Of a stretch of 64,000 nt of DNA, positions 1-64,000 are shown in pieces. Every line of letters begins with the position of its first letter. The stretch's first letter is position 1. Below the pieces are notes generated by a model. That model had not been told where the DNA came from, did not search any database, and was given only the letters and a program-made list of their open reading frames with translations. Both the position numbers and the translations under genes were made by a program. This DNA comes from Daphnia carinata (taxonomy: Eukaryota): contig NC_081332.1 of assembly GCF_022539665.2 (NCBI RefSeq), positions 2,604,001 through 2,668,000 on the forward strand. Direction: 5' to 3'.

Positions 1-213
1 AAATTGAAGATTTAAAAGAACGTGTGCAGCAACATAAAGAAAACGATGATCAGCTCAATCCTATAGTTGGCGCTTTGATCCCACCACGATACGATAATGA
101 CAATACACGAACGAATATCTATACTCTCCTCCAGTTTTTTTTCACTTTCTCTTTTCCTTTATTGACGGTGCAGCCGCGATCTTTTGGCTTCTGCTGCCAA
201 AGACGCGCACAAC

Positions 214-248
214 AGTCCAAGGCTATGACCAAAGATGGCCTGCACTGC
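214..248. repeat. 35-bp non-coding element, copy 1 (AGTCCAAGGCTATGACCAAAGATGGCCTGCACTGC)
   Basis: 34/35 identical to 10687-10721 in the same orientation; flanks unrelated. Confidence 0.9.
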
Positions 249-3200
249 ATCGGCTTGCATACGCGCGCGCACAAACACACCGCTCGCCCCCTTTTTTTTT
301 TTTTTTTCTTGACCCACACGATTCACCTCCTTCGTTTGAAACCAAAGAGAAACCTCTCCAACATTCAAGCACGAAATCAACAGTCAACTTGCGATACATT
401 CGAAATAAACAAAAAATCTCGATATACCTGTTGGCGTGGGTTATCAAAAAATGGGCTGGACGACCCAAACAACAAACAAAAATTTTGAAGGATGACGATA
501 ATGTTATTTCCGTTTAATCCGATCGCCTATCACCATCGATGCAATTAGACACTGGACGGATAACGATGCTGGCAACAGTTGGCTGCTGCAATGAGCCAAC
601 GTTGAAAAGGTATCGAAGGAGAAACTTGAACCAGACAGTAAAGCAAAAGGCGAAAAATAGGGAAGGCAACGGTTGGGTCAGAGGTGCGTGTTCGCTGCTG
701 CCAGCGAGGACGACAGACCAACTACGACTGCAGGCTCAACGTCAGACTCCTCCTTTTTCTACATATCGTTGTCTACTACATCTACGTAAGGAGCGAAAAT
801 ACAAAAAGGAAATAACAGTGGAATATGCGAACCCACATCATTAAGATGTAAAAAAAGATGGGTCCAAAACATTCAAGACAAAAAGTGAATTCTGGTCGAC
901 AGATTTGATACTCTGTTGCCTCGAGCTTCAGATTCACGCGCCAGGCAAAAACAGATAAAAACAAAAATGTGCAAAAATGTCCTCGCCCACTTATCTGTCG
1001 ATCCGATCATGGCTACTCGGTGCCATTAACCATACATGGAAGTAGACAAAGGCCAATAGACGTGCACAAGTCTAACGATTCAACATCCTCTTACAACTTG
1101 TTTGCAAACGAAACGTTATACAAGACGGTCGAATGAAAAATGCAAACAAACCGGAAAACAAAGAGAAACGGGCCAATTCTGCGCGGACGTCCGTTACGTG
1201 CACAAACTGAAACACTCGAAAACACCCTAAAATAAGAAAATGGACTGGACGTGCAAACTATGCCCATGTAGACAAAGCACCCTTTAAATTCATTCATTTG
1301 CCAACTACATAAGCGACAAGAAAACAGGGTGTGGTCGTGTGTTCCTTTTCTTGTAAATGCTGACGCTGTTGTTATCTAGAAAGAAGCGAGTCTACATCAT
1401 TCTAGTAAGTTATAATTATCAAACATCACGAACGTTCTGATGAATCTCGAGGCTATGGCAAAAAATGCTGGCAGCGCATCCTCAAACGTCGTGATTCACC
1501 TACTTGCAACGGGCAAGGGAATGATCGACGTAAGTCTTGTTTGTGCTACGTGTTTGCTTTTCATCTATTTCAACGGGTCAGAATTCCTTTTTCATCAACA
1601 CGGTACGAATAAGAGCACGGGGCATCAAGCGGCTATAGATAGAAAGCGCTTGTGAACAGCCAACTCCCTCCCAGCCCATAGTCTACTGCGATTGGGCACC
1701 GTAAAGACTTTCAAACGAAACCGGTAAAAAAAAAAAATAAAATAAAATAAAAGTTGACTCATCGTCTTCCTTGCAACGTGGAAGTTGGGGCGCTGAATTG
1801 GAAGTTTGCCATACTGGCGGGGCAAGCCACACATCCTACACAAATGACCTCAAAAATGGGTAAATAGGGTTCTACATACGTACCCCATAAACAAAGGTGG
1901 GAAAATCGAGTTGAAGAAAACTTGAATCGTTCGACGGAAACCTACGGCTGAAAATAGAAGACGGTTAACGAAATGATCAATTTCCTGGGGCTAGAGCGTC
2001 GATAAGTGACAGACGGACCTCTCTGAATTGGCGAGTCAAGTGGAGAATTTGTGGTTTGGCGCACGACAGCTCGTTAACTATTGCAGTTTTATTTGCTTCT
2101 TGAAAACAAAAATGGACCAGTTCAAATGTCAAGAGACGGCTGACTGCTGCGTAGTTGCAAACATCAAGTGATTCATTAAAATGACTAGCTCAATGGAAAT
2201 GAGCTCGGCATACTAAATACGTCAAGAGAAGCAACAGCAGGATATGGCGGCCAAGGTCCGTCTTCTCCACGTCAAGTGCCAAATTAAAATGTGAAAAAAA
2301 AAGGTGGCAAGGCTATCGTGAAGAAGCGTCGCCCTTGCAACATCAACATGGCATGAATACGCAGAATCTCTTTGATACTGTCACTACCAACAACGCCCAG
2401 TCGACGCGATAAATAGCAAAAAATGAAAGCTATTAGCAGCCAAACAAGGAATAGCTGTGGAATGCAAAGGAAACAGGTCACGAACCAATCACGATTTGCT
2501 GTTACTCAACAAAAGATTTTCCACGTGACAAATTTCGACACAGAAAATGAGGCAACGAAATTGCGACTAACGAAAATCATTTTGGTAGCTCTGGTGTTCA
2601 GCCGTTTTCAACGCGATAGAATCAAGTGGAAAAGGCAGAGATAAGTCGAAACAGAAAAAAGCCATCAACAGGTGTGCCACCGAAAATGGAAAGTGAAGGA
2701 CGTTCTCCTGTTTACCTTTCCCCCTCGGAATGCGTGTGGCCTCAAACGTCGGACGACAACTCAACAAGGATAAACGAACATCAAGGAAACCGTGACCCAG
2801 CATCATCTTTTCTCTTTCAGTCCCAACTCTCTCCCCCCCCCCATTAGGCCTACTTACAAACAGGTAAAACCACCCTTTTGTTAGAACCCTGTACTATTCT
2901 CGCATAAAAACCCCGCAACAACGCAATCTCACCAGAGAAGGAATCAAATCGCTTGCTATAATTTAGCATAATCATTTCGTGAAAAAAACCCACTTACTAT
3001 TACAACTTTTAAAAGAATGAAAGCAAAGAAATACGAGTTTGGATCAAATAAAAAGGCGTTTTCAGCCGACGCCCTCCAAACTTTCAACCTCTTTAAACAG
3101 AAACAGGCCAAACCCTATACAGGCATCAATGTGCCCATTTATGATTTCATACGGCCAGAATAGACCGCTGTTTCCCTCCGCCTGCCCTCTCTGTGACCCA

Positions 3201-3885
3201 AAGGAAAGCGACAATAATTAATGGCGTCGTCAATTCGAACAATTGTCAACGCACCCATCTCTTAATGAACGCGCAACGCAACTGCCTGGAGAGGCAATAG
3301 CGCTCCAAATAAGTCCCGTCTATCATTATTTCGGCATTCCCAATTTGGATGGTCTTCCCACTCTCGTCCCTCCTACTAAAGATTAGTCGATAATCTTTGC
3401 AATGTCTTGCTTCTCTATCCTGCCCATAAAAGGCAACGTCTATCTGTTTACTTCTACAACAACAACACAAAGCAGCGTTCCGTTGCCAGGACGCTTGCAT
3501 TTTGCTATAAAGTTATTGGCGCCTGGAACCTCCTCCGCCCGTCGGACCGTTCCTTTTTTTTTTTTTTTTCCTTGCCACCACCTTATAAAGTAAGATCAAA
3601 CTCAGGGCAACACCACGCACGTACTGCAGGTGTACACATGCAAACGAAATCCAGAAAGGGTAAGAAGGAAGTTCCACAGCTCATGATGGTTACAAAAACG
3701 CTATGACGTCACGACTGTGTCGTCATCGCCATCCACTTAAGGAATCCGGCAGTAAGCCAAAACATTAAAAGTCACAACTCGCAAAACGGACGGAGAATAC
3801 ACAGAAAGCCAATAAATAAATAAAAGCGTACAAAATTAAAAACACAGCAAAGAAAAACGACAAAATGAAGTGAAGATCCGCTTAC

Positions 3886-3930
3886 CTTATTTGCTGAACG
3901 CCATCCGAATAATCGCTCCATTGAATTCAT
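3886..3930 (-). CDS. Probable first coding exon (MNSMERLFGWRSANK) of an unidentified gene continuing beyond the left edge
   Basis: ATG at 3930, 15 codons, then a strong AAG|GTAAGC donor; pyrimidine-rich acceptor near 3997 and another donor near 5078 suggest a 5'UTR exon upstream. No recognisable domain. Confidence 0.3.
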
Positions 3931-5750
3931 CAATAACCCCAGAAAAGCTCGTAGATCCCGGATGTATCATTCATCATTGTGACGATACTCCTGCCTCTAA
4001 AACAAAGGGAATAGGAAAACAGAAAATGCTATTAGAAAACAGAATTCTGAACACTGCATGAATTTATTACCTACAGCATAATTAGAGGTTGCAACCACAT
4101 TTGGTCAAGCACATCTGCAGAATCGTATTCATGAACCTTTAGTTCTCATACTGAGACGCATCATGGATTGAACATGGACAAGATATTGTCTTAAAAATGA
4201 AATACCTTGGTAGAAAGTTATTTAAACTTTTAAATTCATCATCAGTAGGAAATCAAAGTACCTTATTCTATTTTAATGTTGCCGTAATCCAAGCTGAGAC
4301 ACCATCCATAAGGTCACAAAACTGAAACTTTTGTTTCTGTTCGAAATGGGTTGATGCTACCTGGACATTCCCAGTGGGTGAAGAACATCATTCACCTAAA
4401 AAGAATTACCATTTATATTTGGTGGCAAACAATACCAAACAAATATTTGTACTTTAAAAGAAAATCTTAACATGGACAATTATTCGCAAAGCTATCAAAC
4501 ATTTCCTACATCTTGAGACGGAAACAAGAAATTTTGCACACAGCAACAAATAAGCTATAAAAATTGGTAGTTCAGAAATTCATTAAACACAATACTTTAT
4601 ACTCAACAAGTGTTGCATTTGCCATTTGTTCATCCATTAAATAATTTCACACTCTATAAATGTGTCAATAAGAGTTACACTTTGGGAAAACTCCATTTTT
4701 AATGTTTCCAACAATCATTATTGCTTTCTAATGCGAATGAAATGCATGATGATTTCCAGTAACAGCTAAATATCTTGGGTTTTTACAAACAAACCAAGCT
4801 CATCAAGATGGCACAAAATGTCTCAAAGAAATGAGCCATATTAAAAAATGTAAAATCAATTATTGTCACAGTTCCAAAGCTGGAAACATATTTTTAAAAA
4901 AATAAATAAAATCTGTTGTAAACTACATAGCTCTTTTTTTTTAAGGGAAATGCTGCAGCGTTCTAATGGCTACCTTCATTTTCCTTGATGTAATAGAATA
5001 CCACTCTGGGCTTTTTTGTTTCATTTCACATTCACAGTTGAAAACCTGCTATGTTTGAATGAATAAACATTTATAATACCTACGAGGAAAATTTTTGGCG
5101 GTTCCATCAATTATTTCAATACACGACGTCATTTTCCACGTCGTCTTTGCAAGCGTGCCAAGCAGCAAATGCAAGTTGGCGTTAAAGACTGTTCTAAAAT
5201 GGCGTACGTTCTAGTTCTTGCCCTTTGTTACCCTTACCCTTACTCAGGTACAAGGTTGCCGTTATCAAGGCAATTTCGCGCCAAACTGGACGCTTTCCCG
5301 CCTTTAATTTAGAGTCGTTGCCGTTCGGCTATTGGTAAAATGAATGCAAATAGGCGCCAAAAAGATTAGCAATATGGTGCTATTTTATCCATTTCTCACA
5401 TGCAAACCTCAACATTTCAGTTTCAATAAAAAACTTCTATGCTAAACACCACAACAGACTTGACCACCTGTATGATTAAAATAATGTTAACATAATCAAT
5501 CATTCACTGTCTTACATCATATTTGCATATTACGCCAGATTGTGATAAAAAAAACTTGAGAAAATTCAGCCAATGTTCCAGCCTCTTCTGAAACGTAAAT
5601 AATAAGAGAAAATGTCGATGGTACAGAGTATGTTGTAAAATCGGAAACACTTTCAAAAATTCCTGTGATCAAATACCGTTTTCTCATTGTTTTGAGCTTC
5701 AAACTTTTGGAATAGTCTAAAAATATGGGTCCCATTAAATGCTGCGTTTT

Positions 5751-8700
5751 TCACATGATAACACACGGCATGGCACAGCAGACAGGCAGGCAGATGGGAA
5801 TGACAGCAGCACCGCCAGCTCCAGCTTTGAATTTCGTATCTGATTCTGATCCACCAGCAGAATATTTTGCAGAATATTTCATTTTGCCTTTGGATCCTCC
5901 TCCCATTGACATTGAATGCGATTGCGACTGTTGCTATTATTGAATAAATTAAATACGAAAAATAAATACGAAAATTTCTGAAAGAAAATGAGTTACCATT
6001 AAAAGTGGGGCTTCAGGGCTCGTTTTTGCAAACATTTCGTTCGTTTCGGGTGGATAATAAACAGGTGGAGCGCTAGCGCCGTTCATAGTTGACTTTTTAG
6101 GCGTCTCGACGAACAAGGATTGCTTGGGTATCGGCGCTGGCCCATTAGACTCGACCAACGGAGCAGTAAAAGGCGTAGGATCAGGTCCAACGCGCGGAGT
6201 CGACGTGTATGGCTGCAAAAAATATATGCAGGATGAATAAATTCCAAGATTAAACGTGCGGTCAACCACGTACCTGGTAGGGACCCCCGTTAAACGTATC
6301 CATCAAATCATCCAGTTTTTTGGGTGGCGACTGTAGTCCAGGATCTATTTCAGGGCGTCTAATGGTCGGCAAAGGAGAACCTCCTATGCCTCGTTGATAC
6401 ATTTTTGGTTTAAGAGTAGTCGGTACGGCATAAGGACTGGAAAAAGGATCCTGTTGATTAGGAATCGGTGGATTTCTTTTAACAAGACCCTGCGGGATAA
6501 GGGGATGCCTGGGAACATTGCAGATAGGTTCCGAAGGCATTTCAGCTTCCGTCATGTAGCCTGGATAGTCTGGATGATGAGCTAAAATATCGAAATTGAT
6601 AGATATTAGAGCGCAATTATGAATCCATGACATATTTTTACCAATATTGCATAATAGTTCCGGATGGGAAGGAATAAAACAGTAAGGAGCGGCTTCTCGA
6701 TCTTCAGGGCCCATCATATCTGGATATTGCGGATGTGTTTGGATATTGCACAATCCAAACGGATGGCCAGGGACATCGCAAAACGGTTCCGTCTGAGGCT
6801 CAGTGAGCGACATGTAATCCGGATACTCTGGATGGCCTGGTATATTGCATTTGGATGGGTTTCGGTCGTGCGGATGGCGTTCTTTATCGGAATTGTGGAT
6901 GGGGTGCGACGGAACATTGCAAATGGTTTCCTTGTCCGCTAGAGAACAGCCTGTCGTAAAACCAGGATAATCTGGATGACGGGGAAAGTTGCACTGCAAG
7001 GCAGGATGAATTTTGATATTGCAGACGGGATGCGCCTCCTGTGATCCCGGTGGGCAAGGAGGCGAAGCCGCATACAACGGGAAATTCGGATGTTTCTCTA
7101 CATTGCACATCGGTTGCGGATGTTTCGCAACATTGCACAATAGCCCTGATGATTCCGGAATAATCCGAAGGTTATACAATGGAAAATCTTCATGATCCTA
7201 CAAAAAGGGGGAAATAAATTTGTAATACTTTAATCAATCGAGAAAAATAATTAAATAAACAAATACCGGAAAATTGCATATAGGACTATTGAGTTGGTGG
7301 TGCGACAGTGATTGAATTCCAGCAGCTCTAATTTGTTTTTGGCTAATTCGAGAATAATCAATAACGTGAGCATGATGAACAGTCGACGATAAACTCGACG
7401 AACTGATGGACGATACTGATTTCAGTCGATTATCTGGCGTGGCGTAATGAACTGGCATTTCATTAGACTCGGATGTTTTCGCGTTGCTGCTATAACTATA
7501 GAATTGCTGTCTACTACTGCTGCTGCTAAACGTGTTGCTTTCAGTAGTTCCCGACTGCATCACGACTGGGTTTGTTGAATGAACCTGCTGAGTCGACAAT
7601 TGCTGATGATGAGCTTGGGCCGTCCGACTGGTTTGCTGTGCTTGCACGTTCTCCCTTTCGGGCTGAGCCGATCGTGTGGCCATTTGACTGACTCGCATAA
7701 GATCGCTGAGAGCAGAATCGATTTCATCTGGTCCATATCCTAGCGGCTGTTGTCCAGTAGAAGATGTTCGAACAACTTGAGTCTTTTTGACGATCGTTTC
7801 CACTTCGGTTAACGGGCCGCTTTTATTGTTATTCGTGCTCGTTTCCGAGGCGAAATTGTACGCTACTCCTCGGCTGCTCCACGCTTTAGCTCTCTGCCAA
7901 TACAAATCAATGTGCAATGTGTGTGATAATGAGCTGCAATGTTAGATCCTTTACCTCTGAAACAGATGAAGGAGTTGCCTGGAAATCCTCATCGAATGGC
8001 TCGTCATCGGCTGATGTGGCCGAAGGCATTCCAGTAACGAACGCATTGCCATCGTGTTTTCTATTGGCCAAATGATACTCGGAGTATTGCCGTTGCTGGG
8101 AACTTTGAGAGCGAACGCTGCTGATGCTGCCACCTCTCGACAAACCGTTGCTGAACGCTCCTTCCTATTTTCAATGTAAACTAACGTCAATATACGAAAG
8201 CAATCATTGCATGATGGAAAAAGATTTACGTTATAAGATCCTGCAGTCGACTTTAGGGCAATGCGTTGTTCGGGCGATTGGGATCTGGCATCTCTGATGG
8301 ATGACACTGGACCCATGTCCACTGAAGGATTGGATGCGACAGAAGAACTATCAAACATACGGCAACCAGATGCTGTGCGATGATGTTCTTGACTTGTGCT
8401 ACTAGAGCTGACAGTTTGCCTGGACGATTGTTGATGGGAGCCGGAAGTTAGAGTGTAGGAGGACGACGACACATCTTTCCCGCCTCCTGCTTCTATCCGC
8501 GTCGTTCCCGTTTTCCGTTGAGGCGATATGCTCAGTTGCAGTTCATCCAGCATCCGATCTGCAAAATAGAGACGAGTACGCAGCAATAGAAGAAAATTAG
8601 TCAACTATTAATGACTTTAACATAAAAAAAAAAAAAAAGGATCCATATCAATAAAAGACTGCAAATAAAAGTTAAAAAGAGGCTAGTAAAAACAAAAGCC

Positions 8701-9392
8701 AAACTAATGTAGGATAAAAAAAAAAAAAAAAGAGAGAGCGGGGGAGGGGAGAATGGCGGCCGTAGAAAGTCAAATGAAAAGGTGAAGTGAACAAAAGAGA
8801 CCGACACAAATTCCAAGAATAGATCACGACTTGTGTAGAGGGTCGCCTGTACGTGCATCAGTACCCCAACTGAGCGGAGAAACAAAAACCGACGCAAAAG
8901 TACGGACAAAGAAATTCTACTAAAGTGTAGGCAAATGACTTGGCAAGGTTAAACAAAGAAATATCCTTGGTAGATTTGAACAAGGCCAAAATAAAATAGA
9001 AATGTATAAGATAAAAAAAGAAGGACTATCAAAGTCACGACGAAATCACTAAAAGGCGATATCGCTCTTCATTTTTTTTTTTTCCTCTTTGCAACGACAA
9101 ATTGAAAAGGATTGGGGAAAGTACCAATTAAAATTCGTAGATTATTTCCAAAAGCAAAATAGACAAGAGTCAGACCTAACTTTTGATCCCATTCAGAAGC
9201 CGGATACAATGGCTGGTGGAGTTGTGTTCGATGATGATCATCTTCCTCCTCTCCTTCATCATCCACCTCTTCATGTTCAAAATCTGTTGAATAATGTTGC
9301 TGCTGCTGACTTTGAGTCCACGATTGCTGCTGATGATGGCGGCTACTGCTCATCGACGAAGACGAATAATGATGACGAACATCTCCAGACAT
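5751..9392 (-). CDS. Chascon-like, low-complexity, C-terminally prenylated protein (multi-exon)
   Basis: Spliced exons from ATG 9392 (MSGDVRHH..WDQKL|DRMLDELQ) to a last exon ending GGAAVIPICLPVCCAMPCVIM* (TGA 5751-5753, CaaX box). PPKKLDDLMDTF and PPVYYPP motifs resemble the insect chascon family as I recall it; family assignment not verified. Confidence 0.7.
6500..7285 (-). repeat. Coding tandem array of 12 C-x4-H(P) peptide repeats
   Basis: CNFP|DH, CNVAKHP, CNVEKHP, CNIKIHP, CNFPRHP, CNVPSHP, CNIPGHP, CDVPGHP, CNIQTHP, CFIPSHP, CNI|AHHP, CNVPRHP in ORF 6262..7179 and adjacent exons. Confidence 0.9.
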
Positions 9393-10686
9393 TGTTGGAA
9401 TTTTTCGGTTTTGCCTCCGCTCTTTCAACTACATGAATGAATTAGATATTTAAAAAAAAAAGTGAATTTTTAAAACGATTTGATAGTGTTGTAACATAAA
9501 AGGTGGGTACAACACGTGATATAAACGATCATTTTGGTTGTACTATGAGCCACCCACCCCAACGCATATGGAAATCCAAAACGATTGAGTTATTCATCAA
9601 AGACTGATGCTGACCGTAAGCAAAACTCGTTAGCATTGGTTTCATACGTCCCTGCACGCACACCAAGTTCAGTTTCAATCATTTCAACGACCCGGCTAAA
9701 TAAATGAATTTAGAAAATTACACGCAACTCGCTCGCATTTAGCTCAATAGCACATCATTTGAATCTACAAACATCACAATACATCAACCACGTTGAGGTT
9801 GCCGACGTCTGATTTTCGAAACGGTTCAGCATATTAAGCTACGAAGTTAGCATAGTACGTCAACAGTTACAAAGGAACGCCACCGCCCATAATCCCCCTA
9901 TACATATGGAGGAGGGGAATATATTAGTCAAAACTTTGTTTTCTTTTTGCATTGAAATGAGTAATGAAATAAGGTAGGGTTGAGAACACACTGATGGCTG
10001 GCCTTGGGCATCCATCACGTACATCGGCCGCATGTAGGAAGTGTCTCCCCATGTGTACCTGCGTATGCCTACACGCATGAATGTATGACCATTTCGAGTT
10101 ATAAACAGATGAAAGATCACACCGCCGCTATTTCAACATTCAAATTAAGAGAAATGCTCTGACGGCAGAGAATTCATACAACCCCGAACAGCCCTTGGTT
10201 GAGGGGAAATATTTTAAAATTGAGTTATCGACGATTTTGGAGGAATTTTTTGTCGAGGGTTGGAAAAATAGGGGCGTCGCAACGTCGAAGCGAAAAACAA
10301 AGAAACTGTTGGTGAAGGGAGAAACTGTCGATGGAGGCTGAGAGTCGTTGAGAGATGCGACGGCACGCAATCTAATTTTAAACCAGATGGGGTTGGGTCA
10401 AAGTAACTTGCGTGAAAAACGAGGCGAACGTCCTTGTTTGTAGTAATACAAAGATGACAATAAGTCGAGGCTCATCTTCAAATCCATCCAACAACACGAC
10501 AGAGAGAAATACCTCCCTCAAAAACAATGCCATTGATAATTGTCTTGTACGGAGACGAAAAACGGGAGTCAACAAAAGGCACAACCTTTAGGTCGTACAT
10601 AGAAGCAAGGCCGTGTATGCACAGCTTTCCCATTCTCTCTGTCTCTCCCGGTGCTGCCTATCAGACGAAGAGACGGGGGCAACTTT

Positions 10687-10721
10687 AGTCCAAGGCTATG
10701 ACCAAAGATGGTCTGCACTGC
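10687..10721. repeat. 35-bp non-coding element, copy 2
   Basis: AGTCCAAGGCTATGACCAAAGATGGTCTGCACTGC, one mismatch to 214-248; followed by a short (CT)n tract. Confidence 0.9.
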
Positions 10722-13700
10722 CATAGGCACCGTATCGCTCTCTCTCTCTCTCGTAACAAATATCGAGTAAGTTTGTTTTCTTCTTTAATGACGCTACAGA
10801 ATTTTTAAGTAATATCATTCAAACCCATTAAATGCAATCATGCAACGATAAATGTAATTAAGATTGCATGAAAGTTGTACCTGTTGATCTCGAGCTGCAG
10901 GATCAGATGAAAATATCCAGCGCCCTTGCAAAGGTACGAGGCAGTGATGGATGAATATTTAGCACGTCCACACGGCCAGGTGCTGGTCATGCGCCCCAAA
11001 ATGAACGACACTATGGGCTGATGGATGTATTTGCAACAGTTGTCTGCCACAGCTGCGCTTTCCCTGGTGCGGATCAACGAGACAGCGACGAAAGATTTAA
11101 AAATCCCAAACAACGTGAGCGAGCGCGCTGCTCCGGACGGGACGAGGACGAAAGACCAACTGGCAACCCACGACTAGGTTTCTTATCCTTTTTCTAGACG
11201 TCGATTTCCAAGAGGCACGCATACCTCTACATGGGCGGAAGAAAGCACTGGAGATTGAGTAACAATTTCAACTCATAGTGTGGGTCTAAGGAAGAAAAAA
11301 AAAGAAGGTGAGATGTGCTTATTTGGTGTTGTGTTTCTCAATCATCTTTTGGTGGAAATTCCTAAAATTGTCGATAAACTAACGCCTTCGGTTAGTGCTA
11401 ATAAGATACCGCCGGTCGTCATAAAAGTTATGTTTGTACCATCATCAGCCAAGTGGAGAACTCGTTGTGTCTGAATCTTCCAAACATTTTTGATCTCGTC
11501 CATTCATGCGTTCTTGCAGTCGTGATTCACGCTTCATGACCGTTATCCCCCCCTCACAACATAACCGAGATCCATAGCGAAGGCGGCTATACTTGGATGT
11601 TTATGGGTCTGTTTTCCCTTTTCCGAACACGTTGTCGTATATAGTCCTCCTCCTCGATACTTGTTCGTTGACTCATCGGCCACATGCAACGCGTTCGCAG
11701 GAGCGACGATGCTGGATGGCTATGCTGTCCTAGATAATAGCAAAAAGGTAAAGGGAACTTATGATAAATGGTGCTTAGGAACACTTACCACACGTCATTG
11801 AAAATGGTTGGCAGCCATGTAATTTATGTATCTGGGTTGAGATAGGAAAAACAAAAACAAGATCTATTAGGATGACATTCAACAAACCACCACATAATTA
11901 TTAAAGCAAGAAACGAAATTCAAACGCTCTTCACTGTTAGCAAATCAATTTCGCAAAATAAAAAATGGTCATACTCAACTTAAAAATTCATCTCGATTTC
12001 TCATTCTGATTCTATTTACTGCTATCCGACGGTGCAGCATGCAACGTTCCATATTTGGAGGACGCTGTAATCCATACCTTGAAGAGTAAGAAAAAAAAAG
12101 GTAACCGAAAATGGGAATGGAAACGCGTGGGTTTCTGGGTATATATTTTTAAATTGCCAAACTAGAGCCAAAGTGAAATTGTCAGTCGTCTCTGAGGCGA
12201 TAAAAACGGGTGGACGATCGATCAATCAAGGTGATTCGTAGGGACATTTACTGGATCACGAACAGCAACGCCGAATGTTCACAGACAGGAGTTGGTCAAG
12301 GTCCATTCGCGGATACTGACAATCTTTGTAGACGATGAGCGTCAATCAAAAAGGTTTGCATTGTAACAAGCGTCGAGCACACGTCAAAAACAGGTTGTTG
12401 AAACTCTGAATGTCTACGATGACGACCCACTTTTTTTTTTTTTTTTAACTTATCACAATATTCCCCCAACAGCATCCAAACAGGCACGCATTTCTGTTAT
12501 GATTTTTTTTTGAGGGAATATTTGGGGGCCAGCGAACATGTACAAGTGTGAACGTTATTGCTGCACACTCAGCATCAATAAGAGAACGAGAGGAAAAGTG
12601 GGTCATGAGCTTAAACGACCTCCGTTTTCGATGCCGACATAAACAATTGGAAAAACGATAAAACGCGCAAAAATAAACGGTGAACTAAAGAGAATTAAAA
12701 CAGAAAATCAGAAGACGAATACGATCATTCAGACGCTATCAAACCCCGAACAACAGTTAGCCAAATAGAGATAAAAGGTTGCGCAACAAGCAAGTGGTTC
12801 AGGTGAAAACTGAAAGCAGAAGACGCTAGACAGCAAGTGGATGCAAGTCAAGGACGTTCAACTCTGGTGGCCTTAAGCGACGAAGCCGAAAGATCGTGAC
12901 CAGCAAACGTCACGTTCCTTTCATTCTACAAGCTTTTGTTATTTACTTTTTTAATTTTTCTTTTTACGTCCCACCTTCTTCATATTTGCGTATTGCGCAT
13001 TGTTTCGGGGGCTAATTGAACTCCGTCATTATTTTGCTGTTGGCGGCAATTTAACCATAACGAAAAAAAAAAATTATGTTATCGTTCGCAATCTGATCAA
13101 TTAAGCCGCATTGGAAATTTCAGATAATTACTATCAGGAACGGAATGAGTCTAAGCTACCAAGCCATGCAAAAAGAAAGTGGTGATACTTTAGTAGTGCC
13201 CGAATAATATAAAATTAGCCAGTTCATTAAATTCCAACAGTTAAAAAAAAAATCTCCCCCTATTTGAGCATTAGTCACTGCCCGTCTTCTCCTTTCCACG
13301 CATTTCATGAAAAGTACGGTCTCAAAGTCTCATCTCCTTATTAGGATATGTCTAACAACTTCTTTCTGCCCACAACACGATGAACATTATTTATTAGTTA
13401 CCTTCGGGATATTCGCCTTCTCAGTTCTGAAAGGAGATCCATCCAGCGTCTTACACACTACAGGTGGGCACAGTGGGTCAGGTTGAGCACATCCGACCCA
13501 TCATCTTAGCATATGCTTGGCAACGAGATAAGATCCGATGACGCCATGGGCCATGTCGTCACCAAGTGAGAGCTACAAACACCTACACAAACTTTTGAAA
13601 GCTCACCACCTGAATGAGAAGCTGGCGAAGATAGACATCAAGACATCAGAGAAAAAAAAAAGGAAGGAGAGGCCATTAATTCAAACAAAATCAAAATGTT

Positions 13701-16108
13701 TATGATGATTGGTCATTACCTTATTGGCCAGAATGCAACACAGATTAGCAATTGGTGCATTATCGGAGATGATTGTCGCTTTCGGCTAATTCGGTGCTCT
13801 ATATCCTCCTATTGTGCGAAGAATTAAATAGGGACAAAATAAAGTTTCTAATAAAATTCGAGAAAACATGCTAGGGCTCTAAATATTTGTTATGCGCAAG
13901 AAGGACCAATTGTTCAAAAAATCAGGAGGTACTAAACCCAGAACATAAAATTGGGAATAAGAAAAGTGTGACCAAGAAAACAACAGTTAAGAAGCGAAAC
14001 AAGATCAAACGAAAAGTTGCTATATCACACTTATAACACAAGACAGATTTGTAGTATCCGATTGCATTTTTGATAGGCGTGTAAGGCCGAAAAACTAAAC
14101 AAAAATGGACGAACGTAGCCAGCTGTTAACTGAAGTAATAACGGACCACTTTAAATTTCTTTTTGGTAGTCGTGCAAAAGGATGAGACAATCAACGGTAC
14201 ATATTGGGAATTTCTTTGTCTTCAGGGCAATAATAAAACACTGCTTTTTATCAACATTTTTTCTACTGAAACAAAGCTATTTTAATAATTAGGACGACAA
14301 ACAAAAGCTGTGTACCCGTATTAGCTTTTGGCTTGACAACCATCACAACTCTTTTTAGACAATCAAGTTAATTTCTGAACTTATTAAAGTCACTTAACAG
14401 CATATTACATTTATCCAGGTTTCATTGTAATAAAACTCATGGATTACTGTAATCTTAAACCTACAATAGTATCGAGCCTAAAAAGTTGTTACCTAACTGG
14501 TAGTTCATGTATTTGGCACAGCTTATCCTCCTCATTGGTTCAGCAGCAGAAGAACACGAGATGTTTTCAGGTTGAAACATCTGTTGTTCTATGATTGTTA
14601 ATGTAAATGGAAACTCAATAACTGTCAACAGGTGAAACCCATATGTAACAAGACTCACCTATGACTTCAACACGTGTCCTAGTGGTAAGATTCCAAGAAG
14701 TTTATTTGTAGTGTTCCATGGACTAGTGAGGATAAATGCCAATTGAGTTGTTTTCTTACTGAGATGCTGTTCACATTTTATTACCTGAAGTTATGTAACA
14801 ACTCAGTAAAGGCTTTTTCAAAGTTCATTAATAGAAAATATTTTAAAATAGCCTATTGGTAAATTACTTGCATTTTCAGTGTCTTCTCAACAGCTGCCTC
14901 CAGTGCTGATTGCTTTTAATTTTCATCACAATTTACAATGTGTGATGTTTGTACATTGGCTCTTTCCACAGTTGAATTAACTTAAATGATCATCAAGATA
15001 GGACAAAATCTTTTTCAAGCGGTTCAAATCCATGGTAAAAAATAAATTTTCATTTACCAGGATTGCCTAGTATTTCAACTTGTAACCACCAGAATGCAGA
15101 ATAACTAACAGAGAAATCAATTGAAATTAAACCAATTACGAACTTAAATACTAAAATACTACAACTTACTTGGAAATTGTTTTACGTGTCCTACACCTGC
15201 AAATAAAATAACTTTTAATATGCCATACACATAATGAGATACTGCTTTTTAAATGCTTTCTTTCATTAAAACAAATGAGTAAAGGTCAAGGCAATTCATT
15301 TTCGTGTTCAACATCCAGTTTTCAACGGACGAAACCTGATAATTTAGGAACACATCTACATCTTGACCAAAACAAAAAAAACACATTGAATGTCTGCTTT
15401 TTTGCAACAAAACTGTAAAAAAAGGGGATTACAAGTAAAATACTGATTTTCAATTAAGGAATTGGACAGATAACTTTCAAATTGATATCCTAAAACCACT
15501 TTCAAAGTTCTTGAATTGATCACTCCAGTCTATTCTACGTTTTTTTAATAAATTTTTTTCCTGCTTCATTTAATGTGCTTTTTGGTGTTGCCCTAACAAC
15601 AATGATCAATATTCTATTTAAGAGTTGAACCAGAATAGCATCTAAGGTGGTCATCTCTATTACCACCGTCACTCGGACGGTGAAATTTTTTTCCAACACA
15701 TTAATTATAATAAGAAAATTCGTATAACGCTAGTAATATTGAACACAGTATTAATCCTAAGTTAAAAAGATTAACGAATACTATTTACCTGAGGTCTCAT
15801 TCCTTATAAAAAGTGAGACATCTTCGCGGTTAAAAACAAAGTCGTATAATGGCGTAATTTATGCGTCCGATGCCAAATTTACGAAAAGGAAAAATAAAAT
15901 GGTGTTGGCATTTGGCAACCTTGGCAGATGGCTAGGGCCGGCGCCAATCGGCATCTCTACTCTATAAAGAAAGGATAACGGGCAACTATAGTGGCCCTTT
16001 TGGCAGACTGAGGGTGGGTGGACGGGCAGAAACTGTGGGGAATCGACGGGCAAAGGCAAAGAATTGTTGAACGCAAAAAAAAAAATATTTAAATAATATA
16101 ACAATAAA

Positions 16109-16167
16109 GATTCGAACCCGTGAAATCAGCATGGCATCCGCGAACTATACCACAGCGCCATACACCA
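16109..16167 (-). pseudogene. Degenerate tRNA-like element (Gly-GCC-like), 3' truncated; Pol III A/B boxes
   Basis: Reverse strand TGGTGTA TGGCGCTGTGG..GCGGATGCCATGCT..CGGGTTCGAATC: A box, GCC loop and B box at tRNA spacing; the 3' acceptor strand is missing. Confidence 0.55.
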
Positions 16168-16246
16168 CTTACAAATACCACGTACATATGTACATAATGT
16201 ACCTATTTGAACGGGTGACACCCAAAGTAAAATTAGTTTGGAATGT

Positions 16247-16318
16247 GCGGTCCTGGCACAATGGCTATAGCCCTCGCTTGGCACTCAGAAGACCCGGGTT
16301 CAAATCCCGCCACCGCCA
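16247..16318 (+). pseudogene. Degenerate tRNA-like element (Ala-like) or tRNA-derived SINE head
   Basis: GCGGTCC TGGCACAATGG..CTCGCTTGGCA..CCGGGTTCAAATCCCG..ACCGCCA; 72 nt with A and B boxes, but anticodon and acceptor stems pair poorly. Confidence 0.6.
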
Positions 16319-17515
16319 ATTTCCAAGCCATTCAAGATCTGCTCCCCCCACCCACTACCACCCATCATTGAAGATTCTTCACAACGGATTCGCAAGATTT
16401 CATTCATCGGTCGACATCATTCTACATCCTCATCACATTGGATTCGCAAGATTCTACCTCAAGAAGAAGAAAAGGAAGAGAGAAGAGGAAAAAATGAAGA
16501 AAGAAGAAAAGAAAACAGAAGAGCCATGCCTACTACATAGGGGCTTAAATGGCACAAAATAACGATCTGTAGTACCGTCCACTACATTAAAGATCGACCA
16601 ACAAACTTGAGGTAGAGAGGAGGTAATCGGAACTCGTAGGCTGTTCGTAAGCCTCCCCATGGCCACTAGGTTCATGGATGCAGGCAGCTTATCATCGGGC
16701 AATGTGACCCTCCTCGATACCAAAGAGTTTTTTGTTTTCCTTACCACCTGGCAATTTGATTTATTTATATTTTTTTTTCTAGCACGATATAATGCTAAAT
16801 TTGCCAGCAATGAATTGATTACGAATAAACATAAAGTCAATCGATAGGTTGACGATATAGGTTTCAAAACATTTGTCAATCGATACTCTATTGCCAAACA
16901 ATGGGTCAAACTATACCGGGAATGTATGGGTGTATGGTGGCAGGAGAAAATAAGAAGGCAAAATCAAGACAATGATGTACACGTAAATAGCAATAACTAA
17001 TAAACGGGAAAAAAAGGCGCAATCGCTGATCTGATTCTCCGTACGAACAAGGTTACTCTGTACTTATAATTTTTCTACTCTGGGCAGGAGTCGACATTGG
17101 AACAAAATAGAATAACATGATGAAAATAACCACCGTACTTGGGGAAGAGAAAGAGTGAAGATATGCTGACAAAATAAAAAATGCAGCAACATAACTCGAC
17201 CAAGCGGAATCCGCAAAACACATCCCTCATCATCATATGATACAGCAAATTTAAACATGTTAATACAATACAGTCTGGCAGATACACTTTCAAACTGTCA
17301 ATGAAAAGGAAGGCCGCGATCGGAAATAATGATACGTGTGCAATATATAGTTACAAACAGCCAGTCTATCTAATTGGCCTATGGTAGCCACAAGAGAAAG
17401 AGACAATTTCCAGTCATCTTATCCAGTCAGACCCAAGTGAAGTTATTCGAATATTTTTGTGCTTTTGCACTAGGCATTTTGTAAATGTTGAATCTGCTTA
17501 GATAACCAAGACAAA

Positions 17516-20500
17516 TCACCTGTTGAAAATGTTGTTGTAGTTGTTGAGTAAAGCTTCGACTACAAGATTCTGTTGCATCATGTCGAGCGCCAAGTTGTTG
17601 GACACGGTGGCTGCCCACATCAGAGTTGGCCCGAAGACGATGGCCAAATTGGAAATGTGCATGCGGTTATGCTCGCGGTACTCGGTAATTTTGAGCAAAT
17701 GGCGCAAAAGGTACTGCAACGTATCGTAATTCTCCGTCGGCAATGATTCAACGATTTCTAGATCAATCACATTTTGTTATGCCACTCGAATTCAATTGTA
17801 TTTCCTTAACATACCTCGATATCGCCGTATTCGTTCCGGATTAGGTCCCTGATAATTGGTCGCTTGCAAAGCTTTCTCAAAGAGTGGGCACGGGATAAGC
17901 GGCTCCTTCAGTTCACGGAAGAAGAGTTTCAGGCAACCCGTCAATACATGAACATCGTCTTCGATTTCCAAGATGGCCCAGTTGTACTGGTCGACCTGTT
18001 TGCAAGCAAATTTGAAAATGCGATTCAAATAAATAATATTTTTGCTTGAAATTACCTGGCAACGAATCTTTTGAATTTGAGAAAGATTTCCGCTAGCTCG
18101 ATAAATTCCATCTGCTTTCATGTTCTCCAATTTGCTCTCAATCAGTTGAATGACTTGCTGGACAAATTTGGGCACAGTGGACTCATCGGCCTGGCAGAGT
18201 GCCGCCAAGTGGCAGCCAAACACTGGCTCATCCTTCCAGATGCCTTTTCTGACTAACGTGTCGACCGTCGGTCTGCGCACGAAAAATTTGCGCAATTTGT
18301 CTCTCAAATTTTTTTGCCTTTCCGGGGCGGTTCCTGAACCAACTGCCGTCAGGTCCTCCGTACTACCAAGGAAAGGCACTTTGGTGGATTTGGTCCGTCC
18401 CAGCCGGTTCTTCTTACTGCCTTGTTTCACCAAACTGCTATTGTTGCTGAAACTCATTGGCACATCGGGGGAGGGCGGACTGAGAAAATGGTGCGAGTCA
18501 TTGCGTTTGTGCCCGAACTCTGGCGAGAAATTTTTGCTTTCTAACGACAATTTGTGGGGTCTAGTGTTAATCGACGGAGACGGTGACGGGTAATGATTTG
18601 TTGTCTCTGCAATGTGCAAAGGACATGATGTCAAACGGTGTCGTATGTTCAAATGGTCAGCTATTTTACCTTTCGTGCCGCAGGGTAAGCGCTGAATGGC
18701 ACGTTTGATTTCGTTATACCAAACAACGGCGTTGGTCTCATCTTCGTCTTGCAATAGGAGCTGAACGCCGAGAAGGGTCGAAACTTGGAAAACGCCTTTA
18801 CGACTCGATTTGACGGCTGCCCATTCGATAGTCGCTCCGTTCAAATCAACACACAATTCCGGTTTGTTGGTTCCAGTCGGTGATCCAGCAGCAGCGGCAG
18901 ACATTTTCGTGCTACAAGATGAAATTGGCTTTTCAAATTCCGGTTAAAGAGCTGGGAAATACAAGTAACTTACCTGGTTTCTTTAAAGAGGAAGAGAAAT
19001 AAGTCTGTCAACACGACCCACGAGGAAGTCCAATTTTTGCGAATTTTCTTGCCATTCTCCGTCAATTTGGTTTTGTGTAACACACCTTGTTGTAGAACTC
19101 TCTGTTTCGTTTTTTTTTTTTGGTAAGTTAAGATAAGATAATTATTCGATTTGTCCAAAGGTGTTTGTTTAGTATTTTAAGAAAATTAAAGCTAAATAAG
19201 CATGTGACGAGATTAGTGGCAAACACAGCTATCAACACAGAATAGATGAAACACAAAAGCCAATTAGAAGTGCAGCTCCCCATTAAAAGGTGCAACTCGT
19301 TAGGTTAGACATGTTACTAAAAGCATCAAAAAATGATGTTTTTTTGTTTTTTTATCGACCGTTGGGTAGGAAAGATATGCCATGACTGCAAGCGACGCTA
19401 CGTTTACTTAATCGACGCGACTGGACGGTACAAACACCGATGCAATCACAAAAATACTCTCTCCCCCCGCCTACCCCTACCATCGTCTCCGACCCCACCT
19501 TAAAAAAAAAAAAAAAAAAACCCAACACGTGACAGCAAAATAAAAGCGGAAAAGAAAAGTCGAGTTGAAACTTACGATATCAAAGTTTGGTAAGGTAATC
19601 ACTTACGATGCTACCCCCTTGCAAATTGGGCCATTGCGGCTGGACATTGCGGGGTAGTGAGGCCGTTTTGCTGGGCGCTAACAACGTCACTCGACTAGTC
19701 TCTCCACTCACATTCTCGACGGCAATGTCCTCGACACAGCCGCTAATGATTCAAGTCGGAGATTACATAAAAACAAAGTAAAGAGAATGGAAATGAATTC
19801 AACTGCTATTGGCAAAAATAAAATAATTTATTAATGTGTTTACCTGAAATTCGTCAAGACCATTGATCGAGTTTTGCTATTACGGTCCGCTTTCGACGTC
19901 CTTTGACGGACTAAATCCCATTTGGATGTCGAAACAGGGACGACTGGCAGTTGCTCGTTCATTTTTGGACTGAGTTTACTGCCTTCCGGATAAAAGACGC
20001 CTTGCTGAATGACCTGCTATGTTATGATTGACGTCAAGGACGAGTCCAATTACATCGTTCCAAATCAATCAATCTTGTTTAATGAGAATAATTCAATTAC
20101 CGGTTCAGTGTCGGGGGACAAAGTCAAACCAGGGACGGACGTGATTTGAGGAAGGGCCCACAGCGATTCGTTGCTGTCCTCTTCATAGAAATAGACACGA
20201 CCCTCGCTGTCCAGAGATGTATACCACTAGACGATGACCCATCAAAGAGAAATCGGAATAATTAACAATTCGAAAAGATCCAAAAGAAAAAAACTTGATT
20301 CTTAAATTATGCGTGAAAAACGCCAAACAAAAACAAAAAACACTAATGAAAAAAAAATGCGCCATTTTCTGTTTGTAGGTCAAATGGATCGATTGCTTTT
20401 AAGGGCACCTCTGCTAGATTATTCGAATGCGATAGTCGGTTTTGCCAGATAAGTGCATCGTTCCAGGAATACGCTTCACAGCCATTGGCGCATGTCAGGA

Positions 20501-23500
20501 TGTGCCCCGGCTCCAGCGTCTCCGATTGACTGTTGTGAAAAAGGATGTGGGTAACGGGAGATTTTTCTATTGCGGCTGAGTGGCAAATATTCGATGGGGT
20601 GGGCGACTGAGAATTGGAACGGCCGGTCACAAACGGCCAAGAATGCCGTTGATGCTGCCAAGATGCATGTAAAGGCGTCTCGTCATCACCAGATTCCGAA
20701 AATAGACTACGAGGGCGGCGATCGGGGCTGTTGGGTAGCGCATCGAGCGGTTGACAAAATTCAATCTCGCAACACTCGGAAAAATGAATCCACGTCTGTC
20801 GGGCAAATTTCAAATTTTCGGCCCAAGTCAAATCACGACTGTCGGTTGCTTCGGAAATGCGAGGAAGAGTTGGTTGTCGAGGACGGGTTTTTCTCCTGCG
20901 CTGTGAGACCAAATCTGGCGATACACTAACAACGTCTTCTAATTTTCCGATGATATCGTTCGTAGCAGACGGAGCCCGTGCGTCAACACACGTTATATCC
21001 GAAGTTGTACAGACTTGTTCGAGTTCCTGAACAGCTAAAACTTGATGAATCCCATCAAACGGTGTGTTGGGCAATCCATCTAAATGTGCAAAACTACCAG
21101 ACTTGTTTGCTACCAAATGCGAACGTTGGTCCTGTTCGTCGGTCGATGCATTTGCGCGGTGAAGACAGGGACACAAGAACTGTAACCATGTCCTACTCAT
21201 GTCATCATCGACTAGGCTTGATTGGATGAAATGATTTCCAATTAATTGTGGCCCTCTCGTCGACAAGTGAACATCTTCACTGGCCGTTTGGTATCGGATG
21301 GAACGCAACCAACGATGGACAGGCGCATCTGCGCAACTACACAGACATGCACGTCGACGAGTGTCCATTTACTAAGCGAGAACTAAACCAACATTCTCTG
21401 AAACAGAATTGAAAAAAAAATCTCTGTCGTTTGACTAGCAAAGCCTATACTCAACAAAATACTTTGTCAGCAGACCGCAGATTTCCATTTCCTTTTTGGT
21501 TAAGAAAATTGAACCGAATTCCGCTGACGAAACGGCAAAAAAAAATAAATAAAAGTTTGCGGTTACGTTGGCTGCAAATTGGATTCGATTGTTATCGCAC
21601 GTAGAAACCCGGGATGTATGCCGATAAAAAAAAAAAAACGCAGCATATCTCTAATGGCTGCATACGCTATAAGAAGATGGGATGAGATCAGTGTTTATAC
21701 CCTTGCTCCTGTGAAGGCGTTGATGTAGACGACTTCGTCAGTAGATGGATCTGTAGATTCGATCCATCCGGGTGGGACAGCCAGTAGGGTGTGGTTTGCG
21801 GCTTGAGCTTCCATAACTGCTTTAGACGCCAGACGTGATTGATGGCTAGTGGTCGATGAATGATGAGACTCGACGCTGCTAGACAGTTGATCACCATCGT
21901 CACATTTCTCTTCCTCGATCGAAATTCCCTATCGAAAACAAAGGAGACATGTGAGTCAGATTAAAAACTCGGCAGGAAGCAGCAAAACTAGACACGATTC
22001 GCATATGCATGAGATGGAAAAGAATTAAAAAACAAAACTTACCCTAGTGATAGGACTGGTTCCTATCCTCCGTGGTGGTTTCCAACTCTTGGCCCGGTTT
22101 TCATTATTGTAATAAAACGGCCGGCCAGATGTTTGGTCCACATATTCAAACCAGTTTTCAAACAGTTCTCGTCTGGGCCGTTGTCGAGGTCCCGGGGAAT
22201 CAGGCGGTGGCTTCGTTAGACTGCTAGTGTTGTTGTTGTTATTCATTTTCGATTTCGCATAATCACTCTGCATTTTTAAAAAACAAAATGCATGAAAATC
22301 ATGTTTAAACGATAATAAAACCTAATACTGATTTTACCCAGGCTGACGGGATGGAATTGAGCGAGTCTTTCGAACTCAAAATATCTTCAGTGGACGAGGC
22401 ATAGTTGGCTTCCAACTCGCTGCCAGATAAATTAGATTCGGATCCCCGTGATATCTTGACTGCTTTCAAGCTAACAGCATCGTCAATCGAACTCTCAAGG
22501 TCCACACTAGAACCCAATTGTTCCTGCGATCCTTTTTCTTGCGCGTCCTTTTCATTTAACAAAAAGAAATAATTTCAAGTTAAATGTCGGTTCAAAGAAA
22601 TTAAGAGAAGATGCTGTTCACACCTCCTTTTCGCTGAAAAGCGGATTGTTGAAACTCATGTTGATGCCAGATTCGTCGCTTTGGATATCGTCCACCACGT
22701 CGACCACAGTCACCGGTCTCAAAAGGTTGACGTAATTATCCTTGACCTCCTTTTTGGTACTAAACGTTGCATTGCTCAATCTAAGCGAGGAAAAAAAAAT
22801 TCAGGGTCACGTGATATGACAACTCGTGCTGATCAGAATCAACTGTAATATTTTTCTTACGTGTTCGGTGTTTGCTTCTGTTGTTGCGCAGTAGTGGCGG
22901 TCGCATTTTCAGTAATAGCTGTGGTTGTATTAACAGTTGATGTTGGTTTAGCCAAAGGAGGTTTGGTATTTTTGGGGGGCAGTCGAGGAGGAGACGATGA
23001 ACTGGACTGACCCATATTCCCAGCAGACCGCTCCATCGATTCGGATGAGGAACGACGCGGTGGAGGGATGGGGTGGGGATAGGACAGGGGCGTCTGGATT
23101 TGTTGCGCCAACTTTTCAAACGACTCTGATAAGCGGCGATTGTGACTCACAAGAGGCGACGAAGGTGGAGGGGAAGAACGATTCAAAATCGTTTCGTTAT
23201 TAACTGCATTGGAAGGAGTTCGTTTCGACACGACACTAGTGTTGGCTGATCCTCCAGCAGAGGAGGCAGCGGATCGGAGAGGTATCACTCGAGAGTAATT
23301 GTCCGCTTTGGCTGGACGGGCTGGTGACACTGACACGACTGATGAAACGTTAACTGCGCCTTGATTGGGATTCCTTTTGGGAGGGAGAGCTGGAGCCTTA
23401 TCAATATTCTTATCAGCATCACCTGCATCACTGCACTCCCGTTGGTTTACACTCGTCGTCGGCGTTTTATCTCGCACTCTGACGAGACTCGACTGATTTT

Positions 23501-24455
23501 CTTGCTGGGCTGAAAGACGCGGTGGCAGTGGCGGAGCGGCCAACAGCGACTGCATTGAGCGACGCTGGTGATGTTGTTTCGGATTGATATTGGCTGTTTC
23601 TTCTTCCTTCAGAGGATGACGATGATGGCGTGAGGACTGTCCCATCAAGTGAACAGATGGGGGAGGAGTTGACTCTTCTACAGCCCAAGATTTCCGTCGT
23701 TCCCACAGATCTTTTGAGATTCGTGGTTTCTTGAATCTATCGACCAAGGACTCGCTTTTTAGTTGTCTGCCGATGCTACTGCTGCTCCTATTGTGTATAT
23801 TTTCGCCGTTGTGATTCTTGCCTTTTTTCGTGACATCTCCACTAGCTCCGCAAGGCATGTCTTTGATCTCGTTCTCCAAAAGCTCCAGGAACATGATGGC
23901 GTCCATCGAGGTAGACCGCTGTTTACGAAGCTCGGAGTTTGCCGCCTGCCGGATGGACCATTTACTGCCGGAAGATGACCTGTCAGATGGCTGACGAGAA
24001 GTTAATTGCAGGCAATCGTCACTTCGGCTCTCGTTCAAATGTGTGACTGAAGCGGAAGCTGCCGATGAAACGCCAATGTGACGTCGATTGAAATTCAGTT
24101 TATTGTGACCAGATGGATTGATGGCATTATGGCCGTATTTCGAAGCCAGAGATTCGCCACTGCTGAAGGAGGACTGGGAAGACGGAATAGCTTTTTTGGC
24201 CTTGCTGATCCCATCTTCTTGCAGATAGTTGGCAGGGGCATAAAAGGGTTGACTCTTATCTCCTGGTCTTCGCACTTGCCACCAATCTGTATTACTCTTC
24301 TCCAGTAGAATCAGCCGTTCTCCCTCGCGCATTGACACTTCGTTCCCACCATCCTGAGTGCTGGTGCTAGTGGAGTTTGACACTGGATAAGAGTAACTAT
24401 AGAGGACGGTTACTGTGCTTTTCTTCCTCCAGCCTTGAGACTCCATGGGGGCCAT
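17516..24455 (-). CDS. Rho GTPase-activating protein, ARHGAP9/12/15/27 family (SH3-WW-WW-PH-RhoGAP)
   Basis: SH3 (VLYSYSY..EKSNTDWWQV..YAPANY), WW (WFEYVDQTSGRPFYYN..SWKPP; VPPGW..|WYTSLDSEGRVYFY..LWALP), PH (GVLHKTKLTENGKKIRKNWTSSWVVL), RhoGAP (VFGCHL..DGIYRASGN..LKLFFRELKEPL..NLAIVFGPTL). Confidence 0.93.
20343..21368 (-). CDS. 341-codon same-strand intronic ORF; candidate alternative first exon of the RhoGAP
   Basis: Long open frame between the two exons of the second WW region; phase-0 GAG|GTGCCC donor at 20409/20408 would join the WYTSLD exon in frame. Confidence 0.5.
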   Translation of the reverse strand: MDTRRRACLCSCADAPVHRWLRSIRYQTASEDVHLSTRGPQLIGNHFIQSSLVDDDMSRTWLQFLCPCLHRANASTDEQDQRSHLVANKSGSFAHLDGLPNTPFDGIHQVLAVQELEQVCTTSDITCVDARAPSATNDIIGKLEDVVSVSPDLVSQRRRKTRPRQPTLPRISEATDSRDLTWAENLKFARQTWIHFSECCEIEFCQPLDALPNSPDRRPRSLFSESGDDETPLHASWQHQRHSWPFVTGRSNSQSPTPSNICHSAAIEKSPVTHILFHNSQSETLEPGHILTCANGCEAYSWNDALIWQNRLSHSNNLAEVPLKAIDPFDLQTENGAFFFH

Positions 24456-26634
24456 TGGTCCTGGTTCTCTTGCAGGACTGCACCTGGTATTGATGACACA
24501 ATAATTAAGTACACCTTTCAAGCGAGTGCATTGACAGTGAAATGTATGAGGAAAACGAAAGCAATGTAGCTGACTACCACCTCCACATTTATTTTCCCTG
24601 TTCAATACTTAAAGCTGATAAAACTTATCTAAGGAATTTGAAATACTCTACTATAGTTTCCTGTAAGGCAAGCTGAAAGCACTGTTTACACAATCTTATC
24701 TGCTAAGCCCTGTAGTTCACGAAAATAGTCATGCCATTACGAAATGTTGAAGTATCTCTTTTGAAAGCAAAAACCTGTCAAGTACTGCTTTCTTTGAAAC
24801 AACTAAAATTAAGCTGTATCACTTTGGTGAAATAAATCACAGGGATACCATTGAATGGATTCCACACTAATCATGATGGTGCAACAGGGTGAGCAAGCAT
24901 GCACCCTTCACAGGGGACTGCGTGGACAACTCTTAGGGATACTTGGAACCTTCAGTTTGAATAATAAAGAAACACTCTGCAACAGCTACTATGGACTTGT
25001 AAACATATACAACAACCGTTGTTCCACATAACACCCGTTGGTGGTTTCGAGTCGTGTACCACAGGCAAAGAGCAGAATGGAATGGAAAAATTATAGAACC
25101 TCACCTCTCTCATCATTAGATCGGGCAAAAAAAAACAGAAACACACATGCGCCAAAAATGAATAGTACCAGTTACGGGATTCGGGGGCGTGAATGAAAAC
25201 GGAAAAAAAATATATAGATAGAATTCCCACGAAACCGAGAGAAATAAAAACAAAACACTTGTGGAATGTCAGTAACGTTTTCCACTGGAGAACCCAAGAG
25301 CAGAGAGAACTTTAGAGGTGGGGTGGAGGATCGGGTTTGGCAACTTGTTGCTCACACTTCTCTTTACATCACGTGGTATTTATTTTAATTTCCGTTTTAA
25401 GCCTATTGTACGAGGACCAATGACACCTTTTTTTTCCTCGAATTTTTATGATATCAAGTTCGGATCGAATCTGAATACGGCTCTTGGCACAATGAAAACT
25501 ATGCAGAGAACGGAAAAAAAGAAACGGTTTGGACTGCAAATGAATTCAAATGGTAAAAAAAAGTGCAATTTAACGGGTTGGTGGTGATATAAATCTATCC
25601 AACAGCTGACAAGGATGTAATGCGCCATATGGTCATTTTCGCTTTTGAAAACACCAAAATAAAAGGGAGAAAAAGCGTCGGTGGAGAGTTACATTATTTC
25701 GACGGTTATAACGGTAGTCTTCTTCGTCGTCGTAGGTCGATAGGATGGATCTAACGGAGCAAGTCATGTGACACGAGCAGTAACGAACAAAACACAACAT
25801 GTTGCTGCAAACGTTATTTGGCGCTACCGACAATTTCCTCGGATGACGTCATGCGCCATCGCTAGGAAGAGGGAACAGCTACAAAATTTTTGCTTATTGA
25901 ACCTCATCCAAGTACTCATTGCCAAACTATTTTCTCTCCTTCATGTTTTGAATTGAAACGAAGACACAAGGGGAAAAAATGGCAGAGAAAGTAACAAAAA
26001 CAAGGCTTAACAATGGGCTCTCCCTTTGGCTCTTTCAAGCCTTTCGTACCTCCGGGAGCTTTTTTTTTGTTAGTTACCTGGCGCTGCAACATTAGTGGCC
26101 ACAACGGATCGAGGTCATAGTCGCTTCGGGCTTCCAAGCAATGGCATACTGATGATATGCAAAGAGACGGTCGACAATATCTCAACTCGTCGAAGCAGAA
26201 ATGGTGAACTAGTAATTAAATAGAGTGAAAAAGAACGACGACGACATGACTAGGATGAGCCAAAATTTTTGGCAAGAATGTCCCGCCAACTTGCTTTCAT
26301 CAATGCATGTGGCCTGTGTTCGGCACTCGCATGGAACAGACTACACAGACACAAACTATTGGACAGTTTCACAGCTAAAAGAACACGGAACAAATGAGCT
26401 GGCTCCGTGGTACGATCACCGTAAGCGAATGAAGCGGATATGTACTGTGAAGGGACATTAAAAGAAAGAAAGGTGAAACAGCAGACAACTTTAAAGCTTC
26501 TTGTCTTTTGACCGCTAGATGCCTTTTCCCCTAACGAGAATCACAATAACTATTCACTTTAAACGTGTTCATCCCGTAAATAAATAAACAAACATATCGG
26601 AAAAAAAATCATTACAACCAAACGACATAAATAA

Positions 26635-28155
26635 ATGTCGCAACCGGAACCGAATTCAACTTCTCGAGGGAAAACTCGAAGAGACGGAGGCAAACAATCC
26701 TTGTATAGACCAACACGGGACGAAAGAGATCGCTCGGGTTATAATTCAGGCTATCGTGGTAAAAGTAGACAAGCTGCTAATGTCGATGCTGCACCTCCTA
26801 CAATCCTTTTGAAAACAAGAGCCAACGATACTCGAAGCTTATCTCCTGTCCAACAGGTGAAACCTTCAGGATCATTGGCTAGCGGGGAAAATTTATCGAG
26901 AGATGCATTCAAGGTTCATGCAAGAAAAGATGCTTCAGACAATACAGCTGTGCTTAATATGTCGACCCCAGTCAAATTTCTCAGCGAGGATTTGATATTT
27001 CAGGACTCTCTTCACGATTTCCTTACCGACAATTGTGAGTTTCTAGTCATAGGTTGTGTTGGCCTACAGTGGTCTGGCAAATCATCTGTCCTTTCTCATC
27101 TAGCATCTTCAAAGTATGAAACAATTTTTATTCTTGTTGGTAAAGATGATATTTAATTTTCTGCCTCTATAGTTGTAGAACATTTGTAAAGCAAACAGTT
27201 TTCTCTGTTGCAACGTCAAGCCTCCAAATGAAAGGTTTATCTGGAACAATAGGACTGGATGCCTTTGTAACTGGAGATCGTATCATCTGGTTAGACTGCC
27301 AACCGTTACTTTCTGCAGCAATTGCAGAAAGGGAAATTGCCACAAATTACAACAAGTAGCAGATTTTATTCCAAGTTTATTGTGAAATTTTACCATTATC
27401 TTTCTTTTCAGAGATGGATATAAGGAGATTCATCCAAAATTGGAATCATCCTGTGTAGGAACATCGGTGGAGGTAGAATCACTGCAATTATTATCATTCC
27501 TCTACTGCATATGCCACATCCTTATTGTGGTGCAAGATTCACTGGGAGATCCAAACCTCATCAGGTCTGTCTTTTCTTTTCTTTTTTTCCACTGCTTTGG
27601 TCATTGACTAATTAAAATATGAAAATTCATTGCTGATCATGACAGGTTACTTCAAACAGCTGAAATGCTAAAACCAAATTTGGCCAATGATGACACTGTT
27701 GCCGACCATATGCCCCACTTGGTGACGATTTACAATCGGGCGCAACCGAGCGATCTTGTACCTGAGATGCTGAAACAAACTCACAAATTTTATAAAATGG
27801 CATTTAAGAAATCACGACTGCAGATATCAAGCGAACAGTTTGGTGATTTGCAGAAAACTGATGAAGCCAATTTTGTTTCATTACTTGATTGGACAGCTGC
27901 CAACAATCAATGGACAAGCTATGAGGAAACCATTCCATCTTTAAAAGCAAAATTGCTGGCTCTTCCCAGACATTCATTTGGTCCCACCGGCCTTACTGAA
28001 AAATCCTGGTACAGTAAAGATTCATTACTGATGTTAATTAGAATGTGGGTTAATAGTGTTTCTTTATTTATAAAAGGTTTTCCTTTGCCATCAAAGCTTG
28101 GGAAGCAGTAAGAAAATCCATGTTGATGATGGAATACGCCAGGTTACTGCAATAA
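26635..28155 (+). CDS. SMG9: Nonsense-mediated decay factor SMG9
   Basis: Disordered N-terminus, P-loop VIGCVGLQWSGKSS, RIIWLDCQP, LLSFLYCICHILIVVQD, RLLQTAEMLKP, LTEKSWF..AWEAVRKS..EYARLLQ*; five exons. Confidence 0.93.
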
Positions 28156-28422
28156 ATGAACCTATTTAGCCGATAACCAGATTCAAATAAAAAAGAAACT
28201 TGTCTGCAGATAGGTGGTTTTATTTTCCTTTACAGGATCTCGTGCGATTTCTAGTTTTTTCTTCTATTTGTAAGAAGCCAGGAAGCGGGTCAAATCCAAT
28301 TCACCAGCACCAGTTTGTGGTTGTTTATTCGTTAAAACCGACTTTTGTTACAATGTAAACTAAGCCACCACCAAGAACAACTGATGAGAAGGATATTTTC
28401 CTCACAGTTTGCTATAAAACGG

Positions 28423-31400
28423 CTATAAAGGCAGGAGTTTGGTAAAGTCGATTCCTGGCAAATTCGCACAAGGGACCGGTTTGTTTAGGAAGCTGAAAGA
28501 TGAACGAATACATCCAGATGAAGCAATCGAGGAGTCATAAGAAAGAAAAAGAGAAAGAAAGAATAAATAGAAGTCTCTTTAGAGGGTAGCAGCACCGACT
28601 AAGATTAAGGAACTAAAAATGAATCGATTGATGTGAAAAGAAGGCCTTCTATGCCAAGGAAGAGCATTAATGAGTCAATAAAGAAAGAAGAAAAAAGACT
28701 ATGAACGTACTTGTCTGGAATCCGGAAGGCTTTCGGCTGTATGTCGGTGATGGTACCATCGCTATTATCGCAAATAATTTTGGCAAGGGATACTTTTTGA
28801 ATTTCGGCAAATTGACCTAAACAGATACGTATAATTAGAATTGGCATGAAAAGGCCGGAGGTAATTGTAATCCACGACACTTCCTAATATTGTCAATGGC
28901 AAACTGAAAAACTTACTTCTGCTCAAGTAAAGGCTGCTACCAATGTTCCAAGTGTAGAAGAAACGATCGGCTCGTTTCAAGTTCACAAACTGCATTGCAA
29001 AAAGGCTGGCAAAAGTTGGTCCAAGTACAGCATTCGGTAAAGGTTTTTCACTGACACCACCAACGAATAAATCAATGTCACGAGCATGAGCGTACACGTT
29101 TTTCATTGCAGAAACCACCTGCACATTGGTATAAAACACTTTGGATGTTATAAATAGATACAGTAAACATAAAGACAAAAACAACAAGACTCACCTCCAG
29201 GGGAATTCGGGGTACAAGTTGGTCAAATGTGAACGGAAAAGACGATTGTAAGTAACTGCCTGTTATATAGTTTATCATCTGGGTGTAAGTGAACAAGCCG
29301 TGGTCTCTTCCACGTTGAATATTCAACGAAATCAAATCAAGTCCCAGTCTTTGGCCGGCTGGTCTAAGTTTTTGCCCCGTCATGAAACGTAAGTTTAGTA
29401 CAACACCATAAAGAAAGTAGCCGTATCTGAAACAACAAGTTACTTGAAAAGCTGGCTGGTAATGTCATCGGCGAAACAGTTGTCAACTGCCTGAGCAGGA
29501 GTCTGGATCAGGCCACGTAGAGCATTGTCGAAAAAAGTACGACTCAGAACTCTTTGGGGTTCATTAAATGAATCTGACAGTAAATAGCTTTGATCGTCGT
29601 CTCTTCTTCCATCACTCTGGAACAACCTATTTGGAAAAGAGAATGCTGTGGGAACGGACAGGAATTCCATTTCAGCAGGGATGGTTTTACCTGACAAAAC
29701 TCCTCAACTGAGAATGGCCCATGCGGAAAGCGGCTGTTGAAAATTCAGTGAAAATGGCAGGGTTCACGTAGGAGTTGTAGTAATACTCTGGTGAATTCAC
29801 CTGGGCAGCCAATTCCGGACCTGTAAGAGAAGTACATAGAGCAGAGTATAGAAACGATGGCTGCCACAAGTCTTGTTCGAATCATACCAATCATAACAGG
29901 CAAATATTCGTTGTAAATAATGTGTTGCATTTCCGCAATCACCAAACGCCTGGCTTGCTGATAGTAGAATTCAGACGATTGACCAGGAGCCACTCGATAC
30001 AGAGCATCCGCAATACGATTGTGCTCACGAACCCAAATCGTGTGCATGACAGTTAGCAAAGGCTGTTCGTTGACTCTGTCATCACCTGTTTGAAAATGGT
30101 ATCATGACACTAAATTGAAGTCATCCACGGGAGAGAAAAACAGGGCTGACCTGCATCGAAGCATGTCGAAGTACAAACGTTGGGCCAAACAGCCCCAGCA
30201 CCTCCAGGACAACAATTAGGACCAGGTGGCAAAAATTGGCGACCATTGATGACGCTCACTTTTAATTTGCCATTAGGTGACGATGAATCTCGCAGGGCTG
30301 CCGCATGAGTTGCAGAACTGCCATAGACATTTGAACCATCAATCCAGTGCGTTAGGGCGTTAACCTGGGTAACAAGGTATGTTTACATGTTTGTTTTCTT
30401 CCAAGGACATCTGATTAATAGCAATCAAAACTTATAACGAGATGCTGCTCCCAAAAGTGCCTGGTTTAAAAGTATTTGCATGAGGAATGAACTTACGTGT
30501 TGTCGTTGTTGTGGTACGTTGCCGTTAAGATCTTTGCCGTACGTAGAGCGAACAAAATTCATACACGTCACGCTAGGTGAACTGGGATCTGGATTGTATT
30601 TCATATCGTTGGTAGGAACCATGATCGGTGCACACTCAAGATGAGGAGGGGGTGACACGACGCTGCCTGTCTGTGCTCGTGAACAACACTCGAAAGCAGA
30701 TCCATCGCCTAGGTTTGTGCAAGACAAGTTTTGTGATTTCAAATGTGCAGTGACAAAGTTACTTTTATATTCTTAATACGTACTCTTGGTAAAGGTCGGC
30801 GTAAGAGTGAGGTCGTGATCGAGAAACTGTCCCCATTGCATCGTGAGTAAAGTCACGCTGGGGTCAGGCACAGTGTCGTTGAGAACAATCGTTGTCGAGA
30901 TAAGTCGCGGGCTGGGTAGTGGTTGACCGTATACAGAAGTTCGAAATTGGCCCACATCTATGCATTCGCATCGCACAAAAGACATTAAATATTTATAGAT
31001 ATTTTCATTAGAAATTATCATATGTACTCACTGTCTGCGTAATACGAGAAGCCGAATAATCGCTGAAAGATTGTGCCAGCTTGTCCGAATCTGGGTTGGT
31101 AATTGCTGTTACATGAACCGTCTATTGTGCGGAATTTGGAACTGAAGTCACACGGCGCAAGAGGAGGAAGTTCAGCCTGTCTATCTGTGACATTGGATGA
31201 CGCAGCCAATCTACTAATCGATCCAATTTTCCCTGCCGGAATTCCCAATCTATTTAAGGAAGACGTCGTTATGAAATTAATGAAAATTAGTTTTTTTTAA
31301 TAGGCTAAGAAAACTGGAAAATGAACTGACTGGTCACTCAAGTATTGTCGGGCCACGTAATCAACAGCGGCTTCTTTAGATTGAGCCATAGCGGAGGGAT

Positions 31401-32093
31401 TGTGTCGTACGAAAGAGAAACGTGCCGAATACTTGGCACCGGGCGACAATAAGGTACCACCATTTTTATCAGAAGTGCCTTGAAGCATGAATCGATTTTC
31501 ATCCTCTTTAGCTATACGCTGTTCCAGCTGCTTCCATTCTTCTACGTATTGTCGGCCAAATCGTACAGCCTCTTCAATTTGCGCCTTCGGAATGCTGGCT
31601 ACGATTTCGTCGGCCTCTTGTTCTTCTTTCTTGGCGGCCACGGCGAGAGCATCGAAACGTTCGATGAGGGTCGCCAAATAATTTCTGTCTAATTCTGTTC
31701 ATAACAATTGGTAATAGTGAAACATTTTTTGTCTTCCTGTCACATCTCATGTTAATTGGAATTTCTGCTAATTATTTAGAAGTCAAACTTGAGCAATTTA
31801 GTTTTTACCTTCAATATTCGCTCGCGCATCAAGTACCGGCTCCTTCACTTTGTTCGCAACCTGTTGGTAAGTCAAAAATATACTTTTTCTTTCATTTCAA
31901 TCTCGGGTGAAGTAATCCTACAATACTATGTTCACCCAAATTGTCAAATTCTTTACATTCTATGCTTATCATGGGCACTTGTGTTACCGACTTGGAGTTT
32001 GGTACTTACCGATTGGCTGGCCAAAGCATTTGCGAGCATCAGTATAATTAAAGTGTGGCATGGACAGCGGCCTGCGATAATCGTTCGAAGCAT
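28423..32093 (-). CDS. Secreted animal haem peroxidase (chorion peroxidase/peroxinectin-like), copy A
   Basis: Signal peptide [104 protein letters not shown]; ends [10 protein letters not shown]. Confidence 0.93.
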
Positions 32094-34023
32094 TTTCGCG
32101 TTTTTCGACGACGTTACTGCCTATTTCACCGTTGCAGGATATATGGCAGCTTTTGAACGATTCACTATGATTCACACAGGCCAATATATATATATCCCAC
32201 TTCCTAGCCATTTCATGCCAGTACCTAATCGAGCGGAGGAGAAGCGCACCAATTTCCAATTAAAAATGAAACAGCTGTATATACTGAGTTCGTGCTGCAC
32301 AATATTTGAATTCGAGAGACCAGATGTAATTAAACTCGATTAATTGGTTCAAATATTTGGTTATGGGGCAACGTTACTGCACCAGTTCCATTAATAAGTA
32401 AATATCTGCCAGCAGTCTATAGCACATAGGGGTATGCTTACCCGTGGGGCATTGTCCTAAGAGGACTGTGTTTTACCACCACTTAGTTACACCGTAATAC
32501 CTTTTCCATCTGTAAGCGAGAGTTCCTTTAGTCGGTCAATATTTTCTAAGTGGTTCCTATACGAGTTGAAGGTGAGGGGTCAGTCGGGTCGAATTCCATA
32601 CTTTTAGATACAACCGTTTGCAGTATGCAACAGATGCAGTGTAAACATTGACAATATTGCCAAACGCAAGTAAACTACACGTGCAGACCTAGCCTAGTGG
32701 CAACAACATTGCCCCGCATCCAAATATTTGAACCAATTAATCGAGTCCCAACAGAGAAATGGATTTGGTCTCTCGAATTCAAATATTGTGCAGCACGAAC
32801 TCAGTATATACAGCTGTGTCGTTTTTAATTGGAAATTGGTGCGCTTCTCCTCCGCTCGATTAGGTACTGGCATGAAATGGCTAGGAAGTGGGATATATAT
32901 ATATTGGCCTGTGTGAATCATAGTGAATCGTTCAAAAGCTGCCATATATCCTGCAACGGTGAAATAGGCAGTAACGTCGTCGAAAAACGCGAAAATGCTT
33001 CGAACGATTATCGCAGGCCGCTGTCCATGCCACACTTTAATTATACTGATGCTCGCAAATGCTGTGGCCAGCCAATCGGTAAGTACCAAACTCCAAGTCG
33101 GTAACACAAGTGCCCATGATAAGCATAGAATGTAAAGAATTTGACAAGTTGGGTGAACATAGTATTGTAGGATTACTTCACCCGAGATTGAAATGAAAGA
33201 AAAAGTATATTTTTGACTTACCAACAGGTTGCGAACAAAGTGAAGGAGCCGGTACTTGATGCGCGAGCGAATATTGAAGGTAAAACTAAATTGCTCAAGT
33301 TTGACTTCTAAATAATTAGCAGAAATTCCAATTAACATGAGGTGTGACAGGAAGACAAAAAATGTTTCACTATTACCAATTGTTATGAACAGAATTAGAC
33401 AGAAATTATTTGGCGACCCTCATCGAACGTTTCGATGCTCTCGCCGTGGCCGCCAAGAAAGAAGAACAAGAGGCCGACGAAATCGTAGCCAGCATTCCGA
33501 AGGCGCAAATTGAAGAGGCTGTACGATTTGGCCGACAATACGTAGAAGAATGGAAGCAGCTGGAACAGCGTATAGCTAAAGAGGATGAAAATCGATTCAT
33601 GCTTCAAGGCACTTCTGATAAAAATGGTGGTACCTTATTGTCGCCCGGTGCCAAGTATTCGGCACGTTTCTCTTTTGTACGACACAATCCCGCCGCTATG
33701 GCTCAATCTAAGGAAGCCGCTGTTGATTACGTGGCCCGACAATACTTGAGTGACCAGTCAGTTCATTTTCCAGTTTTCTTAGCCTATTAAAAAAAAACTA
33801 ATTTTCATTAATTTCATAACGACGTCTTCCTTAAATAGATTGGGAATTCCGGCAGGGAAAATTGGACCGATTAGTAGATTGGCTGCGTCATCTAATGTCA
33901 CAGATAGACAGGCTGCACTTCCTCCTCTTGCGCCGTGTGACTTCAGTTCCAAATTTCGCACAATAGACGGTTCATGTAACAGCAATTACCAACCCAGATT
34001 CGGACAAGCTGGCACAATCTTTC
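31065..34023. repeat. Large inverted repeat: arms ~31065-32322 and ~32765-34023, spacer ~440 bp
   Basis: Mirror-image ORFs (31297..31677 vs 33410..33790). I counted about 13 differences by eye over ~1.26 kb, introns included; weaker similarity extends to ~32380/32700. Confidence 0.97.
32893..32902 (+). promoter_or_regulatory. TATA-like box of peroxidase B (mirror copy near 32186-32195 for copy A)
   Basis: Alternating TA run ~95 bp upstream of each ATG, inside both palindrome arms. Confidence 0.45.
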
Positions 34024-36622
34024 GGCGATTTATCGACTTTAGCAATTACGCAGACAGTGAGTACCAAAGTCGCCTCAAGTCCAACCACAAGCTTTTCTAG
34101 TGAATTTCGTAGTTGTGACGGACTGCGTTTTATCCATTTGGCTTATGTAGATGTGTCCAAGTTCCGGAACTCTGTATACGGGAATCCATTACCAAGCCCA
34201 CGCCTCATCTCCACCACTGTTATGGTGAACGACACTGTGCCCGATCCCAGCGTGACTCTACTAACGATGCAATGGGGACAGTTTCTCGATCACGACCTCA
34301 CTCTTACTCCAACGTTCACAAAAAGTAAGTTTTCCAGTGGTCTTCTTCTGATCAGTTTGTGTATAATATTATTCCTGTTCCATTCTTTGATGGCTTGATC
34401 ACGGTTCCTGCTGAAATTAAATCAATCTCATCAAAAAGGTGATGGATCTGCTTACCAATGCTGCTCACGGGAACAGACGGGCGTTGACGTTGTTCCACCT
34501 CACCCTGAATGTTCTCCAATCGCCATTCCTAGAGGAGATAAGAAATATGATCCATCGGACACCAGTCAAGTCACTTGTATGAACTTTATTCGCTCCATTT
34601 TCGGCAAAGATCTCTACGGAAACACACCAAGGCTGCGGCACCATGCAAGTTCATTTATTTCCCCATCTTGCTGTCGAATCCTGGCTTGGATTCCTAGTTC
34701 GAAGGTCTCTGCTGATAAAAATGTTCAAATTATTACTCCAGGTGAACAGTCTTACGCATTGGATCGACGGTTCAAACGTCTACGGCAGTGACGAAGCCAC
34801 AGCACAGAGATTGCGAGATCCTATTGGCAATGGTCGGATGAAGGTTTCATTCAATGGCGATCGCCAGATGCTACCAGTGAAACCTGATTGTTGCAATGCT
34901 CCCATTCCTACGGGTGGAACCTGTACGGCCATATGCTTTGATGCAGGTTGGTCCGTTTTTACGACCATCTCCTTGAGTTGCATTATAAGAACATTTTCAA
35001 TTTATTTACCAGGTGATGAGAGAGTGAACGAGCAGCCCTTACTCAGTTTGATGCACACGATTTGGGTTCGCGAGCACAATCGCATCGTGGATAACTTGCA
35101 CATCGTAGCACCGTTCCAAACGCCCGATTTCTACTACCAACACGCTCGCCGCATCGTCATCGCCGAAATGCAGCACATCATCTACAACGAGTACTTGCCC
35201 GTCATGATTGGTATTTTTCTAAATTTATAATTTCACTTACTTTCATGTTAACCACGTCATTTTTTCCCGATTAGGTCCGGAAAGGGCTGCCCAGGTCACG
35301 AGTGAGGAGTTCACGTATAACAAATATACCAATCCAGCCATTGCCACGGAATTTTCTACGGCCGCTTTCCGCATGGGTCACTCTCAGTTGAGGAGCTTCA
35401 TCAGGTAGTGAAAACTGCATGTCAAGGAACAACCTCAGACTAAATCAATTGCACCACATTAGATTGTTTGAGAAGAATGGACAACACAGCAAAGACAGCT
35501 ACACACTGTCCGACTCGTTTGATGAGCCCTTCAGGATGCACCAACCAAATTTCATGGACAACGCACTACGAGGACTCCTACAAGTTCCTGCCATGGCGGT
35601 TGACAACTGTATGGCCGACGATATCACTAGTCAACTATTCAAGTTATTATTCCTATTACGTCTTACTAGCTATTGCACTTGATTCAACGAAAGGCAACTC
35701 AAATCGTTTGAATTTTTACAGGCCAAAAGGGAAAACACTTGGACTTGACTTGATTTCATTAAACATTCAACGAGGAAGAGATCACGGTTTACCTCCCTAC
35801 GGCTTAATGGCCTACTATTTGCTTTCGAATTCCGGATTACAAACATACCCAAATCAGTTTGATGATTTGCTACATAGAATGCCAGTCGAGGCACACGATT
35901 ACTTTGTTTTCAAGAGGAGAATTTCCAATTCATAACGTCATTTTGCTTTTCATGCAGGCCGTCAATGCACTCAGGTCGGTTTACAGTAACGTGGGTGACA
36001 TCGACTTGTTCATCGGCGGAGTTGTTGAAACGCCTTTGCCCAACGCTGTACTGGGACGCACATTTGCCGGTCTTTTTTCATTGCAATTTTTGTATTTACG
36101 ACAGGCTGATCGCTTCTTCTACACGTCTAACATTGGCCAACCCTACGCCCTAACTTCAAGTAACTGAAACTTTTTCGTTTTCTCAAACCGTGGACTGGCA
36201 ACGATACAACACTTGCGACATCCGGTACTTAAAATTCAACGTTGTTTTTTTCTTTGATTCTTTTCAGACCAATTGGTCGAAATCGAAAAAGTTTCGTTGG
36301 CAAAAATTATTTGCGACAACAGCGACGGTTCAATCACTCGTATCCAACCGAAAGCCTTCCGAATTCCTGACGAGTACGTATCGAATTTTCTCCCCCATTT
36401 TTCGAACTCGCTATTAAGTCATAATTCACTTTCATCATTACTGGAATTCACTTATTCAGGATTAAAACTTAATAATAAGCCCAATACTTAATTACTAACC
36501 GACATTTTCTTCTACTTTTCGGTACGGATAACTCGGTTGATGGCCACCTCAGTTTGTTAAACAAGCCCGTTTCATGCAGTAGTTTGGCAGGAATCGACTT
36601 TGCCAAATTCTTACCGCTCTAA
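32995..36622 (+). CDS. Secreted animal haem peroxidase (chorion peroxidase/peroxinectin-like), copy B
   Basis: Same exon structure and motifs as copy A ([32 protein letters not shown]); ends GIDFAKFLPL*. Two introns appear to start with GC. Confidence 0.9.
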
Positions 36623-38149
36623 CCACTCCATACAGAAGCGTGAATATGTTCGGAGACTGATCTAGCCCAATCGTGGTTTCTTTTCCTTGGTGGTTGCGGG
36701 TTAATCAACACAGTATTCATGTATGAAGAAGAGGTTTAAGCAAATAAACCGGTTGCGGAGAATTCTGCATTTTAAAAATTATCTTTAGTTATACTTAGAG
36801 TACAGTTTTCGCTTTCCCTCCCACAGAATGTGTCTTAGTTAGTTCAACTGTCCTTCATTCCTGATTCGTAAATCCGTCGCTGTTATCATAAGCAGAAAAA
36901 TGCTGAATTTTTCAATCCGTTGCCAACCCGTGCTACCTGAAGATTTCCCAATCCAAAACTCGTGTTCTCGACAGTTCACAACCCACCCAAATGGGGACTT
37001 GTGAGCTGACTAGTCTAGAAGGGCAACGCAGTAGAACAATGGATACACAGCTATACATCTAACCAAGTAACTCGACAGAAAAAATCACGGTACCTGCTAT
37101 AGGTGTTTCCTTTCAACGAAGCTGGTTGCAGTATGCCATTGGCCATTGATCATGCCGAGTTCCCTTTTCTGTTTTCTGGGTGTATCTAGATCAATCAAAA
37201 ATGAATAAGTCAGTATGCTATTAGTAGGAGATGAAATGAAAATTTTTACTTGGTGTAGATGTAGTAGTGTTGCGGTGTTACTCAATTTTCACGGTCGGTG
37301 GTGTTACAGTTTGTGATGGTGCCTCATGTAAGAGTACAATCTGTTGCTGCCAAACTGCGAGGCAAAAGTCAAAAATACAATACCATTTAAAGTGGTATGT
37401 ATGTATGAAGAATATTTACCAAAGCAATTCCAAATGGTTAGCTACTTCTGTGAAACATTTGGGAGTAAGATTTTCACAGAATATGCATGAACAGGCGAGC
37501 CCGACGCATTCATCTTCTGGCATTCTCTAGTGTACTTTATGCAGAGCACTCAGGTATTGAGCGTCAACTTAAGATCTAACAGATGAATTGGCAGAAATAA
37601 ATAATTAAGTTTTGCATAATAAGTAAATTTTAAAAATTATTACGGATAATTTGAAATGCTTCCAACATTCAGGGCGATTCGTGGTTTTTTGCTTCTTTAA
37701 TTAATTGCATGATTTCACTTGCCAAAAAGAATCTCATATGTATAAGAGTTAATTTCTCATATACATACGAGTCCACAACTTCCTAAATGGTAAAATTCTT
37801 CAAAATGAAATTACATAGAAAAATAGCATAGCAGTGCCAGAGTTCAACTGAAAGTTGCTGCTTTCTGAAACAAAAAAAAGCGGATTTCAAATGCTTCATT
37901 TTCTTAACTAGAAATATGCTTTACCATTTGTTGAACCAATTGCCTAATAATTGGACGAAAAATACCGAAAATTTTGTTAATTATGCACGCAAACCAAAAA
38001 TCTATAGATATATTCTTTAAATTGAAAGCAAAAATTAACAGGCCGTTTTGAACCAAAACGGCAAATGAGAATGAATTAAATTCTTCTCGGTGATCAAATA
38101 CTGATGCTTGAACTCTTAGGTGAACACGAATGTAAACTCCTGGTAGTGA

Positions 38150-40510
38150 TTACTCAACTGTAACCATTAACTTGATTCGCTTAGCCTCCGGTTGCGCGGA
38201 TGATTTATGATCAGTTGAAATCAAGTTCTTCTTTAATATTTCGTTATCAGGCACATTTGGCGTCACGAAGTCGAAAATTGAATCCATTTTTGTGAGTTCT
38301 CTGAGCGCCATCGTTGCGTACACTGAAGAAAGTAGGTCGAATTCGATCACCAGTCCGAGGAAAGCGCCATCTAAAGTGTACAGGTTTTCATACTACGATT
38401 CATTGTGCAACCCAATAAAATTAATTTGATCTATATCAAATACTAAACTAGCCCATGACGGGCATGCCTATGAATTACAAAGCACTATAAGAAAATCGAA
38501 TATACTTTCAATAAGATTAGGCTTTTCCTTTTTCCTCAGTCGATCCATGTCCGACCAAACAAGTGTCTCTGTGGGATTATTATAACGTATGAAGTACCAA
38601 ACAATGTCGAAGGGCTTCGACACGACGGGTCGGTATTCGACGTCGACGCTGTACGTCCTTTGAAAAAATTATAAAATTTAGATGAATATATAAAAATGTG
38701 TGTAACATTAGATGGCTGATCTGTACTTGATGGCCCGTTTCAAATCGCTCTCTGACAATCCATCCTTGAGTAAAAAATTGGTATAGTAACTTGCTACTTC
38801 GTTACGCGGGTAAATGCCATCAGCCCCAGGAAGTGGTAGTATAACATCATTGATGGTATAATTTTGAATATTGCCTTTGTCGAGCAAAATGATTTTCCGC
38901 TTGAATTTTTCTGTACTGCCATTTTCTCGGTGATAAGCGTAGACCAAGTCTCCTATTATTGGCTCCATTCCGAATTCGGTAATACGTTTTGACACGATGT
39001 TGTTCCATAGGAAACGCAAATAGGCCTGTACGTAAATATGTAACCTGCTGGATGGAATCTGTTGCGGTAATAAATATCCGTTATTATTAACCAAAATACA
39101 ACCGAAGAGTAGAACTAGAATACATTACGGATTGGATCATGCGGTGGACGTTCTTTCTTCGGTTCTTTATATAATAGAGGAGTTGACATTCGATTGAGGT
39201 ACATGCGCCCGACGGTACGCTTTCTAAGGCTAGTAAAGCATCCCCCGACGTTTTGTATTTCACAAGCGCTGCATACTCTTCGCCAGTTACATCAACCGGA
39301 TCAATAGCAGAAGGTTCTAACATAAGATTAATGACCTAAAGTAAAAACTATAATTCACCAATTTTTGCTTTATTTCTTCTAGTAACCAATTATTTACTCA
39401 CATCCTGCCAGCTTCCTTTTAATACGCATTTGCCAACTAAATGCAAAGGTGCTTCACGACTTCTTCCGAAACATTCTGTATCATAATAATTAATGAAGCC
39501 GTTGATTTTCAGCGACTCCAAATTTGCTTTGATTACACTGGCATCTCCCATCACCTGCCGGAGCGCAATCGTGTAATGGCTGCCCTAGTTAGATACAAAC
39601 TAATAAGGCAAATATTCAGAATAATATTAATTGCCTTACAATGCGATGACCTGGCTCAAGTGGTTTCTTGGTAAATTCGAAGTTTCCAATAATAACATTT
39701 GATCGTAAGCCACCCACAACATGTAAAGGACTCCAGTCAAATGCAGTTACCAACTGACTTGTGCTGGCTCTTTTTGGTAGGTCGCCGGCAGTGAAAAAGT
39801 TAGTCTTAAAGCCACTGCCGTCAAACGAGAAATTACTAATGTGACTACATGCGTTGACTTCCAAGAAAGAAATAGTTACTTTCGTTTTCGGCTACGTTGC
39901 AATCTCGCTAAGGCTGTCGCCGTGCTTAGATTTTCCTTGTATAAAACAAACTGTGTATACAAGGCAGAATGAGAAGGTTCCCGAATTCTGGGCTTTACAT
40001 TTTCTTGCTTCGAGATTTGTAGAACGTTACAGGAAGTTTTGAAGCAAAGTCCTTCATATTTCACGGAGAGAACTCTTGCTAGATTCTGTCGCTTATCTTT
40101 ACTTTTGCCACTAACATCAATTTTAATCGTTAGAGGCAGTTCATTCTTTATCATGCCATCAATTTCGTTCCATTGATCAGCAGTTAATAGTTGATATTGT
40201 TCATAGAGAGAAGGATACACTCTTGTCTTTTTTTTAGGAAAAACCATAACATCTGGCAGTGTTCTATCGGTTAAGTGGATTTCTTTTCCATCCATACCGA
40301 TTTCATGAACCTGTAACAACAATATTCAAAAGCATGTTATAAAGTAACATCTATAGCCAAAGATAGAGAAAAAGATGAGTTTCTCAATCTTTACCATCAC
40401 CTCACAAAAAATTTTACTGTTATTACCTGAAAGTCAGAGAACTCGCAAACAGCTGAAAATCCTTTTCTATGTGAAACATATTGAATAATACCCACTTCTT
40501 GAGCATTCAT
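38150..40510 (-). CDS. Divergent PUS7/TruD-family pseudouridine synthase homologue, catalytic motif degenerate
   Basis: EVGIIQYVS..GFS..SDFQ|VHEIGMDG, QFVLYKEN, GSHYTIALR, GFINYY, IYVQAY..LWNNIVSKRI, YTINDVILPLPG, FDLLSSVYATMALRELTK are collinear with PUS7; AGTKDKRA is replaced by AGDLPKRA. Confidence 0.85.
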
Positions 40511-41767
40511 CACTGCACAATATCTTCCTTAGAAGACCTTAAGAAAAAATTCCATAGAGGACAAGAAGAATTTGGTGGCAAAGTATGACCCAGGAGTTTT
40601 CTAAAGAAAATTGTTATGGAAGACAAAAGACATATAGATATATTTTTTTCTTTAATGCTTCACTGCTTTCTAGCTTGGCTTTAAAGTGGAGCCCAAACGA
40701 ATATCCTGGTTAGAATTCCAAACGTTGCAGCAACAGATTACGACCACGCTCACACCACATTTACAATCTTGCTCTTTCGTCCTCCATTACCGCCATTACT
40801 GTATGCTTTCGTTTGCGTAGCGCGTAAACCATCTAGCGGATGAAGTAATATACATTCGTAGCGTTCTGTAGGTCACATTCGGTAGTTAATAAGATCCCTG
40901 ATTTTGTCATTCGATTCGAATTTACGGCAAACGGGAAAAATACGATATCGAGAAACATTTAAATCGAATGTTTATAACTAAGGGCATAATCTATTTGTAG
41001 ACAACCTAAGAATGCAGTTGCCAAAGATGAGCAGCCATACAATGGCCGCACTTTGCACTCTGATGGTTGGCAGAAGCAATGCGGCACTGGCAGTTTCGAT
41101 GGCGACCATGAAGTCATTAAGATGCTACGTTTATACGAAAAACAACCTTAATTGGCATGTGAAAAATCGTTAAATCTAGATGGATCTAGATCATAATAAT
41201 AAAATATTCTTACATAATTAAACCAATTAAGACAGTTAGCAATTCAAACCAGCTGTAACAACTTACAGTGGTGGCTATCCCACCAGATCCTACTGCTAAG
41301 TAATCACGGGTTTGTAATCAGTCTCACTTACCAGTTGAAATGGGATGTTCGCGGCAAGCAAAGTTACTTGAATTGGAAAATTAAGACCATTGGTTCTTTT
41401 TTGAACTGTGCGGTAAATACAACAAAACAGAAATTGTACTGTATATGGCACACTAAAACTGATGATCAAGCAGACGACAATTATTCTATGAGAGCGGGAA
41501 TCAGCAGCATGAATCGATAGTTTTACATAAATGCAAGTGCCATCAAACCGAAATAAACAAAATTTTTTGATCTCTACTCGTTTAAGAACGTTTAACAATT
41601 CAGAATTATTTTCAGTGATCTTGTTTATTCACTTTAACAACCAATGACCATAACATCGCGTAAAACTCATAGAAACAAATATATGTGAAGCCACAGTTGC
41701 AAAACAAACAATAACATACATTTGAAAATTCTAATACTTGAAAAAAAAAAGAGCTAAAGCTTCGCTG

Positions 41768-44234
41768 TTAGCCATTAATCGAAGACTGGGGTGGATTTCT
41801 CCGGTCGACCAAGCAAGATTGCATTGCTATGTCTTCTAACGTAGGCTGACCAAAAAATTGGTTGATTTCTTCCAATGTTTTACCTCTAGTTTCTGGCAAA
41901 CAAAATGCAACAAACAAAACAGCTGTCAGGCAACAAGCTGCATAGAGACCGTAAACACTGCCTAGCCCCATAGTCGCTGCCATATCAGGAAAAGTTCGTA
42001 CTACTATGAATGTGCAGCTTAGACCGAATGATGCAGATATTGTACCCAATCGATGACGGTATTCCAGTGGAAACAGTTCGCCCATTATTAGCTGAGGTAC
42101 AGCGCCGAAACCGATAGAGTATGCAATGATGAAAGACATAAGGCAAAGTAAAGGGAGCCAGCCCAATTCCGAGATCGCAAACGACCCTGATGAGTTACTT
42201 TCGTCGACGACATTTAACTCTTCCCAGGCGTTTTTCAGATAAACAAAGGTACTTAATCCAATGAGTGAAATTGCCATAAAAGTTCCCGAAATCATCAGTA
42301 ACAATCGACGTCCAGATCGGTCCACCTAAAAACAAAATTTACATGGACAAATATGACGTGAGGAACAAAAGCTTCGGCAAACCTTTGGCTAACTTACCAG
42401 TAATGCTGAGATCATTGTGAAAACTAATTGCACAATGCCAATCATAATGCTGGACATAAATCGGTCCACGCTACTACCAGCCTCCTGAAAAATGCTGGCC
42501 GAGTAAAAGACAACGGCGTTAATGCCACTAAATTGTTGGAAGAACATTAGCGCCATTGAGATGAACAGCGGCTTCATCAAATGGCTGCTTGTCAGTATTT
42601 TGGCGTAGCTCACGTCTGACATTTGTGAGTTATCATTGGTTTTCATGCGTTGCAATTCCGGTTCAACGTCAGTATATCTGAAATTTGTCGTACATACCAA
42701 AATAAAATTAGGAAATAAATAAAAAAGGAAATTAGATTGGAAGAATCCGATGGACTCAATCTAAGTGGACGACCGACTTTCCACGTAGTTTCTGAAGCGC
42801 GACCTCGGCCTGTGGTTCCTGGTTGTGGGCAAGAAGCCAGGAGGGTGTCTCCGGCATGAAAAACTTTCAATCAAGCAGGGAAAGAAATCACAGGTCACCA
42901 TTGATTACATGTTAGAATATATGAGATTTATGTCTTATGAGGGAAACTGAAAACACTTTGAAAGGTAATGGTAAATTTTACCATGGCTAGACCCAAGACG
43001 ATTGGCAGTGATCCGATTAGGAAACAGAGAGTTTGCCACTCGACAAAGGCTCCAACGATGTAGGCGATCACTATGCCCAATGAAAGAAATGTGGCCGTAA
43101 AAGAACCCAGAGCTCCTCTTATCCTCGGAGAGGAGCATTCGCTCACCTGTAATAAGTCAGTGGATAAAGAACCATTGTATCAAAGTTGGGAAAAAGCATA
43201 AACTGGGGACTTTACATAAATCTGCGAAGTAGGTGATGAGGCTCCAGTTAACAAGCCAGTGATAATACGACCAACGAAAAGAAGCGATGTCGATTTCAGG
43301 TAATAGGACAATCCCATAAGGTAAAATCCCATTATGTACGGTATTGAGATGGTGGCAAGTGTCATCCGACGACCATATAATTCCATAGGAAATGCAATCA
43401 GCAGGCTTCCAAAAATCGCGCATAGCGGTGGTAATGAAGCTGTTGAGAAACAAAAGACAAATATGAATATTGAAGACAATGATTGCTAAATGCCTGAATA
43501 TAGGATATTTAGAATGTTTAGATTTAGGGTACACTGGAGTTCCAATGTTTGTCATTACTTATCCAAGCGGCTTCTTCTTGTTCGAGGTACAATGTTTCAT
43601 TATTTTGTACCGTCAGTTGAGGGATAGCTGACGAGCTCCTATCACCACGTTAAAGGCAAACAAGTTTGTAAAAGAAAATAAGATAAGATAAAATAAATCA
43701 AATTCTAAATGCTTTAGTTTACCATCCGCGAACGAGACCTGTACAAAGCATGGCCCACGATGCTGATATCGCACAAACAATCTGAATTTCAAAGACAATA
43801 CAAGAGGAAAACAATTACATACAAAAGACAGAAAATTCCAGCTACTTTCTACATTTTCCCCCCATTTATTAAATCGTAGATTTCTTTGCCTTTCAGACTT
43901 TCTCGAATTATTGTTCACCCCTTTGTGCCTCTCGCCCACCACAATGAAAATATTTCAATTATTTACTTAGAATTTAGCACTCTGTCTCTTCAAGCGGGGA
44001 ACATTCACGTGTAGAGCTAATTTGCCTAGGGAAGAGGAAGCACTGAAAAAAACAAGCTTATCTAAAATCTATTAGAACTTAAACATCAGGGTGCCTAGCG
44101 CGGAAATATGGTGTAATAGATAGAGGGGATAAAAAACAAATTTAAGACACGGCTTACTGTTTTGACGCGTAACTTACTTGAGGAGCCACTTTTTGCCAAT
44201 TCTTGAATGGCGGTAAATTCTTACGGGTCTTCAT
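41768..44234 (-). CDS. Facilitated trehalose transporter Tret1-like (MFS sugar porter), copy 1
   Basis: GLVRGWSSSAIPQL, YGRR, YVSECSSPRIRGALG, MPETPSWL, FQQFSGINAV, DRSGRR, GFGAVPQLIMGELFP, LPETRGKTLEEI. Confidence 0.92.
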
Positions 44235-46126
44235 AACTATCTCCAATGTAATTTCCTTCCCGATTGCAGATGGCAATAGTACTGTAGAGCAACGTCTTGC
44301 AGTACTTCTTGCAGTCGGAGTCAAATCGTGAATGGTTTTTCAGCCATCAGTGAACGGTGGTTTTTATCAACTCCGCTCTTGCATCGTTAACGTGAAGCTA
44401 ATCATTTCCAAACCTTCTCCAAGAGCAACTGCACTTTGCCCGCGTTTTTACTTTTCCTCTTCAAAGGTTGCATAAAGCCTTCATTTTTTAATACAGGACA
44501 GTGTATCACAGCCACTTCGAGAATACTGCGTAAATTGTGCAATCTTATCGAGGGACGCTGTGGCGTATCATGGTTTGAGTCAATAGTAATAATAAAGAGA
44601 ATAAACCCTCAAAGTGGTTTACTATTCTGTAGCTAAAGGAATCACAGTACCTCTTCTTTCCCTGCAAGAAACTGCAGTCTACTTGCTTTTTCGACTTTGT
44701 GCTCTCACAGTTTGCATCAGGCGTGCATCCTTGAAAATCGACCATGATTACGCAAGCAACTCATTCTGTACTTTGCGAATTCGAACCCAATTTTATTGAC
44801 AGTTGCTTCGACGTGTCATCCTTATATGTTAAAAGCAACTGTAAGAACATACTTTAAGGTTAGAAGAAGAATTCATGCACCATAGGACTAGTTACCAGAT
44901 GATAAATCCTTTAAAGTAAGGGCAGTTTGTAAATGTAAGGGCATTCTGCTTGTTCATCCAATTTCGACATCCATCCAAAACTAGTGCACACATGATATCC
45001 CTCTAGAAAATGAAAATAAGGATGTCTGTAACAAAGTACAAGGTGTTATTTAAGAAAAACTTGGTACAGTCTTGCAATTTCATAACAGAAGTTAATAGGT
45101 GAAAGTTGTATAGCCAATTGTTACGCTAACTTAATGGCTGTAAAATTCAGCTTGATATACTAGTATTCAAAATACTAAATTGGTCTATTATAAACAATAC
45201 TAACACAAAATGTGTAGATGTTGGCTTTCCAGAAATATTTTTCTCCATCCTGTTCAGACTATACAACACTATTACAATCGAGCCTATATTTCTGGTAGGG
45301 GAAGAATAGTAATAGATATGTAACTTTCAAATATAGTAAAAATGATACATATATGCAAATTAAAGGAACATAGTATTTACCAGCCAGTAACAACTAACAA
45401 TATTGATGTTAGAAGCACATAACAAGGCTCTGACATGAAGCAATTCTATGAGTGCCATTATAGGCTCAGGCATAGAACTCTATGTCCATGTTGCGAATAG
45501 CTCGTTATTACGGTTCATTCCAATGATAAACAGTTTCTTTAATATATCTGCGATTGCCTTAACATGAGCAGGGACATGACACGCGAATAACGGTTCACGT
45601 ATCACCACGTGTTGAAAACCACTACAACTGTAATAATGCAGCCGATGGATATGAACGTTCCGCGCAACGTATAACCTCATAGGTTCCATTTTACAAGAAT
45701 CACCCTAACATTAACATAATTTTTTTAGATTTCCAATTACCTTAAACGCGTTTTAATCCAAGCTGTATCCATCACTAAATCCAAAGTCGTTTTATTTGTT
45801 ATTTGCAAGTGAAAATGGTAGTCAACGGGAGGATTGAACATGAACGGTTGAACCTGTAGAACTCGGAAGAAAAGTGTTCGGTTACTTCAGTCTTCAATGG
45901 TAGCGATTGTCTCGTGTTCTTCTTTCCAACAAAACAGAATATACAACATCTATTTAAAAATCTAACAAGTATTTTCCAATCTGCTAAATAACACAGAAAT
46001 AGTCGATTGACTATGACAAGGCGCTTACGTATGTGTTTTGTAAATGTGAAAAGAAGTTTACGAAAACACCACACGTTGTAATTAATAGTGAGCTAATAGG
46101 CGAAAACAAAAATGGTTAATTTTTTT

Positions 46127-48621
46127 CTAATTTGGTTGGGTAGGCACATTACTTTTTGGCATTGGCTTACTAAGAAGGGCATGAGGATCCCCTTTGGGTT
46201 TAATTAGAATGAACGGGCAAGAAGTTATTTCTTTGGCTGTTGCCTGACCAAAGAATTGGCTGATTTCTTCCAATGTTTTACCTTTAGTTTCTGGTAGAAA
46301 AAATGCAACAAATACGACAGCCATCAGACAACAAGCTGCATAAAGACCGTAAACACCACCTAGCCCCATGGTGGCGGCCATCTCAGGAAAAGCTCGTACT
46401 ACTATGAAAGTGCAGCACAGACTGAACGATGCAGAGATGGTACCCAATCGATGACGGTATTCCAGCGGAAATAGTTCGCCCATTATTAACTGAGGTACAG
46501 CGCCGAAACCGATAGAGTATGCAATGATGAAAGACATGAGGCACAGCAAAGGGAGCCAGCCCAATTCCTCAAATACAGATGACTCTGCCACGGTGCTTTC
46601 GTCGACAATAGATAACTCTTCCCAGGCGCTTTTCAGATAAAGAAAGGCACTCAATCCACTTAGCGAGACTGCCATACAAACTCCGGAGATTATCAGTAAT
46701 ATACGACGTCCAATACGGTCCACCTACGGAAAATAAGACGAAAAATCTTAAGTTTTAGTGGTGCCACAGAAAAGATGGTAACGGCAAGACCTACCAAAAA
46801 AACAGACATCATCGTGAAAACCATTTGCACAACACCGATTACTATGCTGGCTGAAAAACGATCCAAGGTACTGCCTGCTTCCTGGAAAACGCTTGCAGAG
46901 TAAAAGACAATGGCGTTTATACCACTGAATTGTTGGAAGAACATGAGCGCTAATGAAATCAGTAGTGGCTTTATTAAATGGCCGCTGGTCAGTATTTTGG
47001 AATAGCTGGCATTGGGTAATTGCGAGTCGACATTGGTTTTGATGCGCTGGAATTCCGACTCGATATTTGTATACCTGAAAACAACATCAGGGATTGAAAA
47101 TGAGAATCATTTAAGGTTAAGTGGTAATATGTTCAGATGGTTCATTTACGTTATGTAAGCAAAAAGGAACGTCAACGTAAGTAAAGGACTTACTTGCCAC
47201 GAAGTTGCTGAAGTGCGTCCTTGGCCTGAGATTCACGATTATGAGAAACGAGCCAGGAAGGTGTTTCCGGCATCATAAGCTATGACAGGTGTTGAAACAA
47301 ATAGAACAAGGTCAAAAAAAGATGAGCATGAATACAAACTAAAGGCTTATCGCATCCGCTGTCAATGCAACATAACACTTCAACGGCCAAATTATGTTTG
47401 GTTTACCATTGCTAGGCCCAAGACAATTGGCAGGGATCCAATGACGAAACACATAATTTGCCATTCGACAAGCGCTCCGACAATGTAGGCGATTAAGATA
47501 CCAAACGAAATAAAAGTCGATGTAAAGGAGCCCAAGGCTCCTCGCACCCTTGGCGAAGAGCATTCGCTCACCTATAATTAACAAATAAACGCTTGTTTAT
47601 CTCTTATGAAGGAAACGCAGATTTAGTGAAATTCAGTTACGTAAATCTGAGATGTGGGTGATGATGCTCCGGTTATCAAGCCAGTGATGACACGACCAAC
47701 GAAGAGAACTGCGGCCGAATGGAGGTAATAAGATAATCCCATAAGGTAAAACCCAAGGACGTAAGGTATTGAGAGGCTGGCCAATGTCATCCGACGACCA
47801 TATAATTCCATAGGAAATGCAATCAGCAAGCTCCCAAAAATGGCGCACAGTGGTGGCAATGATGCTACGAAAAATTTCCAGATTTTTTTCAATTAAAATA
47901 ATATGAAATAATCAAAGAGGGGAATTATATATCAATACTTAGCCAAGCAGCCTCATTTTGTTCGAGATACAGCGTTTCATTATTTGGTGACGTCAGCTGC
48001 GGGATAGCTGATGAACTCCTGTAATTGCGTTACACCAACAAACACCAGTTTGTAAATGAACACGACAAAAAGTGAAACAATGAAAGTAGAAAGTTGTATT
48101 GTTATAAATTACCATCCGCGAACGAGTCCGGTACTTAACATGGCCCATGAAGCTGATGTCGCACAAATAATCTGAATCACGAAAGGGATAAAAGAAGAGA
48201 AAACGTCACCGTTTATGGACATAAGGTCAATAACTTTGTACTTTCTTTCCATTGAAAACGAATTCTCCACGTTTTCAGACCCACGTTTCTTTTCTCTTTT
48301 CATTTTTTCTCGGGTTTCCGAACACACCCCACGTTTTCATCGCATTTTAAATAGGGCCGGTTGCCCAATTCAACCGATAAAGGATCTAAAGCAACTACTG
48401 TTCGACAGGATATTTAGTTTAGTTATTGTCGCACTTTCTATGCGTAATGCTTCTATTGAAAACCAACATAGATTTCACAGAAGAATAGCTAATTTTGGGA
48501 AACACGGCTAAATTTGTCTATTGCTTATTGGATTAAAAATACCGAAAATTCTTACCTGTGGAGCTACTTTCGGCCAGTTCTTGAATGGTGGTATGTTTTT
48601 CCTAGTTTTCGTGGTAGCCAT
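46127..48621 (-). CDS. Facilitated trehalose transporter Tret1-like (MFS sugar porter), copy 2
   Basis: Same motifs and exon structure as copy 1; starts MATTKTRKNIPPFKNWPKVAPQ; LPETKGKTLEEI. Confidence 0.92.
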
Positions 48622-49818
48622 GGTAAATAAAAGATGAGATACTCACAGGAGCACAACTATTGGAGTGTTGTCGAGGCCTGAAGACAAAGAAATGATGCTT
48701 GAAAAATCGTTGACGGTTTCCTTTTATCACCTCTGACGATTCGTGTATGAGAGTAACATGACCCTAATGATTCCATTCTTTCGCCCTGAGCGGTAAAAGC
48801 AAGTACTGTGGATTTTCTCCTTTCTCTTTGCCGTCTTCTCCCGAACCGGCATATTAGTCTTTGAAAAACTCTTATGGCCGCCTGAGCCAGTAATGGACTA
48901 GTTATGTAAAATCGAAAAGTTGCCTGGCGAAAATTTACATTAGCTTTCAAGGATAAACGAAACCTTACATTTACGCATTCACCTTGAATAGATAGGCCGT
49001 CTTGATGAACAATTTTCGTGGATGGTTGTTCTCCTTTCCAACCAGGGTATACATCTTTTACATATGTGGTCTTTTTTCTTTTTTCCTTGAACAAATTTAA
49101 AAAAAAGTCATTGGAAAAACAGAAATTTCTTGGCCATTTCTTGATTATGTAACATTGGAGAGTTGTTACTAAAAAAGGTTTTAATTATTATTCCTTTAAA
49201 CTTATTTTTTTATTGTTTTTTTTTTTTAGATTTGCATTGGAGTTCGGTCAGGTTATCGCGTTCTTTTGACCAGGAAAGTCATCAAAAGTTAAGCAAACTA
49301 AATTATTCCTTAAGAAGCTGGGCCACTATTATTAAACATCATACCTGTTTGTATAAGATACGAAGTAAATTACCTTTTCATGGAAGCACGTATTGCCGCA
49401 GTCCTATCGTGCCCAACCACGTTTTTCAGAATGGCGCCAAGGTATAGGATATCTCCCATACCTTGGTGGAGCTACCGATAAAACTTTCATATTCTCTATC
49501 GACTACTACACAGAATGTCCAGAATTTTCTCAGATAAAGAAATGTAAAGCTACATTAACAACTTTAATTGTTCGACAAAATATGCGTTGTCCCTGTACTG
49601 AGTTTCTTCCACGATCTTTACTAAATTATCTAATGCACCACAAAGATGGTTGCATTGAGTAGTTTCGAAAACTGTCGTGTTGAGAATCTCTGCACCCTGC
49701 CCATTACTTGGGCAGACAGCGATAGCAGTATCTTAGTATGATTCTAGATGGCAGTGCCAAACTAGTTCCTTTTAAGAATTCTCTGGCAACGTCGTACAAG
49801 GATCAAAAGTAAACAACG

Positions 49819-50406
49819 ATGGCGACTGACTCTCACTCAAATTTGTTATCTCACAACACAAACCTTGTCGATGACTTTGAAGAAGCATTCCAGGTAAACT
49901 CTTTTTCAGTAGATTAGAAAAAAGCCTGTAGCTTTGTAATAAGTCAATTCAACGTAGGGTATCATCAGCGGTTTCACCAAGGAAGATGGCTTATCGCACA
50001 CTCAGGATAATAAAGAAGAATTACGTACAGATGCCGAACAGAACGTTGCGAAGTTCATTGAAGTAGCCAAGCAACTGGAAACATTTTTCCTTCAAAGGCG
50101 CATGCAGATATCTGTTCTGAAACCAGAACAGCTTGTCAAAGAGGTATAATCAACTGTCACCATTTTGCCAAATTATGCTGAATCAAGCTTATCCGTTGGC
50201 AGGATTGCACAGAACTCAAACAGGAGTTGGCCAGGAAAGATGAACTTATCAAAAAGCATCATGAAAAAATTTCAATATGGTTAAATATGTTGGGTGAGCC
50301 ACAACCGGGACCTGTGGCTGCTAGTGCAACTCCCATCCTCAGTGAAGGAGCACCTGCTCCTCAACAGCAGCAACCTGGCAATACAATGCCATTTCAACAT
50401 AGATAG
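49819..50406 (+). CDS. MED28: Mediator of RNA polymerase II transcription subunit 28
   Basis: Three exons missed by the ORF track: NLVDDFEEAFQ|..KFIEVAKQLETFFLQRR..KPEQLVKE|DCTELKQELARKDELIKKH..W. Confidence 0.9.
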
Positions 50407-50467
50407 CATTACAAGCTGTAAAGAAAAATTCTCATGTTTATTTCCTGAATGCTGTACTGAAGTGAAT

Positions 50468-53400
50468 TTAAAACATCTTTTGGAAATCCTCGCTCTGACT
50501 AATGCGGCTTAGAACTTCAATTAACGTACGCGTCGGTCTTCCTGTCATTCCTAAAGGATCCAATAGATTTATTTTTCTTGTCAAGAAATAAATATTCTTT
50601 TTCCCAATTCATACCTTTAGCCAAGTAAGGCACATCAGAGCCGTCGACAACTCCCACCAACACCTGCGATATCAAGATGCATCCAGTGAGGTGCATCAGT
50701 GAATTCCTGTTCGGCCGAAAATAAATGTACGTTTTTCATATAAATTCACGGAAAAAGTAATGAATCGAGAGAGTTACCTTAAGGAAAGCTGCGGCACTGC
50801 ATGAACCTCCAGCTCCAGTTTTGCCGACGTTATTTAAATCCGCGAGCTGTGATTCTAGTGTTATAATGAAAACCTTCAGCCTCTTCGACGATTAGCTTTA
50901 CCCATGAAATTGAAGAAAGTTTTACCTAGTGCGGCTTGAAAGTGCTTCCACAAAGGCATTCGCCATACCCTATCGCCTGTGATGAAAGCAGACTGATGAA
51001 CCAGGTGCCATAAGGCGTTAGAGTTGGTGAAAACTCCAGCTGCTGAGCTGCCAAGAGCAACATTGATTGCACCTAAACATGCCAACAAAAGAAATAGATC
51101 TTGTCAATAAAAGGATGTAACGTATACCAACGGCACCTGTCAGCGTGGCAACATCCAATACGAGATTGGGCTGATACTGTTGAGCATACGCGAGGGCATC
51201 GGCCAGAATAAGTCGACCTTCTGCATCCGTATTATCGATTTGGATCGTTTTGCCATTCATGGCTTTCACGACATCGCCAGGTTTGATGGCCTTGCCACCC
51301 GGCATATTTTCAGTCAATGGAATTAACCCTATACATTTTGAATTTCAAGGTACTGTTAAACAACTGATAAACTAATTCGTAATGATATGGCGGACCTTTG
51401 ATGTACAGAGGTAGATTGAGCTTAGCAGCTGTCAAAATTGTGGCAAGGGTGCAGGCAGCCCCACCCATATCTCCACGCATTTTATCCATGTTGGCTGCTG
51501 GTTTGATGCTAATACCACCTGTATCGAAGGTGACTCCTTTGCCTGCCGAAATTAAAGAGAAGGTTGACTGATGAGACTTTGAAGTAATGATGTAATTACC
51601 AACAATGACGATCGGCTTCTCTTTGCCTGGCAAATTATTGTAGGTGATTTCGAGAAAGACAGGTGGCTCTCTGGAACCTTGGGCGACAGCTAAAAAAGAA
51701 TTCATTCCTTGATTGGAAGCCCATGCTTCATCGTGAGCTTCTACATTAATTGCTACTCCGTTGCCTCCTGCACGACTAAGCAAATCGACTGCATGACGGG
51801 CAAAAATGGTAGGTGTCATATGATTCGATGGCATTTCCATCAACCATCTGGCTAAATTCTGCCCAGCAGCTTTTGTCAAACCAGTCTCCCACTTGGCTTC
51901 TCTTTAGTAAAAATAATAAATAGAAACAATTCTCAACGAAACAAAGTTATGGAATCTAACCCGATTTCATCACTGCCGTGCAAAATTACTTCAATATCGG
52001 GTTTGCGTTTAGCGGCGCCTTTCAAATCTTGAAACTGCCAGCGAGTCAGCGAGGCACTTTCGGCGGCGCACTCGGCGTCACCACACGGATCAACGGACAC
52101 AACATCCACGCCAACATCACGCAGAGCTTTTAAACCAGCTGCAGACATTAATTCAATGATTACACGAAAATCCAAGAAAATATAAATAAATAAAGCAAAT
52201 GCCTGCAATGCCGCATCTTAGATTTTCTCTGGCCGTATCTCTTTCTTCCAAAACATTATCTTTTTGAAAAATAGCTGCATGGTTTGAAGGATTCGGGCCC
52301 AAATTGACGACGGCTACAGCTGGAAATTCACGATCGAGTCCGTACAGCACTCTGGCTTTGCCCTTCTTTGGCACTCCGCTCCTGCATCGGGATGGAACAG
52401 AGGAAAAGGATAAGGAAATCAAAGTTGGTGAATACAAAAAAAAAAATTTAACATCTAATGAGTCACAAGAAAAAAGTCAGAACTGTATTGTAACATGAAA
52501 ATGCTTGATCAATAGGAGGCACAATACGGGAATCACTTTTTGGCAGAACACATACACAAGTCACAGCTCACTATGTAAAATGGACAAATGAAAACAAGTC
52601 GTGGCGATCGATCGATGACGGAATTTCACGAAAAAAAAATTGATCCTAAACCAGTTCGAGAATCTTGATCGTTCCCTGGCTGTTGGCAGCGACAATGACA
52701 TTCGAGTCGGGTTTCCAGCACACGGCCGAAACAAACTCAGCACTTTCCTCTTGTTCGGCGCGTTCTTTATCGACCAGTAAAGCACTTTTAACCACGTCGA
52801 AACGATAGTGAAGTAAAGGCTGGCTCAAACCCTTTGAGTAAAGATAAAGGGCATTGTTTTCCGAACCGCAAGCAATTAAATCACGTCGATCGTCTTTGCT
52901 GCCGTCCGTTGTTGACAGGCCAACAAAATTCTTCTCATTCGTATGTCCGCGGAATGAACGATATGAGACGTTGTCGTCCACTGACCACAGTTTCAGTTGG
53001 CTGTCCGTGCTGGCCGACACCAGTTCTCGGTCGCTGAGGAACTTGACATACGACACGGCCTTGCGGTGGCCTTTAAACACCCGAAGCGGTTCCTTGGGTT
53101 GCCGCAAATCCACGTAGTGGACGCAATGATCCGCCGCGCCGTACGCCAGGCAGTAGCGCGAGTAAGGATTGAATTTGACGCAGCAAACGTTGGCTTTAGC
53201 CTCCAAAGTCGCCACTGAATGTTCCGCATTGAGACTCCAGATCTTGACCCGAGAATCGTCGCTGCCGCTGGCCATCAGGTGACTGTCCATCCGATTGAAA
53301 TCGACGCTCCAGCATCGTTTCTCGTGCTCTTGAAAGACGCGAAGGCGAGTGCCGACGGAAGCGTCCCAGACCGAGACGCTGCCTTCGTAGTCGGAGCTGC

Positions 53401-54956
53401 ACAGCACCGACTTGTGGTAAGCGCTCCACGAGATGCACGAGATCTTGGAGCCGGCCACCATTTCCATGACCGGGTAATGAAGGTCGACGGCGTCGCGGAC
53501 GACCACCGCGTAGTCGTAGACTTTGATTCGCTTCGTCACGCCGGCAATGGCGAAAAAGTCCGCGTCTCGATCGAATTCGATCGAACTGACGATGTGCGCC
53601 GTGTTGAGCAGTTCGCTTCCGTAGCTCAGATTCGCTAGAGGCCTCAGTTTGCTCCATCGTGTGAGTTGATTCAAATTAGATTGGAAATCAAGTAAACTTT
53701 CCCTTTCCTCGCCATCCCCACCGAAACTGTTATTCCGCAAAGCCCAATATTTCTCTTCCAAATCTTCAAAATGTTGGTGCATTCGCACTCGACGCTGAGC
53801 GATGCTTAATGGGGTAGGAGTGAGAGTGGAATTGAAAGCTGTTTCGTTAAATTGCATTTTCTCTTCATTATTTTCTTCCTTCTCTTTTGCCAACTCCTTG
53901 CCTGGATACAGGGTTTGCGCCGTTTGCAAGTCCTTGTCAAGTACTTCTAGCTCTTGCTGGACATTCCTCAACTCATTGTTTTTTTTTGCTTTGAGTTGTT
54001 CCAGGAATTCACCAAGTAGTTTCGCCTCAGTCAACTTTCGTTCAGCATCAACGTCGCATTGCTTACGCAGCAGAACTTCTTGCATACGAACGAGTTCTGA
54101 CGGGTGCCATTCCCGTTTGTCTAACAACGTAGTGAAATCTTTCAACACAAGGTTTCCATCTTGACTACCGGCGACTCTCTTCTTCTCTTTGGCTATTAAG
54201 GCATTCAGAGTTACGTTGGGGAAAACGGATGGATTGCGACCACTGTTGTCGAGCGGCCCACCACATTTAGGACACTTGCTGGCTAACTCCAGGCTTCTGA
54301 TGATGCATCCGTGACAAAAGCTGTGGCCGCACGTCGTCACGTACGGTTCCGACATCATATCCAAGCAGATAGGGCAGAGAAGATCACTGTCTCTGTCCTC
54401 GTAGGTGTCCTTCACTCCCCCATAGAGCAGCGACTGGGGACCCCTCTTTACCCCTCTGGCTGCCATCTCTCTTCCGTCTGTCACATTCACAGCTGATCTG
54501 ACCTGAAACACATCACAAACAAGTCAGCCACTCTGATTGTTGTCACCAGAAAAAAGAATTTCAGGTCAGATTAGCTCGATTGCACGACTAAAGATGACAT
54601 TCCAGATTATTCTTAAACACTGAATCTGCTTACCAGTTCAACGCATCGTTTAGGCGATTGGCCACTTGATCGTTGAAACTTTTGGCCGCCTCCGTCCAAA
54701 TGAAATCTTTCGTGGAACCAACGTCGTTTTCGGTGTTCGTTGAAGAATAGCCTCCCAATATGAGGCCTTTACCTTTCTAATGACAGGGCAAGTATACATG
54801 CATTATTAATTTAGAACATTCAGTGCTGAAACTTTACTAGTTATTCACCTTGAGATCTGTGGCCTGAGAGGAGAATGATGGGAAAGCGACCTTGGAAAAC
54901 CTATTACAAAACAGTAATCGACGGCAAAAGTTGATTTGCGTGCGGACTGTCGCCAT
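50468..54956 (-). CDS. LAP3: Cytosol/leucyl aminopeptidase (M17) with mitochondrial-type presequence
   Basis: [55 protein letters not shown]; exon 1 at 54849-54956, exon 2 at 54634-54776, then a 2.25-kb intron to exon 3 starting 52381. Confidence 0.95.
52646..54466 (-). CDS. COP1: E3 ubiquitin ligase COP1 (RING-coiled coil-WD40), intronless, nested in LAP3 intron 2
   Basis: [86 protein letters not shown]; uninterrupted 606 codons from ATG 54466. Confidence 0.97.
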   Translation of the reverse strand: MAARGVKRGPQSLLYGGVKDTYEDRDSDLLCPICLDMMSEPYVTTCGHSFCHGCIIRSLELASKCPKCGGPLDNSGRNPSVFPNVTLNALIAKEKKRVAGSQDGNLVLKDFTTLLDKREWHPSELVRMQEVLLRKQCDVDAERKLTEAKLLGEFLEQLKAKKNNELRNVQQELEVLDKDLQTAQTLYPGKELAKEKEENNEEKMQFNETAFNSTLTPTPLSIAQRRVRMHQHFEDLEEKYWALRNNSFGGDGEERESLLDFQSNLNQLTRWSKLRPLANLSYGSELLNTAHIVSSIEFDRDADFFAIAGVTKRIKVYDYAVVVRDAVDLHYPVMEMVAGSKISCISWSAYHKSVLCSSDYEGSVSVWDASVGTRLRVFQEHEKRCWSVDFNRMDSHLMASGSDDSRVKIWSLNAEHSVATLEAKANVCCVKFNPYSRYCLAYGAADHCVHYVDLRQPKEPLRVFKGHRKAVSYVKFLSDRELVSASTDSQLKLWSVDDNVSYRSFRGHTNEKNFVGLSTTDGSKDDRRDLIACGSENNALYLYSKGLSQPLLHYRFDVVKSALLVDKERAEQEESAEFVSAVCWKPDSNVIVAANSQGTIKILELV

Positions 54957-55521
54957 ATTGGAATTTGTTTAAAAGACTGAAACCAATTCTCCTGTCACGC
55001 ACAACCAATTTATTTTGGATTACTAGATAACTTCCGTGAATTTCTTTTTTCAGGATTGTATTTTAATGAAATAATTTTCAAAGTGTGGTTCTACACTTTG
55101 GTCAAGTTATGGTAAATGAAAATTGCGCTCGTTTTACCAAAGGCAACGTTGTCGGCAGTGAAGAGACATTTTACATGGCCGTCTGGTAAAATATTCTCCA
55201 ATATTGTTATGATAGCGTAATTACGTTAAGAACAGTTTGTTTCTACGAAGGTAGCAGCCTTAAGCGTAATATGAACTAGTCCTTCGAACTTCCTTTAATT
55301 TTTTGAAACTAATTATTTTTCACTGGATTCCGCACTTCCAATAGAATTGGGTCCAGTTTTGTACTGTTATTAATTTTTTTATTTATTTTGCATTTCATTT
55401 TATGTTTATTTCGTCTTAGATAATTAGTGGTGACAGCATTTTCCCGCCTATTATAGATGTATTTTTTTTTTGCAGTGTTTAACCTTGGTCTCCAAAAAAT
55501 TCAATTGAATTGAATTGAAAG

Positions 55522-57013
55522 ATGGTCTTCTTCAGCAGCTGCCGAGTATCTTCACCGAAATTGTGTGGGAGTGTTATATTTGTTGCAAAGAAACAACAGC
55601 AATGTGTCATCACCATTGCAAACCGCTGTATAACCAGCAAAGCTATGAGAGAAGGATTGCCTCCTGTTAACAAACCTCCCCCATTTCCATATAAGGAGAA
55701 ACGATATAACTTTTTTCGTGCTTTGTTTGATCCTACCACTAGCCGATTAGATGAAAATTCCAAACTGATTGTTGTTGAAGGTCCACCTTCAGCTGGGAAA
55801 GGTGTTCTGGCAAAAGAATTGGCTGATGATTTGGGCATGGCCTATTTTCCATCACCCACAGTAGCTGAAACCTACATTAATGATTATGGATATGATTTAC
55901 GACAATTGGACGACCAATTACCAGAGTCTTGTAAAAGCTATGATGAGAATGATTTTCTCAAGGATCCACTGCGACTAAATGGCTCCAAAGCTGCTCGTTT
56001 CCAGTTGACGAAGTTCGGCCTTCGTTACAAACGCTATTTGGAAGCCCTTGCCCATATTTTGAATACAGGGCAAGGAGTTGTCATGGATCGTTCTCCGTAC
56101 AGTGATTTGGTTTACATCACTGCTATGGCTGAAGTAGGCATCGTCAGCAAAAATGGTAAAAAAATTTGTGCATTCCATTTTAACCGACGAATAACGAAAG
56201 ATAATTTACTCCGCGTTTTATACAGTGTACAACTATTATCATAGTGTCAGAAACAATGCACTATTCGCCCTTTGGCGCCCTCATTTGGTCATCTATCTAG
56301 ACGTACCTGTTACCGAAACTAAACGCAAAATTGAGGCGAGGAATAGACCGTACGAAAAGGATTCAAAAATGGCCACTCCGGAATACCTCCAGAGCTTGGT
56401 CGATTCCTACAAAAAAGACTTCTTGAAGGATATAAGGTATACCTGTCATTCAGTTTGTGGGTACTCCAACTTCCTATTTGGCCTTAAAAACATTTTTGTT
56501 GTTGAAACAGCACACATGCCGAAGTTTTAGTTTACGATTGGACGAAGCCAGCAGATACGGAAATCGTTGTTGAGGACATTGAACGTGTAAATTTCGACCA
56601 GTATGGTATATATGATGCAAAGATGAAGGACTGGAGGTGCTACGATAAGTGGGACTGGAACAATAATCGTCAAGTGTAAGTTTACATATTGATGATTCTC
56701 CCATTCGACCCATAACAACATGGATGTGTTTTGTTTTTTCAATATCAGTTTTACCCACTCTCAGAACTATCTTCTCGCTCACCTGAACGTACCACCAGTT
56801 AACTGTCCTGAGGTTGCCATTACTGGCACAGATAACAAAATCCGCGACGTTGTCATGGAAGAGGTAATGTGTTAATTAAAGATTGGTTTGCAAACTTGAT
56901 AAATAATTAAATCACTAACCTTTTTCAATCCCCTTTAGGCACCGGGCAACAAATACGCCAAGGGATTCAACGCCGAAATGGGAGACAAGGGGTTGTTGTT
57001 TAAATTGTCTTAA
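55522..57013 (+). CDS. NDUFA10: NADH dehydrogenase 1 alpha subcomplex subunit 10 (42 kDa, dNK-fold)
   Basis: Presequence, DPTTSRLDENSKLIVVEGPPSAGK, ALAHILNTGQGVVMDRSPYSD, PHLVIYLDVPV, APGNKYAKGFNAEMGD. Confidence 0.95.
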
Positions 57014-57192
57014 GTTGGAAAACCAAACTTCGTGACGGTGTGTAGGAATCACCTTGTGGATAAATAGTTGAAATATATAAACGATGGAGTTAAAATTTTT
57101 ATTTTATTTTTTCTTGTGCATATTCGACACGCTGCGATCAGAAGGGGGTTGAAAATAAAAGAGGTTTTGTTTCGGAGTTAAAATTTAAAATT

Positions 57193-58061
57193 TTATTCGT
57201 TTTTGTTGCTGTACCGTTGTTGATGTTGAAGGATTCCGGTTCGCACAACACGCCTTTGTTTGTTTTGCAACTGCAGACGAGGCGAGGCCAATACCGGTCG
57301 ATTGACATCACCAAAAGGAACTCGAGGTCGACCCAACAGGGAATTACCTCCATTCATCGGACTGTTGCTCTTCCCGAAACAATTTTCATCGACAGTGACA
57401 ACATTATTGGTGTTGACCGGGCGCTTGGGTTTACCCGAAGGCTTGACTGGACTTGACCTTGGTGTGCTAGACGACGTGATGACAAAAGAAGAAAAATCAT
57501 AAGTTTCTTCTGTATATGATGGGGTAGTATCAGTGTCAACAGGAGCAGCAACTGCATCATCAATTGTGGCAGAGGCAGTAGGAGGTTCTTCACTGATCAA
57601 TGAAGCGTCTTCTTCTATGTTGGAGAGAGAAAGACAGTCCAAGTCTGCAAAATTGAGGACCTGGATCAAGTCTTCTCTCTCCTTTTCATATACAGCTTTC
57701 ATATTGACATCCACACAAACAGGGATCACTGGGGTTCGGGTTATTCCAAATGACGGTGATCTTGGATCCTCTTGTCTCTCATCTTCACTTTCCACTTCAA
57801 ACTGAAAATTAAATTAAATTAAAAAGTCTCTCAGTTTTCTTAATTGTTTGATAAAGAAATAAATGGACTTACCACGATTGGTGTACGATCAATGTCAAAC
57901 GTTGGCGATCTAGGGTCAAATAGCTGATTCCCTGGCACCAATTTGGTACAACGTGTTGGTGTTTCATTGCTAACTTCGGTAGGTTTTTCTTGGCTGGTTT
58001 GACCGAATACGGGCCCCTCCAACGTTATATTTTCGGAAAAATAACTCGCAATGTTTCCCAT
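57193..58061 (-). CDS. CDCA3/TOME-1-like cell-cycle protein (two exons)
   Basis: MG start, two DPRSP-x4-RTP motifs (DPRSPTFDIDRTP, DPRSPSFGITRTP), D-box-like RVPFGDVN; intron 57802-57872. Confidence 0.65.
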
Positions 58062-58450
58062 TGCTTAATGCTAATTTGTGAGCAAACCAACCTTAGGTTT
58101 AACTTTTTATTATGGACAATAGCAAAGATTCTGTGTTACCTCAACTGTCATAGACATGGACCATTCGATCAGCCGTTTGGTTTGAAAGTGCTCGTTTCGA
58201 AAAAGACAATGTTGCCATTATTTTAAAATGTGCGTTAGCTGACAAGTTGCAATTCCGAATTCCTAGCCGTTGATAAGTAATTGTTTATTGTACGTTCTCG
58301 ATCATTCAAAATCTTTATTTTGTACGTAAAATTCCATGAAGAAATTTTTATTGAAATTAATGAAAGTAAAAAAAAAAAAAGTGGGGGGGTGACGCCACCT
58401 AGAGCGATCTTACGAAAGCTTCGAGATAAATAAACAGAATTGTGTCTGCG

Positions 58451-60358
58451 ATGTCGGACGATTCTGATATTGCTCCATCTGATTTTCCTTTGTCATCCTC
58501 CGAAGACGAGTTATTAGATAAAAATGAAATAGCTGACAGATGCCCACTCTGTCGAAATGCAAAGAAGTATTTTTTTTGTTCCGACTGTATCCGAAACGGA
58601 GACTTTTACCCATCTCATTGTGTGCAGAGGGACAGCTCACAAAGGTTAATATCGGTCGAACCACTAAAATAGTTCTCCTATTGTTGCAAATCTTTAAGTG
58701 TCTTCTATTAGGTTTATTGAAAAGAAAATGGCATTGCTCAAGGTCAAGGGTGAAATACGAGAGCTGCTTAGTCTTTCCCAAGGAATAATGGCGAAAAAAA
58801 GAAGGCTTGAATTTCTGGTAAAGATTACGCTTCATGCTTGAATTGTTCAAGTTTTCACTAAACAAACACTTTTTGTTTTGGTTTGAAGCACCAAGAAATA
58901 AGAAATACCAGGGAAAGAATCCAGCTGTTCAAAAAATGGAAAGAGGAAGTTCAGAATTCCTTAGATACAAGTAATTTCTCTATACAAATAGCACCCTCTT
59001 GATTTACTCTATTTTCTGGTTATGTTTCCTGTTGTTAAAAATTTTATTTCTAGAGCAACCAGTTTTGAATGAGCTTAGAGCCAAGAGAGTCAATTCCCAA
59101 GAAATGATCTCTTTGAATAGTGCTGCCCAGGAATTAATGCAAGATCCAGAATACAACACAGCAATCAGACAGCAACTAGAGATGGACAAACCACAGCTAA
59201 AAGAAATTATTCAAGAAAATGTCAAGCTGCTGTTGAAGACAATATTTCCCATAACGTGTGAAGGCCTGAATGTGAATGGGTAATTTGTTCTTTGTTTAAT
59301 TCAGATACAGATTTTTAGTACTAAATTCTCGCTGTTATCGAAGAGAGGACGACAGCGAAAGCATGACGACTGTTAAAAACGAGCTAGACGATGCCAGTCA
59401 TACAGCTTATATCCGCGGCCAGTGGATTTACGCAGACACGGGTCACAACGGTCGTTACAGAATAGCTGGGGCCGAACTGCCGGGCACAGGAGACGTGGAG
59501 GCTTACCAGTTTTGCGGTATGCATTAAAACAAAACTTCAGAGTCGTGTCTTTCGAGTGTTTTAATTCAAGCAACCCCCGCATCCTTTCTGAAGTTGAACA
59601 AACCAAAAAAGATGGCGACCCGCAGAGACTTTCCCACTTTAAAGTGGCCTTGTCACACGTCACTCAGGTTTGCAATCTGCTGGCCTTCTACTTCGGTATC
59701 CGTTTGCCCAAAAAAGTGGCTCACTCAGATTTCATCAGCAGCGATTTGGACATCAAACTTTTTGCCGGAAGGATCGCTCGTCTCCACGCCAATGTTCTTT
59801 ACCTGTGCACATCCCAAGGAGTGGCTCCCATCCACCTCCGGCACGCAAACCCTCTCGCGCGACTTTCCACACTCCTGGACTCCAACATCTGCGATCTAGG
59901 AAGGTGTGAAAGATATTTTGCTTGACCTTCATTTGATGTCGTCCTCCACGTCTTTTGGTTTGTTTACTTCCCTGTGTAGGTCTGGTCCATTCGAATTTCA
60001 TCCGGAACTGTGGCTGTTTGAGGAGGCTGGCGACGAAGAGGGCTGCCCTACTTCAGGCTCATCTTCTGACGGTGAGGACGATTGTGATATTCAGGCGGAT
60101 TGGGAATCGGTCAGTCTATACAACCCAATAACAACTTTTTATTTATTTTTTTTATTTTCAAGTTTTACTTTAATGCGATTTTATTTTGCGTTTTAGGTTG
60201 GTCAGCTTCCCGTAGTGGAATCGGTTGAAGACGGTACCAAGCCTAGTCCTATGACTTCTACACGGGTAAGAGGCGATGAAAATCCAGTGACGAACAGTGT
60301 CGTTGGCGTGGTCAGTGGTGTCGCCTCCTTCTGGAAAGCTTTACCTTGGCCAAAATAA
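58451..60358 (+). CDS. ATG14: Beclin 1-associated autophagy regulator ATG14/Barkor
   Basis: N-terminal CPLC..FFCSDCIRNGDF, coiled coil, ALSHVTQV..LLAFYFGIRLP, ARLHANVLYLCTSQGV, acidic stretch ending DWESV, C-terminal amphipathic VVSGVASFWKAL. Confidence 0.9.
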
Positions 60359-60742
60359 TTTTTCAACAATTCCAATTGCACTGCCCCACGATCGTTTTTC
60401 GCGGTCCCATTCCCCGTCCTGCAGAGTCTTACCAGACTTTCATTTTTATCCTAGCCAATGTTTTTCTACAAATATGATTCTTTGGGATGGTATTTTCGTT
60501 TCACGACAATTAAAAACTTTTCAAGTGCCACCTTTTTTTTTTTTTGGTTTATGAAGAACCTAAAAAAGTTATCGAACATCTTTGTTTTTATTTGAAAATT
60601 AAAAGAGGGAGAGCACTACAACACCTGGGGCCATCCCACGTTATTTGATTAGGCCTATATTTCTTTTGGTAACTTACCAGTGTGCTGCACTTCGATGACA
60701 CCCAATGGATTCATTGTCACTTACATTGCGGAAATGTCTTCA

Positions 60743-64000
<3,258 letters not shown>

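What the first reader, a model, noticed from the sequence alone, without database searches (positions are those of the whole stretch)
52382..54956. Intronless COP1 nested on the same strand inside LAP3 intron 2, apparently sharing the LAP3 promoter, with two possible splice outcomes
Seen: the whole COP1 CDS (52646-54466) lies in LAP3 intron 2 (52382-54633), same strand. It is preceded by a good acceptor (TGTGTTTCAG|G, exon start 54502) only ~130 bp after the LAP3 exon-2 donor, leaving little room for its own promoter. Exon 1 (phase 0) spliced to 54502 gives an in-frame fusion of the Arg-rich LAP3 presequence to COP1 (..[23 protein letters not shown]). Exon 2 (phase 2) spliced to 54502 gives a uORF stopping at 54487, 20 nt before the COP1 ATG. 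Known: nested genes are usually antisense, and vertebrate COP1 has many introns. Inference: a retroposed COP1 became an alternative terminal exon, making peptidase and E3 ligase mutually exclusive products of one pre-mRNA, possibly with a mitochondria-targeted COP1.
Basis: partly seen in the sequence, partly recalled or inferred. Interest (0 to 1): 0.88.

Follow-up and report, generated by a model that had tools for sequence, protein, structure and literature searches.

The report
Ancient ubiquitin ligase inside peptidase gene
In this water flea, and in insects and other arthropods too, the gene for the ubiquitin ligase COP1 sits inside an intron of the peptidase gene LAP3, is spliced onto LAP3's second exon in close relatives, and has a splice site predicted to be masked by a conserved RNA hairpin that likely sets how much of each protein is made.

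Summary
Observation confirmed. An intact, intronless 606-codon COP1 (54466-52646) lies in LAP3 intron 2 on the same strand. The window is most likely Daphnia carinata.

RNA contigs of relatives show the exon 2-to-COP1 joint in 3 of 4 runs and the LAP3 exon 2-to-3 joint in 4 of 4. No exon 1-to-COP1 joint appears. The acceptor-to-ATG offset fits that fusion in only 2 of 6 lineages, so a mitochondrial COP1 fusion is unsupported.

The arrangement is not Daphnia-specific. It recurs in ant, termite-like and other arthropod loci, and in RefSeq records that number COP1 and LAP3 as isoforms of one gene; a tick has the two on different contigs. In all six genomic lineages the LAP3 frame stops within 8 codons of the COP1 acceptor, so LAP3's N-terminus becomes a long upstream ORF.

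New here: an intronic arm pairs with the COP1 acceptor in all six lineages, with two-sided changes (5 of 6 beat shuffles, against 2 of 18 control acceptors). It likely damps a proximal splice site that would otherwise dominate.

Closest known: Su(var)3-9/eIF2gamma, but without a shared protein N-terminus. No paper was found. The hairpin's function and the translation route are inferred.

The parts
54849..54956 (-). LAP3 exon 1 coding part (36 codons; 6 R/K and 1 D/E, presequence-like by composition only); strong start context (A at -3, G at +4); likely shared with COP1 mRNA
   Evidence: exon 1-2 joint in X3, X7, X11
54634..54776 (-). LAP3 exon 2, shared exon; its phase-2 donor splices either to 54502 (COP1) or to 52381 (LAP3)
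   Evidence: joints skipping 131 and 2252 nt
54503..54633 (-). Short alternative intron (131 nt) removed in COP1 mRNA
   Evidence: joint with CT..AC ends in X1, X3, X7
54559..54576 (-). 5' arm of the predicted hairpin; contains two branch-point-like CTRAY motifs
   Evidence: (18 nt, 94% complementary; listed first among the 20 inverted repeats of the intron)
54491..54508 (-). 3' arm of the hairpin: the COP1 acceptor AG (54504-54503) plus the first 12 exon bases
   Evidence: predicted pairing probability of the AG 1.0
54467..54502 (-). COP1 leader (36 nt): last five codons and stop (54489-54487) of the LAP3-derived 88-codon upstream ORF, a start-stop ATG-TGA at 54486, then the spacer to the COP1 ATG
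52646..54466 (-). COP1 (RFWD2) coding sequence, 606 aa, intronless
52460..52645 (-). COP1 3' UTR; candidate poly(A) signal AATACA near 52489 (inferred)
   Evidence: motif kept in L001; the X7 contig ends at 52471, but the X3 contig runs on into LAP3 exon 3
52203..52381 (-). LAP3 exon 3 (distal acceptor), followed by a GC-AG intron
50470..52138 (-). LAP3 exons 4-11 (M17 peptidase catalytic domain); one-base frameshift near 50655 in this assembly

Best explanation
COP1 lies in LAP3 intron 2 and is spliced onto LAP3 exon 2 as an alternative last exon in close relatives, the layout recurs across insects and crustaceans, and a conserved hairpin predicted to cover the COP1 splice acceptor likely damps its use so that one promoter yields both mRNAs, with COP1 likely translated by ribosomes that restart after, or scan past, the stranded LAP3 N-terminal reading frame. 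Shown: the nesting; both splice joints (in relatives); the recurrence in distant arthropods; the early stop of the LAP3 frame in every lineage examined; complementarity of an intronic arm to the acceptor. Inferred: (1) the proximal acceptor (131 nt from the donor, against 2252 nt, in a gene whose other introns are 55-72 nt) would win without the hairpin; (2) COP1 mRNAs begin at the LAP3 promoter and carry the LAP3 start codon; (3) they mostly end near 52470; (4) translation is by reinitiation or leaky scanning and is inefficient, a second damper on COP1 dose; (5) the origin was one retroposition in a pancrustacean ancestor.
For: Splicing: exon 2-to-COP1 joint in X1, X3, X7 (three studies); exon 2-to-3 joint in 4 of 4 runs; exon 1-2 contigs unbranched in 3 runs. 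Recurrence: LAP3 exon 2 lies upstream of COP1 in 10 genomic loci (L003, L010, L024, L012, L013, L016, L017, L018, L023, L041); downstream LAP3 exons in L001, L010, L024, L023. One contig: L020 carries the LAP3 start and 75 codons identical to the N-terminus of full LAP3 P0182, then a stop, 166 nt and the whole COP1. Early stop: within 1-8 codons of the acceptor in 6 of 6 lineages. Database records: COP1 X1 and LAP3 X2 with adjacent accessions in D. pulex, D. pulicaria, Agrilus, Neodiprion lecontei, N. virginianus and N. fabricii; adjacent accessions in Anabrus; same contig in D. magna and Macrosteles; adjacent locus tags in Abscondita; gene models joining both in Trachymyrmex, Ooceraea and the crab Portunus. 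Hairpin: positions -7 to 0 paired in 6 of 6 lineages, A-U to G-C at -6 in L023, duplex better than 95% of shuffles in 5 of 6 lineages against 2 of 18 control acceptors (Fisher p 0.003). Precedent: a stem masking a proximal acceptor balances splicing in Drosophila Atrophin (PMC2724269, passages).
Against: No RNA from the window's own species. Only assembled contigs of relatives, which cannot show transcript starts, ends or levels and can join paths from different molecules. X11 shows no COP1 at all. The hairpin was found after looking; its 3' side is partly the splice consensus; folding z-scores are weak in the five termite-like loci (-0.6 to +0.8), and two of them (L012, L013) prefer another fold; L041 is not significant in the duplex test (108 of 500); one control acceptor (52138) scores as well (1 of 200). 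An 88-codon upstream ORF in a strong context is long for ordinary reinitiation (PMC10275272, passages: typical uORFs 10-30 codons), and the stop-to-ATG gap varies from 1 to 237 nt, with five extra ATGs in the ant. Pancrustacean LAP3 N-termini are no poorer in Met than those of other animals (14/1797 against 17/1913), so there is no sign of selection for leaky scanning. Some animal COP1 loci are not nested (L038, L021; second copy in Athalia).
Confidence: 0.66

Rival explanations
1. Same splice, but COP1 mRNAs start at a second start site downstream of the LAP3 ATG (late exon 1, intron 1 or exon 2), so exon 2 is only 5' UTR and there is no long upstream ORF to get past.
For: It removes the translation problem of an 88-codon ORF in strong context. 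RefSeq lists two transcripts for one COP1 protein in D. magna, Athalia and Neodiprion, so UTR variants exist. Contigs cannot show starts.
Against: No branch into exon 2 from intron 1 in X3, X7 or X11. L020 holds the LAP3 start and COP1 on one contig, though a contig is not one molecule.
Confidence: 0.18
2. The shared-exon layout is real, but the complementarity at the acceptor is not a splice damper (chance, or a structure with another role).
For: Found after looking; weak in the termite-like loci and L041; one control acceptor scores similarly.
Against: Present in the same register in six lineages whose introns otherwise align poorly (46% mean column identity); two-sided changes; 14-21 bp helices in the window, L023 and L041 (11, 0 and 3 of 2000 shuffles reach them).
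Confidence: 0.12
3. One reading: exon 1 splices to the COP1 acceptor and gives a presequence-COP1 protein sent to mitochondria.
For: In frame in the window, in the termite-like loci (75-nt leader) and, by upstream translation, in P0012 and P0142.
Against: No joint in 4 runs and an unbroken exon 1-2 contig in 3. Out of frame in L003, L010, L023 and L041 and, by upstream translation, in the close relative P0138. Of 284 COP1-like proteins only 4 carry a LAP3 N-terminus (P0133, P0319, P0321, P0428), all through exon 2; P0319 and P0321 run LAP3-COP1-LAP3 and look like prediction artefacts.
Confidence: 0.03
4. COP1 is an independent nested gene with its own promoter inside intron 2.
For: In insects the intron part upstream of COP1 is 0.5-1.1 kb, which leaves room for a promoter; the ant leader has five ATGs.
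Against: In Daphnia relatives the COP1 contigs begin with exon 2 sequence spliced across the 131-nt intron.
Confidence: 0.03

Closest known systems
Su(var)3-9/eIF2gamma fusion locus of insects (PMC1435931, passages; PMC4528330 section 8)
   Same: An unrelated conserved gene sits as one large exon in a conserved intron of a housekeeping gene; common promoter; 3' alternative splicing gives either product; retroposition proposed; later re-separation in some lineages.
   Different: There both proteins share about 80 N-terminal residues in frame. Here the shared coding exons end in a stop just inside the COP1 exon and COP1 has its own ATG. That fusion is limited to dicondylian insects; this one includes branchiopods and, by gene models, a crab. 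No acceptor hairpin appeared in the passages read.
Cholinergic locus (VAChT/unc-17 with ChAT/cha-1; PMC4769160, passages)
   Same: Two genes in one operon-like unit. Recalled, not read: VAChT lies in the first ChAT intron and inverted repeats steer the splice (Mathews 2015, seen only as a title in a reference list).
   Different: Functionally linked partners and, as recalled, a non-coding shared exon. LAP3 and COP1 have no known shared pathway, and the shared exons code for LAP3.
Stem-controlled alternative acceptors in Drosophila Atrophin and Nmnat (PMC2724269, passages)
   Same: A conserved stem masks or loops out a stronger proximal acceptor and balances it against a distal one; in Nmnat the proximal choice is a terminal exon with its own poly(A) site.
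   Different: Those choose between isoforms of one protein within Drosophila. Here the choice is between two unrelated proteins and spans crustaceans and insects. Here it is predicted, not tested.
Dicistronic mRNAs and shared-exon gene pairs catalogued by FlyBase (PMC4528330, passages and section 8)
   Same: Shared promoters and 5' exons (130 genes) and shared N-terminal coding exons (10 pairs and a triplet) are known.
   Different: A case where one gene's coding exons serve as a truncated upstream ORF of the other is not among the categories in the section read. Drosophila has no COP1 ortholog (PMC7923445 and PMC13648414, passages), so this locus cannot be in that catalogue.

Membership tests
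COP1/RFWD2 E3 ligase | N-terminal C3HC4 RING, central helical region, C-terminal WD40 propeller with full-length similarity to COP1 | tested here: met
   Pfam zf-C3HC4 31-68 and WD40; E 6.6e-183 over residues 11-606 to human COP1 in the PDB; 98% to a cluster representative and in a cluster named D. magna COP1
COP1/RFWD2 E3 ligase | Ubiquitin ligase activity and VP-motif substrate binding | not testable with these tools
   inferred from sequence only
LAP3 / M17 cytosol aminopeptidase | Peptidase_M17 catalytic domain with M17 N-terminal domain | tested here: met
   PF00883 in exon 5; best hit P0163, D. carinata cytosol aminopeptidase with PF00883 and PF02789
Su(var)3-9/eIF2gamma-type fused locus | Guest gene inside a conserved intron of the host, same strand | tested here: met
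   the phase-2 intron after LAP3 exon 2 in the window and in the 9 genomic loci analysed
Su(var)3-9/eIF2gamma-type fused locus | Alternative 3' splicing from a shared exon | tested here: met
   both joints from the exon 2 donor in RNA contigs of relatives
Su(var)3-9/eIF2gamma-type fused locus | Common promoter (same 5' ends) | tested here: inconclusive
   unbranched exon 1-2 contigs and L020; no CAGE or long reads
Su(var)3-9/eIF2gamma-type fused locus | Shared in-frame N-terminus in both proteins | tested here: not met
   the LAP3 frame stops 1-8 codons into the COP1 exon in 6 of 6 lineages and at once in L020
Retrogene | Loss of ancestral introns | tested here: inconclusive
   positions shared by outgroup loci (L075 with L031; L043, L048 with L075) are absent from nested copies, and L041's three introns match none; few outgroups, and intronless non-nested COP1 exists (L025-L027)
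Retrogene | Poly(A) remnant or target-site duplication | tested here: inconclusive
   none evident by eye in the printed 3' flank; not expected after so long
Acceptor-masking RNA stem | Conserved complementarity covering the AG, with two-sided changes | tested here: met
   weaker in the termite-like loci and L041
Acceptor-masking RNA stem | Disruption shifts splicing; compensatory mutation restores it | not testable with these tools
   needs minigenes
Known Rfam RNA family | Covariance-model match | tested here: not met
   0 matches at E<=1 in 50000-56000

The most novel reading that the evidence does not exclude
Since the base of Pancrustacea, COP1 has lacked its own promoter in most lineages and is dosed by a two-step damper built into the LAP3 gene: a hairpin that hides the COP1 splice acceptor and can be opened by a signal (helicase, editing, temperature or polymerase speed), and coupled termination-reinitiation after a 60-90-codon LAP3 fragment that may itself be a mitochondria-bound micropeptide. 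That would be a cellular, half-billion-year-old switch between a peptidase and a major E3 ligase, invisible in Drosophila because flies lost COP1.
Probability: 0.25. Interest if true: 0.85.

Novelty: new variant of a known kind. Interest (0 to 1): 0.66.

Why it matters
COP1 is a conserved E3 ligase that Drosophila lacks, so how it is expressed in other arthropods has had no model. The locus gives a second deep case, beside Su(var)3-9/eIF2gamma, of two unrelated conserved genes locked into one transcription unit. It differs by turning host coding exons into an upstream ORF and by a predicted acceptor-masking hairpin kept across crustaceans and insects. It offers a natural test of long-lived splice-controlling RNA structure and of translation after a long upstream ORF in a cellular mRNA. 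In practice, RNAi, knockouts or expression counts aimed at LAP3 exons 1-2 in Daphnia, beetles, bees or shrimp would also hit COP1, and databases merge or fuse the two genes.

Tried and rejected
1. Exon 1-to-COP1 fusion: no joint, frame not kept.
2. In-frame exon 2-to-COP1 fusion through other AGs in the window: by hand from the AG list, the in-frame ones (exon starts 54530, 54497, 54470) stop at once or within two codons.
3. Selection against ATG/Met in LAP3 exons 1-2, as leaky scanning would predict: no difference from other animals.
4. A hairpin over the candidate poly(A) signal (arms 52471-52491 and 52521-52541): folds worse than shuffles (z +1.56).
5. Long-range pairing across the COP1 exon, as recalled for the nematode cholinergic locus: nothing consistent among the five inverted repeats shown per region for the window, L010 and L023; the rest were not shown.
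6. A weak LAP3-like hit in L032 (E 0.011) is not LAP3 on inspection.
7. Rfam: none. Earlier scan notes: none.
8. A 151-residue WD40 tree was too poorly resolved to name L003, L023, L041 or L020; it put the cladocerans with other long branches.
9. No whole genome was held, so COP1 copy number outside the window is untested; one copy in the window.
10. Only 4 of the 24 listed runs were laid; their contig depths (COP1 joint 31-48, LAP3 joint 44-108) cannot rank isoform levels.
11. Literature: five searches listed no paper on a COP1-LAP3 locus, judged by titles and abstract openings; subscription journals and supplements were not covered.
Full report
What is there. On the minus strand the window holds an 11-exon leucine aminopeptidase gene, LAP3. 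Nine of its introns are 55-72 nt; intron 2 is 2252 nt and contains an unbroken 606-codon ORF (54466-52646) with RING and WD40 domains that matches solved human COP1 end to end (E 6.6e-183). The best LAP3 hit is a Daphnia carinata record whose contig length equals that of the window's own COP1 record (7,871,635), so the window is most likely D. carinata. An acceptor lies 131 nt after the exon 2 donor and 36 nt before the COP1 ATG.

Which splice is used. No run of the window's species was found (best word share 0.09 among 24 listed). I laid 4 of the 24 runs, all assembled contigs of relatives, at 80% likeness. The joint that removes 54633-54503 is present in X1, X3 and X7 (three studies). The joint that removes the whole 2252-nt intron is present in all four. 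Exon 1 to exon 2 is joined in X3, X7 and X11 on contigs that do not break at the exon 1 donor, and no exon 1-to-COP1 joint is listed. X11 shows no COP1 contig. The X7 COP1 contig ends at 52471, just after an AATACA that is also kept in L001; the X3 contig runs on into LAP3 exon 3, so read-through or unspliced RNA also exists. Contigs drop rare variants and cannot show starts, ends or levels.

How widespread. A metagenome scan with COP1 kept the best 80 of 186 confirmed stretches. A LAP3 profile built from 41 homologues found LAP3 sequence on the same strand in 12 of the 80: exon 2 upstream of COP1 in L003, L010, L024, L012, L013, L016, L017, L018, L023 and L041; downstream exons in L001, L010, L024 and L023; and a spliced leader in L020. 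L010 is an ant (98% to Trachymyrmex COP1). L012-L018 are termite- or cockroach-like (L012 is 90% to Periplaneta). L003, L023, L041 and L020 could not be named. Most of the other 68 loci are short, partial or distant (30-50% identity); several with long flanks show no LAP3 (L021, L025-L027, L029, L031, L033, L038, L043, L075), and L038 and L021 fall near arthropod-like sequences in the tree, so exceptions exist. Database records agree with the nesting: RefSeq numbers COP1 as isoform X1 and LAP3 as X2 with adjacent accessions in D. pulex, D. pulicaria, Agrilus and three Neodiprion species, gives adjacent accessions in Anabrus, and the same contig in D. magna and Macrosteles. Abscondita has adjacent locus tags. 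Predicted proteins join both genes in two ants and the crab Portunus. In the tick Ornithodoros the two lie on different contigs, and Athalia has a second COP1 on another contig. The simplest reading is one insertion in a pancrustacean ancestor (an age of about 500 million years is recalled, not computed), with later re-separations.

What the COP1 mRNA looks like. In the window and in the nine genomic loci analysed, which make six lineages with the window (L024 was left out as a near-copy of L010), exon 2 ends in phase 2 and the LAP3 frame stops 1-8 codons into the COP1 exon. The gap from stop to COP1 ATG is 20, 19, 237, 53, 1 and 12 nt. Leader length modulo 3 is 0, 2, 1, 0, 2, 1, so the in-frame exon 1 fusion of the window is no more frequent than chance, and the close relative P0138 is out of frame by its upstream translation. 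L020 shows the layout on one contig: a start codon and 75 codons identical to the N-terminus of full LAP3 P0182, a stop at the junction, 166 nt, then all of COP1. So LAP3's N-terminus is left as a long upstream ORF (88 codons in the window). How ribosomes reach COP1 is not shown. The LAP3 start is in strong context, typical upstream ORFs that allow restart are 10-30 codons (PMC10275272, passages), and I found no extra Met depletion. Short gaps in four lineages fit reinitiation; the ant does not fit well. A second start site downstream of the LAP3 ATG remains the main rival.

The hairpin. The first-listed inverted repeat in the window's intron 2 pairs 54559-54576 with 54491-54508, which is the COP1 acceptor itself (18 nt, 94%; region z -2.76). 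Each of the six lineages has a matching arm 62-175 nt upstream of the acceptor, pairing positions -7 to 0 in all six, with A-U replaced by G-C at -6 in L023 and G-U pairs in L041. Duplex energy beat 95% of dinucleotide shuffles in 5 of 6 lineages (0, 5, 6, 7-19 and 0 of 500; L041 108 of 500) against 2 of 18 other LAP3 acceptors (Fisher p 0.003). Of 166 TTCAG sites in the window, 2 reach a 14-bp helix, the COP1 acceptor being one. Limits: the feature was found after looking; the 3' side is partly splice consensus; whole-region folding is unremarkable in the termite-like loci and two of them prefer another fold; the lineages are related. The logic is that a proximal acceptor 131 nt from the donor should dominate in a short-intron gene, and masking it lets LAP3 be made. 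A stem does this in Drosophila Atrophin (PMC2724269, passages). Its function here is untested. There is no Rfam match.

Origin. Intron positions shared among outgroup loci are missing from the nested copies, and the three introns of nested L041 match none of them. This fits retroposition with later intron gain, but the sample is small and intronless COP1 also occurs away from LAP3.

Comparison and novelty. It works like Su(var)3-9/eIF2gamma (PMC1435931, passages; PMC4528330, passages and section 8) but fails one defining feature, the shared in-frame N-terminus. It also recalls the cholinergic locus (PMC4769160, passages; the nematode splicing paper was seen only as a reference title, and its content is recalled). 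Automated annotation already merges the two genes, but five paper searches listed nothing describing the locus, its spread or the hairpin; subscription journals and supplements were not covered. Drosophila lacks COP1 (PMC7923445 and PMC13648414, passages), which may explain the gap. Earlier scan notes held nothing. Verdict: real, conserved, a new variant of a known kind; interest 0.66.

Noticed in passing
window 50640-50670 (-): One-base frameshift in LAP3 exon 10 relative to D. magna LAP3; NCBI's own model is flagged LOW QUALITY PROTEIN. Likely an assembly error.
   Followed up: partly
window 52139-52202 (-): LAP3 intron 3 is a GC-AG intron, supported by joints in 4 of 4 RNA runs of relatives.
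   Followed up: yes
window 55110-56530 (+): A deoxynucleoside-kinase-fold gene (Pfam dNK; the name NDUFA10 is recalled) lies head-to-head with LAP3/COP1. The X7 contig merges both 5' ends and implies a 5' UTR intron at 55186-55475: a likely bidirectional promoter.
   Followed up: partly
L004:8-31, L005:9-32, L007:9-32, L008:3-26: An identical 24-nt motif starts four transcript-like COP1 contigs whose proteins are only 67-79% alike; in three a stop codon lies just before it, matching the L020 junction. It could be the exon arm of the hairpin or a reinitiation element; unexplained.
   Followed up: partly
L038:2920-7300; L021:222-4625: COP1 genes not nested in LAP3: L038 has two introns and is followed by an unnamed ORF and a sulfatase-modifying-factor gene; L021 is followed by a diacylglycerol kinase. 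Candidates for re-separation or second copies.
   Followed up: partly
P0354 and P0375 (Athalia rosae): Two COP1 proteins on different contigs in a sawfly; which one is nested was not tested directly.
   Followed up: no
L023:452-687: A 58-nt, 97% inverted repeat in the intron upstream of COP1, like a small mobile element.
   Followed up: no
window 31297-33790: Two near-identical ORF pairs about 2 kb apart on both strands: a tandem duplication or assembly artefact amid ORFs that look peroxidase-like (label recalled, not tested).
   Followed up: no
window 41768-42325 and 46127-46723 (-): Two similar sugar-transporter ORFs in tandem (Pfam Sugar_tr for the second).
   Followed up: no
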